Shown here: positions 1-49,950 of the stretch, one piece after another
Layout: every line of letters starts with the position of its first letter
How positions within the stretch are numbered: position 1 is the first letter of the stretch
Source: a virus
Strand: one strand, 5' to 3'
Virus genome (UHGV): UHGV-0359583
DNA: 49,950 nt
Program-made: the position numbers and the translations under genes
Notes under the pieces: generated by a model
The model's input: only the letters and a program-made list of their open reading frames with translations
Database searches by the model: none
Told to the model about the DNA's origin: nothing

Positions 1-521
1 AATGCTAATCTTGATTCGTCTAAATACAATTGAACCCATTCAGGTTTGTTTAGTCGTCTCACAACTGGACCGCTCAAAGCCAACCCACTTTTTGAAATCG
101 TAATACACTCTTTTCCTTCTGCTCCAAATGTTCCTGGTAATAATAAACTTGCTGTATTAATGTTAAATTTCATAAGTTTACTCTCCTCTTTCTTTTGTTT
201 TCTATTAATTTTATTTTCTATTCCGTTAGCCTTTCGCCAATTTTGAAAGGTTGTTGTGCCTAGTCCTAAAGCTTTCTTAATATCTCCTACTTGATAACCT
301 AAATCTAAGAAATGTTGGTACTTCTCTTTTGTTAATTTATCAGGATCTAAACTGGGTAATGGTCGCTTATCCGCTATAAGATCTGACTCTAGTTGCTTAG
401 AGAGCCTCTGGACTTCTTTCACGATTTCTGGATTCTTCATCCAAGATTCGTTTTCACCCGTCAGAAAAAGAATTTTTTGTCGTATTAATCGCTTCTTCTC
501 TCTGAGTAAATTCTTTCCCAT
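1..521 (-). CDS. Hypothetical HTH-containing phage protein, partial (C-terminus lies beyond the left edge)
   Basis: ATG at 521..519 preceded by a GGAGGGGGAG SD. The open frame runs off the window. A predicted HTH reads 'GYQVGDIKKALGLGTTTFQNWRKANG'. There is an in-frame internal GAGGAG-ATG (MKFNINTAS...). Confidence 0.5.
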   Translation of the reverse strand, partial: MGKNLLREKKRLIRQKILFLTGENESWMKNPEIVKEVQRLSKQLESDLIADKRPLPSLDPDKLTKEKYQHFLDLGYQVGDIKKALGLGTTTFQNWRKANGIENKINRKQKKEESKLMKFNINTASLLLPGTFGAEGKECITISKSGLALSGPVVRRLNKPEWVQLYLDESRLA

Positions 522-604
522 TGCTCCCCCTCCAAACTCATAATTTTAAAATTCATAATGAATAACCCATTGAACCAAAAGATACGATTTGCTATTACAA
601 TTTG

Positions 605-925
605 CTACTCTAAAATGGCATAGTCATAACAGCGACCCAATCTATCTTGTTCACCAGTCTCCAAACATTTTCGCAAAGTTTCATTTCCAATTCGACACGC
701 TGAAATTACATCAGCTCTTGTGTTAAATACTTCTGAAGATCCATCTTTGTATATAACAATTAATGGTTTAGCATTGTCTGAAAAATCACCTGAGAATATT
801 TCTCGCCCAATTTCGCACGCCTTTCTCCATGCAAACAAGTCGCCATTATCCTCTGCAATTCTCAGGTAATCAAGTAACGGACCTCTTAAATGTTTTTGTT
901 TTGGTAATGCAATACTCATTTCCAC
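605..925 (-). CDS. Hypothetical protein
   Basis: ORF track; co-oriented in the early operon. Confidence 0.5.
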   Translation of the reverse strand: MEMSIALPKQKHLRGPLLDYLRIAEDNGDLFAWRKACEIGREIFSGDFSDNAKPLIVIYKDGSSEVFNTRADVISACRIGNETLRKCLETGEQDRLGRCYDYAILE

Positions 926-939
926 TCCTCCTAAATCTG

Positions 940-1440
940 TTATTGCCAGTAGTTTTGCTCTAACTTTTCTAAATAATGTGAATAGTATCCATGCTGTCGA
1001 ACCTCAAATTCTTTTAAGTAATCTAATGGAATACTCTTACGTCCTAAGTTTTTTTGCATATTTAAATAATCATCAACATCCACTAAAAATACTTGATGAC
1101 TTTTGTTGAATTGAATTAATAAAAATGCTGTTCCACCGCTTAATTTAAAATCCTTTAAAAAATTTTTTTGGTGATCTTTTAACATTGGTTTATTTCCAAC
1201 ACAAAATGGAAATGCGGTTTTATTTTCAGTAGATTTGCAATCGAAGGCGATTGGCCGCCCCTTCAAATGTCCGATAAAATCGCATCCTGTCTTGTTAGTT
1301 GGAATCACTACAGGTTTTCCACCAACCCTTATAGTTTTAGTTCCATTAGGTATTTTTGCTACTGTGCCTTTTCTGTTACGACAATACCACTCGTTGGTTT
1401 GTTCAATCATTTTTTCAAACTGACTCCACGCTTTCATCAC
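940..1440 (-). CDS. RecU-like Holliday junction resolvase (PD-(D/E)XK)
   Basis: 'CDFIGHLKGRPIAFDCKST' is a D...(D/E)xK motif. It sits in the replication/recombination module next to DnaD. Confidence 0.55.
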   Translation of the reverse strand: MMKAWSQFEKMIEQTNEWYCRNRKGTVAKIPNGTKTIRVGGKPVVIPTNKTGCDFIGHLKGRPIAFDCKSTENKTAFPFCVGNKPMLKDHQKNFLKDFKLSGGTAFLLIQFNKSHQVFLVDVDDYLNMQKNLGRKSIPLDYLKEFEVRQHGYYSHYLEKLEQNYWQ

Positions 1441-1452
1441 AGCACCTCTCTC

Positions 1453-2217
1453 TTAATTTCCCTCTGGATTTAACCAGTTATGCATTGTAACTTTTGGTAT
1501 TGAATCAACAGAAATCTCCTCTTGATCATTTCGCATATTGTATTCACTAATTTTTTTTATAGCTTGATTTTTTGTCTTTATTCCCTTACGTTCCCAGCTT
1601 AACAATATGCGGTCCATATACTTTAGACTGAATGCCTGATTAAGAACTGCCTCTTTAAGGGCTAATTGAATAAGGTCATCTGGATAACCATCTTCTGTTT
1701 GCCACTGTTTAATCATTTCCATTTCGATAGGCGAAAGTGGTCTCCCAAAATTTTGTTCGACAGCAGCGTATATATTTAATTTATTTTTATCTGTTTCTGG
1801 TGAAAAAGAATTATTTGTGTTTATATTTTGTTTATGTTTAATTAATGTGCCACTGTTCGTTGACTGCGTTGTACTCTTTAGTGTCACTTTATCGTTACTC
1901 TGTTGTGTACTCTCTTGCGCACTATTTAACGTATAAAGTACGCATACCTTGTAAGAAGTAGCTTTTCGACCATTACTTTTAAAATCAATCAAGCCTAGTT
2001 GCTTTAACGCGTTTCTATTTTTATTAATTCCTGAGCGTGACAAACCTGACAAAGATTCTAATGTTGCATTAGCTGCTGTAAACCATGTAGCCCATCCTGC
2101 TTTGTTGTTTATGGACATTAATGCACGCCATAAAGCAATCTGACCTGATGAAAGCTTTTGTTTATAAAGCAAATAATCGTCAAACGCAAGAATCTGTTGT
2201 AAATAATTCAATGTCAC
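1453..2217 (-). CDS. DnaD-domain replication initiation / replisome organiser protein
   Basis: The C-terminal region 'IEMEMIKQWQTEDGYPDDLIQLALKEAVLNQAFSLKYMDRILLSWERKG' is typical of the DnaD C-terminal domain. Confidence 0.7.
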   Translation of the reverse strand: MTLNYLQQILAFDDYLLYKQKLSSGQIALWRALMSINNKAGWATWFTAANATLESLSGLSRSGINKNRNALKQLGLIDFKSNGRKATSYKVCVLYTLNSAQESTQQSNDKVTLKSTTQSTNSGTLIKHKQNINTNNSFSPETDKNKLNIYAAVEQNFGRPLSPIEMEMIKQWQTEDGYPDDLIQLALKEAVLNQAFSLKYMDRILLSWERKGIKTKNQAIKKISEYNMRNDQEEISVDSIPKVTMHNWLNPEGN

Positions 2218-2228
2218 ACCTCCACTCT

Positions 2229-2930
2229 CTATGCAATAATTATTTTTTTATTGGTTATTTTTTCTATTTCTTCTTTAAATTTTTCTGGATCACTATTCTT
2301 GTCGCTTAAATGGATGAGATATATTTCTTCTGTTTTTGTTAAATCAGTTGACTGAAAAAACTTTTTGCAGGCATCTATGCTCATATGCGTTCTTAAAATT
2401 CGATCTTGAACACTTTTTGGTAGTTTGCTCTGTCTTACTAACTTGATATCATGATTACACTCAACGAGCCAATGAGTGACGTCTTTAAACGTTGTAGGTA
2501 AATAGTTAGTATCTGTAGCAAATACTATTTTCTTTCCACTAGGTGAAAGAATAAGAAAGCCCAGTGGTTCTCTCGCCCGTGCCTTTTTGTCATCGTGAAT
2601 AGTGGCAAAAGGTTTAACTAACCAATCACCAATTTTCTGTTGCTGGTTAGCTTTTAAAATATGTGACCGTCTATTTATACCTAATCCTTCTAAAGTTCCT
2701 CGTGAGGCCCACACATCAAATCTTCCAGCGAGTAAAATATCATTGATATACTTTGAGTGGTCACCATGTTCATGTGTTACAAGTAAACCTTGAATATTTG
2801 AAAAATTAATACCTTGTTTCATAATATGTTTAGGCTTTAATCCTGCTTCTAACATTAAGGAAGAATTTCCATCTGCAAGCAAATAATTATTACCTGCAGA
2901 TGAAGATCCTTGTATATTAATTTCAATCAT
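2229..2930 (-). CDS. Metallo-beta-lactamase-fold hydrolase (possible nuclease)
   Basis: HxHxDH motif 'LLVTHEHGDHSKY'. Confidence 0.75.
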   Translation of the reverse strand: MIEINIQGSSSAGNNYLLADGNSSLMLEAGLKPKHIMKQGINFSNIQGLLVTHEHGDHSKYINDILLAGRFDVWASRGTLEGLGINRRSHILKANQQQKIGDWLVKPFATIHDDKKARAREPLGFLILSPSGKKIVFATDTNYLPTTFKDVTHWLVECNHDIKLVRQSKLPKSVQDRILRTHMSIDACKKFFQSTDLTKTEEIYLIHLSDKNSDPEKFKEEIEKITNKKIIIA

Positions 2931-4102
2931 TAAAAGCCACGTCCATCTGTGTCAGATGTAATATTTGTAGTTAGATCATCGAAAAATGCTGTTTGTGTTG
3001 GTTCGTTATCTTTCTCATGACTAGTGACAGGCTCTTTTGCTAATTCTTCTGGAACGATGATAGTTGTATCTGCTGTAGTTTCTTTATCGTGTTTCATAGT
3101 TTCTTGTGTAGCTTCGGACGGTTCTTCATCAAAATCGAATACCTCTTGTGCTGTTTGTTCTGTGACGTCTTTTCTAACTGATTTAACTACTTCGTCGTCT
3201 TGCGACTGATATTGCATAGCGACATAAGCATTCTCGAAGTTTTTAGGAATTTTCTTAACAATGTTGTTTCTCATTTTACGAACAATCATGGATTCTCTAC
3301 TTTGTGGAGATTTCCATGCGGGACTAATGTATGATTGATATTCTTGACTGTCTAAGATGTCATCTAAAGACATTGTTTTCAAATTGTTCATGATTTCTTG
3401 CTTTTTATTATCAATTTCCTGCTTTTGCTGATAACTTGCGTCTTTTTTCTTTTTAGCTATACCAAAAGTTTCATTCATAAGGTTCTGGTTTATATGAGCA
3501 ATTAAATTTTTAACAACATCCTCTCGTTCTGCAATGTGATACTCGATTGTACCGTCAGACATTTCAATAGGATAAACAACTCTAACTACTTTTCCTTTAC
3601 CAGTTGGCCCCCATTCTGGATCTGTCACTGATAATCCTTTATAACCTGGGTACGAAAAATGGTCTTCTTCTCTCACTTCCCAATGACGATGAACATGTTT
3701 TACGTTCCGTCCAAATTTTGAAAGGATAGCATCGTTTCCATCTCCTTCAATACCCATTTCAATTACTTTCACCCAATTATCTGATTGACCAAACTGTTTC
3801 CTATTAACATTTCTAGTCTGAAAATAGACTTCACGAGGAATAGCTGAAGCATTGACTTGTAATGCTGCAATTGTCATTAATGTTTCTGTCATATTTGTTG
3901 AATCTACATCATTAATTGACAAGTTTGAGTTTGTTAGCATTGTATTAATTCCTTGTATAGCGCTTATTACACATTGCTTTTGATATTCAGTCATATTTAT
4001 TCCATTACTCAATAGCTGTGATTCTACTTGTGGCATAAAGGTATCGTTAATTTTAGTTAATCTATTTCCGTAAATCTTATTTTCTGCAAGTTCATGTGTC
4101 AT
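2930..4102 (-). CDS. Hypothetical protein with an acidic C-terminal tail; possible recombination partner of the upstream ATPase
   Basis: No recognisable motif. The acidic tail reads '...FFDDLTTNITSDTDGRGF'. It lies in the recombination module. Confidence 0.4.
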   Translation of the reverse strand: MTHELAENKIYGNRLTKINDTFMPQVESQLLSNGINMTEYQKQCVISAIQGINTMLTNSNLSINDVDSTNMTETLMTIAALQVNASAIPREVYFQTRNVNRKQFGQSDNWVKVIEMGIEGDGNDAILSKFGRNVKHVHRHWEVREEDHFSYPGYKGLSVTDPEWGPTGKGKVVRVVYPIEMSDGTIEYHIAEREDVVKNLIAHINQNLMNETFGIAKKKKDASYQQKQEIDNKKQEIMNNLKTMSLDDILDSQEYQSYISPAWKSPQSRESMIVRKMRNNIVKKIPKNFENAYVAMQYQSQDDEVVKSVRKDVTEQTAQEVFDFDEEPSEATQETMKHDKETTADTTIIVPEELAKEPVTSHEKDNEPTQTAFFDDLTTNITSDTDGRGF

Positions 4103-6241
4103 CTATTTCCCCTCCGTTTTGTGATCTTGGATTCGTAAAGTTTTATCATCTTCATTTACATACATAGCAATAACTTGAGTGTCTACTTGAACAGAGTCTC
4201 TATTGTGATTAGTCAAACCTTCAGCGTTATCGATAAAAATTGGAACGATATAGCCTTCCTGTTTCATTAGAGTGTTGGATACGTCTAATCCAGCTTGCAT
4301 CCTGCTTCCGTTATTTAGAGAACTGAACGGTACCCCGTCAATCATCGGCTCACATACTGCTTCATTTAGTCCTCCATCTTCAAAGAAATCGAACAATTTC
4401 CATTTAACAACTGAGAAATGACTATTTATAATTTCTTGCAGCATGTTTTGTTTTGTTATAAAGAATTCTTCAAATAGTACTAATTTTTGTAATACTTCGC
4501 CTTTCTTATGAGATAATTGGCGCTCTTGTTCATTGAAATCTTCAATAATCAATAACTGCCTTTCATACTCTTTTAGCAAGGCTAATTTTTCATCAATCAT
4601 TGCGATTTCTTTATCTATTTCTGTAATCTCACTTGTTTTAGCGGAAGTTTGTTCTAGAATAGCTTTGTTACTTTGAGTAATGTACTCTTGCAATTTTTTT
4701 ATTTCTTTAGTTATAGTTGAATATTTTTCAGTTGCTTCAAATGGTATTTTGTCTAATTTTAATGAGGAAATCTGCTGCTCTACATCAGCTAAGTTTTCCT
4801 TCACATCTTCCAAGTGTTTTTTAGCAATGTTATATGCTTCTGTTTTAATCAATAGTTGTTCTTTTAACTCGCCGATTTCTTTTTTTAGGGCTTCGCGATC
4901 TTTGTTATTTTTAATACCTTTTTCTCGAATTTCAGAGAGCTTGATTTGCTTATCCGCTTCAAACTGGGCTTTTATTTCTTTATTTGTTGACTCAATTTCT
5001 TCTGCACGTTTTTGTTCTTCTTCCTCATGATGTCGTTTCATTTCATCTTGATCCTTGACATCATATGGACGATTACAGTGCTGACAAATTAAAAGATTTT
5101 CATTAAATGATAATTTGGTATAAACTAGACCGCCTGTAAATTCTTCAGCTTCTACTTCATCATATTTGTCGTACAATTCTTCATGCTTTTTATTTAATGC
5201 AATCAGTTCATTATCTTTTATAGAAACCAAACGTTCTGTTACATTAAGACTTGATTCTTCATCTGCATACGTCTTCTGGGCTTTATTGAGATCAGCAAAG
5301 AGTTTTGATTTACCTTGCTCAATGCCATTAATGCGAGCATTCTGTGCATTATCATGCTTCAATTTAGCAGCAGTTAATTCTTCTTGTTTTGTATTAAGAC
5401 TTGCAATTAATTCTGAAATATTACCACCATTTCTAATAGTAACGAGCTGGTTTTCGATGTCATTTTTCTTTAATGTCAACTCGTTACGAGTGGTTAATAG
5501 TTGCTCTTTGTTGATATTTTTAATATCTGGCAATGCTGCTTGAATACCTTCGATTTTTACAGGAATATTTTTCAGCGTTTCGTTGATTCGCTTTTGGTCT
5601 TGAAGCACACGATCACGAGCTGTTTTAATGTCATCATTGCCAATAATTTCTTTTAATTGTTGAATTGATGGTGTTTCGTTGATAATCTCTTCATCTGTCT
5701 TGCTGCCAAAGTATTCAAAAAGCTTTTGACGTCGTTCATCTGCCACTAACTGCTCACAAAAATAAGTCACACTAGTCAGATTCTTAAATGTGTCTTGATC
5801 TAATACTTTTTCTACTTCATCGTCAAATGCTTTCTTTGTGGTGGTCTCTAATCCGTCTACGAGGTATTTTGTAAACATCTCATAAGACTTGTGTTCCGAA
5901 TTTCGTTTGATGACTTCTTTGTCTCCTCGGACCTTTTCAAACTCCTTTGCCTGACCATTGATAGCTAAAACGACAGTTACTGATGTCTGTTTACCGCGAA
6001 TCGGCTCGCTATTTTCATCAAGTGGTCTCCACTGGATTTTAGTTCGTTCTTTTGAATCTTTGTTGAACAAGCACCAGAGAAAAGCATCATAGATAGTTGT
6101 TTTGCCTGCATCGTTGTCTCCAAAAACATCAATACTTTTACCATTTGGTTCAATCATCAGGTCCGATATACCTTTAAAATTATGAATACGGATTGACTCC
6201 AAGCTAATGTTTTTCATACAATTAATCTCCTTCAATTTCAA
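4103..6241 (-). CDS. SbcC/Rad50-like SMC-family ATPase
   Basis: N-terminal Walker A 'GDNDAGKTT'. A long coiled coil with a central CxxC 'CQHCNRPY' (zinc-hook-like). C-terminal 'IVPIFIDNAEG' resembles Walker B. Confidence 0.6.
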   Translation of the reverse strand: MKLKEINCMKNISLESIRIHNFKGISDLMIEPNGKSIDVFGDNDAGKTTIYDAFLWCLFNKDSKERTKIQWRPLDENSEPIRGKQTSVTVVLAINGQAKEFEKVRGDKEVIKRNSEHKSYEMFTKYLVDGLETTTKKAFDDEVEKVLDQDTFKNLTSVTYFCEQLVADERRQKLFEYFGSKTDEEIINETPSIQQLKEIIGNDDIKTARDRVLQDQKRINETLKNIPVKIEGIQAALPDIKNINKEQLLTTRNELTLKKNDIENQLVTIRNGGNISELIASLNTKQEELTAAKLKHDNAQNARINGIEQGKSKLFADLNKAQKTYADEESSLNVTERLVSIKDNELIALNKKHEELYDKYDEVEAEEFTGGLVYTKLSFNENLLICQHCNRPYDVKDQDEMKRHHEEEEQKRAEEIESTNKEIKAQFEADKQIKLSEIREKGIKNNKDREALKKEIGELKEQLLIKTEAYNIAKKHLEDVKENLADVEQQISSLKLDKIPFEATEKYSTITKEIKKLQEYITQSNKAILEQTSAKTSEITEIDKEIAMIDEKLALLKEYERQLLIIEDFNEQERQLSHKKGEVLQKLVLFEEFFITKQNMLQEIINSHFSVVKWKLFDFFEDGGLNEAVCEPMIDGVPFSSLNNGSRMQAGLDVSNTLMKQEGYIVPIFIDNAEGLTNHNRDSVQVDTQVIAMYVNEDDKTLRIQDHKTEGK

Positions 6242-6512
6242 TATTGTCTTCTAAGATTGCTCGTATAACTGTTTCTTTGCGTTTGTTACAAATTTCAGTA
6301 GCAACATCATACCAAGCACTACTATGATTTTGATTCAGCTCTGTTGTTAAATCATATCTATAACTTTTACTAATTATTGGATCGACTAACCAATCCATAC
6401 GTGCAATTAACGCTGTAGTGTATAATTCTCGTTCTGCGCAATTTTCAGTTGCGTTTTTAAACCATTCTTCAAACCGTTTTGACATGGTTAATTTATTTGA
6501 CTCATTATCCAT
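6222..6512 (-). CDS. Hypothetical protein
   Basis: ORF track; 20-nt overlap with the upstream gene. Confidence 0.45.
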   Translation of the reverse strand: MDNESNKLTMSKRFEEWFKNATENCAERELYTTALIARMDWLVDPIISKSYRYDLTTELNQNHSSAWYDVATEICNKRKETVIRAILEDNIEIEGD

Positions 6513-6567
6513 TTCATTTCCTCCAGTTTTTATGTTATAATTCTCGTGTATAATTTTTGTATGGGAC

Positions 6568-6798
6568 TTAATCGTTTGTGGACGAATGAGTCCCTTTTTT
6601 TGTGTAAGCTAAATATTTTGCATTGTCGTATTTCGCATCATCGTATTTCATGAACCAAACGACTGAAATTGGTCCAATAATTAAAGATAGATAACTAGCT
6701 GGTACACTATTTTTAATTATCAATCCTAAAATAAATACAACAATAAACGCTCCTGAAATTCTAACTTCATACAAACTTTTTAGTTTTCTACGTTTCAT
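6568..6798 (-). CDS. Small membrane protein
   Basis: Hydrophobic segment 'GAFIVVFILGLII...SLIIGPISVVWF'. Confidence 0.45.
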   Translation of the reverse strand: MKRRKLKSLYEVRISGAFIVVFILGLIIKNSVPASYLSLIIGPISVVWFMKYDDAKYDNAKYLAYTKKGTHSSTND

Positions 6799-6996
6799 TT
6801 ATTTCCCTCCTATATTTGTCCAAAGAACTCTGATTACCATTGCTACAAGTGCAATCATAGTTGCTGTAAAAAACTCTAAGCGGCTTAAGCACATAACAAA
6901 TACAAACAATAAAATTCCTAGTGTAATTAACAACATTGCTTTAATAACAAATTCTTTGTTGTTCATTGAAATCCTCCTATATAAAGTTTCTTTCAT
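6799..6996 (-). CDS. Small membrane protein
   Basis: Two hydrophobic helices. Confidence 0.45.
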   Translation of the reverse strand: MKETLYRRISMNNKEFVIKAMLLITLGILLFVFVMCLSRLEFFTATMIALVAMVIRVLWTNIGGK

Positions 6997-7207
6997 ACCA
7001 TTCCTCTAAATCATCGACTTCTATTCTTACCAATCCACCATTTCTTTTAGCAGGTAATGGATCAATTTCTCGTTTCATCCATCTTGTAACAGTAGCAGCT
7101 GAAACATTTTTTCTTTTTGCTACTTCTATTGCTTTCAAAGGTGGAATTTTCTTTGAATTAACTTTTCGATCTTTTTTTGATTTAAAATCAATAACTTCTA
7201 GTGCCAT
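6977..7207 (-). CDS. Excisionase-like / HTH DNA-binding protein
   Basis: 'KRKNVSAATVTRWMKREIDPLP' looks like an Xis/MerR-type HTH. It lies in the early region downstream of cro. Confidence 0.5.
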   Translation of the reverse strand: MALEVIDFKSKKDRKVNSKKIPPLKAIEVAKRKNVSAATVTRWMKREIDPLPAKRNGGLVRIEVDDLEEWYERNFI

Positions 7208-7748
7208 TTGTATTCTCCTTCCTCATGTATCCTAATTGTTCCCAATATGGAAAGCGTTGCTCACTTAAATAACGAATATCGATTGAAGCAAGATCACACA
7301 AGCTACTAAGTAGTGTGATTTCAACAATTACTTCATCTAAATATTCATTTGCGTATGCAACTATTTTAGAAATATCTTGTTCAGATAAATATTCAGGATT
7401 TTTCAAAATAATTCTTTCGATGTCATGCTTCAATGCTTTTCTCTCATTAGATTCAATTTTCTGTAATCGGTCCAATGATGAAGGATCTTTTCGATAAACA
7501 TCTCCATCGCAAGTTTTAAACATTCCAAAAAACTGATGAATAACTTCCATTGTGAAAGTCGAATCTCTAAAGTGATCACTAAGCCTTAGAGCATTTTCAA
7601 TCGTTACTGGTTTAACATTATTCTGAGAAGTCCAATCACTCAATGATTGTTGAGATGTACTGATTTCACGTGCCACATCTTTCTTCTTTTCATTTTTCTT
7701 ATTAAGAACTTCGATTAACGACTTTCTTAATATTACTGACATTGACAT
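7188..7748 (-). CDS. HTH-domain regulatory protein (possible antirepressor or early regulator)
   Basis: N-terminal 'DVAREISTSQQSLSDWTSQNN' looks like an HTH. Confidence 0.4.
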   Translation of the reverse strand: MSMSVILRKSLIEVLNKKNEKKKDVAREISTSQQSLSDWTSQNNVKPVTIENALRLSDHFRDSTFTMEVIHQFFGMFKTCDGDVYRKDPSSLDRLQKIESNERKALKHDIERIILKNPEYLSEQDISKIVAYANEYLDEVIVEITLLSSLCDLASIDIRYLSEQRFPYWEQLGYMRKENTNGTRSY

Positions 7749-7810
7749 TTACTTTTACTTCTTCCTTTCTTAATTAACCATCTTTTTATATGATGTATTT
7801 TTTTATACAA

Positions 7811-7957
7811 TTAGATTAGATCCAATTGATAGTTCAACTTATCCTGTGCTTGTTCATACAGACGAATTAACTGGTCATCTGTTGCTAGTTCAACAATAAG
7901 CTTTACGTTTGGCATGATTTCCAAAATGAAATCAATCATTTTTTGTTTTTCTGGCAT
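7811..7957 (-). CDS. Small ORF (48 aa) with a strong SD; absent from the ORF track because it is under 60 aa
   Basis: AGGAGGTGAAAAT-ATG, then MPEKQKMIDFILEIMPNVKLIVELATDDQLIRLYEQAQDKLNYQLDLI. Confidence 0.45.
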   Translation of the reverse strand: MPEKQKMIDFILEIMPNVKLIVELATDDQLIRLYEQAQDKLNYQLDLI

Positions 7958-8002
7958 ATTTTCACCTCCTATCCAAATATAAAGAGTCATAACGAGTCAT
8001 AG

Positions 8003-8188
8003 TTACTCAAAAAAAATTGTCCAATCAAAATCTAAGATTGATGCGATTCGCATAGCACTTTCCACAGACGGCCTTCTTCTTCCCTGTTCAATAGATGCAT
8101 ACGTGGTTCTTGAAATTTCCGCTTTAACGGCAACCTCTTCTTGAGTCATTTTATTTTTTATACGCAATTTCAATAGCCAATCTCTCAT
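8003..8188 (-). CDS. Cro-like XRE-family HTH regulator. The start is reassigned to an internal ATG; the ORF track gives 8003..8257.
   Basis: The GGGGGA SD lies 6 nt before ATG(8188). HTH 'MTQEEVAVKAEISRTTYASIEQGRR'. A sigma70-like promoter sits upstream (-35 TTGACA at 8254..8249, -10 TATTAT at 8231..8226). Confidence 0.7.
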   Translation of the reverse strand: MRDWLLKLRIKNKMTQEEVAVKAEISRTTYASIEQGRRRPSVESAMRIASILDFDWTIFFE

Positions 8189-8353
8189 TTTGTGTCCCCC
8201 TTTATGTGTCGTATTGCGTACTTTTATAATACTACGCATTCTGACACATGTCAACAATTAATTACTCTTTTTGACACATTTAATATATTTAACTTCAAAC
8301 TACGCAGATTGCGTAGTATTATATGTACATAACGAATCGTAGGAGGTAACATT
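8189..8353. promoter_or_regulatory. Divergent genetic-switch region with TACGCA/TGCGTA operator half-sites
   Basis: The plus promoter has -35 TTCAAA at 8294-8299 and -10 TATTAT at 8317-8322. Its 17-nt spacer is the perfect palindrome CTACGCA-gat-TGCGTAG (8300-8316). The minus promoter's spacer contains CTACGCA (8232-8238). A further TGCGTA lies at 8215-8220. Confidence 0.55.
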
Positions 8354-8677
8354 ATGTTCGGTACACGTTTAACAGAATTAAGGAAACAAAAAAAATTAAC
8401 ACAAACTGATGTTGCAAATGCACTTGGTGTAGCTAGAACGACTTACTCTTCCTATGAACAAGGAAGAAGAACTCCAGATATAGATATCCAAAATAAGATT
8501 GCTGACTATTTCAATGTAAGTTTAGATTATTTACATGGGAGAGAAAGTTTTGAAGATACTTCCTTATCAAAAAAACAATTAACCGTCGCTGCTCATATAG
8601 ACGATGACGTTTCAGATACAGAAATGAATGAGATTCTCTCTTTCATTGATTATATTAAGAAACGCGATCACAAATAA
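8354..8677 (+). CDS. XRE-family phage repressor (ImmR/CI-like)
   Basis: AGGAGG SD. HTH 'LTQTDVANALGVARTTYSSYEQGRR'. It is followed by an ImmA-like gene. Confidence 0.75.
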   Translation: MFGTRLTELRKQKKLTQTDVANALGVARTTYSSYEQGRRTPDIDIQNKIADYFNVSLDYLHGRESFEDTSLSKKQLTVAAHIDDDVSDTEMNEILSFIDYIKKRDHK

Positions 8678-8697
8678 TTAAAGTAGTAGGTGTTTGA

Positions 8698-9162
8698 ATG
8701 GTAACTTCAGAAGAACTGATGGCTCGCTTTTCAGATTTAACGTATAAGTTTGAACCAAACATGCCAGAAAAGCAAAAAGGATTGTATATTAACAATGTTG
8801 TGTATTTAAATCCTCAACAACATCCTAGAGAATTAACTAGTACAGTTGCAGAGGAAATTGGGCATCACCTCACATCGGTTGGTGATATAATAGATCAAGA
8901 TACAAACGAAAAAAGAAAACAAGAACAAAAGGCTCGTGATATCGGAGCAACAATGGTTGTGACACCTCAAGATTTGATTAACTGCTATCATGAACGTTTT
9001 ACATATGTTTGGGAATGCGCCGATTTCCTAGGCATTACAAAACAAGCCTTGGAATGTGCTTTAGCTGCCTATTCCAAACAGTTTCCCGAAGGTCTTGTAT
9101 ACGGCGATTATAAATTGTTTTTTAAACCTAACGGTACATTGGGGATTGTTAAATGGTTTTAA
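8698..9162 (+). CDS. ImmA/IrrE-family (DUF955-like) metallopeptidase-like anti-repressor
   Basis: Size and position downstream of the XRE repressor. The degenerate zinc motif 'EEIGHH' replaces HEXXH. Confidence 0.5.
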   Translation: MVTSEELMARFSDLTYKFEPNMPEKQKGLYINNVVYLNPQQHPRELTSTVAEEIGHHLTSVGDIIDQDTNEKRKQEQKARDIGATMVVTPQDLINCYHERFTYVWECADFLGITKQALECALAAYSKQFPEGLVYGDYKLFFKPNGTLGIVKWF

Positions 9163-9189
9163 ATAATAATCTAGATAAGGAGATTTAAA

Positions 9190-9786
9190 ATGAAAAAAAG
9201 TATTTTTTTAGGATTAATTGTAGCTTCAGCACTATCACTAGGGGCATGTTCGAGTAACAAGGAAGATGCTACTCAAGGCTCCGCAAAACTACGTACTTCA
9301 AGTAAATCTGAAGAATCTTCTACTTTAACACAAGAAGAAAAAATCCCGACTGTAAATCGAGCTGAATACAACGTTAGCTTTTCTGAAGATTGGCAAGGTT
9401 TAAAAACTAGTATATCTAAAGTAGTTATTGCTGAACTTTCAAAAAGCGAAATGGAAAATCAAAAACTTGAAAATAGATATGTAGCTCAAGTATATTTTAA
9501 AATTGAAAATACTTCTGATAAAGACTTTAATGTTTATCCAGACCAAGGAACTTTAGTAATTGAGGGCCAACAAATTGATGCTGATATGTGGTTTAGTGAT
9601 GATTTAGGTGGAGAGATATTACATGGCGTCACAAAAGAAGGCCTGGTAACATTTTCAATCCCTAAAATTTCAAATGTCGATAACGTACCAAATATAAGAT
9701 TAATCTGGCGAGCCAACTTTGATACAGATAATTATAATGAGGAATCTTCAAAAGACTTTGACGTTTCTTTTGATTTAACAAAATAA
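9190..9786 (+). CDS. Lipoprotein (possibly DUF4352-like); candidate superinfection-exclusion protein
   Basis: Signal peptide with lipobox 'LSLGAC'. It lies in the lysogeny module, followed by the terminator at 9793-9820. Confidence 0.65.
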   Translation: MKKSIFLGLIVASALSLGACSSNKEDATQGSAKLRTSSKSEESSTLTQEEKIPTVNRAEYNVSFSEDWQGLKTSISKVVIAELSKSEMENQKLENRYVAQVYFKIENTSDKDFNVYPDQGTLVIEGQQIDADMWFSDDLGGEILHGVTKEGLVTFSIPKISNVDNVPNIRLIWRANFDTDNYNEESSKDFDVSFDLTK

Positions 9787-9792
9787 TTATTG

Positions 9793-9820
9793 AAAAGCTT
9801 GTGGGCTTTTCTTTTATTCT
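9793..9820 (+). terminator. Rho-independent terminator after the lipoprotein gene
   Basis: GAAAAGC-ttgtgg-GCTTTTC followed by TTTTATTC. Confidence 0.6.
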
Positions 9821-9858
9821 TTGAAGAAATGACAAACTAGAAAAGTTGGTGATATATT

Positions 9859-11427
9859 ATGGATAATTTTTTAACTCCTTTATTGAATAAAGCAGACTCC
9901 ATGCCGTTTTTATTTCTTGGTTCAGGTTTTTCAAGACGTTACTTAAATACTCCCACATGGGAAGAATTATTAAAACATATTGCACAAATAACATATCAAA
10001 ACAATACTGGGTTTCAAAAAGCAAAACGTAAGGCTTCTAAACTTTATGATGAAAACCTTGCATATAATAAGCATATGACATACCTTTGTGACCTTATCTC
10101 CGATGACTTAGATGAAATTTGGTACGATGATCCTCGTTTTGAAGAAAACAGAAATCGATATTGGGATCTTGTTGAAAATGATTCTACTCCGCCTGTAAAA
10201 ATTGAAATTGCTTGTTATCTAGAAAAATTTCAAAAATTTACCGAAGAAAACATTTTAGAATTAGATGCATTAAAAAAAATAACACCTAACTCAATTGCAG
10301 GTATTATTACGACAAATTATGATACATTACAAGAACAACTTTTTGATTATGAAGTATATTCATCACAAGAAGAACTCTTATTCCATACAAAATATGATAT
10401 AGGTGAAATTTATAAAATTCACGGATGTATTAAAAACCCAAATTCAATTCTTATTAATTCAGACGATTATAAACAAATTGAACTTAAACACAAATATATT
10501 GCAGCTAAATTATTAACTATTTTTGTCGAACACCCTATTTTCTTTTTAGGGTACTCTCTTGGTGATGAGGACATACGAAATATATTGAATGATATTCAAA
10601 TTTCTCTTACTTCAAAGCAATTAAAAGAAATTGAAGATAGATTATTTTATGTGGTTTGGGATGAATCTCAAGAACATTTTTCTCATTCTACACATAGTAT
10701 AAACTTTGATAACGGTAGAAGTATAACAATTAAACAAATTTCATTAAATGACTATTCATTTTTATACAACGCTTTAAGCAAAAACAAATCACGTTACCCA
10801 GTTAAAATGTTACGTCACGTAAAGGAAGATATGTATAATCTTGTTTTGACTAATGATCCTACCGAGAGGATGTTATTAACAATACCTGATAAAGAATTAT
10901 CAAAAGAAGAGATGGAAAAGATTGAGTTTGTATATGGGTTTGGCATTATGGAAAGAGCTCGAAATGGTTATAAAATAGTTTCAACTGAAGAAATATATAA
11001 AGATGCAGTATTTGACACCGCTAACTTAAATCCTGAACTATTTGTAAAAGAAACCCTAACTTATGCACTACAAAAAAGCAGTGGTTATATACCAATTAGA
11101 AAGTACACTTCACAGGTTGAATACTCATCTTTACCCAAACAAGTTAAAGATAATCTAAAAAGATTTAATAAAATTGACGATTTGTTAAGTCAAAAATTGA
11201 TTGGCTATAAGCGTTCATTAACTGTACCACCTACTTTTAATGATGCGTTAAAAAGTCCTTCAAAAATGATTTATGACAATCTATCGATAGTTTCTTATAA
11301 TAGTAATAATATTGAATTATTGGGTGATTATCTCAAAAATATTCTAGACAAAGACGAATTTACCACTACAACTGAAATCAGAAGGTTGATACGAATCTAT
11401 GATTATTTTAAATACAAAAAAAGCTAA
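9859..11427 (+). CDS. SIR2-family (ThsA-like, SIR2_2-type) putative NADase with a non-SLOG C-terminal domain
   Basis: Motifs 'LFLGSGFS', 'IITTNYDTL', 'IYKIHGCIKNPNSILINSDDYK' and 'IFFLGYSLGDEDIRNIL' match ThsA SIR2 'IFAGAGLS', 'TTNYD', 'VYKMHGDV...LIKDDYEK' and 'FLFVGFSFTDPNLDYIL'. RBS is GGTGAT. Confidence 0.65.
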   Translation: MDNFLTPLLNKADSMPFLFLGSGFSRRYLNTPTWEELLKHIAQITYQNNTGFQKAKRKASKLYDENLAYNKHMTYLCDLISDDLDEIWYDDPRFEENRNRYWDLVENDSTPPVKIEIACYLEKFQKFTEENILELDALKKITPNSIAGIITTNYDTLQEQLFDYEVYSSQEELLFHTKYDIGEIYKIHGCIKNPNSILINSDDYKQIELKHKYIAAKLLTIFVEHPIFFLGYSLGDEDIRNILNDIQISLTSKQLKEIEDRLFYVVWDESQEHFSHSTHSINFDNGRSITIKQISLNDYSFLYNALSKNKSRYPVKMLRHVKEDMYNLVLTNDPTERMLLTIPDKELSKEEMEKIEFVYGFGIMERARNGYKIVSTEEIYKDAVFDTANLNPELFVKETLTYALQKSSGYIPIRKYTSQVEYSSLPKQVKDNLKRFNKIDDLLSQKLIGYKRSLTVPPTFNDALKSPSKMIYDNLSIVSYNSNNIELLGDYLKNILDKDEFTTTTEIRRLIRIYDYFKYKKS

Positions 11428-11462
11428 CCATAGATGCAGTAATGAAGATTTACTTCACTACC

Positions 11463-11566
11463 TCTAGGGGGTTAGCTCACATGGAAAATACTTTTCAAAT
11501 TTATTATAACTCAAAATTATATTTTTGAAAAGTATTTTTCGCTCCCTAGAAAAGAACGTACGTTCT
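11463..11566. repeat. Long imperfect hairpin plus a perfect 14-bp palindrome immediately downstream of the SIR2 gene
   Basis: Arms at 11484-11499 and 11524-11540 (GAAAATACTTTTCAAA / TTTGAAAAGTATTTTTC). Outer arms CTAGGGGG / CTCCCTAG. AGAACGTACGTTCT at 11553-11566. Confidence 0.6.
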
Positions 11567-11940
11567 TAATATAGATTAAACACTAAGAATAATCCAAAAT
11601 TAATTAATAATATTCAATACATCTATTCTATTTATCGTATAAAAAATTCTAAATCCAAAAGAATAATACTGACCTTACCTTACTAATTTTGAGATAGATT
11701 GAAATGAGATGTTCTAGAGTATGAATTATTCCTATTTTAACCAACCAGTATTATAGTGAAGAAAAACAGTCGGAATTCTAAGATCAACTAAAATAAAAAG
11801 GATACTGAGACTGGAAATGTAGATAACCTCCCCTATTTGCACGACAAAAAAAGAATTAATAATGAATCAATTCTATAAAAAAGATTGGTATAAATACAAA
11901 TTATTATCCCACCAAAATCTATGTTCAGGAGTGAAAACAA

Positions 11941-13167
11941 ATGGCTTCAATCAAATCTTATACACTAAAGAATGGTCAAGAACGTTGGGAATACTTCGTT
12001 TCAAATGGACGTAGCAATGGTACTGGCAGGCAACAAAAAATACACAAGAGAGGTTTTAGAAGTCATAAGGAAGCTTTGAAGGCTGCAAAAATAATTGAAG
12101 GGCAAATTGCATCTGAGGAATTCGTTAAAGAAAACCCACAAAAAATGACTATTTCAAAATTTATGAATATATGGATCAATGAGTATAAAAACAATGTTAA
12201 GGAAGGATCACGAATTGTCTATCGAGATGCTATCCGTATGTATATTGATCCATATATAGGAAATTATCAATTAAATAAATATAAACCTGCAGATCACCAA
12301 AAATTTATTAATAGCTTATTTACGAATAAAGAATTAGGAAAAAATAAAAACGGCCTCAGTTATAACACAGTAAAAATTGTAAATGCCGCCTTGTCCAATG
12401 CTTTCAAAAAGGCACAAAAATTAGGTTATGTAAAAAGTAATCCGACCTACTTAGTAGAGTTTCCATTAGATAAAGTAAAAGAAAAAAATAATAAAGAAAA
12501 GAAACTAGAATTCTATACTTTAGAACAGGAAAATCTGTTCCTCGACACTGCAAGAAATTTTGATGAGTATATGTGGTATGTATTTTTTTTAATTATTTTT
12601 GATTTAGGATTGAGAAAAGGTGAAGTAATGGCCTTACGATGGTTTAACTTTGATTTTAGAGATAATATTCTCACATTTGACAAGCAACGTTTATATAGAA
12701 AAGAGCGACCTGGTCAAGTAATTTTAGATGACGTTAAAACTGACGCTGGAAAAAGAAGTTTAAAAATGACAAACAGAGTAAGAAATTCCGTATTAGAATT
12801 ATATGGCATTAATTACGATCTCACAAATAATGTATTACCAATGACAAAATCAAACAAAGATTTTTTGTTTATAAATAATAGAGGAAAAAATGTCGGCTTA
12901 CCAATACGCCAACGTTCTGTAGATACTGCTTGGCACCGAATTATTAATAAAGCTCAATTACCAAAAATTAGAATTCATGACGGTCGCCATACTAATGCTG
13001 CTCGTTTACGACAAGCAGGAGTTCCACTTGAGGATATTAAAGACATGCTTGGTCATAAGAACGTTAAAACAACTGAGATATATGCACACGTATCTGCTGA
13101 AGTTAAAGAACGAGCTGTAAATAAACTTGAATTATATCAAATGCAAAACAAAAAATCAGGTAACTAA
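11941..13167 (+). CDS. int: Tyrosine recombinase (phage integrase)
   Basis: C-terminal catalytic region 'RHTNAARLRQAGVPLEDIKDMLGHKNVKTTEIYAHV'. Confidence 0.85.
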   Translation: MASIKSYTLKNGQERWEYFVSNGRSNGTGRQQKIHKRGFRSHKEALKAAKIIEGQIASEEFVKENPQKMTISKFMNIWINEYKNNVKEGSRIVYRDAIRMYIDPYIGNYQLNKYKPADHQKFINSLFTNKELGKNKNGLSYNTVKIVNAALSNAFKKAQKLGYVKSNPTYLVEFPLDKVKEKNNKEKKLEFYTLEQENLFLDTARNFDEYMWYVFFLIIFDLGLRKGEVMALRWFNFDFRDNILTFDKQRLYRKERPGQVILDDVKTDAGKRSLKMTNRVRNSVLELYGINYDLTNNVLPMTKSNKDFLFINNRGKNVGLPIRQRSVDTAWHRIINKAQLPKIRIHDGRHTNAARLRQAGVPLEDIKDMLGHKNVKTTEIYAHVSAEVKERAVNKLELYQMQNKKSGN

Positions 13168-13190
13168 AACGTTACCTGATTTTATTTATA
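13157..13190 (+). terminator. Rho-independent terminator overlapping the int stop codon
   Basis: CAGGTAAC-taaaac-GTTACCTG followed by ATTTTATTTAT. Confidence 0.55.
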
Positions 13191-13192
13191 AA

Positions 13193-13485
13193 TGTATCAC
13201 CAAATGTATCACCAAAAATATTTCAAAGCAAACATCTTTGTATCACCACAAAGCTAAAAATCAGCTTAGAATGCTATTTTATAGGCGTGCATTCAAATCT
13301 TTTGCTAATTCTTCAAAACCTGGTTTACCTAATAAAGCGAACATGTTGCGTTTGTTAGTTGAAATTTTTCCATAGATTTCATTCTTTCCAATTACTTATA
13401 TATCAATGATTTATTAGTTATTGAAGTCTTTCACTATTTACATTTTTTTCATAGATATTTTAGATGTATCACCAAATGTATCACC
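13193..13485. repeat. Five copies of TGTATCACC (two tandem pairs plus one) and three CATAGAT motifs; candidate integrase arm-type sites / attP region
   Basis: TGTATCACC at 13193, 13205, 13239, 13465 and 13477. TTCATAGAT-like motifs at about 13367, 13449 and 13499. Confidence 0.5.
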
Positions 13486-13578
13486 ATTTATTTTTATCAT
13501 TTCATAGATTTACAAAAATTCCCTATAGACAAAACGAACATACATTCGATATAATTATATTACTAGGAGGGCGATAGT

Positions 13579-13827
13579 ATGAAAACTAATTATGTAGGAG
13601 TAGTCGAAAAGATTAGAATGTTAAGTATGCACCCAAAAATGCTTGTTCGATTCTCATTAGTAACACCGGACGAAACTATAAACTGTATCGTCTCCAAACA
13701 CGAGCTGGCAAATACGCTACTAATGTTACCTGAAAAATCTGAACTAGCTGTCTATGGTCATTTGAATAAACGAAATCAACTTGTCATTGATAAAATGCTT
13801 GTAAGAAATTTTTTGATTAGTGTATAA
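13579..13827 (+). CDS. Hypothetical 82-aa protein; a stand-alone gene between the att region and a bidirectional terminator
   Basis: Strong SD AGGAGGG; the terminator follows immediately. Confidence 0.5.
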   Translation: MKTNYVGVVEKIRMLSMHPKMLVRFSLVTPDETINCIVSKHELANTLLMLPEKSELAVYGHLNKRNQLVIDKMLVRNFLISV

Positions 13828-13870
13828 AAAATAAGCCTCGCTCTCTATATGGAGCGAGGCTTTCTTTATT
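13826..13870. terminator. Bidirectional rho-independent terminator
   Basis: AAGCCTCGCTC-tctatatg-GAGCGAGGCTT (perfect 11-bp stem) flanked by A-rich and T-rich tracts. Confidence 0.7.
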
Positions 13871-14003
13871 GACCGTCTAAGCAGTCATCTTCAATTTCAA
13901 CATATTGTATTATCATGTTTACGTCACTGATATACAGCACTTTCTTCATGAGCTCTTTTTCTGATATTTCTTTTAGCTTTAAAAAAAGATCAAATGCGTT
14001 CAT
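13867..14003 (-). CDS. Small ORF (45 aa), third gene of the accessory cassette
   Basis: Its ATG follows the upstream gene's TAG stop directly (TAGATG). It ends at the terminator. Translation: MNAFDLFLKLKEISEKELMKKVLYISDVNMIIQYVEIEDDCLDGQ. Confidence 0.35.
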
Positions 14004-14894
14004 CTAAGCTAGTACTTTTTCCAATTCTTCAACTGGCTGCGCATACTTCTCTATGTGAATCAAATCTTCATTGAAGGATTGTTCTCCTTGAGTGCTAAAT
14101 ATATCATAAGCAATAACTCTTTCGTCTTTACTAGTTAAATAATTTATCATTTGATCTAACGTGCCATCAATATTAGACTCACTCAAAGAATTGTATACTA
14201 AAGTAAACTTATCCGCTTTATAATAATTGTCCGTTATAAAACTCATTCTTTCAAGCCAATCATAAGATGATGTAATTTTATCAGGAGCAGATTGAATAAA
14301 CTCTAATCCATGATCAAATTTATAACCAAAATCAATACTATATGATTTTGGAAGTTCCTTAACAGGCTTAATTTTTATATTTTTCTTGATTAATTTATCC
14401 AAATTATTTTTTTTATTTATTAACTGTATAGCTTTCTTTTTAACAACCATAGAGTTGCTACCAAGCTCTTCATTTAAAAATTTGCTCCCTACGTATTCTT
14501 CAAGCAAATTATTAAATAATAGGTCGACATTACTTGATTTAGCGAAGCGAACATCAGAAAATACAAAACCTTTTGGAAGGTTCTGACTTACAAATTGATT
14601 TATAAATGTCTCAGAAGACGGGTTTAAGCCAAAGCTTAAATTATTATTATCTACAGACTTTAAAATATGATTAAAAACGTCATGACCTAACTTATATGTT
14701 TTTTCGTCAACTTTCGAATTCAAAATTGCCTTAAATTTACTATTTTTTGGGGTTAATATCTGGTATTTTACTTCCCCACTTGAGGGTATGTTCATAACTA
14801 TGCCTATATTGATTATTTCGCCTTTTACAACATTTGAAATATATCTAATTATTGAATACCAGACGACTCTTCGTTGCTGTATGATTCGTTCCAC
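14004..14894 (-). CDS. DUF3037-like protein; downstream partner of the HipA-like kinase
   Basis: N-terminus 'VVWYSIIRYISNVVKGEIINIGIVM' resembles the DUF3037 family opening (from memory). GTG start with a GGAGGT SD inside the last 46 nt of the upstream gene. Confidence 0.45.
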   Translation of the reverse strand: MERIIQQRRVVWYSIIRYISNVVKGEIINIGIVMNIPSSGEVKYQILTPKNSKFKAILNSKVDEKTYKLGHDVFNHILKSVDNNNLSFGLNPSSETFINQFVSQNLPKGFVFSDVRFAKSSNVDLLFNNLLEEYVGSKFLNEELGSNSMVVKKKAIQLINKKNNLDKLIKKNIKIKPVKELPKSYSIDFGYKFDHGLEFIQSAPDKITSSYDWLERMSFITDNYYKADKFTLVYNSLSESNIDGTLDQMINYLTSKDERVIAYDIFSTQGEQSFNEDLIHIEKYAQPVEELEKVLA

Positions 14895-15826
14895 AATAAA
14901 TCACCTCCAGTATGATTGGAAAATAAATTGGCCCTTACGATTTTATTTATTATATCCTTTACTATCAGCCTTTGTCTACTAAGAAAATCCAAATAAACTT
15001 TCCGTTGTTGATCTCCAGATATTGTCCATTCTTCTGGTATCTCTCCTAAAATAAAAGTTAGTTCATCTTTACTAATCTTTTCTATTGAATCAATAATTCT
15101 GCAAAAAGGGTTATTACCTGTCAAATCAATATTATTCTGCATTCCTTGAAATACAGGTCCGAAGGTAAACCCCCCACCATGTCTCCTGAACTGGTTCAAA
15201 AGCCACTCATCATAATTGGGATTTTCATTAACTTTCAATAACTTCATTTTTGCTGTATCAAAATTAGGAGTGCCAAAGGCGTGTCCATGATCTATGGCAT
15301 AAACTTTTCTTAAACCCGATTCACTCCCAATCAAAAGGTTACCAAGATTAGAAAATCGATCACAATTTTGAACAAATATATCGAACGCAATTATATCAGC
15401 ATATGCTTCTGGATTCGAAACATTGTTTAAATACCCTGTCCAAGTCCTTTTAACTTTTGGTAAACCATTATTTACACCGAGTGAAATACTCTCAGCTAAA
15501 TTGTCTTCTACATCATTCACTTCTTCAGTCGCGAAATACAATCCTGGTTTAAACTTTCTGCTAAACATTAACTCAGCATTAGCTTCTATAAAATCCTTCT
15601 CCAATTCAATTATAGCAAAATTAGGCACTGGCACCTTTAGATGTTTAGCTAACAGCGAGCACAATAGTTCCTGAAAAAACACAGCATTCTGCTTTGTTGA
15701 GTTAACTATCTCAGTTTTTAAAAAGTATCTTTTTCCATTTTCTGCCGTTATTTTTATAGGCTTAGATTGACCAACTTTAGGAGATGGTTCATTCAAATAC
15801 GTTTCAGCAAAAAACTTATCTACCAT
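14849..15826 (-). CDS. HipA-family (HipT-like short form) serine/threonine kinase-like protein
   Basis: 'VGQSKPIKI' matches the HipA P-loop-like region. 'QELLCSLLAKHLKVPVP' matches 'NEYLTMKLAEAAGIPVP'. 'FVQNCDRFSNLGNLL' resembles the catalytic loop 'IGNTDDHLKNFSLL'. 'AIDHGHAFG' resembles IDFGH. GAGGAG SD. Confidence 0.6.
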   Translation of the reverse strand: MVDKFFAETYLNEPSPKVGQSKPIKITAENGKRYFLKTEIVNSTKQNAVFFQELLCSLLAKHLKVPVPNFAIIELEKDFIEANAELMFSRKFKPGLYFATEEVNDVEDNLAESISLGVNNGLPKVKRTWTGYLNNVSNPEAYADIIAFDIFVQNCDRFSNLGNLLIGSESGLRKVYAIDHGHAFGTPNFDTAKMKLLKVNENPNYDEWLLNQFRRHGGGFTFGPVFQGMQNNIDLTGNNPFCRIIDSIEKISKDELTFILGEIPEEWTISGDQQRKVYLDFLSRQRLIVKDIINKIVRANLFSNHTGGDLLWNESYSNEESSGIQ

Positions 15827-15870
15827 ATTCTTTTCTCCTCATTAATGATTTATATCTACTTACTATTATT

Positions 15871-15912
15871 AAACCAAAAAGAAGTTGCAAAAACAAGCGT
15901 TTTTGCAACTTC
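15871..15912 (-). terminator. Rho-independent terminator (minus strand) between tRNA-Met and the kinase cassette
   Basis: Perfect 14-bp stem GAAGTTGCAAAAAC / GTTTTTGCAACTTC with a 4-nt loop, followed by TTTTTGGTTT on the minus strand. Confidence 0.7.
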
Positions 15913-15984
15913 TATAGCAGATATAATCATATGAGGATTATTTATCAATTATAACAAACACTCGTTCGTAAATCAATGATTTTA

Positions 15985-16058
15985 TGGACCATGACGGATT
16001 CGAACCATCGACCGAACGGTTATGAGCCGTTTGCTCTAACCAACTGAGCTAATGGTCC
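15985..16058 (-). tRNA. tRNA-Met (CAT anticodon; could be an Ile-lysidine type), with no encoded CCA
   Basis: 7-bp acceptor stem GGACCAT/ATGGTCC. D-arm GCTCAGTTGGTTAGAGC. Anticodon stem-loop AACGG-CTCATAA-CCGTT. T-arm GATGG-TTCGAAT-CCGTC. Confidence 0.8.
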
Positions 16059-16151
16059 TGAAAAGAGCCGCCTTGGGGAAGGCGACTCAAGAGAAATTTA
16101 AATAAGTGTAAGTTTATTCTAAACTAAGGGTTACAGAAAATCAAGCTGTTC

Positions 16152-17258
16152 TTAATATCCAGTACCCCAAGTGTTTGATGGATTGCCATCATTTGGACCA
16201 ACAGGAATGTAAATTCTAGTTCCGTTTGAATCAGAACCACCTAAAAAAACATAGCCATCTGCTACACGAACTGAATCATACTTAAAAGTAGAACCTTTCG
16301 GCCATACTCCGTAAACGGGCGCTGACAAGCTCGGCGCACCGTTGCGAAGAACAATGCCTTCATTTACGCCAATGGTGAATGTTTTAGCTGGTGTTGGTTT
16401 GCTACTTTCCCACAATTCCGCAATATCACCATCGTTTGCATAACCTAGTAATTTGCCGCTGTTTTCGATACGATATAAATTTTTACGACCGTCTAGTTTT
16501 TGTGTAATTGTTCCAACTTGCGTCCACAAACTATCTGCATTGATATGTTGGCTAATTGGCGCATCTGGATTTTTGTAGATTGTTGTGAAGCGAACGTGTT
16601 GACCTACTTTATATTTTGGTGCGTTCGGCTTTCCAGGGTTCACAATCGTTTCTGAGCCATCTTCTGGCAATCCTGTTTGCAAATCTTGGGCTAACTGTGC
16701 CTTATTGATGCCCCACTGCGCTAAATATCCGTAAGGGTCTGTATGATCGCCCCACCAATTTTTAGTAATCCAATCATGCGTTACGATTCCGTATCCTGTT
16801 CCATCATCCAAGTCAAATGTTGCACCAATTTGTGTTGCTAAATCACGAATCAAATTGACATAGGCAGCATAGTCTTTCTTGAATGTTTCTTTATTATTCG
16901 TTCGAGCAAGTTCGATCTGTGCATATGCTTTTGCATTGGCTGTTGCTCCTGCACCCCACTGAATTTGACCAGCTGGCGCTAACTGCTTCACTCGACCGCC
17001 AGAACCGACAAAATATGAAACATAAGCACTCGTCCAGTTTCGTTTCATATATGCCGTTTCATTGTCTAGACTGTTTGGGCCAACGTTGTTCCCATTTCCT
17101 GATTCATGTAAGACAATTAATTCGTTAGTCGCATAACCTGGAAAATATCCGCCAAAATCGATAGGATCTTGTTCCACTTGATAAGCATCTGCGGCAGTTG
17201 GTAACAATAATCCTGTAACTACAACTAATGATAATAAAAACTTACTAAATTTTTTCAT
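16152..17258 (-). CDS. Endolysin: Sec-signal N-acetylmuramoyl-L-alanine amidase (Amidase_2-like) with C-terminal SH3b-like repeats
   Basis: Signal peptide 'MKKFSKFLLSLVVVTGLLLPTAADA'. Amidase-like motifs 'IVLHESGNGNN', 'NAKAYAQIELA' and 'IVTHDWITKNWWGDHTDP'. It lies in the lysis module after the holin. Confidence 0.7.
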   Translation of the reverse strand: MKKFSKFLLSLVVVTGLLLPTAADAYQVEQDPIDFGGYFPGYATNELIVLHESGNGNNVGPNSLDNETAYMKRNWTSAYVSYFVGSGGRVKQLAPAGQIQWGAGATANAKAYAQIELARTNNKETFKKDYAAYVNLIRDLATQIGATFDLDDGTGYGIVTHDWITKNWWGDHTDPYGYLAQWGINKAQLAQDLQTGLPEDGSETIVNPGKPNAPKYKVGQHVRFTTIYKNPDAPISQHINADSLWTQVGTITQKLDGRKNLYRIENSGKLLGYANDGDIAELWESSKPTPAKTFTIGVNEGIVLRNGAPSLSAPVYGVWPKGSTFKYDSVRVADGYVFLGGSDSNGTRIYIPVGPNDGNPSNTWGTGY

Positions 17259-17316
17259 TTTAAAACCTCTTTCTTAATTTTTTATATAAAAAAAGAAGCC
17301 ATTTTAGAATGACTTC

Positions 17317-17514
17317 TTAATTACCTCTATTTGAATCAACAAATCCTTCACCAACAATATATGCAGCTAATAAGCCAATAGCTGCTACTAAAGTGACCAC
17401 TTTTTCAGATGTTAAATCATCCACATTGAAAACTGCTAACAAAGCAATGATTACTCCTATCACTGCAGCCCAAAACTTTCTGCTTGTGAATTTATGTTTC
17501 CAATTAATTTTCAT
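17317..17514 (-). CDS. Holin (XhlB-like, two transmembrane helices)
   Basis: 65 aa with two hydrophobic helices and a charged C-terminus. Confidence 0.7.
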   Translation of the reverse strand: MKINWKHKFTSRKFWAAVIGVIIALLAVFNVDDLTSEKVVTLVAAIGLLAAYIVGEGFVDSNRGN

Positions 17515-17867
17515 TTGGCGCCTCCTAAAAATGTGCTTAACCAGTTAAATAAAATAGTTATTGCTCCACTAGAAACAAATATAGCTAGTATTACTTTCCA
17601 TATATTTTCAGTGTTAAGTTTTTTTAGTTCATCTTTTCTTTCGTCCGCTTCACTATTTCTATTCAAAATAGCATTTAAAATTTCACTATTTTGCTCCATT
17701 TGCTTCATATTTTGTTCACGTAAGAATTTATTTGACTCATCTAATCTAACTAAATTTGCATTTAGTTGCTCTTGTAAGGTCATCGTTCGTCTATCTAAAC
17801 GACCTATTTCTCTATCATGATCACCAAGACGTTTTTCATGTTCTTTTACTTTTTGCTCTAACTCCAA
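17511..17867 (-). CDS. XhlA-like membrane-associated lysis protein (coiled coil plus C-terminal TM)
   Basis: Coiled-coil N-terminus and a C-terminal TM 'VILAIFVSSGAITILFNWL'. It sits just upstream of the holin, as in PBSX. Confidence 0.55.
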   Translation of the reverse strand: MELEQKVKEHEKRLGDHDREIGRLDRRTMTLQEQLNANLVRLDESNKFLREQNMKQMEQNSEILNAILNRNSEADERKDELKKLNTENIWKVILAIFVSSGAITILFNWLSTFLGGAK

Positions 17868-17871
17868 CTGA

Positions 17872-18000
17872 CTAACCTTCTTTCCCTACAATCTCGTTAA
17901 ACTCCTCTTCTGTAATGCATGTAGGTACAAATAGCTTTACTTCATCATCAGTATAAAGACCCCAATCATACATCAATTTAACATCATCAAAAGTAAACAT
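17872..18000 (-). CDS. XkdX-family small phage protein (42 aa; not in the ORF track)
   Basis: MFTFDDVKLMYDWGLYTDDEVKLFVPTCITEEEFNEIVGKEG matches the XkdX family pattern. Its ATG overlaps the stop codon of the upstream gene. Confidence 0.55.
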   Translation of the reverse strand: MFTFDDVKLMYDWGLYTDDEVKLFVPTCITEEEFNEIVGKEG

Positions 18001-18434
18001 TATTTAGCACCTCCCTTAAGTTGCTCATTAATTTTTCCTATTTCTCCAGTAATTTGTACAATGGATAACATTGATTTTGCACCAATCTCAGCTAGGTCAT
18101 TTGCTTTAGCTTTCAAGAGGGTATTTTCTTTTTGGATATTAAGGTCATTGAGCATTAGCTTAGAATTTAGAAGAGCAAGATTATCTGCTTTAGCTTTTAA
18201 TAATTCATTATCCTTTTCAAGGTTTTTATATAATATACTTAAATTATCCAAATTTTCCTTATCTAATTGGTTAGAAATTTCTTTCCATCTGTTCTCAGAT
18301 GGAATAAAAAATTGGTCTTCTAAATTGACGGTTGGTAAAGGAGCTACATCTGTAAAAGGAACTTGCATTGGGAAATCATCAGATACCTGTAGCTCTTGCC
18401 CTCCAGTACGTCCATATTTCCAAACTTTTTTCAT
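18000..18434 (-). CDS. Tail-fibre-associated coiled-coil protein (XkdW-position)
   Basis: Internal repeat 'LLKAKADNLA / LLKAKANDLA'; position after the tail fibre. Confidence 0.4.
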   Translation of the reverse strand: MKKVWKYGRTGGQELQVSDDFPMQVPFTDVAPLPTVNLEDQFFIPSENRWKEISNQLDKENLDNLSILYKNLEKDNELLKAKADNLALLNSKLMLNDLNIQKENTLLKAKANDLAEIGAKSMLSIVQITGEIGKINEQLKGGAK

Positions 18435-18455
18435 TTTTTGTTTTCTCCTTACTCT

Positions 18456-20105
18456 CTATAATATTTTGATTTTGCTTCTAGTTACTTCTGTTCCTGACTG
18501 ATCATAACCAATCACCCATGCATTTTGAGAAACCTTATTTATTTTAGTTCCTACCGTATACTTATAAAAACCATCAGATACTTTTAATTTTTCTCCTAAC
18601 TGTCCATCAATTTCAACAGCTACATAATAAATTTCTCCTTTGTATGAACCTGAAACAAAATCTCTTCCCTCAGCCAATTTATATAAGGTCACATAAAGCA
18701 TATATTTAAATTTAGCATCTGGTTTTGGATCATTGGTATGCCAGCTTCCGTGTAAATAATGATTTCCAAGGCGATCACTTCCAAATCGGATTCCTTTCGC
18801 GTCCATCTCGTATAATGCACCATAGTTGCCTTGTGGGTAGGTGTACTGAGTTACTGTCAATGGAACATTCCAAAAACTTTCCCTCATACTAAGATCAATT
18901 TTAAACCCATCAGGAATTTGAAAAATCGGAACAAAAGCAGTTTTTAGTTTGGTAACATCCATCACATTAACTCTTAAATAAGCATCAACTCTGTTCCCTT
19001 CTCGTGTAAGAAACATATTTGTTTCTTCCCTAAATGAATCTTTGTAGGCTGCTTGGACTTCATCAATCCCAGTCTTTTGATAAAAAAATATGTCTTCTTT
19101 TAACGCTAGTTCTCTACCATCTACTAACGGAATATCCGCAAATTCTTTAGTTCCGCCTATACGTTGAGGTTCAGTTAAATTCACAACATTTGTTGTAAAT
19201 GCAACTTCTTTCCAATCGGTCCAGTTCGAAGGTACCCCACCAAATTGACGAATAACGATAGTCCTTTCCGTTTGAAATAGTTGTCTGACTCCTCCTGGGT
19301 CTTTACTAACGAACAAACTTCCAGAGTTTGGTAGCGGCTTGTTTTCAACTCCTGTAGCTGGAATCGAGTATATGCCAGGTTCTTTAGCATTATTTAAGTC
19401 TGTTATTTCAATACTTTTTCTTACCAATAAGCCGTTTTCAGCATCTGATTTATTGATGAATAGGTTATCTGTTTCTGTTTTACTATATGAACCAACTTGT
19501 GCAGAAGTAACTTTATGAGGGTTTTTATAATCAATCTTATGGCTCGTCAGGTTATCATTTACAGAAGAAGCACTAGCCATTGCAGCATTAGCATTATCAT
19601 TGACTTGTTTAACTGAATTTGGAGTTGCTGCTGTCAATATATCCGTGCTCGTAACAGAGTCAGTCAGCTTCACGATCCCTTTTTTGGTAATTGTTGAATC
19701 TGGAATACCTGTAATTGTTGACCATGGTTGGGTGTGATTTTTTTCTGCTTTTCCATTCCAGCTATTTCTTTCTACATCTGTAATATGTCTAATGTTATCT
19801 TGATCATGCGCATCAAACTCAGATTTAGTTGCCTGCTTTTGATTTAGTACATTTCCTAAACCAACCTGAGTAGCTGTTACCGCATGAGGATTACTTATAT
19901 TTGATTTATGGGCATTAAAATCTTCAATATGTGTAGCACTATCTTGCAATTCTTTTAAAGCTCCGTGGGTTCTGCTAAAGAACCAATTAAAATAATCAGC
20001 TGGTGGTTTTTGTGAAGCTTTCCAACCATCGCTAGTTAAGCTTTCGGGTGGTTTAATACCTGGTGCTAACCAAACAGGCAATTCCTTTGTAAATTTCATT
20101 TGCAT
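18456..20105 (-). CDS. Tail fibre / receptor-binding protein
   Basis: 549 aa; last large gene of the tail module before the XkdW/X-like genes. Confidence 0.55.
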   Translation of the reverse strand: MQMKFTKELPVWLAPGIKPPESLTSDGWKASQKPPADYFNWFFSRTHGALKELQDSATHIEDFNAHKSNISNPHAVTATQVGLGNVLNQKQATKSEFDAHDQDNIRHITDVERNSWNGKAEKNHTQPWSTITGIPDSTITKKGIVKLTDSVTSTDILTAATPNSVKQVNDNANAAMASASSVNDNLTSHKIDYKNPHKVTSAQVGSYSKTETDNLFINKSDAENGLLVRKSIEITDLNNAKEPGIYSIPATGVENKPLPNSGSLFVSKDPGGVRQLFQTERTIVIRQFGGVPSNWTDWKEVAFTTNVVNLTEPQRIGGTKEFADIPLVDGRELALKEDIFFYQKTGIDEVQAAYKDSFREETNMFLTREGNRVDAYLRVNVMDVTKLKTAFVPIFQIPDGFKIDLSMRESFWNVPLTVTQYTYPQGNYGALYEMDAKGIRFGSDRLGNHYLHGSWHTNDPKPDAKFKYMLYVTLYKLAEGRDFVSGSYKGEIYYVAVEIDGQLGEKLKVSDGFYKYTVGTKINKVSQNAWVIGYDQSGTEVTRSKIKIL

Positions 20106-20117
20106 TCTCCTCTCTTT

Positions 20118-20747
20118 CTACAGCGGCAGTTTATAATCATTTTCTGGAATAAAGACTCCTCCCAAAGTTCCTCCGATATTACCATCAATATCAGCGAATC
20201 CTTCTTTACTAATCTCTATATCAGTCGTACTTGAAAATGAAAAAGTTCCCTCCAAATTAACGTAGGCTACTCTAATGCCTCCAGCACTGATACTCTCGAC
20301 AATTTGTAAAAATTGACTAATACTTAGACCCGAACTATTCAAGTAGTCAAGAGGAGCTTTTTTTATGATTACACAAGCAGGTTCTTTTTCATCTACCGTC
20401 TCATTAGCTGATATAATATGGATATCACTAGGATGACAATTTAAAGATGTCGCAATTGCATGTAACATTTTGTCGATTGATCCATCGCTTGTATTTCTAG
20501 CTACCTTTCCACGAATCAATACTCTATATATTTCATCAGTCGTTTTTCCTCTCGCTTGTCCAACATTAGCACCTAATTCATCTAGTCCTTTCCCTCGTGC
20601 TTCATCTATCGATCGCCAGTTTGCTACTTTATTCAGCAAATCAGTCAAGTCTTTAATTTCAAACTCAATAATTTCAAGAAGTTTTGAAATATTTGAATTT
20701 TCGCGATTGAATAGATCTGGTAAATAATCTCTAAGCTTTTTGGTCAC
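20118..20747 (-). CDS. Baseplate protein (XkdU / gpI-like)
   Basis: Position downstream of baseplate J and overlapping it. Confidence 0.45.
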   Translation of the reverse strand: MTKKLRDYLPDLFNRENSNISKLLEIIEFEIKDLTDLLNKVANWRSIDEARGKGLDELGANVGQARGKTTDEIYRVLIRGKVARNTSDGSIDKMLHAIATSLNCHPSDIHIISANETVDEKEPACVIIKKAPLDYLNSSGLSISQFLQIVESISAGGIRVAYVNLEGTFSFSSTTDIEISKEGFADIDGNIGGTLGGVFIPENDYKLPL

Positions 20748-21885
20748 TAGTAATCACCACATTCTCTGTTTTACATTCAGCTGACTCATTTGGATTCAGA
20801 TTAATGTCTTTGACTTCGGTAGTTTCAGTAGATAATCCAATTTTTACATCAGCGACAACAACGCCTGGTATTTGATAAATTAATGGATAAATATAAGAAA
20901 ATCTGACTACTTCACCCATAGTCAGATTGTTAATGTAATTATTTACTATAACTTTTATTTCTTCTTGTCCGTTTTTTTCAAATTTTGAATCTACTTGAAT
21001 AGAAATATTCACAAAAATAGGAACAGATTTTGCATAATCAAATTTAACAATATGACTAAATCCTCCTAAGTCTTTTACTTCAACTTCCTGATTACCAACA
21101 GTGTCAATCCCAGCGGCAACACTTTTAAAAATTGCCTGCCCAATATCGTCTTTCACTCCACCTAAAATATGCACATGTACCGACTTGGGTGGATTACCAT
21201 ACGAATCAGTTTCCATTGTTTTATTTTCAACAACACTAGCGGTCCGTACCCCACTAACTTCTAGCAAAGCAGTTAGAATTCCGTTTATTGGCGGTCCAGG
21301 ATTCCCACGAACAGAAATACCAATTCGGTCGCGATAGGCTTTATCTGTTTCACGTTCTGCCCCACCCTCAGCCCTAGCAGGGTTATTAACAGATGATATT
21401 TCTTCAGTAGGTTCCACTTGTACTATAATAGTATTAGCTGGTACGTTTGAACTAGCATTCTCTTCTAAAGAAATTGCGCGGCCTTTCCCAAATCCATTAT
21501 CATCAATTTTGACTATATCAATCATCTGAAACATAACTTTATTTTCTGTTGAAAAACGTACGCCTTCATTAATGATGTAACCAGGTTTTCCTGAGAACTC
21601 CAGCTCAACCATTGCAACTGTAGCTGGATTTCTATAGATACCACTATTCGCACCTAAACGATCCAATGAAACCCCTGTAGCTTGACTTATGAAGCCACTA
21701 TAATAAACTCTTTCAGTTAGTTCATGAGATATAGATAAAAACCATGCAACGATACGAATAATGATACCCAGAACAGAATGTCCTGAAACATTAACATCCG
21801 AACCAAACAAGGCTTTTGCCTTTTCAGACATATCATAGAGTATTTCATCATATGTTTTTCTTTTAAATCCATTTTCATCAAGCAC
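20731..21885 (-). CDS. Baseplate J-like protein (XkdT-like)
   Basis: Size and position; N-terminal region typical of the Baseplate_J family. Confidence 0.55.
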   Translation of the reverse strand: MLDENGFKRKTYDEILYDMSEKAKALFGSDVNVSGHSVLGIIIRIVAWFLSISHELTERVYYSGFISQATGVSLDRLGANSGIYRNPATVAMVELEFSGKPGYIINEGVRFSTENKVMFQMIDIVKIDDNGFGKGRAISLEENASSNVPANTIIVQVEPTEEISSVNNPARAEGGAERETDKAYRDRIGISVRGNPGPPINGILTALLEVSGVRTASVVENKTMETDSYGNPPKSVHVHILGGVKDDIGQAIFKSVAAGIDTVGNQEVEVKDLGGFSHIVKFDYAKSVPIFVNISIQVDSKFEKNGQEEIKVIVNNYINNLTMGEVVRFSYIYPLIYQIPGVVVADVKIGLSTETTEVKDINLNPNESAECKTENVVITSDQKA

Positions 21886-22225
21886 GTATTACCACCTCCA
21901 CTTCATCACCTAATGTTGATAGCATCTCCACTGTAATATTCAACTGTCTATTGTTTCTTACAATTTCTATATTTTCAATACTATTAATTCTAGGTTCTTG
22001 ATCTAAAATCGCTTCTGTAATATCTTGTTTCAAGTAATCTTCATTGTAATTTTTTCCAAACATATTATCACTTTCTAAACCAACGGATGTATCTAATTTA
22101 AATTCTTCTAGTCGTATTGATAAGATCATGAATACACTTTGTGCAAGTTCTAAATCTCCTTCAACTAGTAAAATTCCATAGTCAATAAATGATAAGTCTC
22201 CATTGACTATTTTCAAATCCCTCAT
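21878..22225 (-). CDS. Baseplate wedge protein (XkdS / gp25-like)
   Basis: 115 aa; immediately upstream of baseplate J. Confidence 0.45.
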   Translation of the reverse strand: MRDLKIVNGDLSFIDYGILLVEGDLELAQSVFMILSIRLEEFKLDTSVGLESDNMFGKNYNEDYLKQDITEAILDQEPRINSIENIEIVRNNRQLNITVEMLSTLGDEVEVVIRA

Positions 22226-22557
22226 TAAGCAATCACCCCCATAATAACAGCGTCATTTTGACTATGCATTCTATCAGATGATAATGAATAATCAGCAGAA
22301 CTTCTATAATTATCTATGTCACGATCACAAAAAACTACTACTACAACCGCTCCCTGTGAGATATCAGACTGACAATGCTTAGTGATCAACGCGTTTAGTA
22401 TTAATGCTCTTTTGCCTCCATCTGATTTTAATGCCATTGGCTGAACATCAGCTCTTGCACCTTTTACAGTGACAACTCGACATAGTTGCATAACATTAAT
22501 TTCTTTTAAAATTCTATTTTTAAATGATCGAAAAAAAGCTAAGTCAGTTTCTTTCAT
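22225..22557 (-). CDS. Tail/baseplate protein (XkdR-position)
   Basis: Gene order. Confidence 0.4.
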   Translation of the reverse strand: MKETDLAFFRSFKNRILKEINVMQLCRVVTVKGARADVQPMALKSDGGKRALILNALITKHCQSDISQGAVVVVVFCDRDIDNYRSSADYSLSSDRMHSQNDAVIMGVIA

Positions 22558-23387
22558 TAGGTTACCACCTCACACGTTGTAACAAATCGACTACCATCAT
22601 AGGAGTGCTGGCCATTTTTTACATAAAAATTTCCTTTTACATTTTTTGAATCGATATAGACTGCTGTACCTGTAGTGATTTTATGTTGCAAAAGACACTC
22701 AACAGACCAACCAGTATAATCATGACTTTCAACTTTTGTTGGTTGGTTAATAAGTCCCGTTTCAGGACTTAATCTGTATCTCTCTTTATTTCCATCTCGA
22801 AAATTTTTAATTACAAGTTGACCTCTTTTAAAATATAGTGATGTGTCACAAGCTTTGGAAATCTCTTCTAAAACCATCATTGCTTGGCCATCAGCTGTGT
22901 AGCCAGACCCATATATTTTATTATTTTTTAACTTAATTTCTGACAAAGGAATATTTGCTTCCCTAGCAACTCGATTTATAATAGTATGAGCATCCGTTCC
23001 ATTATTAAAAGTAATATTTACTTCTTTTTGTTCCGAGTAATCTTTACCTTCTAAAAAAGTAAATGTTGTTGCTCTATCTACTCCGTTTAGAACAGAGGGT
23101 TTTACTTCTGCTATCGTTCCTGACGTAATCACTCCATTTGAAGTACCTGCGTATCCTGCGTGGATATAGACTGGATTTCCTTTCTTAATAAAATCAATAC
23201 TTTTTTTATTTAAATTGTATATTGTCACACTCACTTCAGATGGATTAGGTGAGTCAGAAAAAGGTGCTGTAAAGTGAATTTCTAACCGATCCAACCTGCC
23301 TGAATCAGCTCTTAGTAGAACTCGATTCTTCCCATTCTTGTCGTGTATTTCAATTTGTAATAATCGTTGCCATTGCGTATTTCCCAT
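22557..23387 (-). CDS. Tail/baseplate hub protein (XkdQ-position)
   Basis: Gene order. Confidence 0.4.
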   Translation of the reverse strand: MGNTQWQRLLQIEIHDKNGKNRVLLRADSGRLDRLEIHFTAPFSDSPNPSEVSVTIYNLNKKSIDFIKKGNPVYIHAGYAGTSNGVITSGTIAEVKPSVLNGVDRATTFTFLEGKDYSEQKEVNITFNNGTDAHTIINRVAREANIPLSEIKLKNNKIYGSGYTADGQAMMVLEEISKACDTSLYFKRGQLVIKNFRDGNKERYRLSPETGLINQPTKVESHDYTGWSVECLLQHKITTGTAVYIDSKNVKGNFYVKNGQHSYDGSRFVTTCEVVT

Positions 23388-23750
23388 TTAATTATCTTCC
23401 CTTTCCAAACTTGGAACATTATAATTCGGAGGTAAATCATCTATATAAAGGAAAACCTGAATACCAAAATTTTCAAAAGTTATTTCTTTTGAAGCTCCCG
23501 ACTCATCCATCGGCACCAAATCTGCTGAAGGTAAACGAGTATCTACAATGTCTTGCCAAAGTCTTTCATCGATTACCATACGCTCACCAATAGCTATCGG
23601 TGTATGATCTATGTCATATAGATCTACAGTAAAAAATTTTTCTGTTTGATTATAGTCCACCTCAAAAATGTAATTTGTATTACCTAAAGGTATTTCGAAT
23701 TTTTCAGGTAATGAATATTTATCAATAGGAATATATGCTCTTAAAGACAT
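23388..23750 (-). CDS. Tail protein, hypothetical
   Basis: Gene order. Confidence 0.4.
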   Translation of the reverse strand: MSLRAYIPIDKYSLPEKFEIPLGNTNYIFEVDYNQTEKFFTVDLYDIDHTPIAIGERMVIDERLWQDIVDTRLPSADLVPMDESGASKEITFENFGIQVFLYIDDLPPNYNVPSLEREDN

Positions 23751-23759
23751 TTAGTCACC

Positions 23760-24317
23760 TCATTTCACACGCGCACGAGCGCCTATGGGTATAAATCTAT
23801 CTGGCCACTTGTTCCAATCTCTTAATTGCTGAATAGACGTACCATATTGTTGCCACCAACCCCAATAAGTATTTCCTGGCTGAACTGTCACATATACCGC
23901 ATTACTTGGTTTCGAAGGTTGTTTTGCAACTGGCGGTTGTGGAATCTTCTCCCAAATAGTCTTAGCTACACGTATGGGTTGTAACGTAATTGTTATAGTG
24001 AAACCATTTTCCACTGTGTCATACCCTTTACTGATATCTTGTATAACTGCATTTTTAAAATATGATCTGCCTCGATAAACAATCCAACGAACATCTTTTT
24101 GCCATGCAACTAATGTATTGTAAGCTTGCTCTGCAGCGTTACCATTTTTAGCGAGAATCCAGCCACTAATTGTGACTGGACCGCCTGTATACATCATATT
24201 GTCAGTGATTGGTGCTCCTGATTCAACAGGATATTGAGATACATTAGCAGCACTGGTTACAGTCTCACTGACGTTTACAATCTCAACTTTAGATTTACCA
24301 CTCTGAATGTATCCCAT
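23760..24317 (-). CDS. LysM-domain tail protein (XkdP-like)
   Basis: C-terminal 'YVTVQPGNTYWGWWQQYGTSIQQLRDWNKW' is LysM-like. It lies immediately after the tape-measure protein. Confidence 0.5.
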   Translation of the reverse strand: MGYIQSGKSKVEIVNVSETVTSAANVSQYPVESGAPITDNMMYTGGPVTISGWILAKNGNAAEQAYNTLVAWQKDVRWIVYRGRSYFKNAVIQDISKGYDTVENGFTITITLQPIRVAKTIWEKIPQPPVAKQPSKPSNAVYVTVQPGNTYWGWWQQYGTSIQQLRDWNKWPDRFIPIGARARVK

Positions 24318-27300
24318 TAAACAACCTCTCCTGTTCCTAGAATATTAAGTAATTTTGCATACTCATCTTCTAATGCTTGTCTTACAGCCTCTTTAATATC
24401 ACCAACAACAGATTTATCAGAATTATTCCCAACATTGATAGTAATATTAGGACTAAAATTAACAGATGGAGATCCTTGATTAAAGAGCGCTTTAGTTTTT
24501 TCATGAGGATGTACAGTTCCAGCTGTATCTGCTTCGAACAATTCTGGTCCATTCTCTCCTACTAAAACTGTTTCACCTTTTGAAGGGCGGCCTCCCTTTG
24601 CATAAGCCCTTAATCTATGACCTGTTGGTCCCCATCCAGAATGTCCATACGGCAAATCTGTTCTCCAATTAGAATTATTGAAAAATGCCATTAGTTGATG
24701 GAAACCATTCATTATATTTTCATATCCACGTACTTTATATGCATCAAAAGTTTGAGGAATGTACTGAAGCAATCCTCGAGCTGGGTTTCCACTAGCTGTA
24801 TTTACATCCCAAACAGCAGAACTTTGAATAATACTTTGGTTACCACTAGACTCCCTCTGTATTTGAGCTAAAATGCCGTTTACTTCTGCATCACTTACTT
24901 GTTGATTCATTTGTTTTGCAGCTTTTCTAACTTGAGGACCCCATCCTGCAGCACCTACCGCCACACCACCAGCAGCTCCGCCATAAGTATCAGGATTTAC
25001 GTGTTGGCCATTTGGTCCGCCTTTTCTAAGTTCATAATGAACATGAGGACCAGTTGACCAACCAGAAGAACCTACATCACCGACGATTTGACCAGCTTTA
25101 ACTTTATCGCCCATCTTAGCTCTTATGCGGCTCATATGTCCATACATAGCCCATAGATTATCAGCAACTTTAATTCCTACGTGCTCACCTAATCCAATGG
25201 AAGAAGATTGAACCCAATCAACCAAACCAGGATATTGAGCTGGAATAGGCGTTCCAGTTGGAGCAGCATAATCAATACCCGTGTGAAAATCCCCATAGAG
25301 GCCTGGTCGCTTACCATAATCAGAAGTACGAACAAATGGTGATCCAAAATGTGGAGCAAAAGCACCTGAGCCAAAAGAGACACCATCTTCCGAATCAAAA
25401 AAACCTTTGAAAGCTTCAAGTTTATTTTTCACCCATTCGGCACTGGTGTCTTTTAGTTTGTTCATGACACCATGTCCCAAACCTTGGATATTTTTACCCT
25501 TTTTATAAGTGTTATGCTTATTAAATAAGCCAGTCACTTTTCCAATCGGGTCTGATAGCCAATCTTTTGCTGTTTCAGCTATATCTTTAGTTTTTTCTAT
25601 AGCTTTCGTTCCTACTTCTTTTGCTTTATCTACTGCATTAGATCCAAAGTCTTTTAATTTATCAACAGTATTTGCACCGAAATCCTTAGCACTATCAACA
25701 AAATCAGAAAGCCCATTTCCTTTACCTTTATGGAAACCTGGTAAAACTGTTCCTTGCCCCATACCACCATTTAATACAGCTTTTGTATCTGAATGGTTTA
25801 AAATCCGTTCACCCGATGTTACATTAGTAACTTCTGGACCATTTGATCCTAATAAACGCATTGAAGAAGTGCTCTTGTTATATGCTAATTCAACACCTTC
25901 TTCACCAACTAGAGCTTGACCACTGTATGATGCACCACGAGATCCTGTGCTAAAAGAGCGACCATGCTTGTTTTTAGTAGAATTAGGTGTATTCGGTTTC
26001 CATTCTGGTATTTTAGGAATACTAAAGAAATCTAATACGACATTAATACCACCTGTAACAGCATTTACTTTATCGGCGAGTCCTGTTTTAAAATTATCCC
26101 AAGTTTCTAATGCTCCAGACACAACTTTATCCATAGCTTCACCAAAGGCCTTACCAAAACTTTTAGCGCCTTCAACTGTTCCGTCCCAAATTTCTTTAAA
26201 TTTCTTTTTGGAATCCTTTTTAAAGACTTCCCATTTAGATAATGTTTGTCCAGTTTCCCAGTCCACTTGTTCAAGATGACCTTCCGCTTGCTTTTTAGCC
26301 TGTGTTACAACATCTTCATGTTGTTTTTCTGCTTCTTTGACTACACCGTCTCTTTGTTCTTGGGCTTTTTTTAATGCATCATCATATTGTTGTTGAGTAA
26401 TAGTACCATTGACATATCTTTCTTCATCTAAAATGCGCTTTGTTTCTTCATATTTTTCATTTGCAGATTTAATTGTACCTTCTTTTGCTTTATATGAAGC
26501 TGCTACAGCATCAGCAGCCTGTTGCGCGCTAATCTCACCTGATGCATTTTTCAAATTACCCATAATGATTTTTTGCTCTTTAGCTGAATCTGATAATGCA
26601 ACAACAGCTTGATTTTTCATATCTTCATGAATCGACTTATTAGCAGCAGCATGTTTTTCTTCAACAGCACGTACAGCAGCAGCTGAGGTTTTTTCTAACG
26701 ATTCAATTTCTTTTTTATCGTTTTCTGATAGTTCTCGATTTTCTAATCTTGCTTTTTCTTTGATTTCATTGATACGATTTGTGTAATACTCTGTAGCAGT
26801 AATAGATTCATCATATTCTTGTTTTTCTAATTTCTTGAAATCTTGAACTTTTTCAGAGAACATATTTGTTCGTACTTTTGCTAATTCGTCAGCGGCAGCC
26901 TTGGCTCCTTGTGCATCCTTTTCATTTAGAATTCCCATACTAGCTAATTTATCAAGATTGCTATTAGATTTATCTTTCTTTTTATCCAGCTGTTTAGTAA
27001 CTTGATTCTGCATGTCTTCTAAAGCTTTATATCGCTTAGTAACTTCTTCATTGGTGAGAACTCGTCCTTCAATTTTACCTGTAGTGTCTTGATTAACAAG
27101 AAGCTCATAGTTTTTCATAAAAGAGTTCATCCGCTTAGCAGTAGCTTTAGATACACCATTACCAGATTTAGTAGTATTATCAAACGGCTTTTCGAATAAA
27201 TCTTTTGCTGAAGCTTTGATTTCTTTTATTCCTGATTTGCTTTTTTTGACTGCTTTATCAATACCTTGAACTAGAGGACCCAATAAAAAATTATCCTTTG

Positions 27301-29482
27301 AAGATTCCCATAATTCACTAATTTTTTTAGAGATATCGGGCCATTTTTCTTGCAGTTTCTTTCCAAATTTACTTCCAAAAATTGATCCTGCAGCTGTTCC
27401 TAAAACGCCACCAATTAGAGTACCTAACGGACCAAATGTTGTCCCTGCTGCTGCACCCAATTTTGCGCCAGCTAATGTTGCTGCTTTAGCGCCTAATGCG
27501 CCACCTACAATAGAACCTAGCGAATCACCAATTTTTTCAAATTTATTATTTTTATTAATTTGAGTTAAAGTCAAACCTGCAGAAATATAAGACAATAAAG
27601 GAACCGATTTGGCAAACCTTCTCACTCCGCCAAAAAGTTTAGTACCTTTTCCTATTTTGCCAACAGATCCAACAGGTAAGGATTCCTGTATACTTGGACT
27701 AGCAGTAGTATGCGTTGGTGCGCTAGCTTTTTGAGCTGCAGAATCAACATCTTCTAAAGCTTTTCTTGTTTTAAAAGCTTCTCTCTGAGCAGTGTTCCCA
27801 AGCTTTTCTAGTTTACCAATAATACCTAAAATTCCCTTTGAGACGCCCAACAGCGGTTTTCCTATTAGCTTAAACCCTAGCAAACCGCCAATTCCATAAG
27901 CGGCCCATTTACCAACTTGTTTCATAGCCACAGGATTTTCATCAGTAAACTCTTTTAGTACACGAATGCCTGGTTTTATAATATATTTAAACCCTTTATC
28001 CATTAGATTAAACATATCTTTTGCGCCTTCTGCAATACCAGGTCCTATAGCTTTACCTACCTTTTTAGCTGTAGGAATTACTTCATCAATAAAATAATCT
28101 TTTGCTTGACCAAAATACCTTATTACTTGTTTTGCTGTAGGTTCAATTTTTGCGCCGACATTTTCTAACATATCTGGTATTTCTTCACCTTTTTTTACAA
28201 AATCTGTTGCTTTGATAATTAATGGTGTAAATATTGGTAATAAACCTTGCCCTAACTTTGCAGACGTTTCCTTTATTGACTCTGTAAAAACACGGGTGGC
28301 ATTTGCAGCTTGATCACTTGTTCTTGCAAAATCGCCTTGGGAGTTCTTAGTTTTAGACATTACGTAGTTATAACGTAAGCGTACTAATTCTTCCTGACTT
28401 AGAGAATCTAATTTTGCTTGTTGAACCTCTTCACCTTTAGATTCTGCTTCTGTTAATTTTAACTGCGCATCTCTAGCTTCAATTGAATTTTCACCATGTT
28501 TTTTAATGGCTTTATTTAAACGATCTTGAGCTTTTTCTCTTGCCATGGCATTCTTTGCAGCCTTAGAATTATCTATTGATGATTGTAACGCTCCACTAGC
28601 CATTGCGAACTGCTCCAAATTGGTTTGAGTCATAACAATACCCAAACCTTTTAACGCCTCAGTTTCACCAGTGAACACACCATTTAATGCAGTATTTACA
28701 CGGTCAATTCCTATATTTTTAAATGAAGCAAGATCTCCTGCCAAGTCAACTAATGAAGTAGACATTTTTGCAGCTTCTTCTGTACCAATACCCATTGAAG
28801 TTGACATATCTCCATATGTAGCTGCTAAGTCTAACGCTGTACCTTGTGCCAAACCAATATTAGTCAGTGTGGACTTCGACCAATCTTCCACAACTTTATT
28901 ATTATCACCAAAAGCTACTTCTACTTTGTTTAAAGCTTCATTAGTATCAGATGCATAGTCAAAGGCCTTTTTGCCTGCTCCTGCGATTGCTGCACCAGCT
29001 ATCATTGCACCATTTCTTATCTTTGTAAAAGCATTCCAAGCAACATCTGAAGCCTTTGTTGCAACAGTACCTATATGGCCAATACTTGTTTGTACACCCT
29101 TCGCGGCTTTTCCAACTACTTTTAGAGATGTTGCACTAGATTGAGCGAAAACACTTGCAGAATTTTTACTTTTATCAAACTGACTTCCAACATCTTTTAC
29201 TTGTTTTTCAGTTTGTTTAGCAGAGCTTGTCGTCTTTTGCATAGAATCTTTTGCTCGATTTCCGAACTGGACAACTTTATCTGTATTTTGTTTTAAACCT
29301 TCACTATTTCTTTTTAAAGAGGTTGTGGCGCCATCTATGGATTTTGCTGAATTTTGATAAGTACCTTCCATTCGTGCAGCTTTAGCAAGAATTTTATCAG
29401 TTTCTTCATTGGCACGCTCTAACGATCTATTATTTATTTTCCAATCGAGTTCGATTACTGAACTACGTAACGCATCTGCCAT
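24317..29482 (-). CDS. Tail tape-measure protein with C-terminal lytic transglycosylase (SLT) and peptidase M23 domains
   Basis: 1721 aa. SLT region 'QIQRESSGNQSII...ARGLLQYIPQTF'. M23 region 'FHTGIDYAAPTGT...GSSGWSTGPHVHYEL'. Confidence 0.8.
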   Translation of the reverse strand: MADALRSSVIELDWKINNRSLERANEETDKILAKAARMEGTYQNSAKSIDGATTSLKRNSEGLKQNTDKVVQFGNRAKDSMQKTTSSAKQTEKQVKDVGSQFDKSKNSASVFAQSSATSLKVVGKAAKGVQTSIGHIGTVATKASDVAWNAFTKIRNGAMIAGAAIAGAGKKAFDYASDTNEALNKVEVAFGDNNKVVEDWSKSTLTNIGLAQGTALDLAATYGDMSTSMGIGTEEAAKMSTSLVDLAGDLASFKNIGIDRVNTALNGVFTGETEALKGLGIVMTQTNLEQFAMASGALQSSIDNSKAAKNAMAREKAQDRLNKAIKKHGENSIEARDAQLKLTEAESKGEEVQQAKLDSLSQEELVRLRYNYVMSKTKNSQGDFARTSDQAANATRVFTESIKETSAKLGQGLLPIFTPLIIKATDFVKKGEEIPDMLENVGAKIEPTAKQVIRYFGQAKDYFIDEVIPTAKKVGKAIGPGIAEGAKDMFNLMDKGFKYIIKPGIRVLKEFTDENPVAMKQVGKWAAYGIGGLLGFKLIGKPLLGVSKGILGIIGKLEKLGNTAQREAFKTRKALEDVDSAAQKASAPTHTTASPSIQESLPVGSVGKIGKGTKLFGGVRRFAKSVPLLSYISAGLTLTQINKNNKFEKIGDSLGSIVGGALGAKAATLAGAKLGAAAGTTFGPLGTLIGGVLGTAAGSIFGSKFGKKLQEKWPDISKKISELWESSKDNFLLGPLVQGIDKAVKKSKSGIKEIKASAKDLFEKPFDNTTKSGNGVSKATAKRMNSFMKNYELLVNQDTTGKIEGRVLTNEEVTKRYKALEDMQNQVTKQLDKKKDKSNSNLDKLASMGILNEKDAQGAKAAADELAKVRTNMFSEKVQDFKKLEKQEYDESITATEYYTNRINEIKEKARLENRELSENDKKEIESLEKTSAAAVRAVEEKHAAANKSIHEDMKNQAVVALSDSAKEQKIIMGNLKNASGEISAQQAADAVAASYKAKEGTIKSANEKYEETKRILDEERYVNGTITQQQYDDALKKAQEQRDGVVKEAEKQHEDVVTQAKKQAEGHLEQVDWETGQTLSKWEVFKKDSKKKFKEIWDGTVEGAKSFGKAFGEAMDKVVSGALETWDNFKTGLADKVNAVTGGINVVLDFFSIPKIPEWKPNTPNSTKNKHGRSFSTGSRGASYSGQALVGEEGVELAYNKSTSSMRLLGSNGPEVTNVTSGERILNHSDTKAVLNGGMGQGTVLPGFHKGKGNGLSDFVDSAKDFGANTVDKLKDFGSNAVDKAKEVGTKAIEKTKDIAETAKDWLSDPIGKVTGLFNKHNTYKKGKNIQGLGHGVMNKLKDTSAEWVKNKLEAFKGFFDSEDGVSFGSGAFAPHFGSPFVRTSDYGKRPGLYGDFHTGIDYAAPTGTPIPAQYPGLVDWVQSSSIGLGEHVGIKVADNLWAMYGHMSRIRAKMGDKVKAGQIVGDVGSSGWSTGPHVHYELRKGGPNGQHVNPDTYGGAAGGVAVGAAGWGPQVRKAAKQMNQQVSDAEVNGILAQIQRESSGNQSIIQSSAVWDVNTASGNPARGLLQYIPQTFDAYKVRGYENIMNGFHQLMAFFNNSNWRTDLPYGHSGWGPTGHRLRAYAKGGRPSKGETVLVGENGPELFEADTAGTVHPHEKTKALFNQGSPSVNFSPNITINVGNNSDKSVVGDIKEAVRQALEDEYAKLLNILGTGEVV

Positions 29483-29484
29483 TA

Positions 29485-29685
29485 TTAGATGACACCTCCT
29501 CTTGATTTAGTTAGATTTATTTTTTGATATGCTACTTCGTTCCAAACTGCTAGCTCCTCTGCCGTGGCAATTTCGACTTCATCTTTAGTGGCAATGCCTG
29601 CAATTACAGGCAGCCACCTAAACATATCTTTTTGAACTTCTCTTTCCGTAATTCTCGGATTAGGGCTAGTTAAGCATTCGACCAA
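29485..29685 (-). CDS. Tail assembly chaperone, downstream frame (candidate frameshift extension)
   Basis: Overlaps the upstream chaperone ORF by 20 nt in the +1 frame; lies immediately before the tape-measure gene. Confidence 0.45.
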   Translation of the reverse strand: MVECLTSPNPRITEREVQKDMFRWLPVIAGIATKDEVEIATAEELAVWNEVAYQKINLTKSRGGVI

Positions 29686-29998
29686 GAAAGTTGTCGGCTA
29701 ATGCCATTACCTCACGATATCCTTCATGTTCATCCCAATAATCCCAATCTAATTTAGGACCCACAATAACTGATTCCATCAATTGTGAGTGATAGGCAAC
29801 ATCTGAAAAAGTATTTGATGGTCCTTTTGAGTTATCTAAAATTGCTTGGGCTGCGCGTGTTCCTGGAAACTGAAATGTATATTCCACATCTTCAACAATA
29901 TGTTTTTCTTGTTTTCCAAACTTACTAAATGGTTTTTTTTCTGCTTCTGGAATGTTATTTTTCGCTTCTAACTCTTTTACTTCATCTTTTTTCGTCAT
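29666..29998 (-). CDS. Tail assembly chaperone
   Basis: Position between the tube and tape-measure genes; overlapping downstream ORF. Confidence 0.5.
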   Translation of the reverse strand: MTKKDEVKELEAKNNIPEAEKKPFSKFGKQEKHIVEDVEYTFQFPGTRAAQAILDNSKGPSNTFSDVAYHSQLMESVIVGPKLDWDYWDEHEGYREVMALADNFLGRMLN

Positions 29999-30050
29999 GA
30001 TAAATTCCTCCTAAAGTTAAATAAAAAGCACTTAACGAGATGTTAAGTGC

Positions 30051-30449
30051 TTAGTTATATTCGTGTTTGTAATCTAATGCTTTAATCGTATAAGAACGAG
30101 TTGGAACGCCTTTACCAAACGATCCATCAGGCGTTTTTTCAATATAGGCTTTTGATGCCCATGCTTTTTCAGTTGAATGTGTCACAGAAATTGCAAATTC
30201 TTTACGACCATTAGCTAAAGCCATCAGCTGTTTGTTACATGGTGAGTTTTGAGACAAGTTAATTGTAAAAGTCCCTAAATTATCGTTGTTCTTCGCAGCA
30301 CTAGATTGTCCTTGAGCATCTGTTTGTACTTCAATATACGAATTATCTTTTGAAAAAGATACCATGTCACCATCTTGAAAGCCAAATTGGACGACATTGT
30401 CAATAATAGTAGATACCTCTTTGGCATCATAAGTTGTCATACTTTGCAT
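30051..30449 (-). CDS. Tail tube protein (XkdM-like)
   Basis: 132 aa; follows the sheath-sized gene and precedes the chaperones. Confidence 0.5.
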   Translation of the reverse strand: MQSMTTYDAKEVSTIIDNVVQFGFQDGDMVSFSKDNSYIEVQTDAQGQSSAAKNNDNLGTFTINLSQNSPCNKQLMALANGRKEFAISVTHSTEKAWASKAYIEKTPDGSFGKGVPTRSYTIKALDYKHEYN

Positions 30450-30464
30450 TAGTTAGTTCCCCCT

Positions 30465-31502
30465 TTAGACTTCAATTGTTCCAGTAACATCAACAGTGTG
30501 AATTGCTCCAGAACGTTTGTATTTAAATGATAATCCTTTATAGTTTCGTGCTGCAATGTCATCTGGATTTAAATCTTGACGTCCCAAAGCAGTCACACTA
30601 TAATTTCCAACACCAGTTTCATCTACAATATCTACAATTCCGTTATTAAATGCAGTTTCCAAAACATTTGCAACGGTTGTATCTAATAAAGCAATTCCAT
30701 TAGAATCAAAAGTTAATTTATCTGTCGTTGATAACAAGCGCTGAACATTTGTTTCAATGTTTGATTTAACCCAGTGATCCCCATGCAGGGCATCAATAAA
30801 TTCGCCACTCATTGTTTTTCCTTCTGATGTTTGGGGGATTCCCGCTTTTGATACATAAGCAATAGCATTAGCTTTCTCAATCGCTTGTAGTTGAGAGGTA
30901 GTTAATGTGTTAGGTGTAATCCCTACTAAATTATGTCGGAATTTCCAAGTAACACTTCCGACTGTTAAGCTTGCAGTATTACCAATTAATGCAGCATCTA
31001 AAAATTCTTCTAACGGATGAACTAAGCCGATAGTTAGATTGTTCCCTGTAAAAACTGTTAATTCGTCAACTGTAGCTGTCTGAATTACTAAAAACTTAAA
31101 TTCGTTTTCTTCAATTAAATTTGATAGTGCCAAAGCATCTGCCTCGACAAAGTTGGCTAATAATGCAAAATGCCAATCATTATAAAAGTAACTTGAAGCT
31201 GCGGCGATAATTCCACTTCCAGCAATTAAGCTATCTGGTTGCTCTGGTTCAGAAGGTTTGTCTGCTACAAAAGTCACTACTGCAATAGTTTGTGGTTTAT
31301 TTTCCTGTTTCCAAATAGTTTCTGCTTTTTTATAAACAGTAGTTGTTGTAGCAAAATCTTTTGCTAATGTTTCTAAACTTGTATATTCTTTATAGTTTTG
31401 AGTAGATCCTTGAACAAAAATTGCTGGATTTCCTAATCCAACAATGGGTTGTGGATGCATAATGTCAATTTTTACATTAACATCTGTAATTTTTTCAATC
31501 AT
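30465..31502 (-). CDS. Tail sheath protein (compact, XkdK-position)
   Basis: 345 aa; immediately upstream of the tube gene in a PBSX-like contractile tail cluster. Confidence 0.5.
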   Translation of the reverse strand: MIEKITDVNVKIDIMHPQPIVGLGNPAIFVQGSTQNYKEYTSLETLAKDFATTTTVYKKAETIWKQENKPQTIAVVTFVADKPSEPEQPDSLIAGSGIIAAASSYFYNDWHFALLANFVEADALALSNLIEENEFKFLVIQTATVDELTVFTGNNLTIGLVHPLEEFLDAALIGNTASLTVGSVTWKFRHNLVGITPNTLTTSQLQAIEKANAIAYVSKAGIPQTSEGKTMSGEFIDALHGDHWVKSNIETNVQRLLSTTDKLTFDSNGIALLDTTVANVLETAFNNGIVDIVDETGVGNYSVTALGRQDLNPDDIAARNYKGLSFKYKRSGAIHTVDVTGTIEV

Positions 31503-31975
31503 TTGTTCTCCTCCTGTAATTCGATATTTTCGATAATTACCGCATTGTCAACATAACTGTCTTGAACTCTAAAACGAGCATCAAAACCAGCTAGACGTTC
31601 GTAATCAATGCTAATGAAATTATCCCGTTTTTTAGATTGGGTTGTTTTAACTAATGTTATTCTTGAATTTTGTAATCCCACTTTTACAGAAAAGCTATTT
31701 AAATATTTCCTCAATTGCTCTGATAAATTAAGCGCCTGAATACTAGAATCAGTGTGACATTTAATAGACACTACTAATTCAAATACTTCATTATCAGTCA
31801 CGTCTATCGTTACTGGAATGTACGGCGAGATGACTTCATAGGAAAAAAATGGTTTGTCTGGTTGAGGTCCAGCTGTGCTACTTTCAATAAGTTGAAGTCC
31901 AGTTGATTTCTTAACAATTGCTATTAGCTCATCAGCTAAAAGCTCATAACTAAAAGCCCCATTAATTTGCGGCAT
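31499..31975 (-). CDS. Tail completion / head-tail joining protein
   Basis: Gene order. Confidence 0.35.
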   Translation of the reverse strand: MPQINGAFSYELLADELIAIVKKSTGLQLIESSTAGPQPDKPFFSYEVISPYIPVTIDVTDNEVFELVVSIKCHTDSSIQALNLSEQLRKYLNSFSVKVGLQNSRITLVKTTQSKKRDNFISIDYERLAGFDARFRVQDSYVDNAVIIENIELQEENK

Positions 31976-32321
31976 TATTGGTCACCGCCTTTAATCTGTA
32001 AAGGTTCACATCTGCATAGTGTTCCGCATATGGCTCTTCGCTTTCTACTTTGTACTCTTTTCCCATGTCAATAATTTTAGAACCTAAAGGAATCGATCCA
32101 ACGTAAGCAAGTTGCCTGTCGCTAGATGTGAGTGTTCCACCACTTTGATAAATCGTCCGATTGTCGTATGGGATAATCGCCCCAGAAACGGTTTTGGGTT
32201 CTTCGTTAGTAGGAAACCATTCGCCGTGAATGTATTTACCAGCACCTTCAACTGAAGGTAACACTAACTGAAAGTCAACCGCAAAAGTTTCTATAAGACT
32301 AGAAAAGTTCATTCTTTGCAT
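31962..32321 (-). CDS. Head-tail joining protein
   Basis: Gene order. Confidence 0.35.
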   Translation of the reverse strand: MQRMNFSSLIETFAVDFQLVLPSVEGAGKYIHGEWFPTNEEPKTVSGAIIPYDNRTIYQSGGTLTSSDRQLAYVGSIPLGSKIIDMGKEYKVESEEPYAEHYADVNLYRLKAVTNNAAN

Positions 32322-32926
32322 TAACCTTTCACCACCTTATAAGTCACTGACTGTCTTAATTTTCCTGTATCAATTAATGGATTACTCGACTTCTTATTAT
32401 TGACTGTTATTGGAGAATTTGGCGGATCAGATAAATTTCTGATAGTTCGTTGAATATCCCTTTGCATACGAGCACCAACTTTATTTGTCAATTCTTCTGC
32501 TGTCATTTTTCCAGCAATAAGTTTTTTCACAAGGTTTAAGGCGTAATCCGACCAAGTCTTTGCTTGCTCGTCAAATGTAGATCTAATAAAGGAACGTTCT
32601 GGAATAGTTATTTGCTCCGCTAACATGTATGCGAATTCTAACTGATCTTTACCTTTATTTCTTACTAAAAACTTGTGATTTTCTTTAGTTTGCATAAAAA
32701 ACAAATCAAATTGACGTGGACTTTTACCTCTATACTTTTTCATAAGTGGTATAACAAGAAAACGACCTTTGGGACGAATAGTCACCCCAAATTCATGAAC
32801 TTGGGCCAACATCGCCATAAAAGAATCATTTTCCCCAAATATTCCTATCTGCAAAGAATATTTATTAAGCTGATTTAGTTCATCAATCAGCTTAATAATC
32901 CTGTTATTCTCAGTAATTTTCATCAA
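32321..32926 (-). CDS. Head-tail connector / HK97 gp10-like protein
   Basis: Gene order. Confidence 0.35.
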   Translation of the reverse strand: MMKITENNRIIKLIDELNQLNKYSLQIGIFGENDSFMAMLAQVHEFGVTIRPKGRFLVIPLMKKYRGKSPRQFDLFFMQTKENHKFLVRNKGKDQLEFAYMLAEQITIPERSFIRSTFDEQAKTWSDYALNLVKKLIAGKMTAEELTNKVGARMQRDIQRTIRNLSDPPNSPITVNNKKSSNPLIDTGKLRQSVTYKVVKG

Positions 32927-33264
32927 ATCACAACCAAACTCAATGAACCTTTTTTTGCGTATTGGTTGTAAAGACGTAAATATTCTTGGCCATAAACAGT
33001 ACGCTTCAAATCAGTAAAAGTTGAATGGAATCCTGAGTACTCTTTTTTCAACGATCCTACCTGCTCTGATTTAGTATTTTGGTTGTTCAAAACGGCTAGA
33101 TGGCAAGCGAGATAGCGACACGCTTTCTCCTTAACCTCTTCTTTAAATGGCAATGCATCTACTTCTAGCCAAGCATCATCAATAAACAACTTAATAGAAT
33201 CATTGTTAACCCCTACTAGTTCTGCAGCTGTTAACCTAACATTTTCAACTGTGCTTTTTGGCAT
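32923..33264 (-). CDS. Head-tail adaptor protein
   Basis: Gene order. Confidence 0.35.
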   Translation of the reverse strand: MPKSTVENVRLTAAELVGVNNDSIKLFIDDAWLEVDALPFKEEVKEKACRYLACHLAVLNNQNTKSEQVGSLKKEYSGFHSTFTDLKRTVYGQEYLRLYNQYAKKGSLSLVVI

Positions 33265-33275
33265 AGTACCACTTC

Positions 33276-33710
33276 CTATTCTGGATTAACTACGCTGTCT
33301 TCATCAGGGTTTTTAATATCATCAATTTGATTTTCGATTGCTTTGACTACAGTTGTGCGATTTTTGTTTGCTTGCTCTTCTTCCAACCATTTTTCCAACA
33401 ATTCTAAATCGAACGTATCAGCAATGGATTCTACTGCTTTATTGGCACTCAATTCAGTAAAACCAACTGCTTTTTTTGATTTTCCTTTTGTTATATGGTC
33501 CAAAATCTCAATTTCTCCTAATCTTTCCAACGATTTATTTAATGGTAATTCCATACCTTTAATAAATGCTTCAGCATCTGAATTATCTAAATCATTTACT
33601 CCTGGAATTAATCGAATATTTCCAATATGTCTAATATATGAACCTTTATTGTGTACTAACATAATCTTTACCTCCTTATTTTTAAATACCATCCACACGA
33701 ACAATTGCAT
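33276..33710 (-). CDS. Hypothetical head-module protein
   Basis: Gene order. Confidence 0.35.
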   Translation of the reverse strand: MQLFVWMVFKNKEVKIMLVHNKGSYIRHIGNIRLIPGVNDLDNSDAEAFIKGMELPLNKSLERLGEIEILDHITKGKSKKAVGFTELSANKAVESIADTFDLELLEKWLEEEQANKNRTTVVKAIENQIDDIKNPDEDSVVNPE

Positions 33711-34563
33711 ATGGCGTTCTAATTAACGCACCACCACAACGTTCTACAAATGGTACTTTCCAATTTGGAAAAGACCATTCAACTTCTAAACGGACGATGT
33801 CTTCTGGAAGTAAAATTTCACAAGTTGATGGTTTTGTATCCATGATAATAAATGAATCAGAATTATCAGTACCTACACCTTTTAAATCATAAACTTGCTC
33901 AATAGATGAAAACCAGCCATTCTCCTGAACAACTTTCATAATTGATCGTGCATCATATTCACCATAACGACGATTCAATTCTTCATATTGTTCTGGAGCA
34001 ACCATTAATTTTAGACTAGATCCTTTAAATCCTGGAATAATAGTAATTTTAGCTCGAGATGTACGTAATTGTTCAACAATCTCTTCACTAGTCATTTCTT
34101 TCCACTTCTTAGGTGAATTAATAACTTGAATACCTTCAGCATTCGCAACACCTTTATGGTTTACTTTAGGATCTCCCACAAAAATAAAGCTATTTTCTTT
34201 TTCAGCAATAGTACGCCGTGCCACTTCTGCTTTTGTTGCATCAATTGAAGTTCCCATCATTTGAGCTTGACGAATTTCTTGTCGACTATAACGAATACCA
34301 GCAGCAATTGTAAAAATTGGTGATTGATAACGTTTCATATCAATGTCAACTAAAGGCAGATCATCTGCGCCATTCGCGATAATTTTTGCAGCGCCACTTC
34401 TAGTCATAACATTATATGCGTATGTTTCCGCTCCTGGATTGATATCTGTTTTAACATTAAACATGGTTCGCGCCACAAGTTCCTCCTGTGGTGCTTGATA
34501 AATGACCTTATCAATTGCTTGTAGGTCACGTGCTTCTAAAGTTGCTGTTACATCATTTCCCAT
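33682..34563 (-). CDS. Major capsid protein (putative)
   Basis: 293 aa; lies downstream of the scaffold-like gene. Confidence 0.5.
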   Translation of the reverse strand: MGNDVTATLEARDLQAIDKVIYQAPQEELVARTMFNVKTDINPGAETYAYNVMTRSGAAKIIANGADDLPLVDIDMKRYQSPIFTIAAGIRYSRQEIRQAQMMGTSIDATKAEVARRTIAEKENSFIFVGDPKVNHKGVANAEGIQVINSPKKWKEMTSEEIVEQLRTSRAKITIIPGFKGSSLKLMVAPEQYEELNRRYGEYDARSIMKVVQENGWFSSIEQVYDLKGVGTDNSDSFIIMDTKPSTCEILLPEDIVRLEVEWSFPNWKVPFVERCGGALIRTPYAIVRVDGI

Positions 34564-34583
34564 TTAGTTGTCCTCCTAGTTTT

Positions 34584-35054
34584 TTAAGGTAAGTTAATTT
34601 GTAAAACTGCTAAACTACCAGCTGATGCCGATGTTTTGAATGTACCAATCACGGTATCTGATGGTGTCGTAGCTGGATCAGAACTAATAGTTGCTTTTCC
34701 AAAATTTCCAGTTGATAAAGCTTTTGCATTTTCTCCTGCTAAAACATCTTCATCAACTTTCACCCAAATAGCCCCTTTACGTAAAATTGGTACCATTTCG
34801 TGTTCTTTATATTTACCAACTTTTTCTGCATCTCCATAAGGGATTTCTTCTACATAATTTTTAGCATATGAAATACCATAAAATTGCCCATCTTTATATG
34901 TGGTAGCAACGTCTTCTGTTACTTGCACGCCGACACCGAAACCTAAACCACCAACACCAACGACAAGACTATCTGCTTGTACACCTTGATAATTAGCTAA
35001 TTTTCCAATACCAAGTTCAGGCTTCATATACTTTTCTGGATAAGGAATAGTCAT
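34584..35054 (-). CDS. Head structural / decoration protein (putative)
   Basis: Gly-rich 'VVGVGGLGFGVGVQV'; lies between scaffold and capsid. Confidence 0.35.
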   Translation of the reverse strand: MTIPYPEKYMKPELGIGKLANYQGVQADSLVVGVGGLGFGVGVQVTEDVATTYKDGQFYGISYAKNYVEEIPYGDAEKVGKYKEHEMVPILRKGAIWVKVDEDVLAGENAKALSTGNFGKATISSDPATTPSDTVIGTFKTSASAGSLAVLQINLP

Positions 35055-35056
35055 AG

Positions 35057-36157
35057 TTATTTATCCTCCTTTTTGTTCATGTTCAAACGGTTATTTTTTT
35101 GTTTTTCAATTTCTTCCGCTGCTTCTTTATCTTTATCTTTTGCATCGTTGAAAACAGCACTAGCAGTAAATCCTTTTTCAGTGGCCATCGCGGTCATAGA
35201 ATCAAAATAGGCATTGATGTAATCATCTGACTTACCATCACCTTTAAAATTGCTGTTGGTTTTAGTAATTACAGCTTCTTTGATTTGACGATCTGTTTTT
35301 CCGACTAAATCAACAGAATCACCTAAGAATTTTTTAGCAGCACTGACTAACTCAACACGCGCTTGTACTCGTTTGTCTAATGCATCACCAGTCAAAGAGT
35401 TTTCTTTCGCTGTTTGCAATTCTTTAGTTAAATTGTCAACTTGAGATTGAAGTGCATCACGTTCTCCCTCAACTTTCTCTACGTTAGAACTACGTTGTTC
35501 AGAAGCATCTAATTTTGCTTGCATAGCATCATAGTTTGCTTTAACTACTGGATCTACTTCATACTCTTTTGAATCAATAATTAACTTTGGCATATTACTT
35601 CCTCCTGTTTGTTTATCTTTAGTATCAATCATGAAAGCGGCTGAATCACCACGAATAGCAACTTCGTGACCAGCTCTCCCTTCATCAACTATTGCAATAT
35701 GATTAATTTGCATGTTTCTCTGAACAGAATCATATTGCATGCCATTATACACGCCAGTTTCTTTTGTTACATCTGCTTGAAAGCCGATGCTCAGTTCACG
35801 TTTTCCATCGTTAATTTTCTTTATTGTCTCTGCATCTGTAATTGTGAACGAAACCAATAGCTTATTATCTAAAACGTGAGCATCATTATGAGTCATGCCT
35901 TTTGAATATTTATTATAATTAGCTGCTGTTACTGGTTCGGTCGGATGATCATCAGTCATTGGCTTAGCATTTGCTGAAAGTACAGTTGTCTTAGAAAATA
36001 ATTCATCAGGCAATTTTGCCTCCATTGATAATCCGCCATCAGTTCTACGGTAAGGGAAAACACCTGGTCGTGTAATTGGACAAGCTGTGATTGTCAAATA
36101 ACCTTCATCAGTTTCTTTAAAATCCTTAATAAAGGCTTTGTCATATCTAATTACCAT
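35057..36157 (-). CDS. Scaffolding / prohead protease-like protein (DUF2213-like N-terminus, coiled-coil C-terminus)
   Basis: The C-terminal half is a coiled coil ('DALQSQVDNLTKELQTAKEN...'). Confidence 0.45.
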   Translation of the reverse strand: MVIRYDKAFIKDFKETDEGYLTITACPITRPGVFPYRRTDGGLSMEAKLPDELFSKTTVLSANAKPMTDDHPTEPVTAANYNKYSKGMTHNDAHVLDNKLLVSFTITDAETIKKINDGKRELSIGFQADVTKETGVYNGMQYDSVQRNMQINHIAIVDEGRAGHEVAIRGDSAAFMIDTKDKQTGGSNMPKLIIDSKEYEVDPVVKANYDAMQAKLDASEQRSSNVEKVEGERDALQSQVDNLTKELQTAKENSLTGDALDKRVQARVELVSAAKKFLGDSVDLVGKTDRQIKEAVITKTNSNFKGDGKSDDYINAYFDSMTAMATEKGFTASAVFNDAKDKDKEAAEEIEKQKNNRLNMNKKEDK

Positions 36158-36169
36158 GTCTTCACCCCA

Positions 36170-36388
36170 TTATTCGACTAATAAGCGAATGCCTTCGGTT
36201 ACTTGATTACTCGATTCTAACTCATTAAGATCCAGTAATTTTCGTAGGCTCATATGATAGCGTGTCGCAATTTCACTAGCAGTTTCTCCTTCAGAAACAG
36301 TATGAGTCGTTTTCTGCGTAGTTTTTGACAACTCTTTTTTGTTTTCTTCTTTACTAGAAGCTTTTTTCTCTTTAGCCATTTTGATCAC
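36170..36388 (-). CDS. Small LysM-like domain protein
   Basis: 'HTVSEGETASEIATRYHMSLRKLLDLNEL' matches the LysM consensus. Confidence 0.45.
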   Translation of the reverse strand: MIKMAKEKKASSKEENKKELSKTTQKTTHTVSEGETASEIATRYHMSLRKLLDLNELESSNQVTEGIRLLVE

Positions 36389-36659
36389 CTCCTTCAGTTA
36401 CATCAAACCTGATATTTCTCCACTTTTTATAAGCATCGAAATATAGTTCATTTTTATCACCGTCGAAGGTAACTTCGTAATACATACCATCAAATAGATT
36501 GGTACTTAATAATGCTTTATTATTTTGCAGGGTTTTCGCTAACCAGACCACGTAAATATCAGACTCGCTTATTTTTTTTTGATCTGTGTAATCCAATTGA
36601 CTGTTAGCAAAATCAACTACATGCTTTTTACATAAATCAATAAATTTTTGACTATCCAT
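36372..36659 (-). CDS. Hypothetical protein
   Basis: ORF track. Confidence 0.4.
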   Translation of the reverse strand: MDSQKFIDLCKKHVVDFANSQLDYTDQKKISESDIYVVWLAKTLQNNKALLSTNLFDGMYYEVTFDGDKNELYFDAYKKWRNIRFDVTEGGDQNG

Positions 36660-36872
36660 TAATGTCCCTCCTGTTTTTTGAGTATAAAAAATAGCCCCAA
36701 CCTATAAGGTCGGTGCTACTCTTCTTTTTCTTTTAAAGATTTCTTCAATTGCTGCATGAAATCTTTATCTTTCTTTTTCGATGTATCTATTTCTTTTTTT
36801 GTCATCTCATCTGGGTAACCTAGACTTTTTGATTTGGGAACGTCTTCCCATCTACGTTTGTTTTTCTCATCT

Positions 36873-49950: not shown

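Follow-up and report, generated by a model that had tools for sequence, protein, structure and literature searches.

The gene at positions 9859..11427 of the virus genome UHGV-0359583 probably encodes a single-protein, phage-triggered, NAD+-depleting abortive-infection effector that is carried as a prophage moron. In the window (the whole stretch of 49,950 nucleotides that was analysed; features are on the plus strand unless stated otherwise), the open reading frame has exactly these bounds, starts with ATG and encodes 522 amino acids (aa), matching PADLOC PDC-S25 and phrog_2695. Its product, the SIR2-CTD protein, joins an N-terminal SIR2 domain to a C-terminal domain (CTD) of its own kind through a linker.

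The N-terminal part (9859..10848, aa 1-330) was recognised by Pfam, alignment and model as a SIR2_2-type catalytic domain resembling those of ThsA, DSR2 and KomC. It matched SIR2_2 (PF13289) with an E-value of 2e-20 and 73.7 bits (cut-off 24.5 bits), and a Foldseek search with the AF2 model of the whole protein (pLDDT 86) returned as nearest solved folds DSR2, ThsA and KomC, which are phage-triggered defence NADases. These results confirm the SIR2 assignment made in a preliminary description of this DNA, and the four ThsA-type motifs that it quoted are all present in the translation: FLFLGSGFS (aa 17-25, with GxGxS at aa 21-25), IITTNYD (149-155), IYKIHGC...INSDDYK (184-205) and IFFLGYSLGDEDIRNIL (227-243). 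The conserved Asn and His were likewise recovered on alignment, with N153 of TNYD (nt 10315-10317) opposite N112 of BcThsA and the catalytic H188 (nt 10420-10422) opposite H152, and G21, G23, N153, D155 and H188 were invariant in 63 homologues. As judged from the alignment, the domain carries the complete catalytic set of the defence NADases, and we infer that the SIR2-CTD protein has NADase activity. In the AF2 model the SIR2 domain reaches about aa 330, and the ~280 aa originally assigned to it were too few.

The SIR2 domain is followed by a disordered, low-confidence linker (10849..10965, aa 331-369; pLDDT<50 at 332-344 and 353-369), in which a conserved E356 and a G360-F-G362 motif are located, and by an all-alpha, family-specific CTD (10966..11424, aa 370-522) that is compact and confidently modelled (pLDDT 89.6). 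The C-terminal region had been described as ~240 aa without SLOG- or Macro-like features; the second part of this description stood, while the domain itself is reduced to ~150 aa after a linker of ~40 aa. Being all-alpha, the CTD is neither SLOG nor Macro, and the structure prediction and similarity search that had been proposed for it disclosed no relatives by structure or by sequence and no SLOG or Macro match. It is also more divergent than the enzyme domain (mean pairwise identity 32% vs 46%). To test for CTD shuffling, 1.84 billion representatives were searched exhaustively by profile, which yielded 753 matches. Among the best 150 of these, the full-length ones were all SIR2-CTD proteins of ~500-567 aa and, of ten mid-length matches scanned, nine were SIR2 fragments truncated at the N-terminus and the remaining one, P0157, gave no Pfam match. 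Domain shuffling as a proof of a sensor module was thus rejected, since among the matches examined the CTD was found on no other effector, and it is by analogy only that we regard the CTD as a putative sensor or regulatory module.

Profile matches over almost the entire length place the protein in PDC-S25, a family already catalogued in PADLOC from which it shows no apparent structural difference. The match to PDLC04968 (E=1.8e-142) ran end to end, with aa 3-520 aligned to positions 12-515 of 517, as did that to phrog_2695 (E=2.8e-154; aa 8-521 aligned to 6-527 of 531), a PHROG of unknown function. The ThsA and Dsr1 models of PADLOC matched the SIR2 part only (Dsr1, E=2.4e-10). PDC-S25 is represented by two models, PDLC04968 and PDLC04967, to which the phage and genome homologues all matched, and it extends over at least 553 species of many phyla. 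A RefSeq entry named 'MULTISPECIES: SIR2 family protein [Enterococcus]', seen on 239 contigs, was 100% identical to the protein studied here. The PDCs of PADLOC are bioinformatic, untested defence candidates called by their embedding in BREX, DISARM or type I restriction-modification (R-M) systems (bioRxiv 10.1101/2024.01.29.577857). The string PDC-S25 is absent from the supplements of that paper, and our literature search found no paper testing any member of PDC-S25 or an equivalent SIR2-CTD protein. As in the rest of the family, an obligatory partner was not seen, and the gene appears to act singly.

In the phage, the gene lies within the lysogeny module. Upstream is a lysogeny operon (8354..9786) made up of genes for a cI-like HTH repressor (8354-8677), an ImmA/Peptidase_M78 protein (8698-9162) and a DUF4352 lipoprotein (9190-9786), and a cro-like HTH gene is also among the neighbours. 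Downstream, a co-directional tyrosine integrase gene (int, 11941..13167) follows after a spacer of 513 bp with 27% GC, so that the lipoprotein, the AT-rich non-coding stretch and int are the neighbours that had been described. The GC content of the SIR2 gene (0.284) is lower than that of the phage (0.346). The int and SIR2 genes were together in the ten places inspected, and a look-up of the exact int sequence gave only SIR2-bearing prophages and no other cargo behind the same integrase. Within this prophage lineage the SIR2 gene is therefore invariant and not swapped, and hotspot behaviour is seen across lineages only: the slot between repressor/ImmA and int, previously referred to as a hotspot for defence morons, does recur in unrelated prophages, with tyrosine and serine integrases alike. 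The gene is probably a fixed accessory gene (moron) of the phage and a candidate anti-phage gene that would shield the lysogen from other phages.

Beyond int there is a complete attP-type junction (13183..13486, no strand assigned), followed by more phage DNA and no host chromosome. The 37-nt att core of Enterococcus faecalis V583 pp3 has an exact match on the minus strand at 13319-13355, and ATGTATCACCAAATGTATCACCA repeats, probably the arm sites of the integrase, lie on either side of it (13190-13214 and 13464-13486). UHGV-0359583 is a widespread temperate phage of E. faecalis, and its integration site is the published one of V583 pp3, at the 3' end of pgi. A DNA-level search of INPHARED with the SIR2 gene and the lysogeny module found nothing beyond fragments of 69-77 bp, and an Rfam scan of positions 8000-16200 gave a tRNA-Met as the sole match.

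The signals that surround the gene bear out only in part the earlier proposal that it forms a transcription unit of its own. On the upstream side, a terminator-like hairpin (9792..9820; stem-loop at 9792-9811 with a stem of 8 bp and 3 GC pairs, then a T-run) ends 39 nt 5' of the ATG and appears to close the cI-ImmA-lipoprotein operon; the region held six terminator-like sites, vs 1.9 +/- 1.4 in shuffled sequence. A ribosome-binding site, GGTGA, can be read at 9848..9852, 6 nt 5' of the ATG. On the downstream side, a large stem-loop and a palindrome (11463..11566) lie 3' of the stop codon. The hairpin at 11463-11551 has a fold energy of -43.9 kcal/mol (z=-5.9), and none of 200 shuffles folded equally well; the perfect palindrome, AGAACGTACGTTCT, occupies 11553-11566. 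There is no T-run in this structure, which is probably a transcription stop or an insulator. The proposal did not hold as to a promoter, because a scan of the region found no convincing one between the terminator and the ATG, and the promoter-like matches across the region (37, vs 30.1 +/- 5.4 by chance) were at chance level. The sole site in that interval, 9829-9858, was rejected as a dedicated SIR2 promoter, for it overlaps the ribosome-binding site and its transcription start would fall 3' of the ATG. Another promoter-like site is located at 9758-9787, 5' of the hairpin.

We surveyed the contexts of homologues at 80 species-level loci, 45 of them with full flanks, and inspected 11 contexts one by one. 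PDC-S25 genes have two recurrent placements, one in type I R-M operons and the other directly 5' of prophage integrases. They were within or abutting co-directional type I R-M operons at 25 of the 80 loci (14 of the 45 with full flanks), arranged as hsdM-hsdS-SIR2-hsdR or hsdR-hsdM-hsdS-SIR2, and beside integrases at 13 of the 80, while 23 of the 45 loci with full flanks showed neither context. Neighbours varied among the 11 contexts inspected. Phage-borne homologues occupied moron slots in Javan227, BK5-T and phBC6A51, and copies in L. paracasei neighboured AbiE, SMODS and restriction genes. The survey for conserved partners that had been suggested found none recurrent in the 80 loci: any single neighbour cluster was present at no more than 21 of them, a TIR or other conserved partner was absent from the 11 contexts, and no recurrent cluster was TIR-like. 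This copy differs from those embedded in R-M in that it is placed in a prophage lysogeny module instead.

Among known defence systems, DSR2 provides the best working analogy, as it is a single gene with an N-terminal SIR2 NADase and a helical C-terminal sensor, and its structure 8wyb ranked first in the Foldseek search (E=5e-10). However, DSR2, which is activated by the phage tail tube protein, has ~1000 aa and a long HEAT-like C-terminal sensor, whereas the SIR2-CTD protein has 522 aa and no homologue of that sensor. DSR1, KomC (Kongming), SIR2-HerA, SIR2-STAND and the pAgo-associated SIR2 proteins belong to the same class of NAD+-depleting SIR2 NADase effectors, but the sensor domains or partners that they use, whether a large C-terminal region, KomA/B together with dITP, HerA, STAND or Argonaute, are all absent here. 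With regard to ecology, an analogous role is played by Abi-alpha, the product of ef2833 in prophage 6 of E. faecalis V583. It is a single-gene abortive infection system that the lysogen expresses and that is widespread among prophages of Gram-positive bacteria (PMC6356687). Abi-alpha is an unrelated protein, with DUF4393, a premature-lysis phenotype and no SIR2 domain.

It could be argued that the gene is a degenerate Thoeris system, that is, a ThsA that lost its ThsB. The SIR2 domain is homologous to that of ThsA (type I Thoeris), the catalytic Asn and His align, and of the solved structures ThsA is the one that matches best in sequence; it also has a PADLOC match. We regard this explanation as extremely improbable, because that match is confined to the SIR2 part (aa 137-311; positions 102-219 of the 478 in the ThsA1 HMM). 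ThsA is a NADase of the SIR2-SLOG type that is switched on by gcADPR, which the TIR protein ThsB supplies, and its SLOG (STALD)/Macro gcADPR-binding domain, of alpha/beta fold, is not present in the SIR2-CTD protein, whose all-alpha CTD is unrelated. Moreover, the two-domain architecture was kept in the full-length matches among the best 150 of the 753 representative clusters. The adjacent ThsB (TIR) gene of Thoeris is also missing. The preliminary description had reported no TIR gene within several kb, and we found no TIR/ThsB family member among the 25 genes within ~10 kb. Since none was found in the 11 inspected homologue contexts or as a recurrent neighbour in the 80 loci either, and there is no SLOG or Macro domain, a Thoeris fragment was ruled out.

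The placement in R-M operons raises another explanation, namely that the protein is a latent NADase held by or monitoring type I R-M which, like PrrC, fires on phage anti-restriction, the prophage copy being a mobile one that acts on the Hsd proteins of the host. The 25 of 80 loci co-directional with hsd genes speak in its favour, and PDCs were derived from such embedding in a paper that names PrrC as the classic embedded example. We nevertheless consider it unlikely, as no hsd genes are near this copy or the other prophage copies, any one Hsd neighbour is shared by no more than 26% of the loci, and many unrelated defence genes embed in R-M operons without functional coupling. It is quite unlikely that the protein serves the phage itself, either as an NAD-dependent ADP-ribosyltransferase or deacylase or as a degrader of NAD-derived immune signals that aids the temperate phage. 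SIR2 folds are able to support several NAD-dependent reactions, and both the fixation of the gene in the phage and a PHROG without known function would fit such a role. Against it, the gene is oriented with the lysogeny and not the lytic genes, many members are chromosomal, in R-M operons or defence islands with no phage around, and the closest solved folds all belong to defence NADases. Furthermore, the canonical sirtuin model (PF02146) was not matched, PF13289 being the only SIR2 match, and the Cys4 zinc ribbon of sirtuins is absent, the protein having three Cys (77, 119 and 190) and no CxxC pairs. Finally, SIR2 NADases are toxic when active, as known from ThsA and DSR2, and a gene placed in the lysogeny module directly after cI/ImmA could be an addiction toxin whose latent NADase stabilises lysogeny by killing cells that lose the prophage or its repressor. 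This is highly unlikely, because no small antitoxin-like gene was conserved alongside it in the 80 loci and many homologues lie outside mobile elements.

If the SIR2-CTD protein is the abortive-infection effector that we favour, it would be made in the lysogen, with transcription either passing the upstream terminator or starting at an unmapped promoter, and the CTD would keep the SIR2 domain inactive. On infection by a second phage, the CTD would sense a phage-derived protein or signal and the SIR2 domain would be switched on, probably via oligomerisation as in ThsA, DSR2 and KomC. NAD+ would then be hydrolysed and depleted and the infection aborted, with protection of the lysogen population and of the resident prophage. 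Were this true, a very common E. faecalis prophage would give its host an NAD+-depleting abortive-infection gene, with a bearing on enterococcal phage therapy and on prophage competition in polylysogens. As a discovery it is limited, given that PADLOC already lists the family and that the mechanism proposed here keeps to the established ThsA/DSR2 pattern; the trigger of PDC-S25, once found, would extend the SIR2 defence repertoire by a new sensing module. A wider and doubtful reading is that the ~150-aa CTD represents a new sensor fold, making the protein a compact, self-contained SIR2 NADase guard that would respond to a conserved component of phages or to the disabling of type I R-M by their anti-restriction proteins. 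A PrrC-like guard that senses anti-restriction would explain why about one third of the family is embedded in hsd operons. The prophage copy would represent a portable form of the guard. Phage Idefix plaques have been reported to be threefold smaller on V583 pp3 lysogens, and a guard of this kind might underlie their size, provided that V583 pp3 carries the gene.

The 522-aa ORF of the SIR2 gene was recovered exactly where the preliminary description had placed it (9859-11427, + strand), with a GGTGA ribosome-binding site 6 nt 5' of the ATG, and the four motifs quoted for it were all found in the translation. The SIR2 assignment itself was borne out by Pfam (SIR2_2 PF13289, E=2e-20, aa 149-250), which returned nothing else significant for the protein, and no NCBIfam model matched it. 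An AlphaFold2 model, built on an alignment of 63 homologues, was confident (mean pLDDT 86.4) and divided the protein into a SIR2 domain of alpha/beta type that carries a helical insertion (aa 1 to ~330), a linker modelled at low confidence (aa 332-369) and a compact C-terminal domain (CTD, aa 370-522) made up of helices only; by these limits the uncharacterised domain, previously put at ~240 aa, is of ~150 aa. In a phmmer alignment to BcThsA (6lhx), in which positions were counted by hand, N153 and H188 corresponded to N112 and H152, the known catalytic residues of that enzyme. The expected Asn and His were in place, and both were invariant in the 63-sequence alignment, as were G21, G23, R27, T152, Y154 and D155. 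The top Foldseek matches in the PDB were solely defence NADases, namely DSR2 (8wyb, E=5e-10), BcThsA filaments (8bto) and KomC (9xvc, 8zsf), all through the SIR2 half of the protein. Unlike canonical sirtuin deacylases, the protein has no zinc ribbon, since its cysteines number only three and form no CxxC pairs. These results show a SIR2 domain of the defence type with its catalytic set complete.

When modelled alone, the CTD was folded with very high confidence into 12 helices (pLDDT 89.6, pTM 0.80). This rules out both alpha/beta folds of ThsA, SLOG and Macro, in keeping with the lack of such features first noticed at the C-terminus. Foldseek searches of BFVD yielded no relative of the CTD (best E=1.7), and a profile search of PDB sequences gave one borderline and unconvincing match (2l5q_A, E=0.009). 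Compared exhaustively by HMM search with 1.84 billion representative proteins, the CTD profile matched 753 clusters, 458 of them at E<1e-10. The full-length matches in the top 150 were all 500-567 aa long, with the domain extending from about residue 340 to the end; nine of the ten mid-length matches scanned were N-truncated SIR2 fragments (the other had no Pfam match), and the sampled matches of ~200 aa began at a Met inside the same SIR2-CTD protein. Among the matches inspected, the CTD was thus found only in fusion to this SIR2 domain, as a module private to the family and joined to the enzyme by a flexible linker. Mean pairwise identity was 32% for the CTD versus 46% for the enzyme domain, so that the former evolves faster, the most variable stretch being aa 420-500; D382, K415, Y416 and D515 were invariant polar residues, and the last helix (RRLIRIYDxxKY) was conserved. 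Although not a proof, this pattern is compatible with a recognition or regulatory module.

Searches of PADLOC-DB identified the protein end to end as PDC-S25 (PDLC04968, E=1.8e-142; aa 3-520 against positions 12-515 of a 517-position profile), while the ThsA and Dsr1 models matched only its SIR2 core; an equally complete match was obtained to phrog_2695, labelled as of unknown function in PHROGs. PDC stands for phage defence candidate, a set of 145 single- or multi-gene cassettes predicted from homologues that lie within BREX, DISARM or type I restriction-modification (R-M) operons, which their own authors present as prediction-only candidates (bioRxiv 10.1101/2024.01.29.577857). The only mention of PDC-S25 found in literature text was a listing for an E. 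coli O157:H7 strain, and we found no experimental study of the SIR2-CTD architecture there. RefSeq lists the identical sequence (100%) as "MULTISPECIES: SIR2 family protein [Enterococcus]" (239 contigs), and when one genome was scanned for each species, relatives came to light in at least 553 species of Bacillota, Desulfobacterota, Verrucomicrobiota, Bacteroidota, Lentisphaerota, Thermotogota and other phyla. The protein is a plain member of a catalogued candidate family and not new as a class.

As already noted from the sequence, no TIR or ThsB gene lies nearby: none of the 25 genes within ~10 kb matched a TIR/ThsB model in PADLOC or Pfam. The survey of homologue neighbourhoods that had been proposed likewise disclosed no common neighbour in the contexts inspected individually. 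These included a distinct E. hirae prophage that also occupies the pgi site (ImmA ... SHOCT - SIR2 - int), an island in L. paracasei that carries AbiE, SMODS and an Eco57I-type enzyme, a Staphylococcus mobile element, the lysis end of a Brevibacillus prophage, and two prophages in which the SIR2 gene has a serine recombinase on one side and, on the other, a cI-type repressor, joined by ImmA in one of the two. Among phages, the homologue is directly 5' of int in Streptococcus phage Javan227, lies between lysin and int with an annotated putative promoter and terminators of its own in Lactococcus BK5-T (ORF30), and is also present in Bacillus phBC6A51; all these phage proteins are PDC-S25. For the 80 best loci (species representatives from the scan), we grouped the neighbouring ORFs into clusters and identified these with Pfam. 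The commonest neighbour accompanied at most 26% of the 80 loci. PDC-S25 is thus a solo protein, and a Thoeris remnant is effectively refuted. A type I R-M system was present at 25/80 loci (14/45 with full flanks) across several phyla, HsdM, HsdS and HsdR being co-directional with SIR2 in the orders hsdM-hsdS-SIR2-hsdR or hsdR-hsdM-hsdS-SIR2; a PrrC-like guard of type I restriction is the reading that touches on this context, and we hold it to be unlikely. YhcG-type PDDEXK nucleases or Schlafen/AlbA_2 proteins occur in some of these R-M islands as well. An integrase was the second context, at 13/80 loci (eight tyrosine, five serine; 9/45 with full flanks), usually directly 3' of the SIR2 gene in the same orientation, 250-1200 bp away. 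R-M operons, defence islands and the lysogeny modules of prophages are the recurrent settings of PDC-S25 genes.

All computational tests put forward with the preliminary description came out in favour of its interpretation. By analogy with ThsA, DSR2 and KomC, we consider it reasonably probable that the protein is a solo, phage-triggered, NAD+-hydrolysing abortive-infection protein, a mechanism that conforms to an established paradigm. It would be expressed in the lysogen and held inactive until a phage-derived cue acts through the CTD; activation, probably involving oligomerisation, would let the SIR2 domain hydrolyse NAD+ and abort the infection, the same three systems serving as models for both steps. 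That the gene encodes instead an NAD-dependent enzyme serving the phage, or a counter-defence, seems to us quite improbable, and a prophage-addiction toxin more improbable still.

Annotation of the flanking ORFs agreed with the lysogeny module originally proposed: a cro-like HTH gene (8003-8257, - strand), a cI-like HTH gene (8354-8677), ImmA/Peptidase_M78 (8698-9162), a DUF4352 lipoprotein (9190-9786, + strand) and, 513 bp beyond the SIR2 gene, the tyrosine integrase (11941-13167). The SIR2 gene has a GC content of 0.284, lower than the phage average of 0.346. The suggestion that it forms its own unit stood only in part. The upstream terminator, a hairpin at 9792-9811 followed by a T-run, was judged real (six terminator-like sites in the region versus 1.9 +/- 1.4 in shuffles), and downstream there is a large hairpin (11463-11551, -43.9 kcal/mol, z=-5.9, equalled in 0/200 shuffles) with the perfect palindrome AGAACGTACGTTCT (11553-11566) 3' of it, but the stretch from the terminator to the ATG yielded no credible promoter. 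At the end of the lipoprotein gene there is a promoter-like site (TTGACG-18-AATAAT, 9758-9787, + strand), and its predicted start falls within the left arm of the terminator hairpin, so that the transcript could not form the terminator and would read into the SIR2 gene. Such transcription is speculative, since promoter-like matches across the region are at chance level. The lipoprotein gene, the last of the cI-ImmA operon and immediately 5' of SIR2, encodes a signal peptide and a lipobox Cys; it belongs to phrog_3727 (function unknown in PHROGs), had no match in PADLOC and could be a superinfection-exclusion lipoprotein.

Up to 13355 the window and integrated copies are identical; from there the copies enter pgi. 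Matos et al. 2013 (PMC3675006) determined by experiment the 37-nt att core of E. faecalis V583 prophage pp3, which lies at the 3' end of ef1416. An exact copy of this core occurs once in the window, at 13319-13355, with ATGTATCACCAAATGTATCACCA repeats on both sides (attP-type region, 13183-13486). Beyond it come phage genes and not pgi (a moron pair, tRNA-Met, lysis, tail, head, terminase). The junction is therefore of the attP type, and a circular or excised form, or else tandem prophages, would give rise to it; one complete chromosome (CP117970.1) has the same arrangement. The SIR2 gene accompanied the identical integrase in 10/10 places shown, and index counts agreed (360 versus 358 blocks), so this common prophage carries it as a fixed component. 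Lossouarn et al. 2019 (PMC6356687) report that the virulent phage Idefix forms ~3-fold smaller plaques whenever pp3 is present, and name no gene behind the effect. A contribution of the SIR2 gene to this mild interference is only a lead, since the tie to pp3 is the shared att site, a limit that holds alike for a second PADLOC candidate, the PDC-M66 pair. This pair (14004-15826, - strand), between attP and the lysis module, consists of a HipA_2-type kinase (14849-15826; PDC-M66A, E=6.3e-12 in PADLOC) and an overlapping DUF3037 protein (14004-14894; PDC-M66B, E=8.8e-10); lying across the att site from SIR2, it makes candidate defence morons flank the attachment site. In the early region, an MBL-fold hydrolase (2229-2930, - strand; Lactamase_B_2), for which the Anti-Pycsar Apyc1 family is a weak precomputed match, and an SMC/AAA_23 ATPase of 712 aa (4103-6241, - strand), weakly resembling LmuB, PbeC and GajA in PADLOC, are probably replication or recombination genes, an anti-CBASS/Pycsar nuclease being possible for the former. 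The phage also carries tRNA-Met (CAT; 15985-16058, - strand), between the PDC-M66 pair and the endolysin, a second tRNA gene, tRNA-Lys (TTT; 44114-44200, - strand), and, upstream of the terminase genes, a 26-nt perfect palindrome (43327-43352) detected by self-BLAST.

What the first reader, a model, noticed from the sequence alone, without database searches (positions are those of the whole stretch)
13867..15826. Insulated operon coupling a short HipA/HipT-like kinase to a DUF3037-like protein (plus a 45-aa ORF) in the prophage moron slot
This region holds three co-oriented minus-strand genes:
- a 325-aa protein at 14849-15826;
- a 296-aa protein at 14004-14894, whose GTG start and GGAGGT SD lie inside the last 46 nt of the first gene, which implies translational coupling;
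- a 45-aa ORF at 13867-14003 whose ATG directly follows the TAG stop of the second gene.

The block is bracketed by two near-perfect hairpin terminators (15871-15912 and 13826-13870). It sits between the lysis cassette/tRNA-Met and the int-proximal att repeats. That is the classic position for an accessory or defence moron.

The 325-aa protein carries the HipA kinase signature elements (see the feature entry). At 325 aa it lacks the HipA N-terminal subdomain and so resembles HipT-type kinases.

The partner protein opens with 'VVWYSIIRYISNVVKGEIINIGIVM'. I recognise this as a DUF3037-type N-terminus, but that rests on memory and is not verified. There is no upstream HTH HipB and no HipS-like gene, so this is not a canonical hipBA or hipBST arrangement.

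Hypothesis: a kinase toxin plus a DUF3037 antitoxin or sensor, acting as a phage-encoded toxin-antitoxin or abortive-infection / anti-phage module.
Basis: partly seen in the sequence, partly recalled or inferred. Interest (0 to 1): 0.85.

Follow-up and report, generated by a model that had tools for sequence, protein, structure and literature searches.

The report
Phage-borne HipA-like kinase/DUF3037 defence pair
A temperate Enterococcus phage carries a two-gene cassette, a HipA-like protein kinase and a DUF3037 partner, that is a distant Gram-positive relative of the recently validated E. coli anti-phage toxin-antitoxin system called PDC-M66, DS-6 or HipAD, so it is real but belongs to a known kind.

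Summary
The two large ORFs are real, intact and under purifying selection. The 325-aa protein passes Pfam HipA_2 (PF20613), not HipA_C. The 296-aa protein passes DUF3037. Both hit the two PADLOC models of candidate system PDC-M66.

This gene pair is already published. It is PADLOC PDC-M66, and it was validated as DS-6/HipAD in E. coli and as the functional core of the Retron-Sda1 operon. In those systems the kinase is required for defence, and deleting DUF3037 is toxic.

The window proteins are homologous to DS-6A (25% identity, EIPEEW motif shared, catalytic D139 = D156 here) and to DS-6B (profile-profile probability 99.4%).

In 36 of 36 loci retrieved with the kinase alone, a DUF3037 gene follows directly. 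In 33 of them it overlaps the kinase's 3' end by 31-58 nt. In two both genes are frameshifted, and in one a 20-nt gap separates them. The pairs usually sit after a phage lysin or before an integrase.

The 45-aa ORF is not a gene. An 89-nt indel destroys it in the closest relatives. HipT resemblance is weak; the nearest solved fold is H. pylori CtkA.

New here: a longer-kinase Bacillota phage lineage, and a restriction-endonuclease-like fold without a catalytic motif in the partner's C-terminal half.

Verdict: new member of a known kind, modest interest.

The parts
15880..15913 (-). Intrinsic terminator upstream of the cassette. It ends the lysis/tRNA-Met transcript and insulates the pair.
   Evidence: 15-bp perfect stem followed by a T-run. 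Folding gives -21.8 kcal/mol, z -6.4, and 0 of 200 shuffles fold as well.
15849..15877 (-). Candidate weak promoter, read by eye: TTGGTT, 17-nt spacer, TATAAA. It lies between the terminator and the kinase SD. Inferred only.
   Evidence: Read directly from the sequence. It is below the threshold of the promoter scan (the -35 matches 3 of 6). That scan found no enrichment of promoter-like sites (17 found, 16.2 expected).
14849..15826 (-). HipA_2-family Ser/Thr-type kinase, 325 aa, the predicted toxin/effector. Key residues: G19-x-S21-x-P23 loop, K37, E53, catalytic D156 in NCDRF, N163, D179 in AIDHGH, the I263-P264-x-x-W267 (EIPEEW) motif, and a lineage-specific C-terminal tail F302-x-N304-x-x-G307-G308-x-L310-x-W312.
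   Evidence: Pfam PF20613 at 6.2e-18 and 65 bits, cut-off 27. PADLOC PDC-M66A at 6.3e-12. phrog_3162 at 2e-38. Invariant columns are listed. The AF2 model has pLDDT 85.5 and pTM 0.87. Foldseek hits are CtkA, PI4KII, CotH, Fam20, HipA and HipT. BLASTP against the validated DS-6A gives 25% identity over residues 19-269, E 1e-9.
14904..14908 (-). GGAGG Shine-Dalgarno sequence of the partner gene. It is embedded in kinase codons G307-G308. The partner's start codon (GTG, 14892-14894) shares its TG with kinase codon W312.
   Evidence: Sequence. The same GGAGG/GGGAGG followed by a start is found in 33 intact overlapping pairs with 31-58 nt overlap.
14004..14894 (-). DUF3037-family partner, 296 aa, the predicted antitoxin/sensor. 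The N-domain (about residues 9-145) is DUF3037, with E26, N29, G31, K53, Y134 and G136 conserved. The C-domain (about 150-296) has a restriction-endonuclease-like alpha-beta-beta-beta-alpha-beta fold, with D188, P204 and W213 conserved and no (D/E)xK motif.
13866..14003 (-). 45-aa open frame. It is not a conserved gene and is best read as the 3' UTR between the partner's stop codon and the terminator.
   Evidence: Destroyed by an 89-nt indel in L001 and L002, which encode the identical partner protein. Absent in L024. No tblastn homologue in any other locus. No family hit in any library.
13833..13862 (.). Bidirectional intrinsic terminator closing the cassette. It is shared with the convergent 82-aa ORF at 13579-13827 (+).
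   Evidence: Called on both strands. Folding gives -22.8 kcal/mol on the minus strand and -21.7 kcal/mol on the plus strand, z -7.6 and -6.3.

Best explanation
The cassette is a two-gene, translationally coupled kinase/DUF3037 module of the PDC-M66 = DS-6 = HipAD type. It is carried as an accessory (moron) gene pair by a temperate Enterococcus faecalis-type phage, between the lysis genes/tRNA-Met and attP.

Shown here:
- Family membership of both proteins.
- Intact catalytic motifs.
- Strict genetic linkage and a conserved gene overlap.
- Purifying selection on both genes.
- Mobility of the pair between unrelated prophage backbones.

Inferred from experiments on homologues:
- The kinase is a growth-arresting toxin whose activity depends on D156.
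- The DUF3037 protein is made in step with the kinase through the internal SD and overlapping start. It binds and neutralises the kinase through its conserved N-terminal DUF3037 domain.
- Infection by another phage releases or activates the kinase. The kinase then phosphorylates an essential host or phage target and aborts the infection, protecting the lysogen population.

Inferred from the structure model only:
- The partner's C-terminal domain is a catalytically degenerate restriction-endonuclease-like fold. It most likely serves as the nucleic-acid-binding or trigger-sensing part, and perhaps as an autoregulatory DNA binder.

The kinase's substrate and the trigger are unknown for the whole family.
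For: - Domain hits exceed curated thresholds, and both PADLOC PDC-M66 models are hit.
- Homology to the experimentally validated E. coli DS-6A and DS-6B is clear. BLASTP gives E 1e-9 over residues 19-269, including EIPEEW. hhalign gives 96.7% for the kinase. It gives 95.8% for the partner against the single DS-6B sequence and 99.4% against a DS-6B-group profile.
- D156 aligns with D139 of DS-6A. D139A is the only DS-6 mutant listed in the paper's strain table, and its text reports that the catalytic mutant loses defence.
- Published genetics support the roles. Deleting the kinase abolishes defence, deleting DUF3037 is toxic, and DUF3037 is strongly associated with HipA-like genes (PMC12548924). 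AF3 predicts an A-B interaction (ipTM 0.76-0.79) and a B-DNA interaction (0.67) (PMC13092281).
- All 36 loci found with the kinase alone have a DUF3037 gene immediately downstream. All 26 partners tested hit Pfam DUF3037. The overlap with an internal GGAGG is conserved.
- dN/dS is 0.085 for the kinase and 0.073 for the partner.
- The context is typical of accessory genes. The nearest upstream gene is often a peptidoglycan hydrolase (Amidase_2 in 6, Amidase_3 in 3, Amidase_5 in 2 and Peptidase_M23 in 1 of 31 loci). The nearest downstream gene is a tyrosine integrase in 12 of 25 loci. The pair occurs with different lysins, holins and integrases. One locus sits next to a type I HsdR gene.
- The kinase fold lies in the HipA/CtkA/PI4K-like atypical kinase superfamily.
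- Terminators bracket the pair.
- GC is 29% for the partner and 34% for the kinase, against 41% for the adjacent lysin.
Against: - No experiment exists for this lineage. Identity to the validated E. coli proteins is only 17-25%.
- The PADLOC hits cover only about 55-60% of each model.
- Similarity of the partner's C-terminal domain to that of DS-6B is not significant on its own (hhalign probability 6%). No member hits DUF1829.
- The kinase is 76 aa longer than DS-6A, with a conserved tail of unknown role.
- No promoter is securely identified between the upstream terminator and the kinase, so expression in the lysogen is assumed.
- Neither protein has any tblastn match in 50,697 deposited phage genomes. 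The evidence for phage carriage comes from prophage and IMG/VR contigs only.
- A TA module on a prophage could serve prophage maintenance rather than defence.
Confidence: 0.75

Rival explanations
1. The pair is a prophage-addiction or maintenance toxin-antitoxin module rather than an anti-phage defence. Loss of the prophage would leave a stable kinase and a decaying partner, killing cured cells.
For: The toxin/neutraliser logic is the same one inferred from homologues. The pair sits next to attP and the integrase. The pair decays as a unit in L020 and L050, where both genes are frameshifted.
Against: Homologous pairs give measurable protection against phage when cloned away from any prophage. 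The pair also occurs in a defence-island-like context next to a type I HsdR gene. In this phage a second defence candidate, SIR2/PDC-S25, sits on the other side of attP, which is the pattern typical of prophage defence cargo.
Confidence: 0.12
2. The roles are reversed. The DUF3037 protein is the effector, a nuclease acting through its restriction-endonuclease-like C-domain, and the kinase is the sensor or regulator that switches it on by phosphorylation.
Against: No (D/E)xK or equivalent motif is conserved after D188. D188 is not conserved in the DS-6B group alignment. In homologues, deleting DUF3037 is toxic and deleting the kinase merely abolishes defence. That is the opposite of what is expected if DUF3037 were the killer.
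Confidence: 0.08
3. The kinase is a phage-benefit or lysogenic-conversion factor that phosphorylates host proteins to reprogramme the cell. DUF3037 is its cofactor or substrate, and there is no toxin/antitoxin or immunity role.
For: The nearest solved structure is H. pylori CtkA, deposited as a 'proinflammatory kinase' and not a TA toxin. The cassette follows the late operon, so it could be co-expressed late by read-through.
Against: A strong terminator separates it from the late genes. The published phenotypes of homologues are toxicity and defence. The strict two-gene linkage with translational coupling is typical of toxin-neutraliser pairs.
Confidence: 0.05

Closest known systems
PDC-M66 (PADLOC-DB v2 candidate) = DS-6 (DefensePredictor, Science 2026, PMC13092281) = HipAD (Brenes & Laub, Cell Host Microbe 2025, cited in PMC13092281). 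It is also the HipA-like/DUF3037 pair inside the Retron-Sda1 operon (PLoS Biol 2025, PMC12548924).
   Same: - The gene order is the same: kinase first, DUF3037 second, with overlapping reading frames.
- The kinase is of the HipA_2 type, with the same catalytic Asp (D156 = D139) and the same EIPEEW motif.
- The partner has a DUF3037 N-domain followed by a second domain of about 140 aa.
- Carriage on a prophage is implied by the title of the Brenes & Laub paper; that paper was not readable here.
- Both PADLOC models are hit.
   Different: - Identity is only 17-25%.
- The host is Bacillota rather than Proteobacteria or Bacteroidota.
- The kinase is 325 aa against 249 aa. It has an insertion around residues 186-250 and a conserved C-terminal tail, FSNHxGGxLxW.
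- The overlap is 31-58 nt with an internal SD, against 4 nt in DS-6 (gene coordinates).
- The partner's C-domain is not detectably similar by sequence, and no member hits DUF1829.
- There is no experimental test of this lineage.
Canonical HipBA (E. coli K-12 HipA with the HTH antitoxin HipB)
   Same: It shares the atypical-kinase superfamily fold (HipA 3tpv, 2wiu and 3dnv appear among the Foldseek hits) and the toxin-kinase logic.
   Different: - The kinase fails Pfam HipA_C and has no HipA N-terminal domain.
- There is no upstream HTH antitoxin. The neutraliser is downstream and unrelated (DUF3037).
- The structural match is weak (TM about 0.35).
HipBST (HipT kinase with HipS and HipB)
   Same: It is a short kinase lacking the HipA N-subdomain, and HipT (8ezr) is a weak Foldseek hit (E 1.8e-3).
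   Different: There is no HipS-like or HipB-like gene. CtkA and PI4KII match better than HipT.
H. pylori CtkA (PDB 3akj, 3akk, 3akl)
   Same: It is the best solved structural neighbour of the kinase (Foldseek E 1.6e-6, TM 0.46-0.59).
   Different: Identity is 13-15%. The PDB sequence search with the kinase profile returned no CtkA chain at E <= 1. No DUF3037-type partner is mentioned in the PDB descriptions of CtkA; its gene neighbourhood was not examined here.
PD-(D/E)XK restriction-endonuclease-like domains (BstEII, BsoBI, PspGI, and the nuclease domain of Can2/Card1)
   Same: The partner's C-domain has the alpha-beta-beta-beta-alpha-beta core and an invariant Asp on the second strand.
   Different: No conserved (D/E)xK motif is present, so it is probably non-catalytic.

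Membership tests
PDC-M66 / DS-6 / HipAD kinase-DUF3037 defence system | A kinase of the HipA_2 (PF20613) type with an intact catalytic Asp | tested here: met
   PF20613 at 6.2e-18, 65 bits against a cut-off of 27. D156 aligns with DS-6A D139, and K37, N163 and D179 are invariant.
PDC-M66 / DS-6 / HipAD kinase-DUF3037 defence system | A DUF3037 (PF11236) protein encoded immediately downstream on the same strand | tested here: met
   PF11236 at 28.2 bits against a cut-off of 22.6. The genes overlap by 46 nt. All 36 kinase-found loci have the partner.
PDC-M66 / DS-6 / HipAD kinase-DUF3037 defence system | Matches to both PADLOC models (PDC-M66A and PDC-M66B) | tested here: met
   E-values of 6.3e-12 and 8.2e-10. 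The matches cover only model positions 25-174 of 270 and 6-171 of 281. The PADLOC pipeline itself, with its coverage rules, was not run.
PDC-M66 / DS-6 / HipAD kinase-DUF3037 defence system | Sequence homology to the experimentally validated proteins DS-6A (WP_000389051.1) and DS-6B (WP_000210934.1) | tested here: met
   Kinase: BLASTP E 1e-9 and 25% identity over residues 19-269; hhalign 96.7%. Partner: hhalign 95.8% against the single DS-6B sequence and 99.4%, E 2e-21, against a DS-6B-group profile over residues 8-269 vs 2-262.
PDC-M66 / DS-6 / HipAD kinase-DUF3037 defence system | The partner's second (C-terminal) domain is equivalent to that of DS-6B, which is weakly DUF1829-like (HHpred 0.78 in the paper's table) | tested here: inconclusive
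   None of 26 partners hit DUF1829. The C-domain profiles compared alone give probability 6%. However, the domains are collinear, similar in length, and share the W213 and P204 positions in the full-length alignment.
PDC-M66 / DS-6 / HipAD kinase-DUF3037 defence system | The kinase is toxic, the partner neutralises it, and the pair protects against phage | not testable with these tools
   Known only for homologues (PMC12548924; PMC13092281).
Canonical HipBA | HipA_C (PF07804) catalytic domain together with a HipA N-terminal domain | tested here: not met
   PF07804 gives E 0.086 and 12.9 bits against a cut-off of 30.5. No HipA_N hit was found.
Canonical HipBA | An upstream HTH (HipB) antitoxin gene | tested here: not met
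   Upstream of the kinase lie a terminator, tRNA-Met and the lysin. There is no HTH ORF.
HipBST | A HipS-like gene supplying the missing N-subdomain, plus HipB | tested here: not met
   Only two conserved genes are present, and the partner is DUF3037. The HipT fold match is weak (E 1.8e-3).
PD-(D/E)XK nuclease superfamily (partner C-domain) | The alpha-beta-beta-beta-alpha-beta core fold | tested here: met
PD-(D/E)XK nuclease superfamily (partner C-domain) | The conserved catalytic D...(D/E)xK motif | tested here: not met
   Only D188, P204 and W213 are conserved at 93% or more in 94 sequences. There is no conserved acidic-x-Lys on the third strand.

The most novel reading that the evidence does not exclude
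In this Bacillota phage lineage the DUF3037 protein may be a two-domain sensor-antitoxin. Its N-domain would clamp the kinase, possibly through the kinase's lineage-specific conserved tail FSNHxGGxLxW. Its catalytically dead restriction-endonuclease-like C-domain would recognise an invading phage's DNA, RNA or a phage protein and release the kinase. That would be a trigger mechanism not yet described for any HipA-type kinase system, and it might involve a substrate other than the aminoacyl-tRNA synthetases targeted by HipA and HipT.
Probability: 0.3. Interest if true: 0.55.

Novelty: new member of a known kind. Interest (0 to 1): 0.3.

Why it matters
The finding extends a recently validated defence system, so far tested only in E. 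coli, to temperate phages of enterococci, lactobacilli, carnobacteria, bacilli and clostridia. Prophage-encoded immunity in these hosts affects phage therapy and dairy or fermentation strains.

It also offers two testable leads for a family whose trigger and substrate are unknown. One is the nuclease-like but motif-less C-domain of the DUF3037 partner. The other is the conserved kinase tail that doubles as the partner's ribosome-binding site.

As a discovery in itself it is ordinary. The gene pair, its linkage and its TA-like defence role are already published.

Tried and rejected
- 45-aa ORF as a third component: rejected. An 89-nt indel breaks it in relatives with the identical partner protein, and no homologues exist elsewhere.
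- Convergent 82-aa ORF (13579-13827) as an associated gene: rejected. It is present only in the closest relatives L001-L003, plus one weak hit in L015.
- Deposited phage genomes: megablast of the cassette and tblastn of both proteins against 50,697 records gave no match. The late region has only a 4% match, to an E. faecalis phage.
- Solved structures: sequence search of PDB with both profiles found nothing significant.
- Structure libraries: afdb50 was unavailable.
- Literature: the Brenes & Laub HipAD paper is not held in the library. Searches for 'HipAD' gave no further mechanistic source.
- RNA elements: an Rfam scan of 13100-16200 found only the tRNA above threshold.
- Promoters: the promoter scan showed no enrichment. 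The listed site at 15948-15976 lies upstream of the terminator, so it cannot simply drive the pair.
- HipT-like classification: rejected, because CtkA and PI4KII are closer.
- CARF-like reading of the partner's N-domain, suggested by long Can2 alignments in Foldseek: rejected. RMSD is 13-14 Å and TM 0.2-0.3, and the first three strands form a beta-meander that is not Rossmann-like.
Full report
**Observation**

The minus strand between 13.8 and 15.9 kb holds a 325-aa ORF (14849-15826, ATG, GAGGAG SD) and a 296-aa ORF (14004-14894, GTG). The second starts 46 nt before the first ends. Its GGAGG SD (14904-14908) lies inside the first gene.

A 15-bp perfect hairpin with a T-run (15880-15913; -21.8 kcal/mol, z -6.4) precedes the pair. 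A bidirectional hairpin (13833-13862; -22.8 kcal/mol, z -7.6) follows it.

- tRNA-Met at 15985-16058
- an Amidase_2/SH3_5 lysin at 16152-17258
- a tyrosine integrase at 11941-13167
- repeated TGTATCACCA arm-type motifs at 13186-13252 and 13458-13495

The lysogeny module lies on one side of these repeats and the lysis genes on the other. It comprises an HTH repressor (8354-8677), an ImmA-like peptidase, a DUF4352 protein, a SIR2 protein and the integrase. The window therefore looks like a temperate phage genome with an intact attP rather than a prophage junction. The kinase is 99% identical to an Enterococcus faecalis protein.

**The 45-aa ORF is not a gene**

Contigs L001 and L002 encode the identical 296-aa protein but lack 89 nt in this spacer, so the frame closes after five codons. 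L024, whose kinase is 95% identical, has unrelated sequence there. tblastn finds no homologue in any of 50 related loci, and no profile library hits it. The segment is 3' UTR in front of the terminator.

The convergent 82-aa ORF at 13579-13827 occurs only in the nearest relatives. The unit is therefore two genes.

**What the proteins are**

The 325-aa protein passes Pfam HipA_2 (PF20613; 6e-18, 65 bits against a cut-off of 27). It fails HipA_C (12.9 bits against 30.5).

The 296-aa protein passes DUF3037 (PF11236; 28.2 bits against 22.6) over residues 13-79.

Both proteins hit the two models of one PADLOC candidate system: PDC-M66A at 6e-12 and PDC-M66B at 8e-10. They also hit two PHROGs of unknown function.

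An alignment of 19 kinases (33-65% identity) has these invariant residues:
- G19, S21 (nearly invariant) and P23, forming a Gly-rich loop
- K37 and E53
- D156, R157, N160, G162 and N163 (the NCDRF..N.GN motif)
- A177, D179, G181 and H182 (the AIDHGH motif)
- I263, P264 and W267
- a C-terminal F302-x-N304-x-x-G307-G308-x-L310-x-W312 tail

The AF2 model is confident (pLDDT 85.5, pTM 0.87). Its best solved neighbours are H. pylori CtkA (E 1.6e-6, TM 0.46-0.59) and PI4KII-alpha. CotH, Fam20, HipA (3tpv) and HipT (8ezr, E 1.8e-3) rank behind them. This places the kinase in the HipA/PI3-4K-like atypical kinase superfamily. It is not specifically HipT-like.

**Already known**

The library holds three relevant papers.

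- PMC12548924 (PLoS Biol 2025) found a HipA-like/DUF3037 pair inside the Retron-Sda1 operon. It noted that PADLOC calls the pair PDC-M66 and that DUF3037 is strongly associated with HipA-like genes. Deleting the kinase abolished defence against phage Bas51, and deleting DUF3037 was toxic. The retron parts were dispensable.
- PMC13092281 (Science 2026) validated the E. coli pair DS-6. It states that the same system was found independently and named HipAD by Brenes & Laub 2025, and reports that a mutation of a predicted catalytic residue in DS-6A loses defence. The paper's strain table lists D139A as the only DS-6 mutant. AF3 predicts an A-B interaction (ipTM 0.76-0.79) and a B-DNA interaction (0.67).
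- The Brenes & Laub paper itself is not held.

**Direct comparison with the validated proteins**

The DS-6 sequences come from the Science paper's supplement.

- The window kinase aligns with DS-6A at 25% identity over residues 19-269 vs 24-224 (E 1e-9). The alignment includes the identical EIPEEW motif, and D156 aligns with D139.
- I built a profile of 94 window-like partners and a profile of DS-6B plus 19 relatives. The relatives were recovered from the exhaustive representative search. The two profiles align at probability 99.4% and E 2e-21 over residues 8-269 vs 2-262.
- The N-domains alone give 99.5%. The C-domains alone give only 6%.

**Linkage survey**

Searching with the kinase alone returned 9 loci from GTDB species genomes and 27 from IMG/VR. 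The species genomes came from Carnobacterium, Enterococcus, Bacillus, Ornithinibacillus, Cellulosilyticum, Clostridium, two Limosilactobacillus species and an Eremiobacterota MAG.

- In 35 loci an HMM of the partner finds an ORF directly downstream. The 36th locus (L023) has one too (hhalign 92%).
- In 33 loci the partner overlaps the kinase's 3' end by 31-58 nt and is preceded by GGAGG or GGGAGG. In two loci both genes are frameshifted, and in L023 a 20-nt gap separates them.
- That SD is encoded by the invariant G307-G308 codons, and the partner's start codon shares its TG with the W312 codon. Part of the 'conserved tail' is therefore dual-coding.
- All 26 partners tested hit Pfam DUF3037, and none hits DUF1829.
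- Against the 94%-identical L024 copy, dN/dS is 0.085 for the kinase and 0.073 for the partner.

Context also fits an accessory gene pair.
- Among 31 loci the nearest upstream gene often carries a peptidoglycan-hydrolase domain (Amidase_2 in 6, Amidase_3 in 3, Amidase_5 in 2, Peptidase_M23 in 1). The nearest downstream gene is a tyrosine integrase in 12 of 25 loci, and once a type I HsdR gene.
- The identical E. avium-type pair sits behind three different lysin/holin sets. The pair therefore moves as a cassette between phage backbones.
- The full-length partner family is small. Among 1.84 billion representatives, 228 clusters score E <= 1e-3 and 47 score E <= 1e-30.

**The partner's structure**

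AF2 gives two confident domains with a loose relative orientation (pLDDT 87.8, pTM 0.52).

The C-terminal half has an alpha-beta-beta-beta-alpha-beta order of elements (H149-160, E170-175, E185-193, E196-202, H207-223, E227-234).
- Foldseek independently returns Can2, Cdn1, OkrAI, PspGI, Bax1 and Cas4.
- Neither tool reports aligned ranges. Assigning the hits to the C-domain therefore rests on topology.

D188 on the second strand is 100% conserved in 94 sequences, but no (D/E)xK follows. Only P204 and W213 are otherwise conserved in this domain. D188 is not conserved in the DS-6B group alignment. I read the domain as a degenerate nuclease fold used for binding, not cleavage.

**Mechanism**

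Shown here: family membership, intact catalytic motifs, obligate linkage with translational coupling, purifying selection and a mobile-cassette context.

Inferred from the homologues' genetics: the kinase is the toxin or effector, the DUF3037 protein neutralises it, and phage infection unleashes the kinase to abort the infection.

Inferred from the model only: the N-terminal DUF3037 domain is the conserved kinase-binding part, because it is the part shared with DS-6B. The variable nuclease-like C-domain is the sensing or DNA-binding part.

Unknown: the substrate, the trigger and the promoter. The only scan-level promoter-like site nearby (15948-15976) lies upstream of the terminator. A weak TTGGTT-17-TATAAA at 15849-15877 is my own reading of the sequence.

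**Rivals**

- A prophage-addiction role is not excluded.
- A reversed-role model, with the partner as nuclease effector, is contradicted by the missing catalytic motif and by the toxicity of deleting DUF3037 in homologues.
- A host-reprogramming kinase model is contradicted by the insulation from the late operon and by the published phenotypes.

**Verdict**

The arrangement is no longer new. It is a distant Bacillota-phage member of PDC-M66/DS-6/HipAD.

The residual interest lies in three things: the untested Gram-positive lineage, the longer kinase with its dual-coding tail, and the nuclease-like partner domain as a lead to the unknown trigger.

Noticed in passing
window 9859-11427 (+): A 522-aa SIR2_2 protein sits between the ImmA/DUF4352 genes and the integrase. 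It matches the PADLOC candidate PDC-S25 almost full-length (E 1.8e-142) and matches ThsA and Dsr1 weakly. The phage therefore carries a second defence candidate on the other side of attP.
   Followed up: partly
window 13186-13252 and 13458-13495: There are four to five copies of TGTATCACCA, in two blocks of tandem ATGTATCACCA, just after the integrase stop codon. They are probably arm-type integrase binding sites of an intact attP, which implies the window is a phage (or circularly permuted) genome rather than an integrated junction.
   Followed up: partly
window 13915-14003 vs L001:6900-6940: An 89-nt indel in the 3' UTR of the partner gene distinguishes the window from contigs that encode the identical protein. 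This indel creates the spurious 45-aa ORF.
   Followed up: yes
window 14892-14908 and kinase residues 302-312: The region is dual-coding. Invariant kinase codons G307-G308 spell the partner's GGAGG SD, and the W312 codon supplies the TG of the partner's start. This holds across 33 loci with 31-58 nt overlaps. F302, N304 and L310 are also invariant, so the tail is constrained at the protein level as well.
   Followed up: partly
L020 (Limosilactobacillus agrestis) 5070-6752; L050 4965-6787: Both the kinase and the partner are broken into fragments in these loci. The pair appears to decay as a unit.
   Followed up: no
L023 (Eremiobacterota MAG) 3269-6598: This is a distant pair (kinase 27% identical) with a 20-nt gap instead of an overlap. 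The 546-aa ORF upstream looks Cas1-like by eye, which was not tested.
   Followed up: no
L021 6940-9696 (-): The pair lies next to a type I restriction R subunit (HSDR_N, ResIII, EcoR124_C). This is a defence-island-like context rather than a prophage end.
   Followed up: no
window 13579-13827 (+): An 82-aa ORF is convergent with the pair and shares its bidirectional terminator. It has weak sub-threshold OB-fold hits and is conserved only in the closest relatives.
   Followed up: partly
window 44114-44200 (-) and 15985-16058 (-): The phage carries two tRNA genes, tRNA-Lys(ttt) and tRNA-Met(cat). The tRNA-Met gene lies between the lysin and the cassette.
   Followed up: no
window 4103-6241 (-): A 712-aa AAA_23/SMC_N ATPase in the early region has weak PADLOC hits to LmuB, PbeC, PtuA and GajA (best 8e-10). 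It is more likely a phage recombination or early ATPase than a defence gene, but this was not resolved.
   Followed up: no
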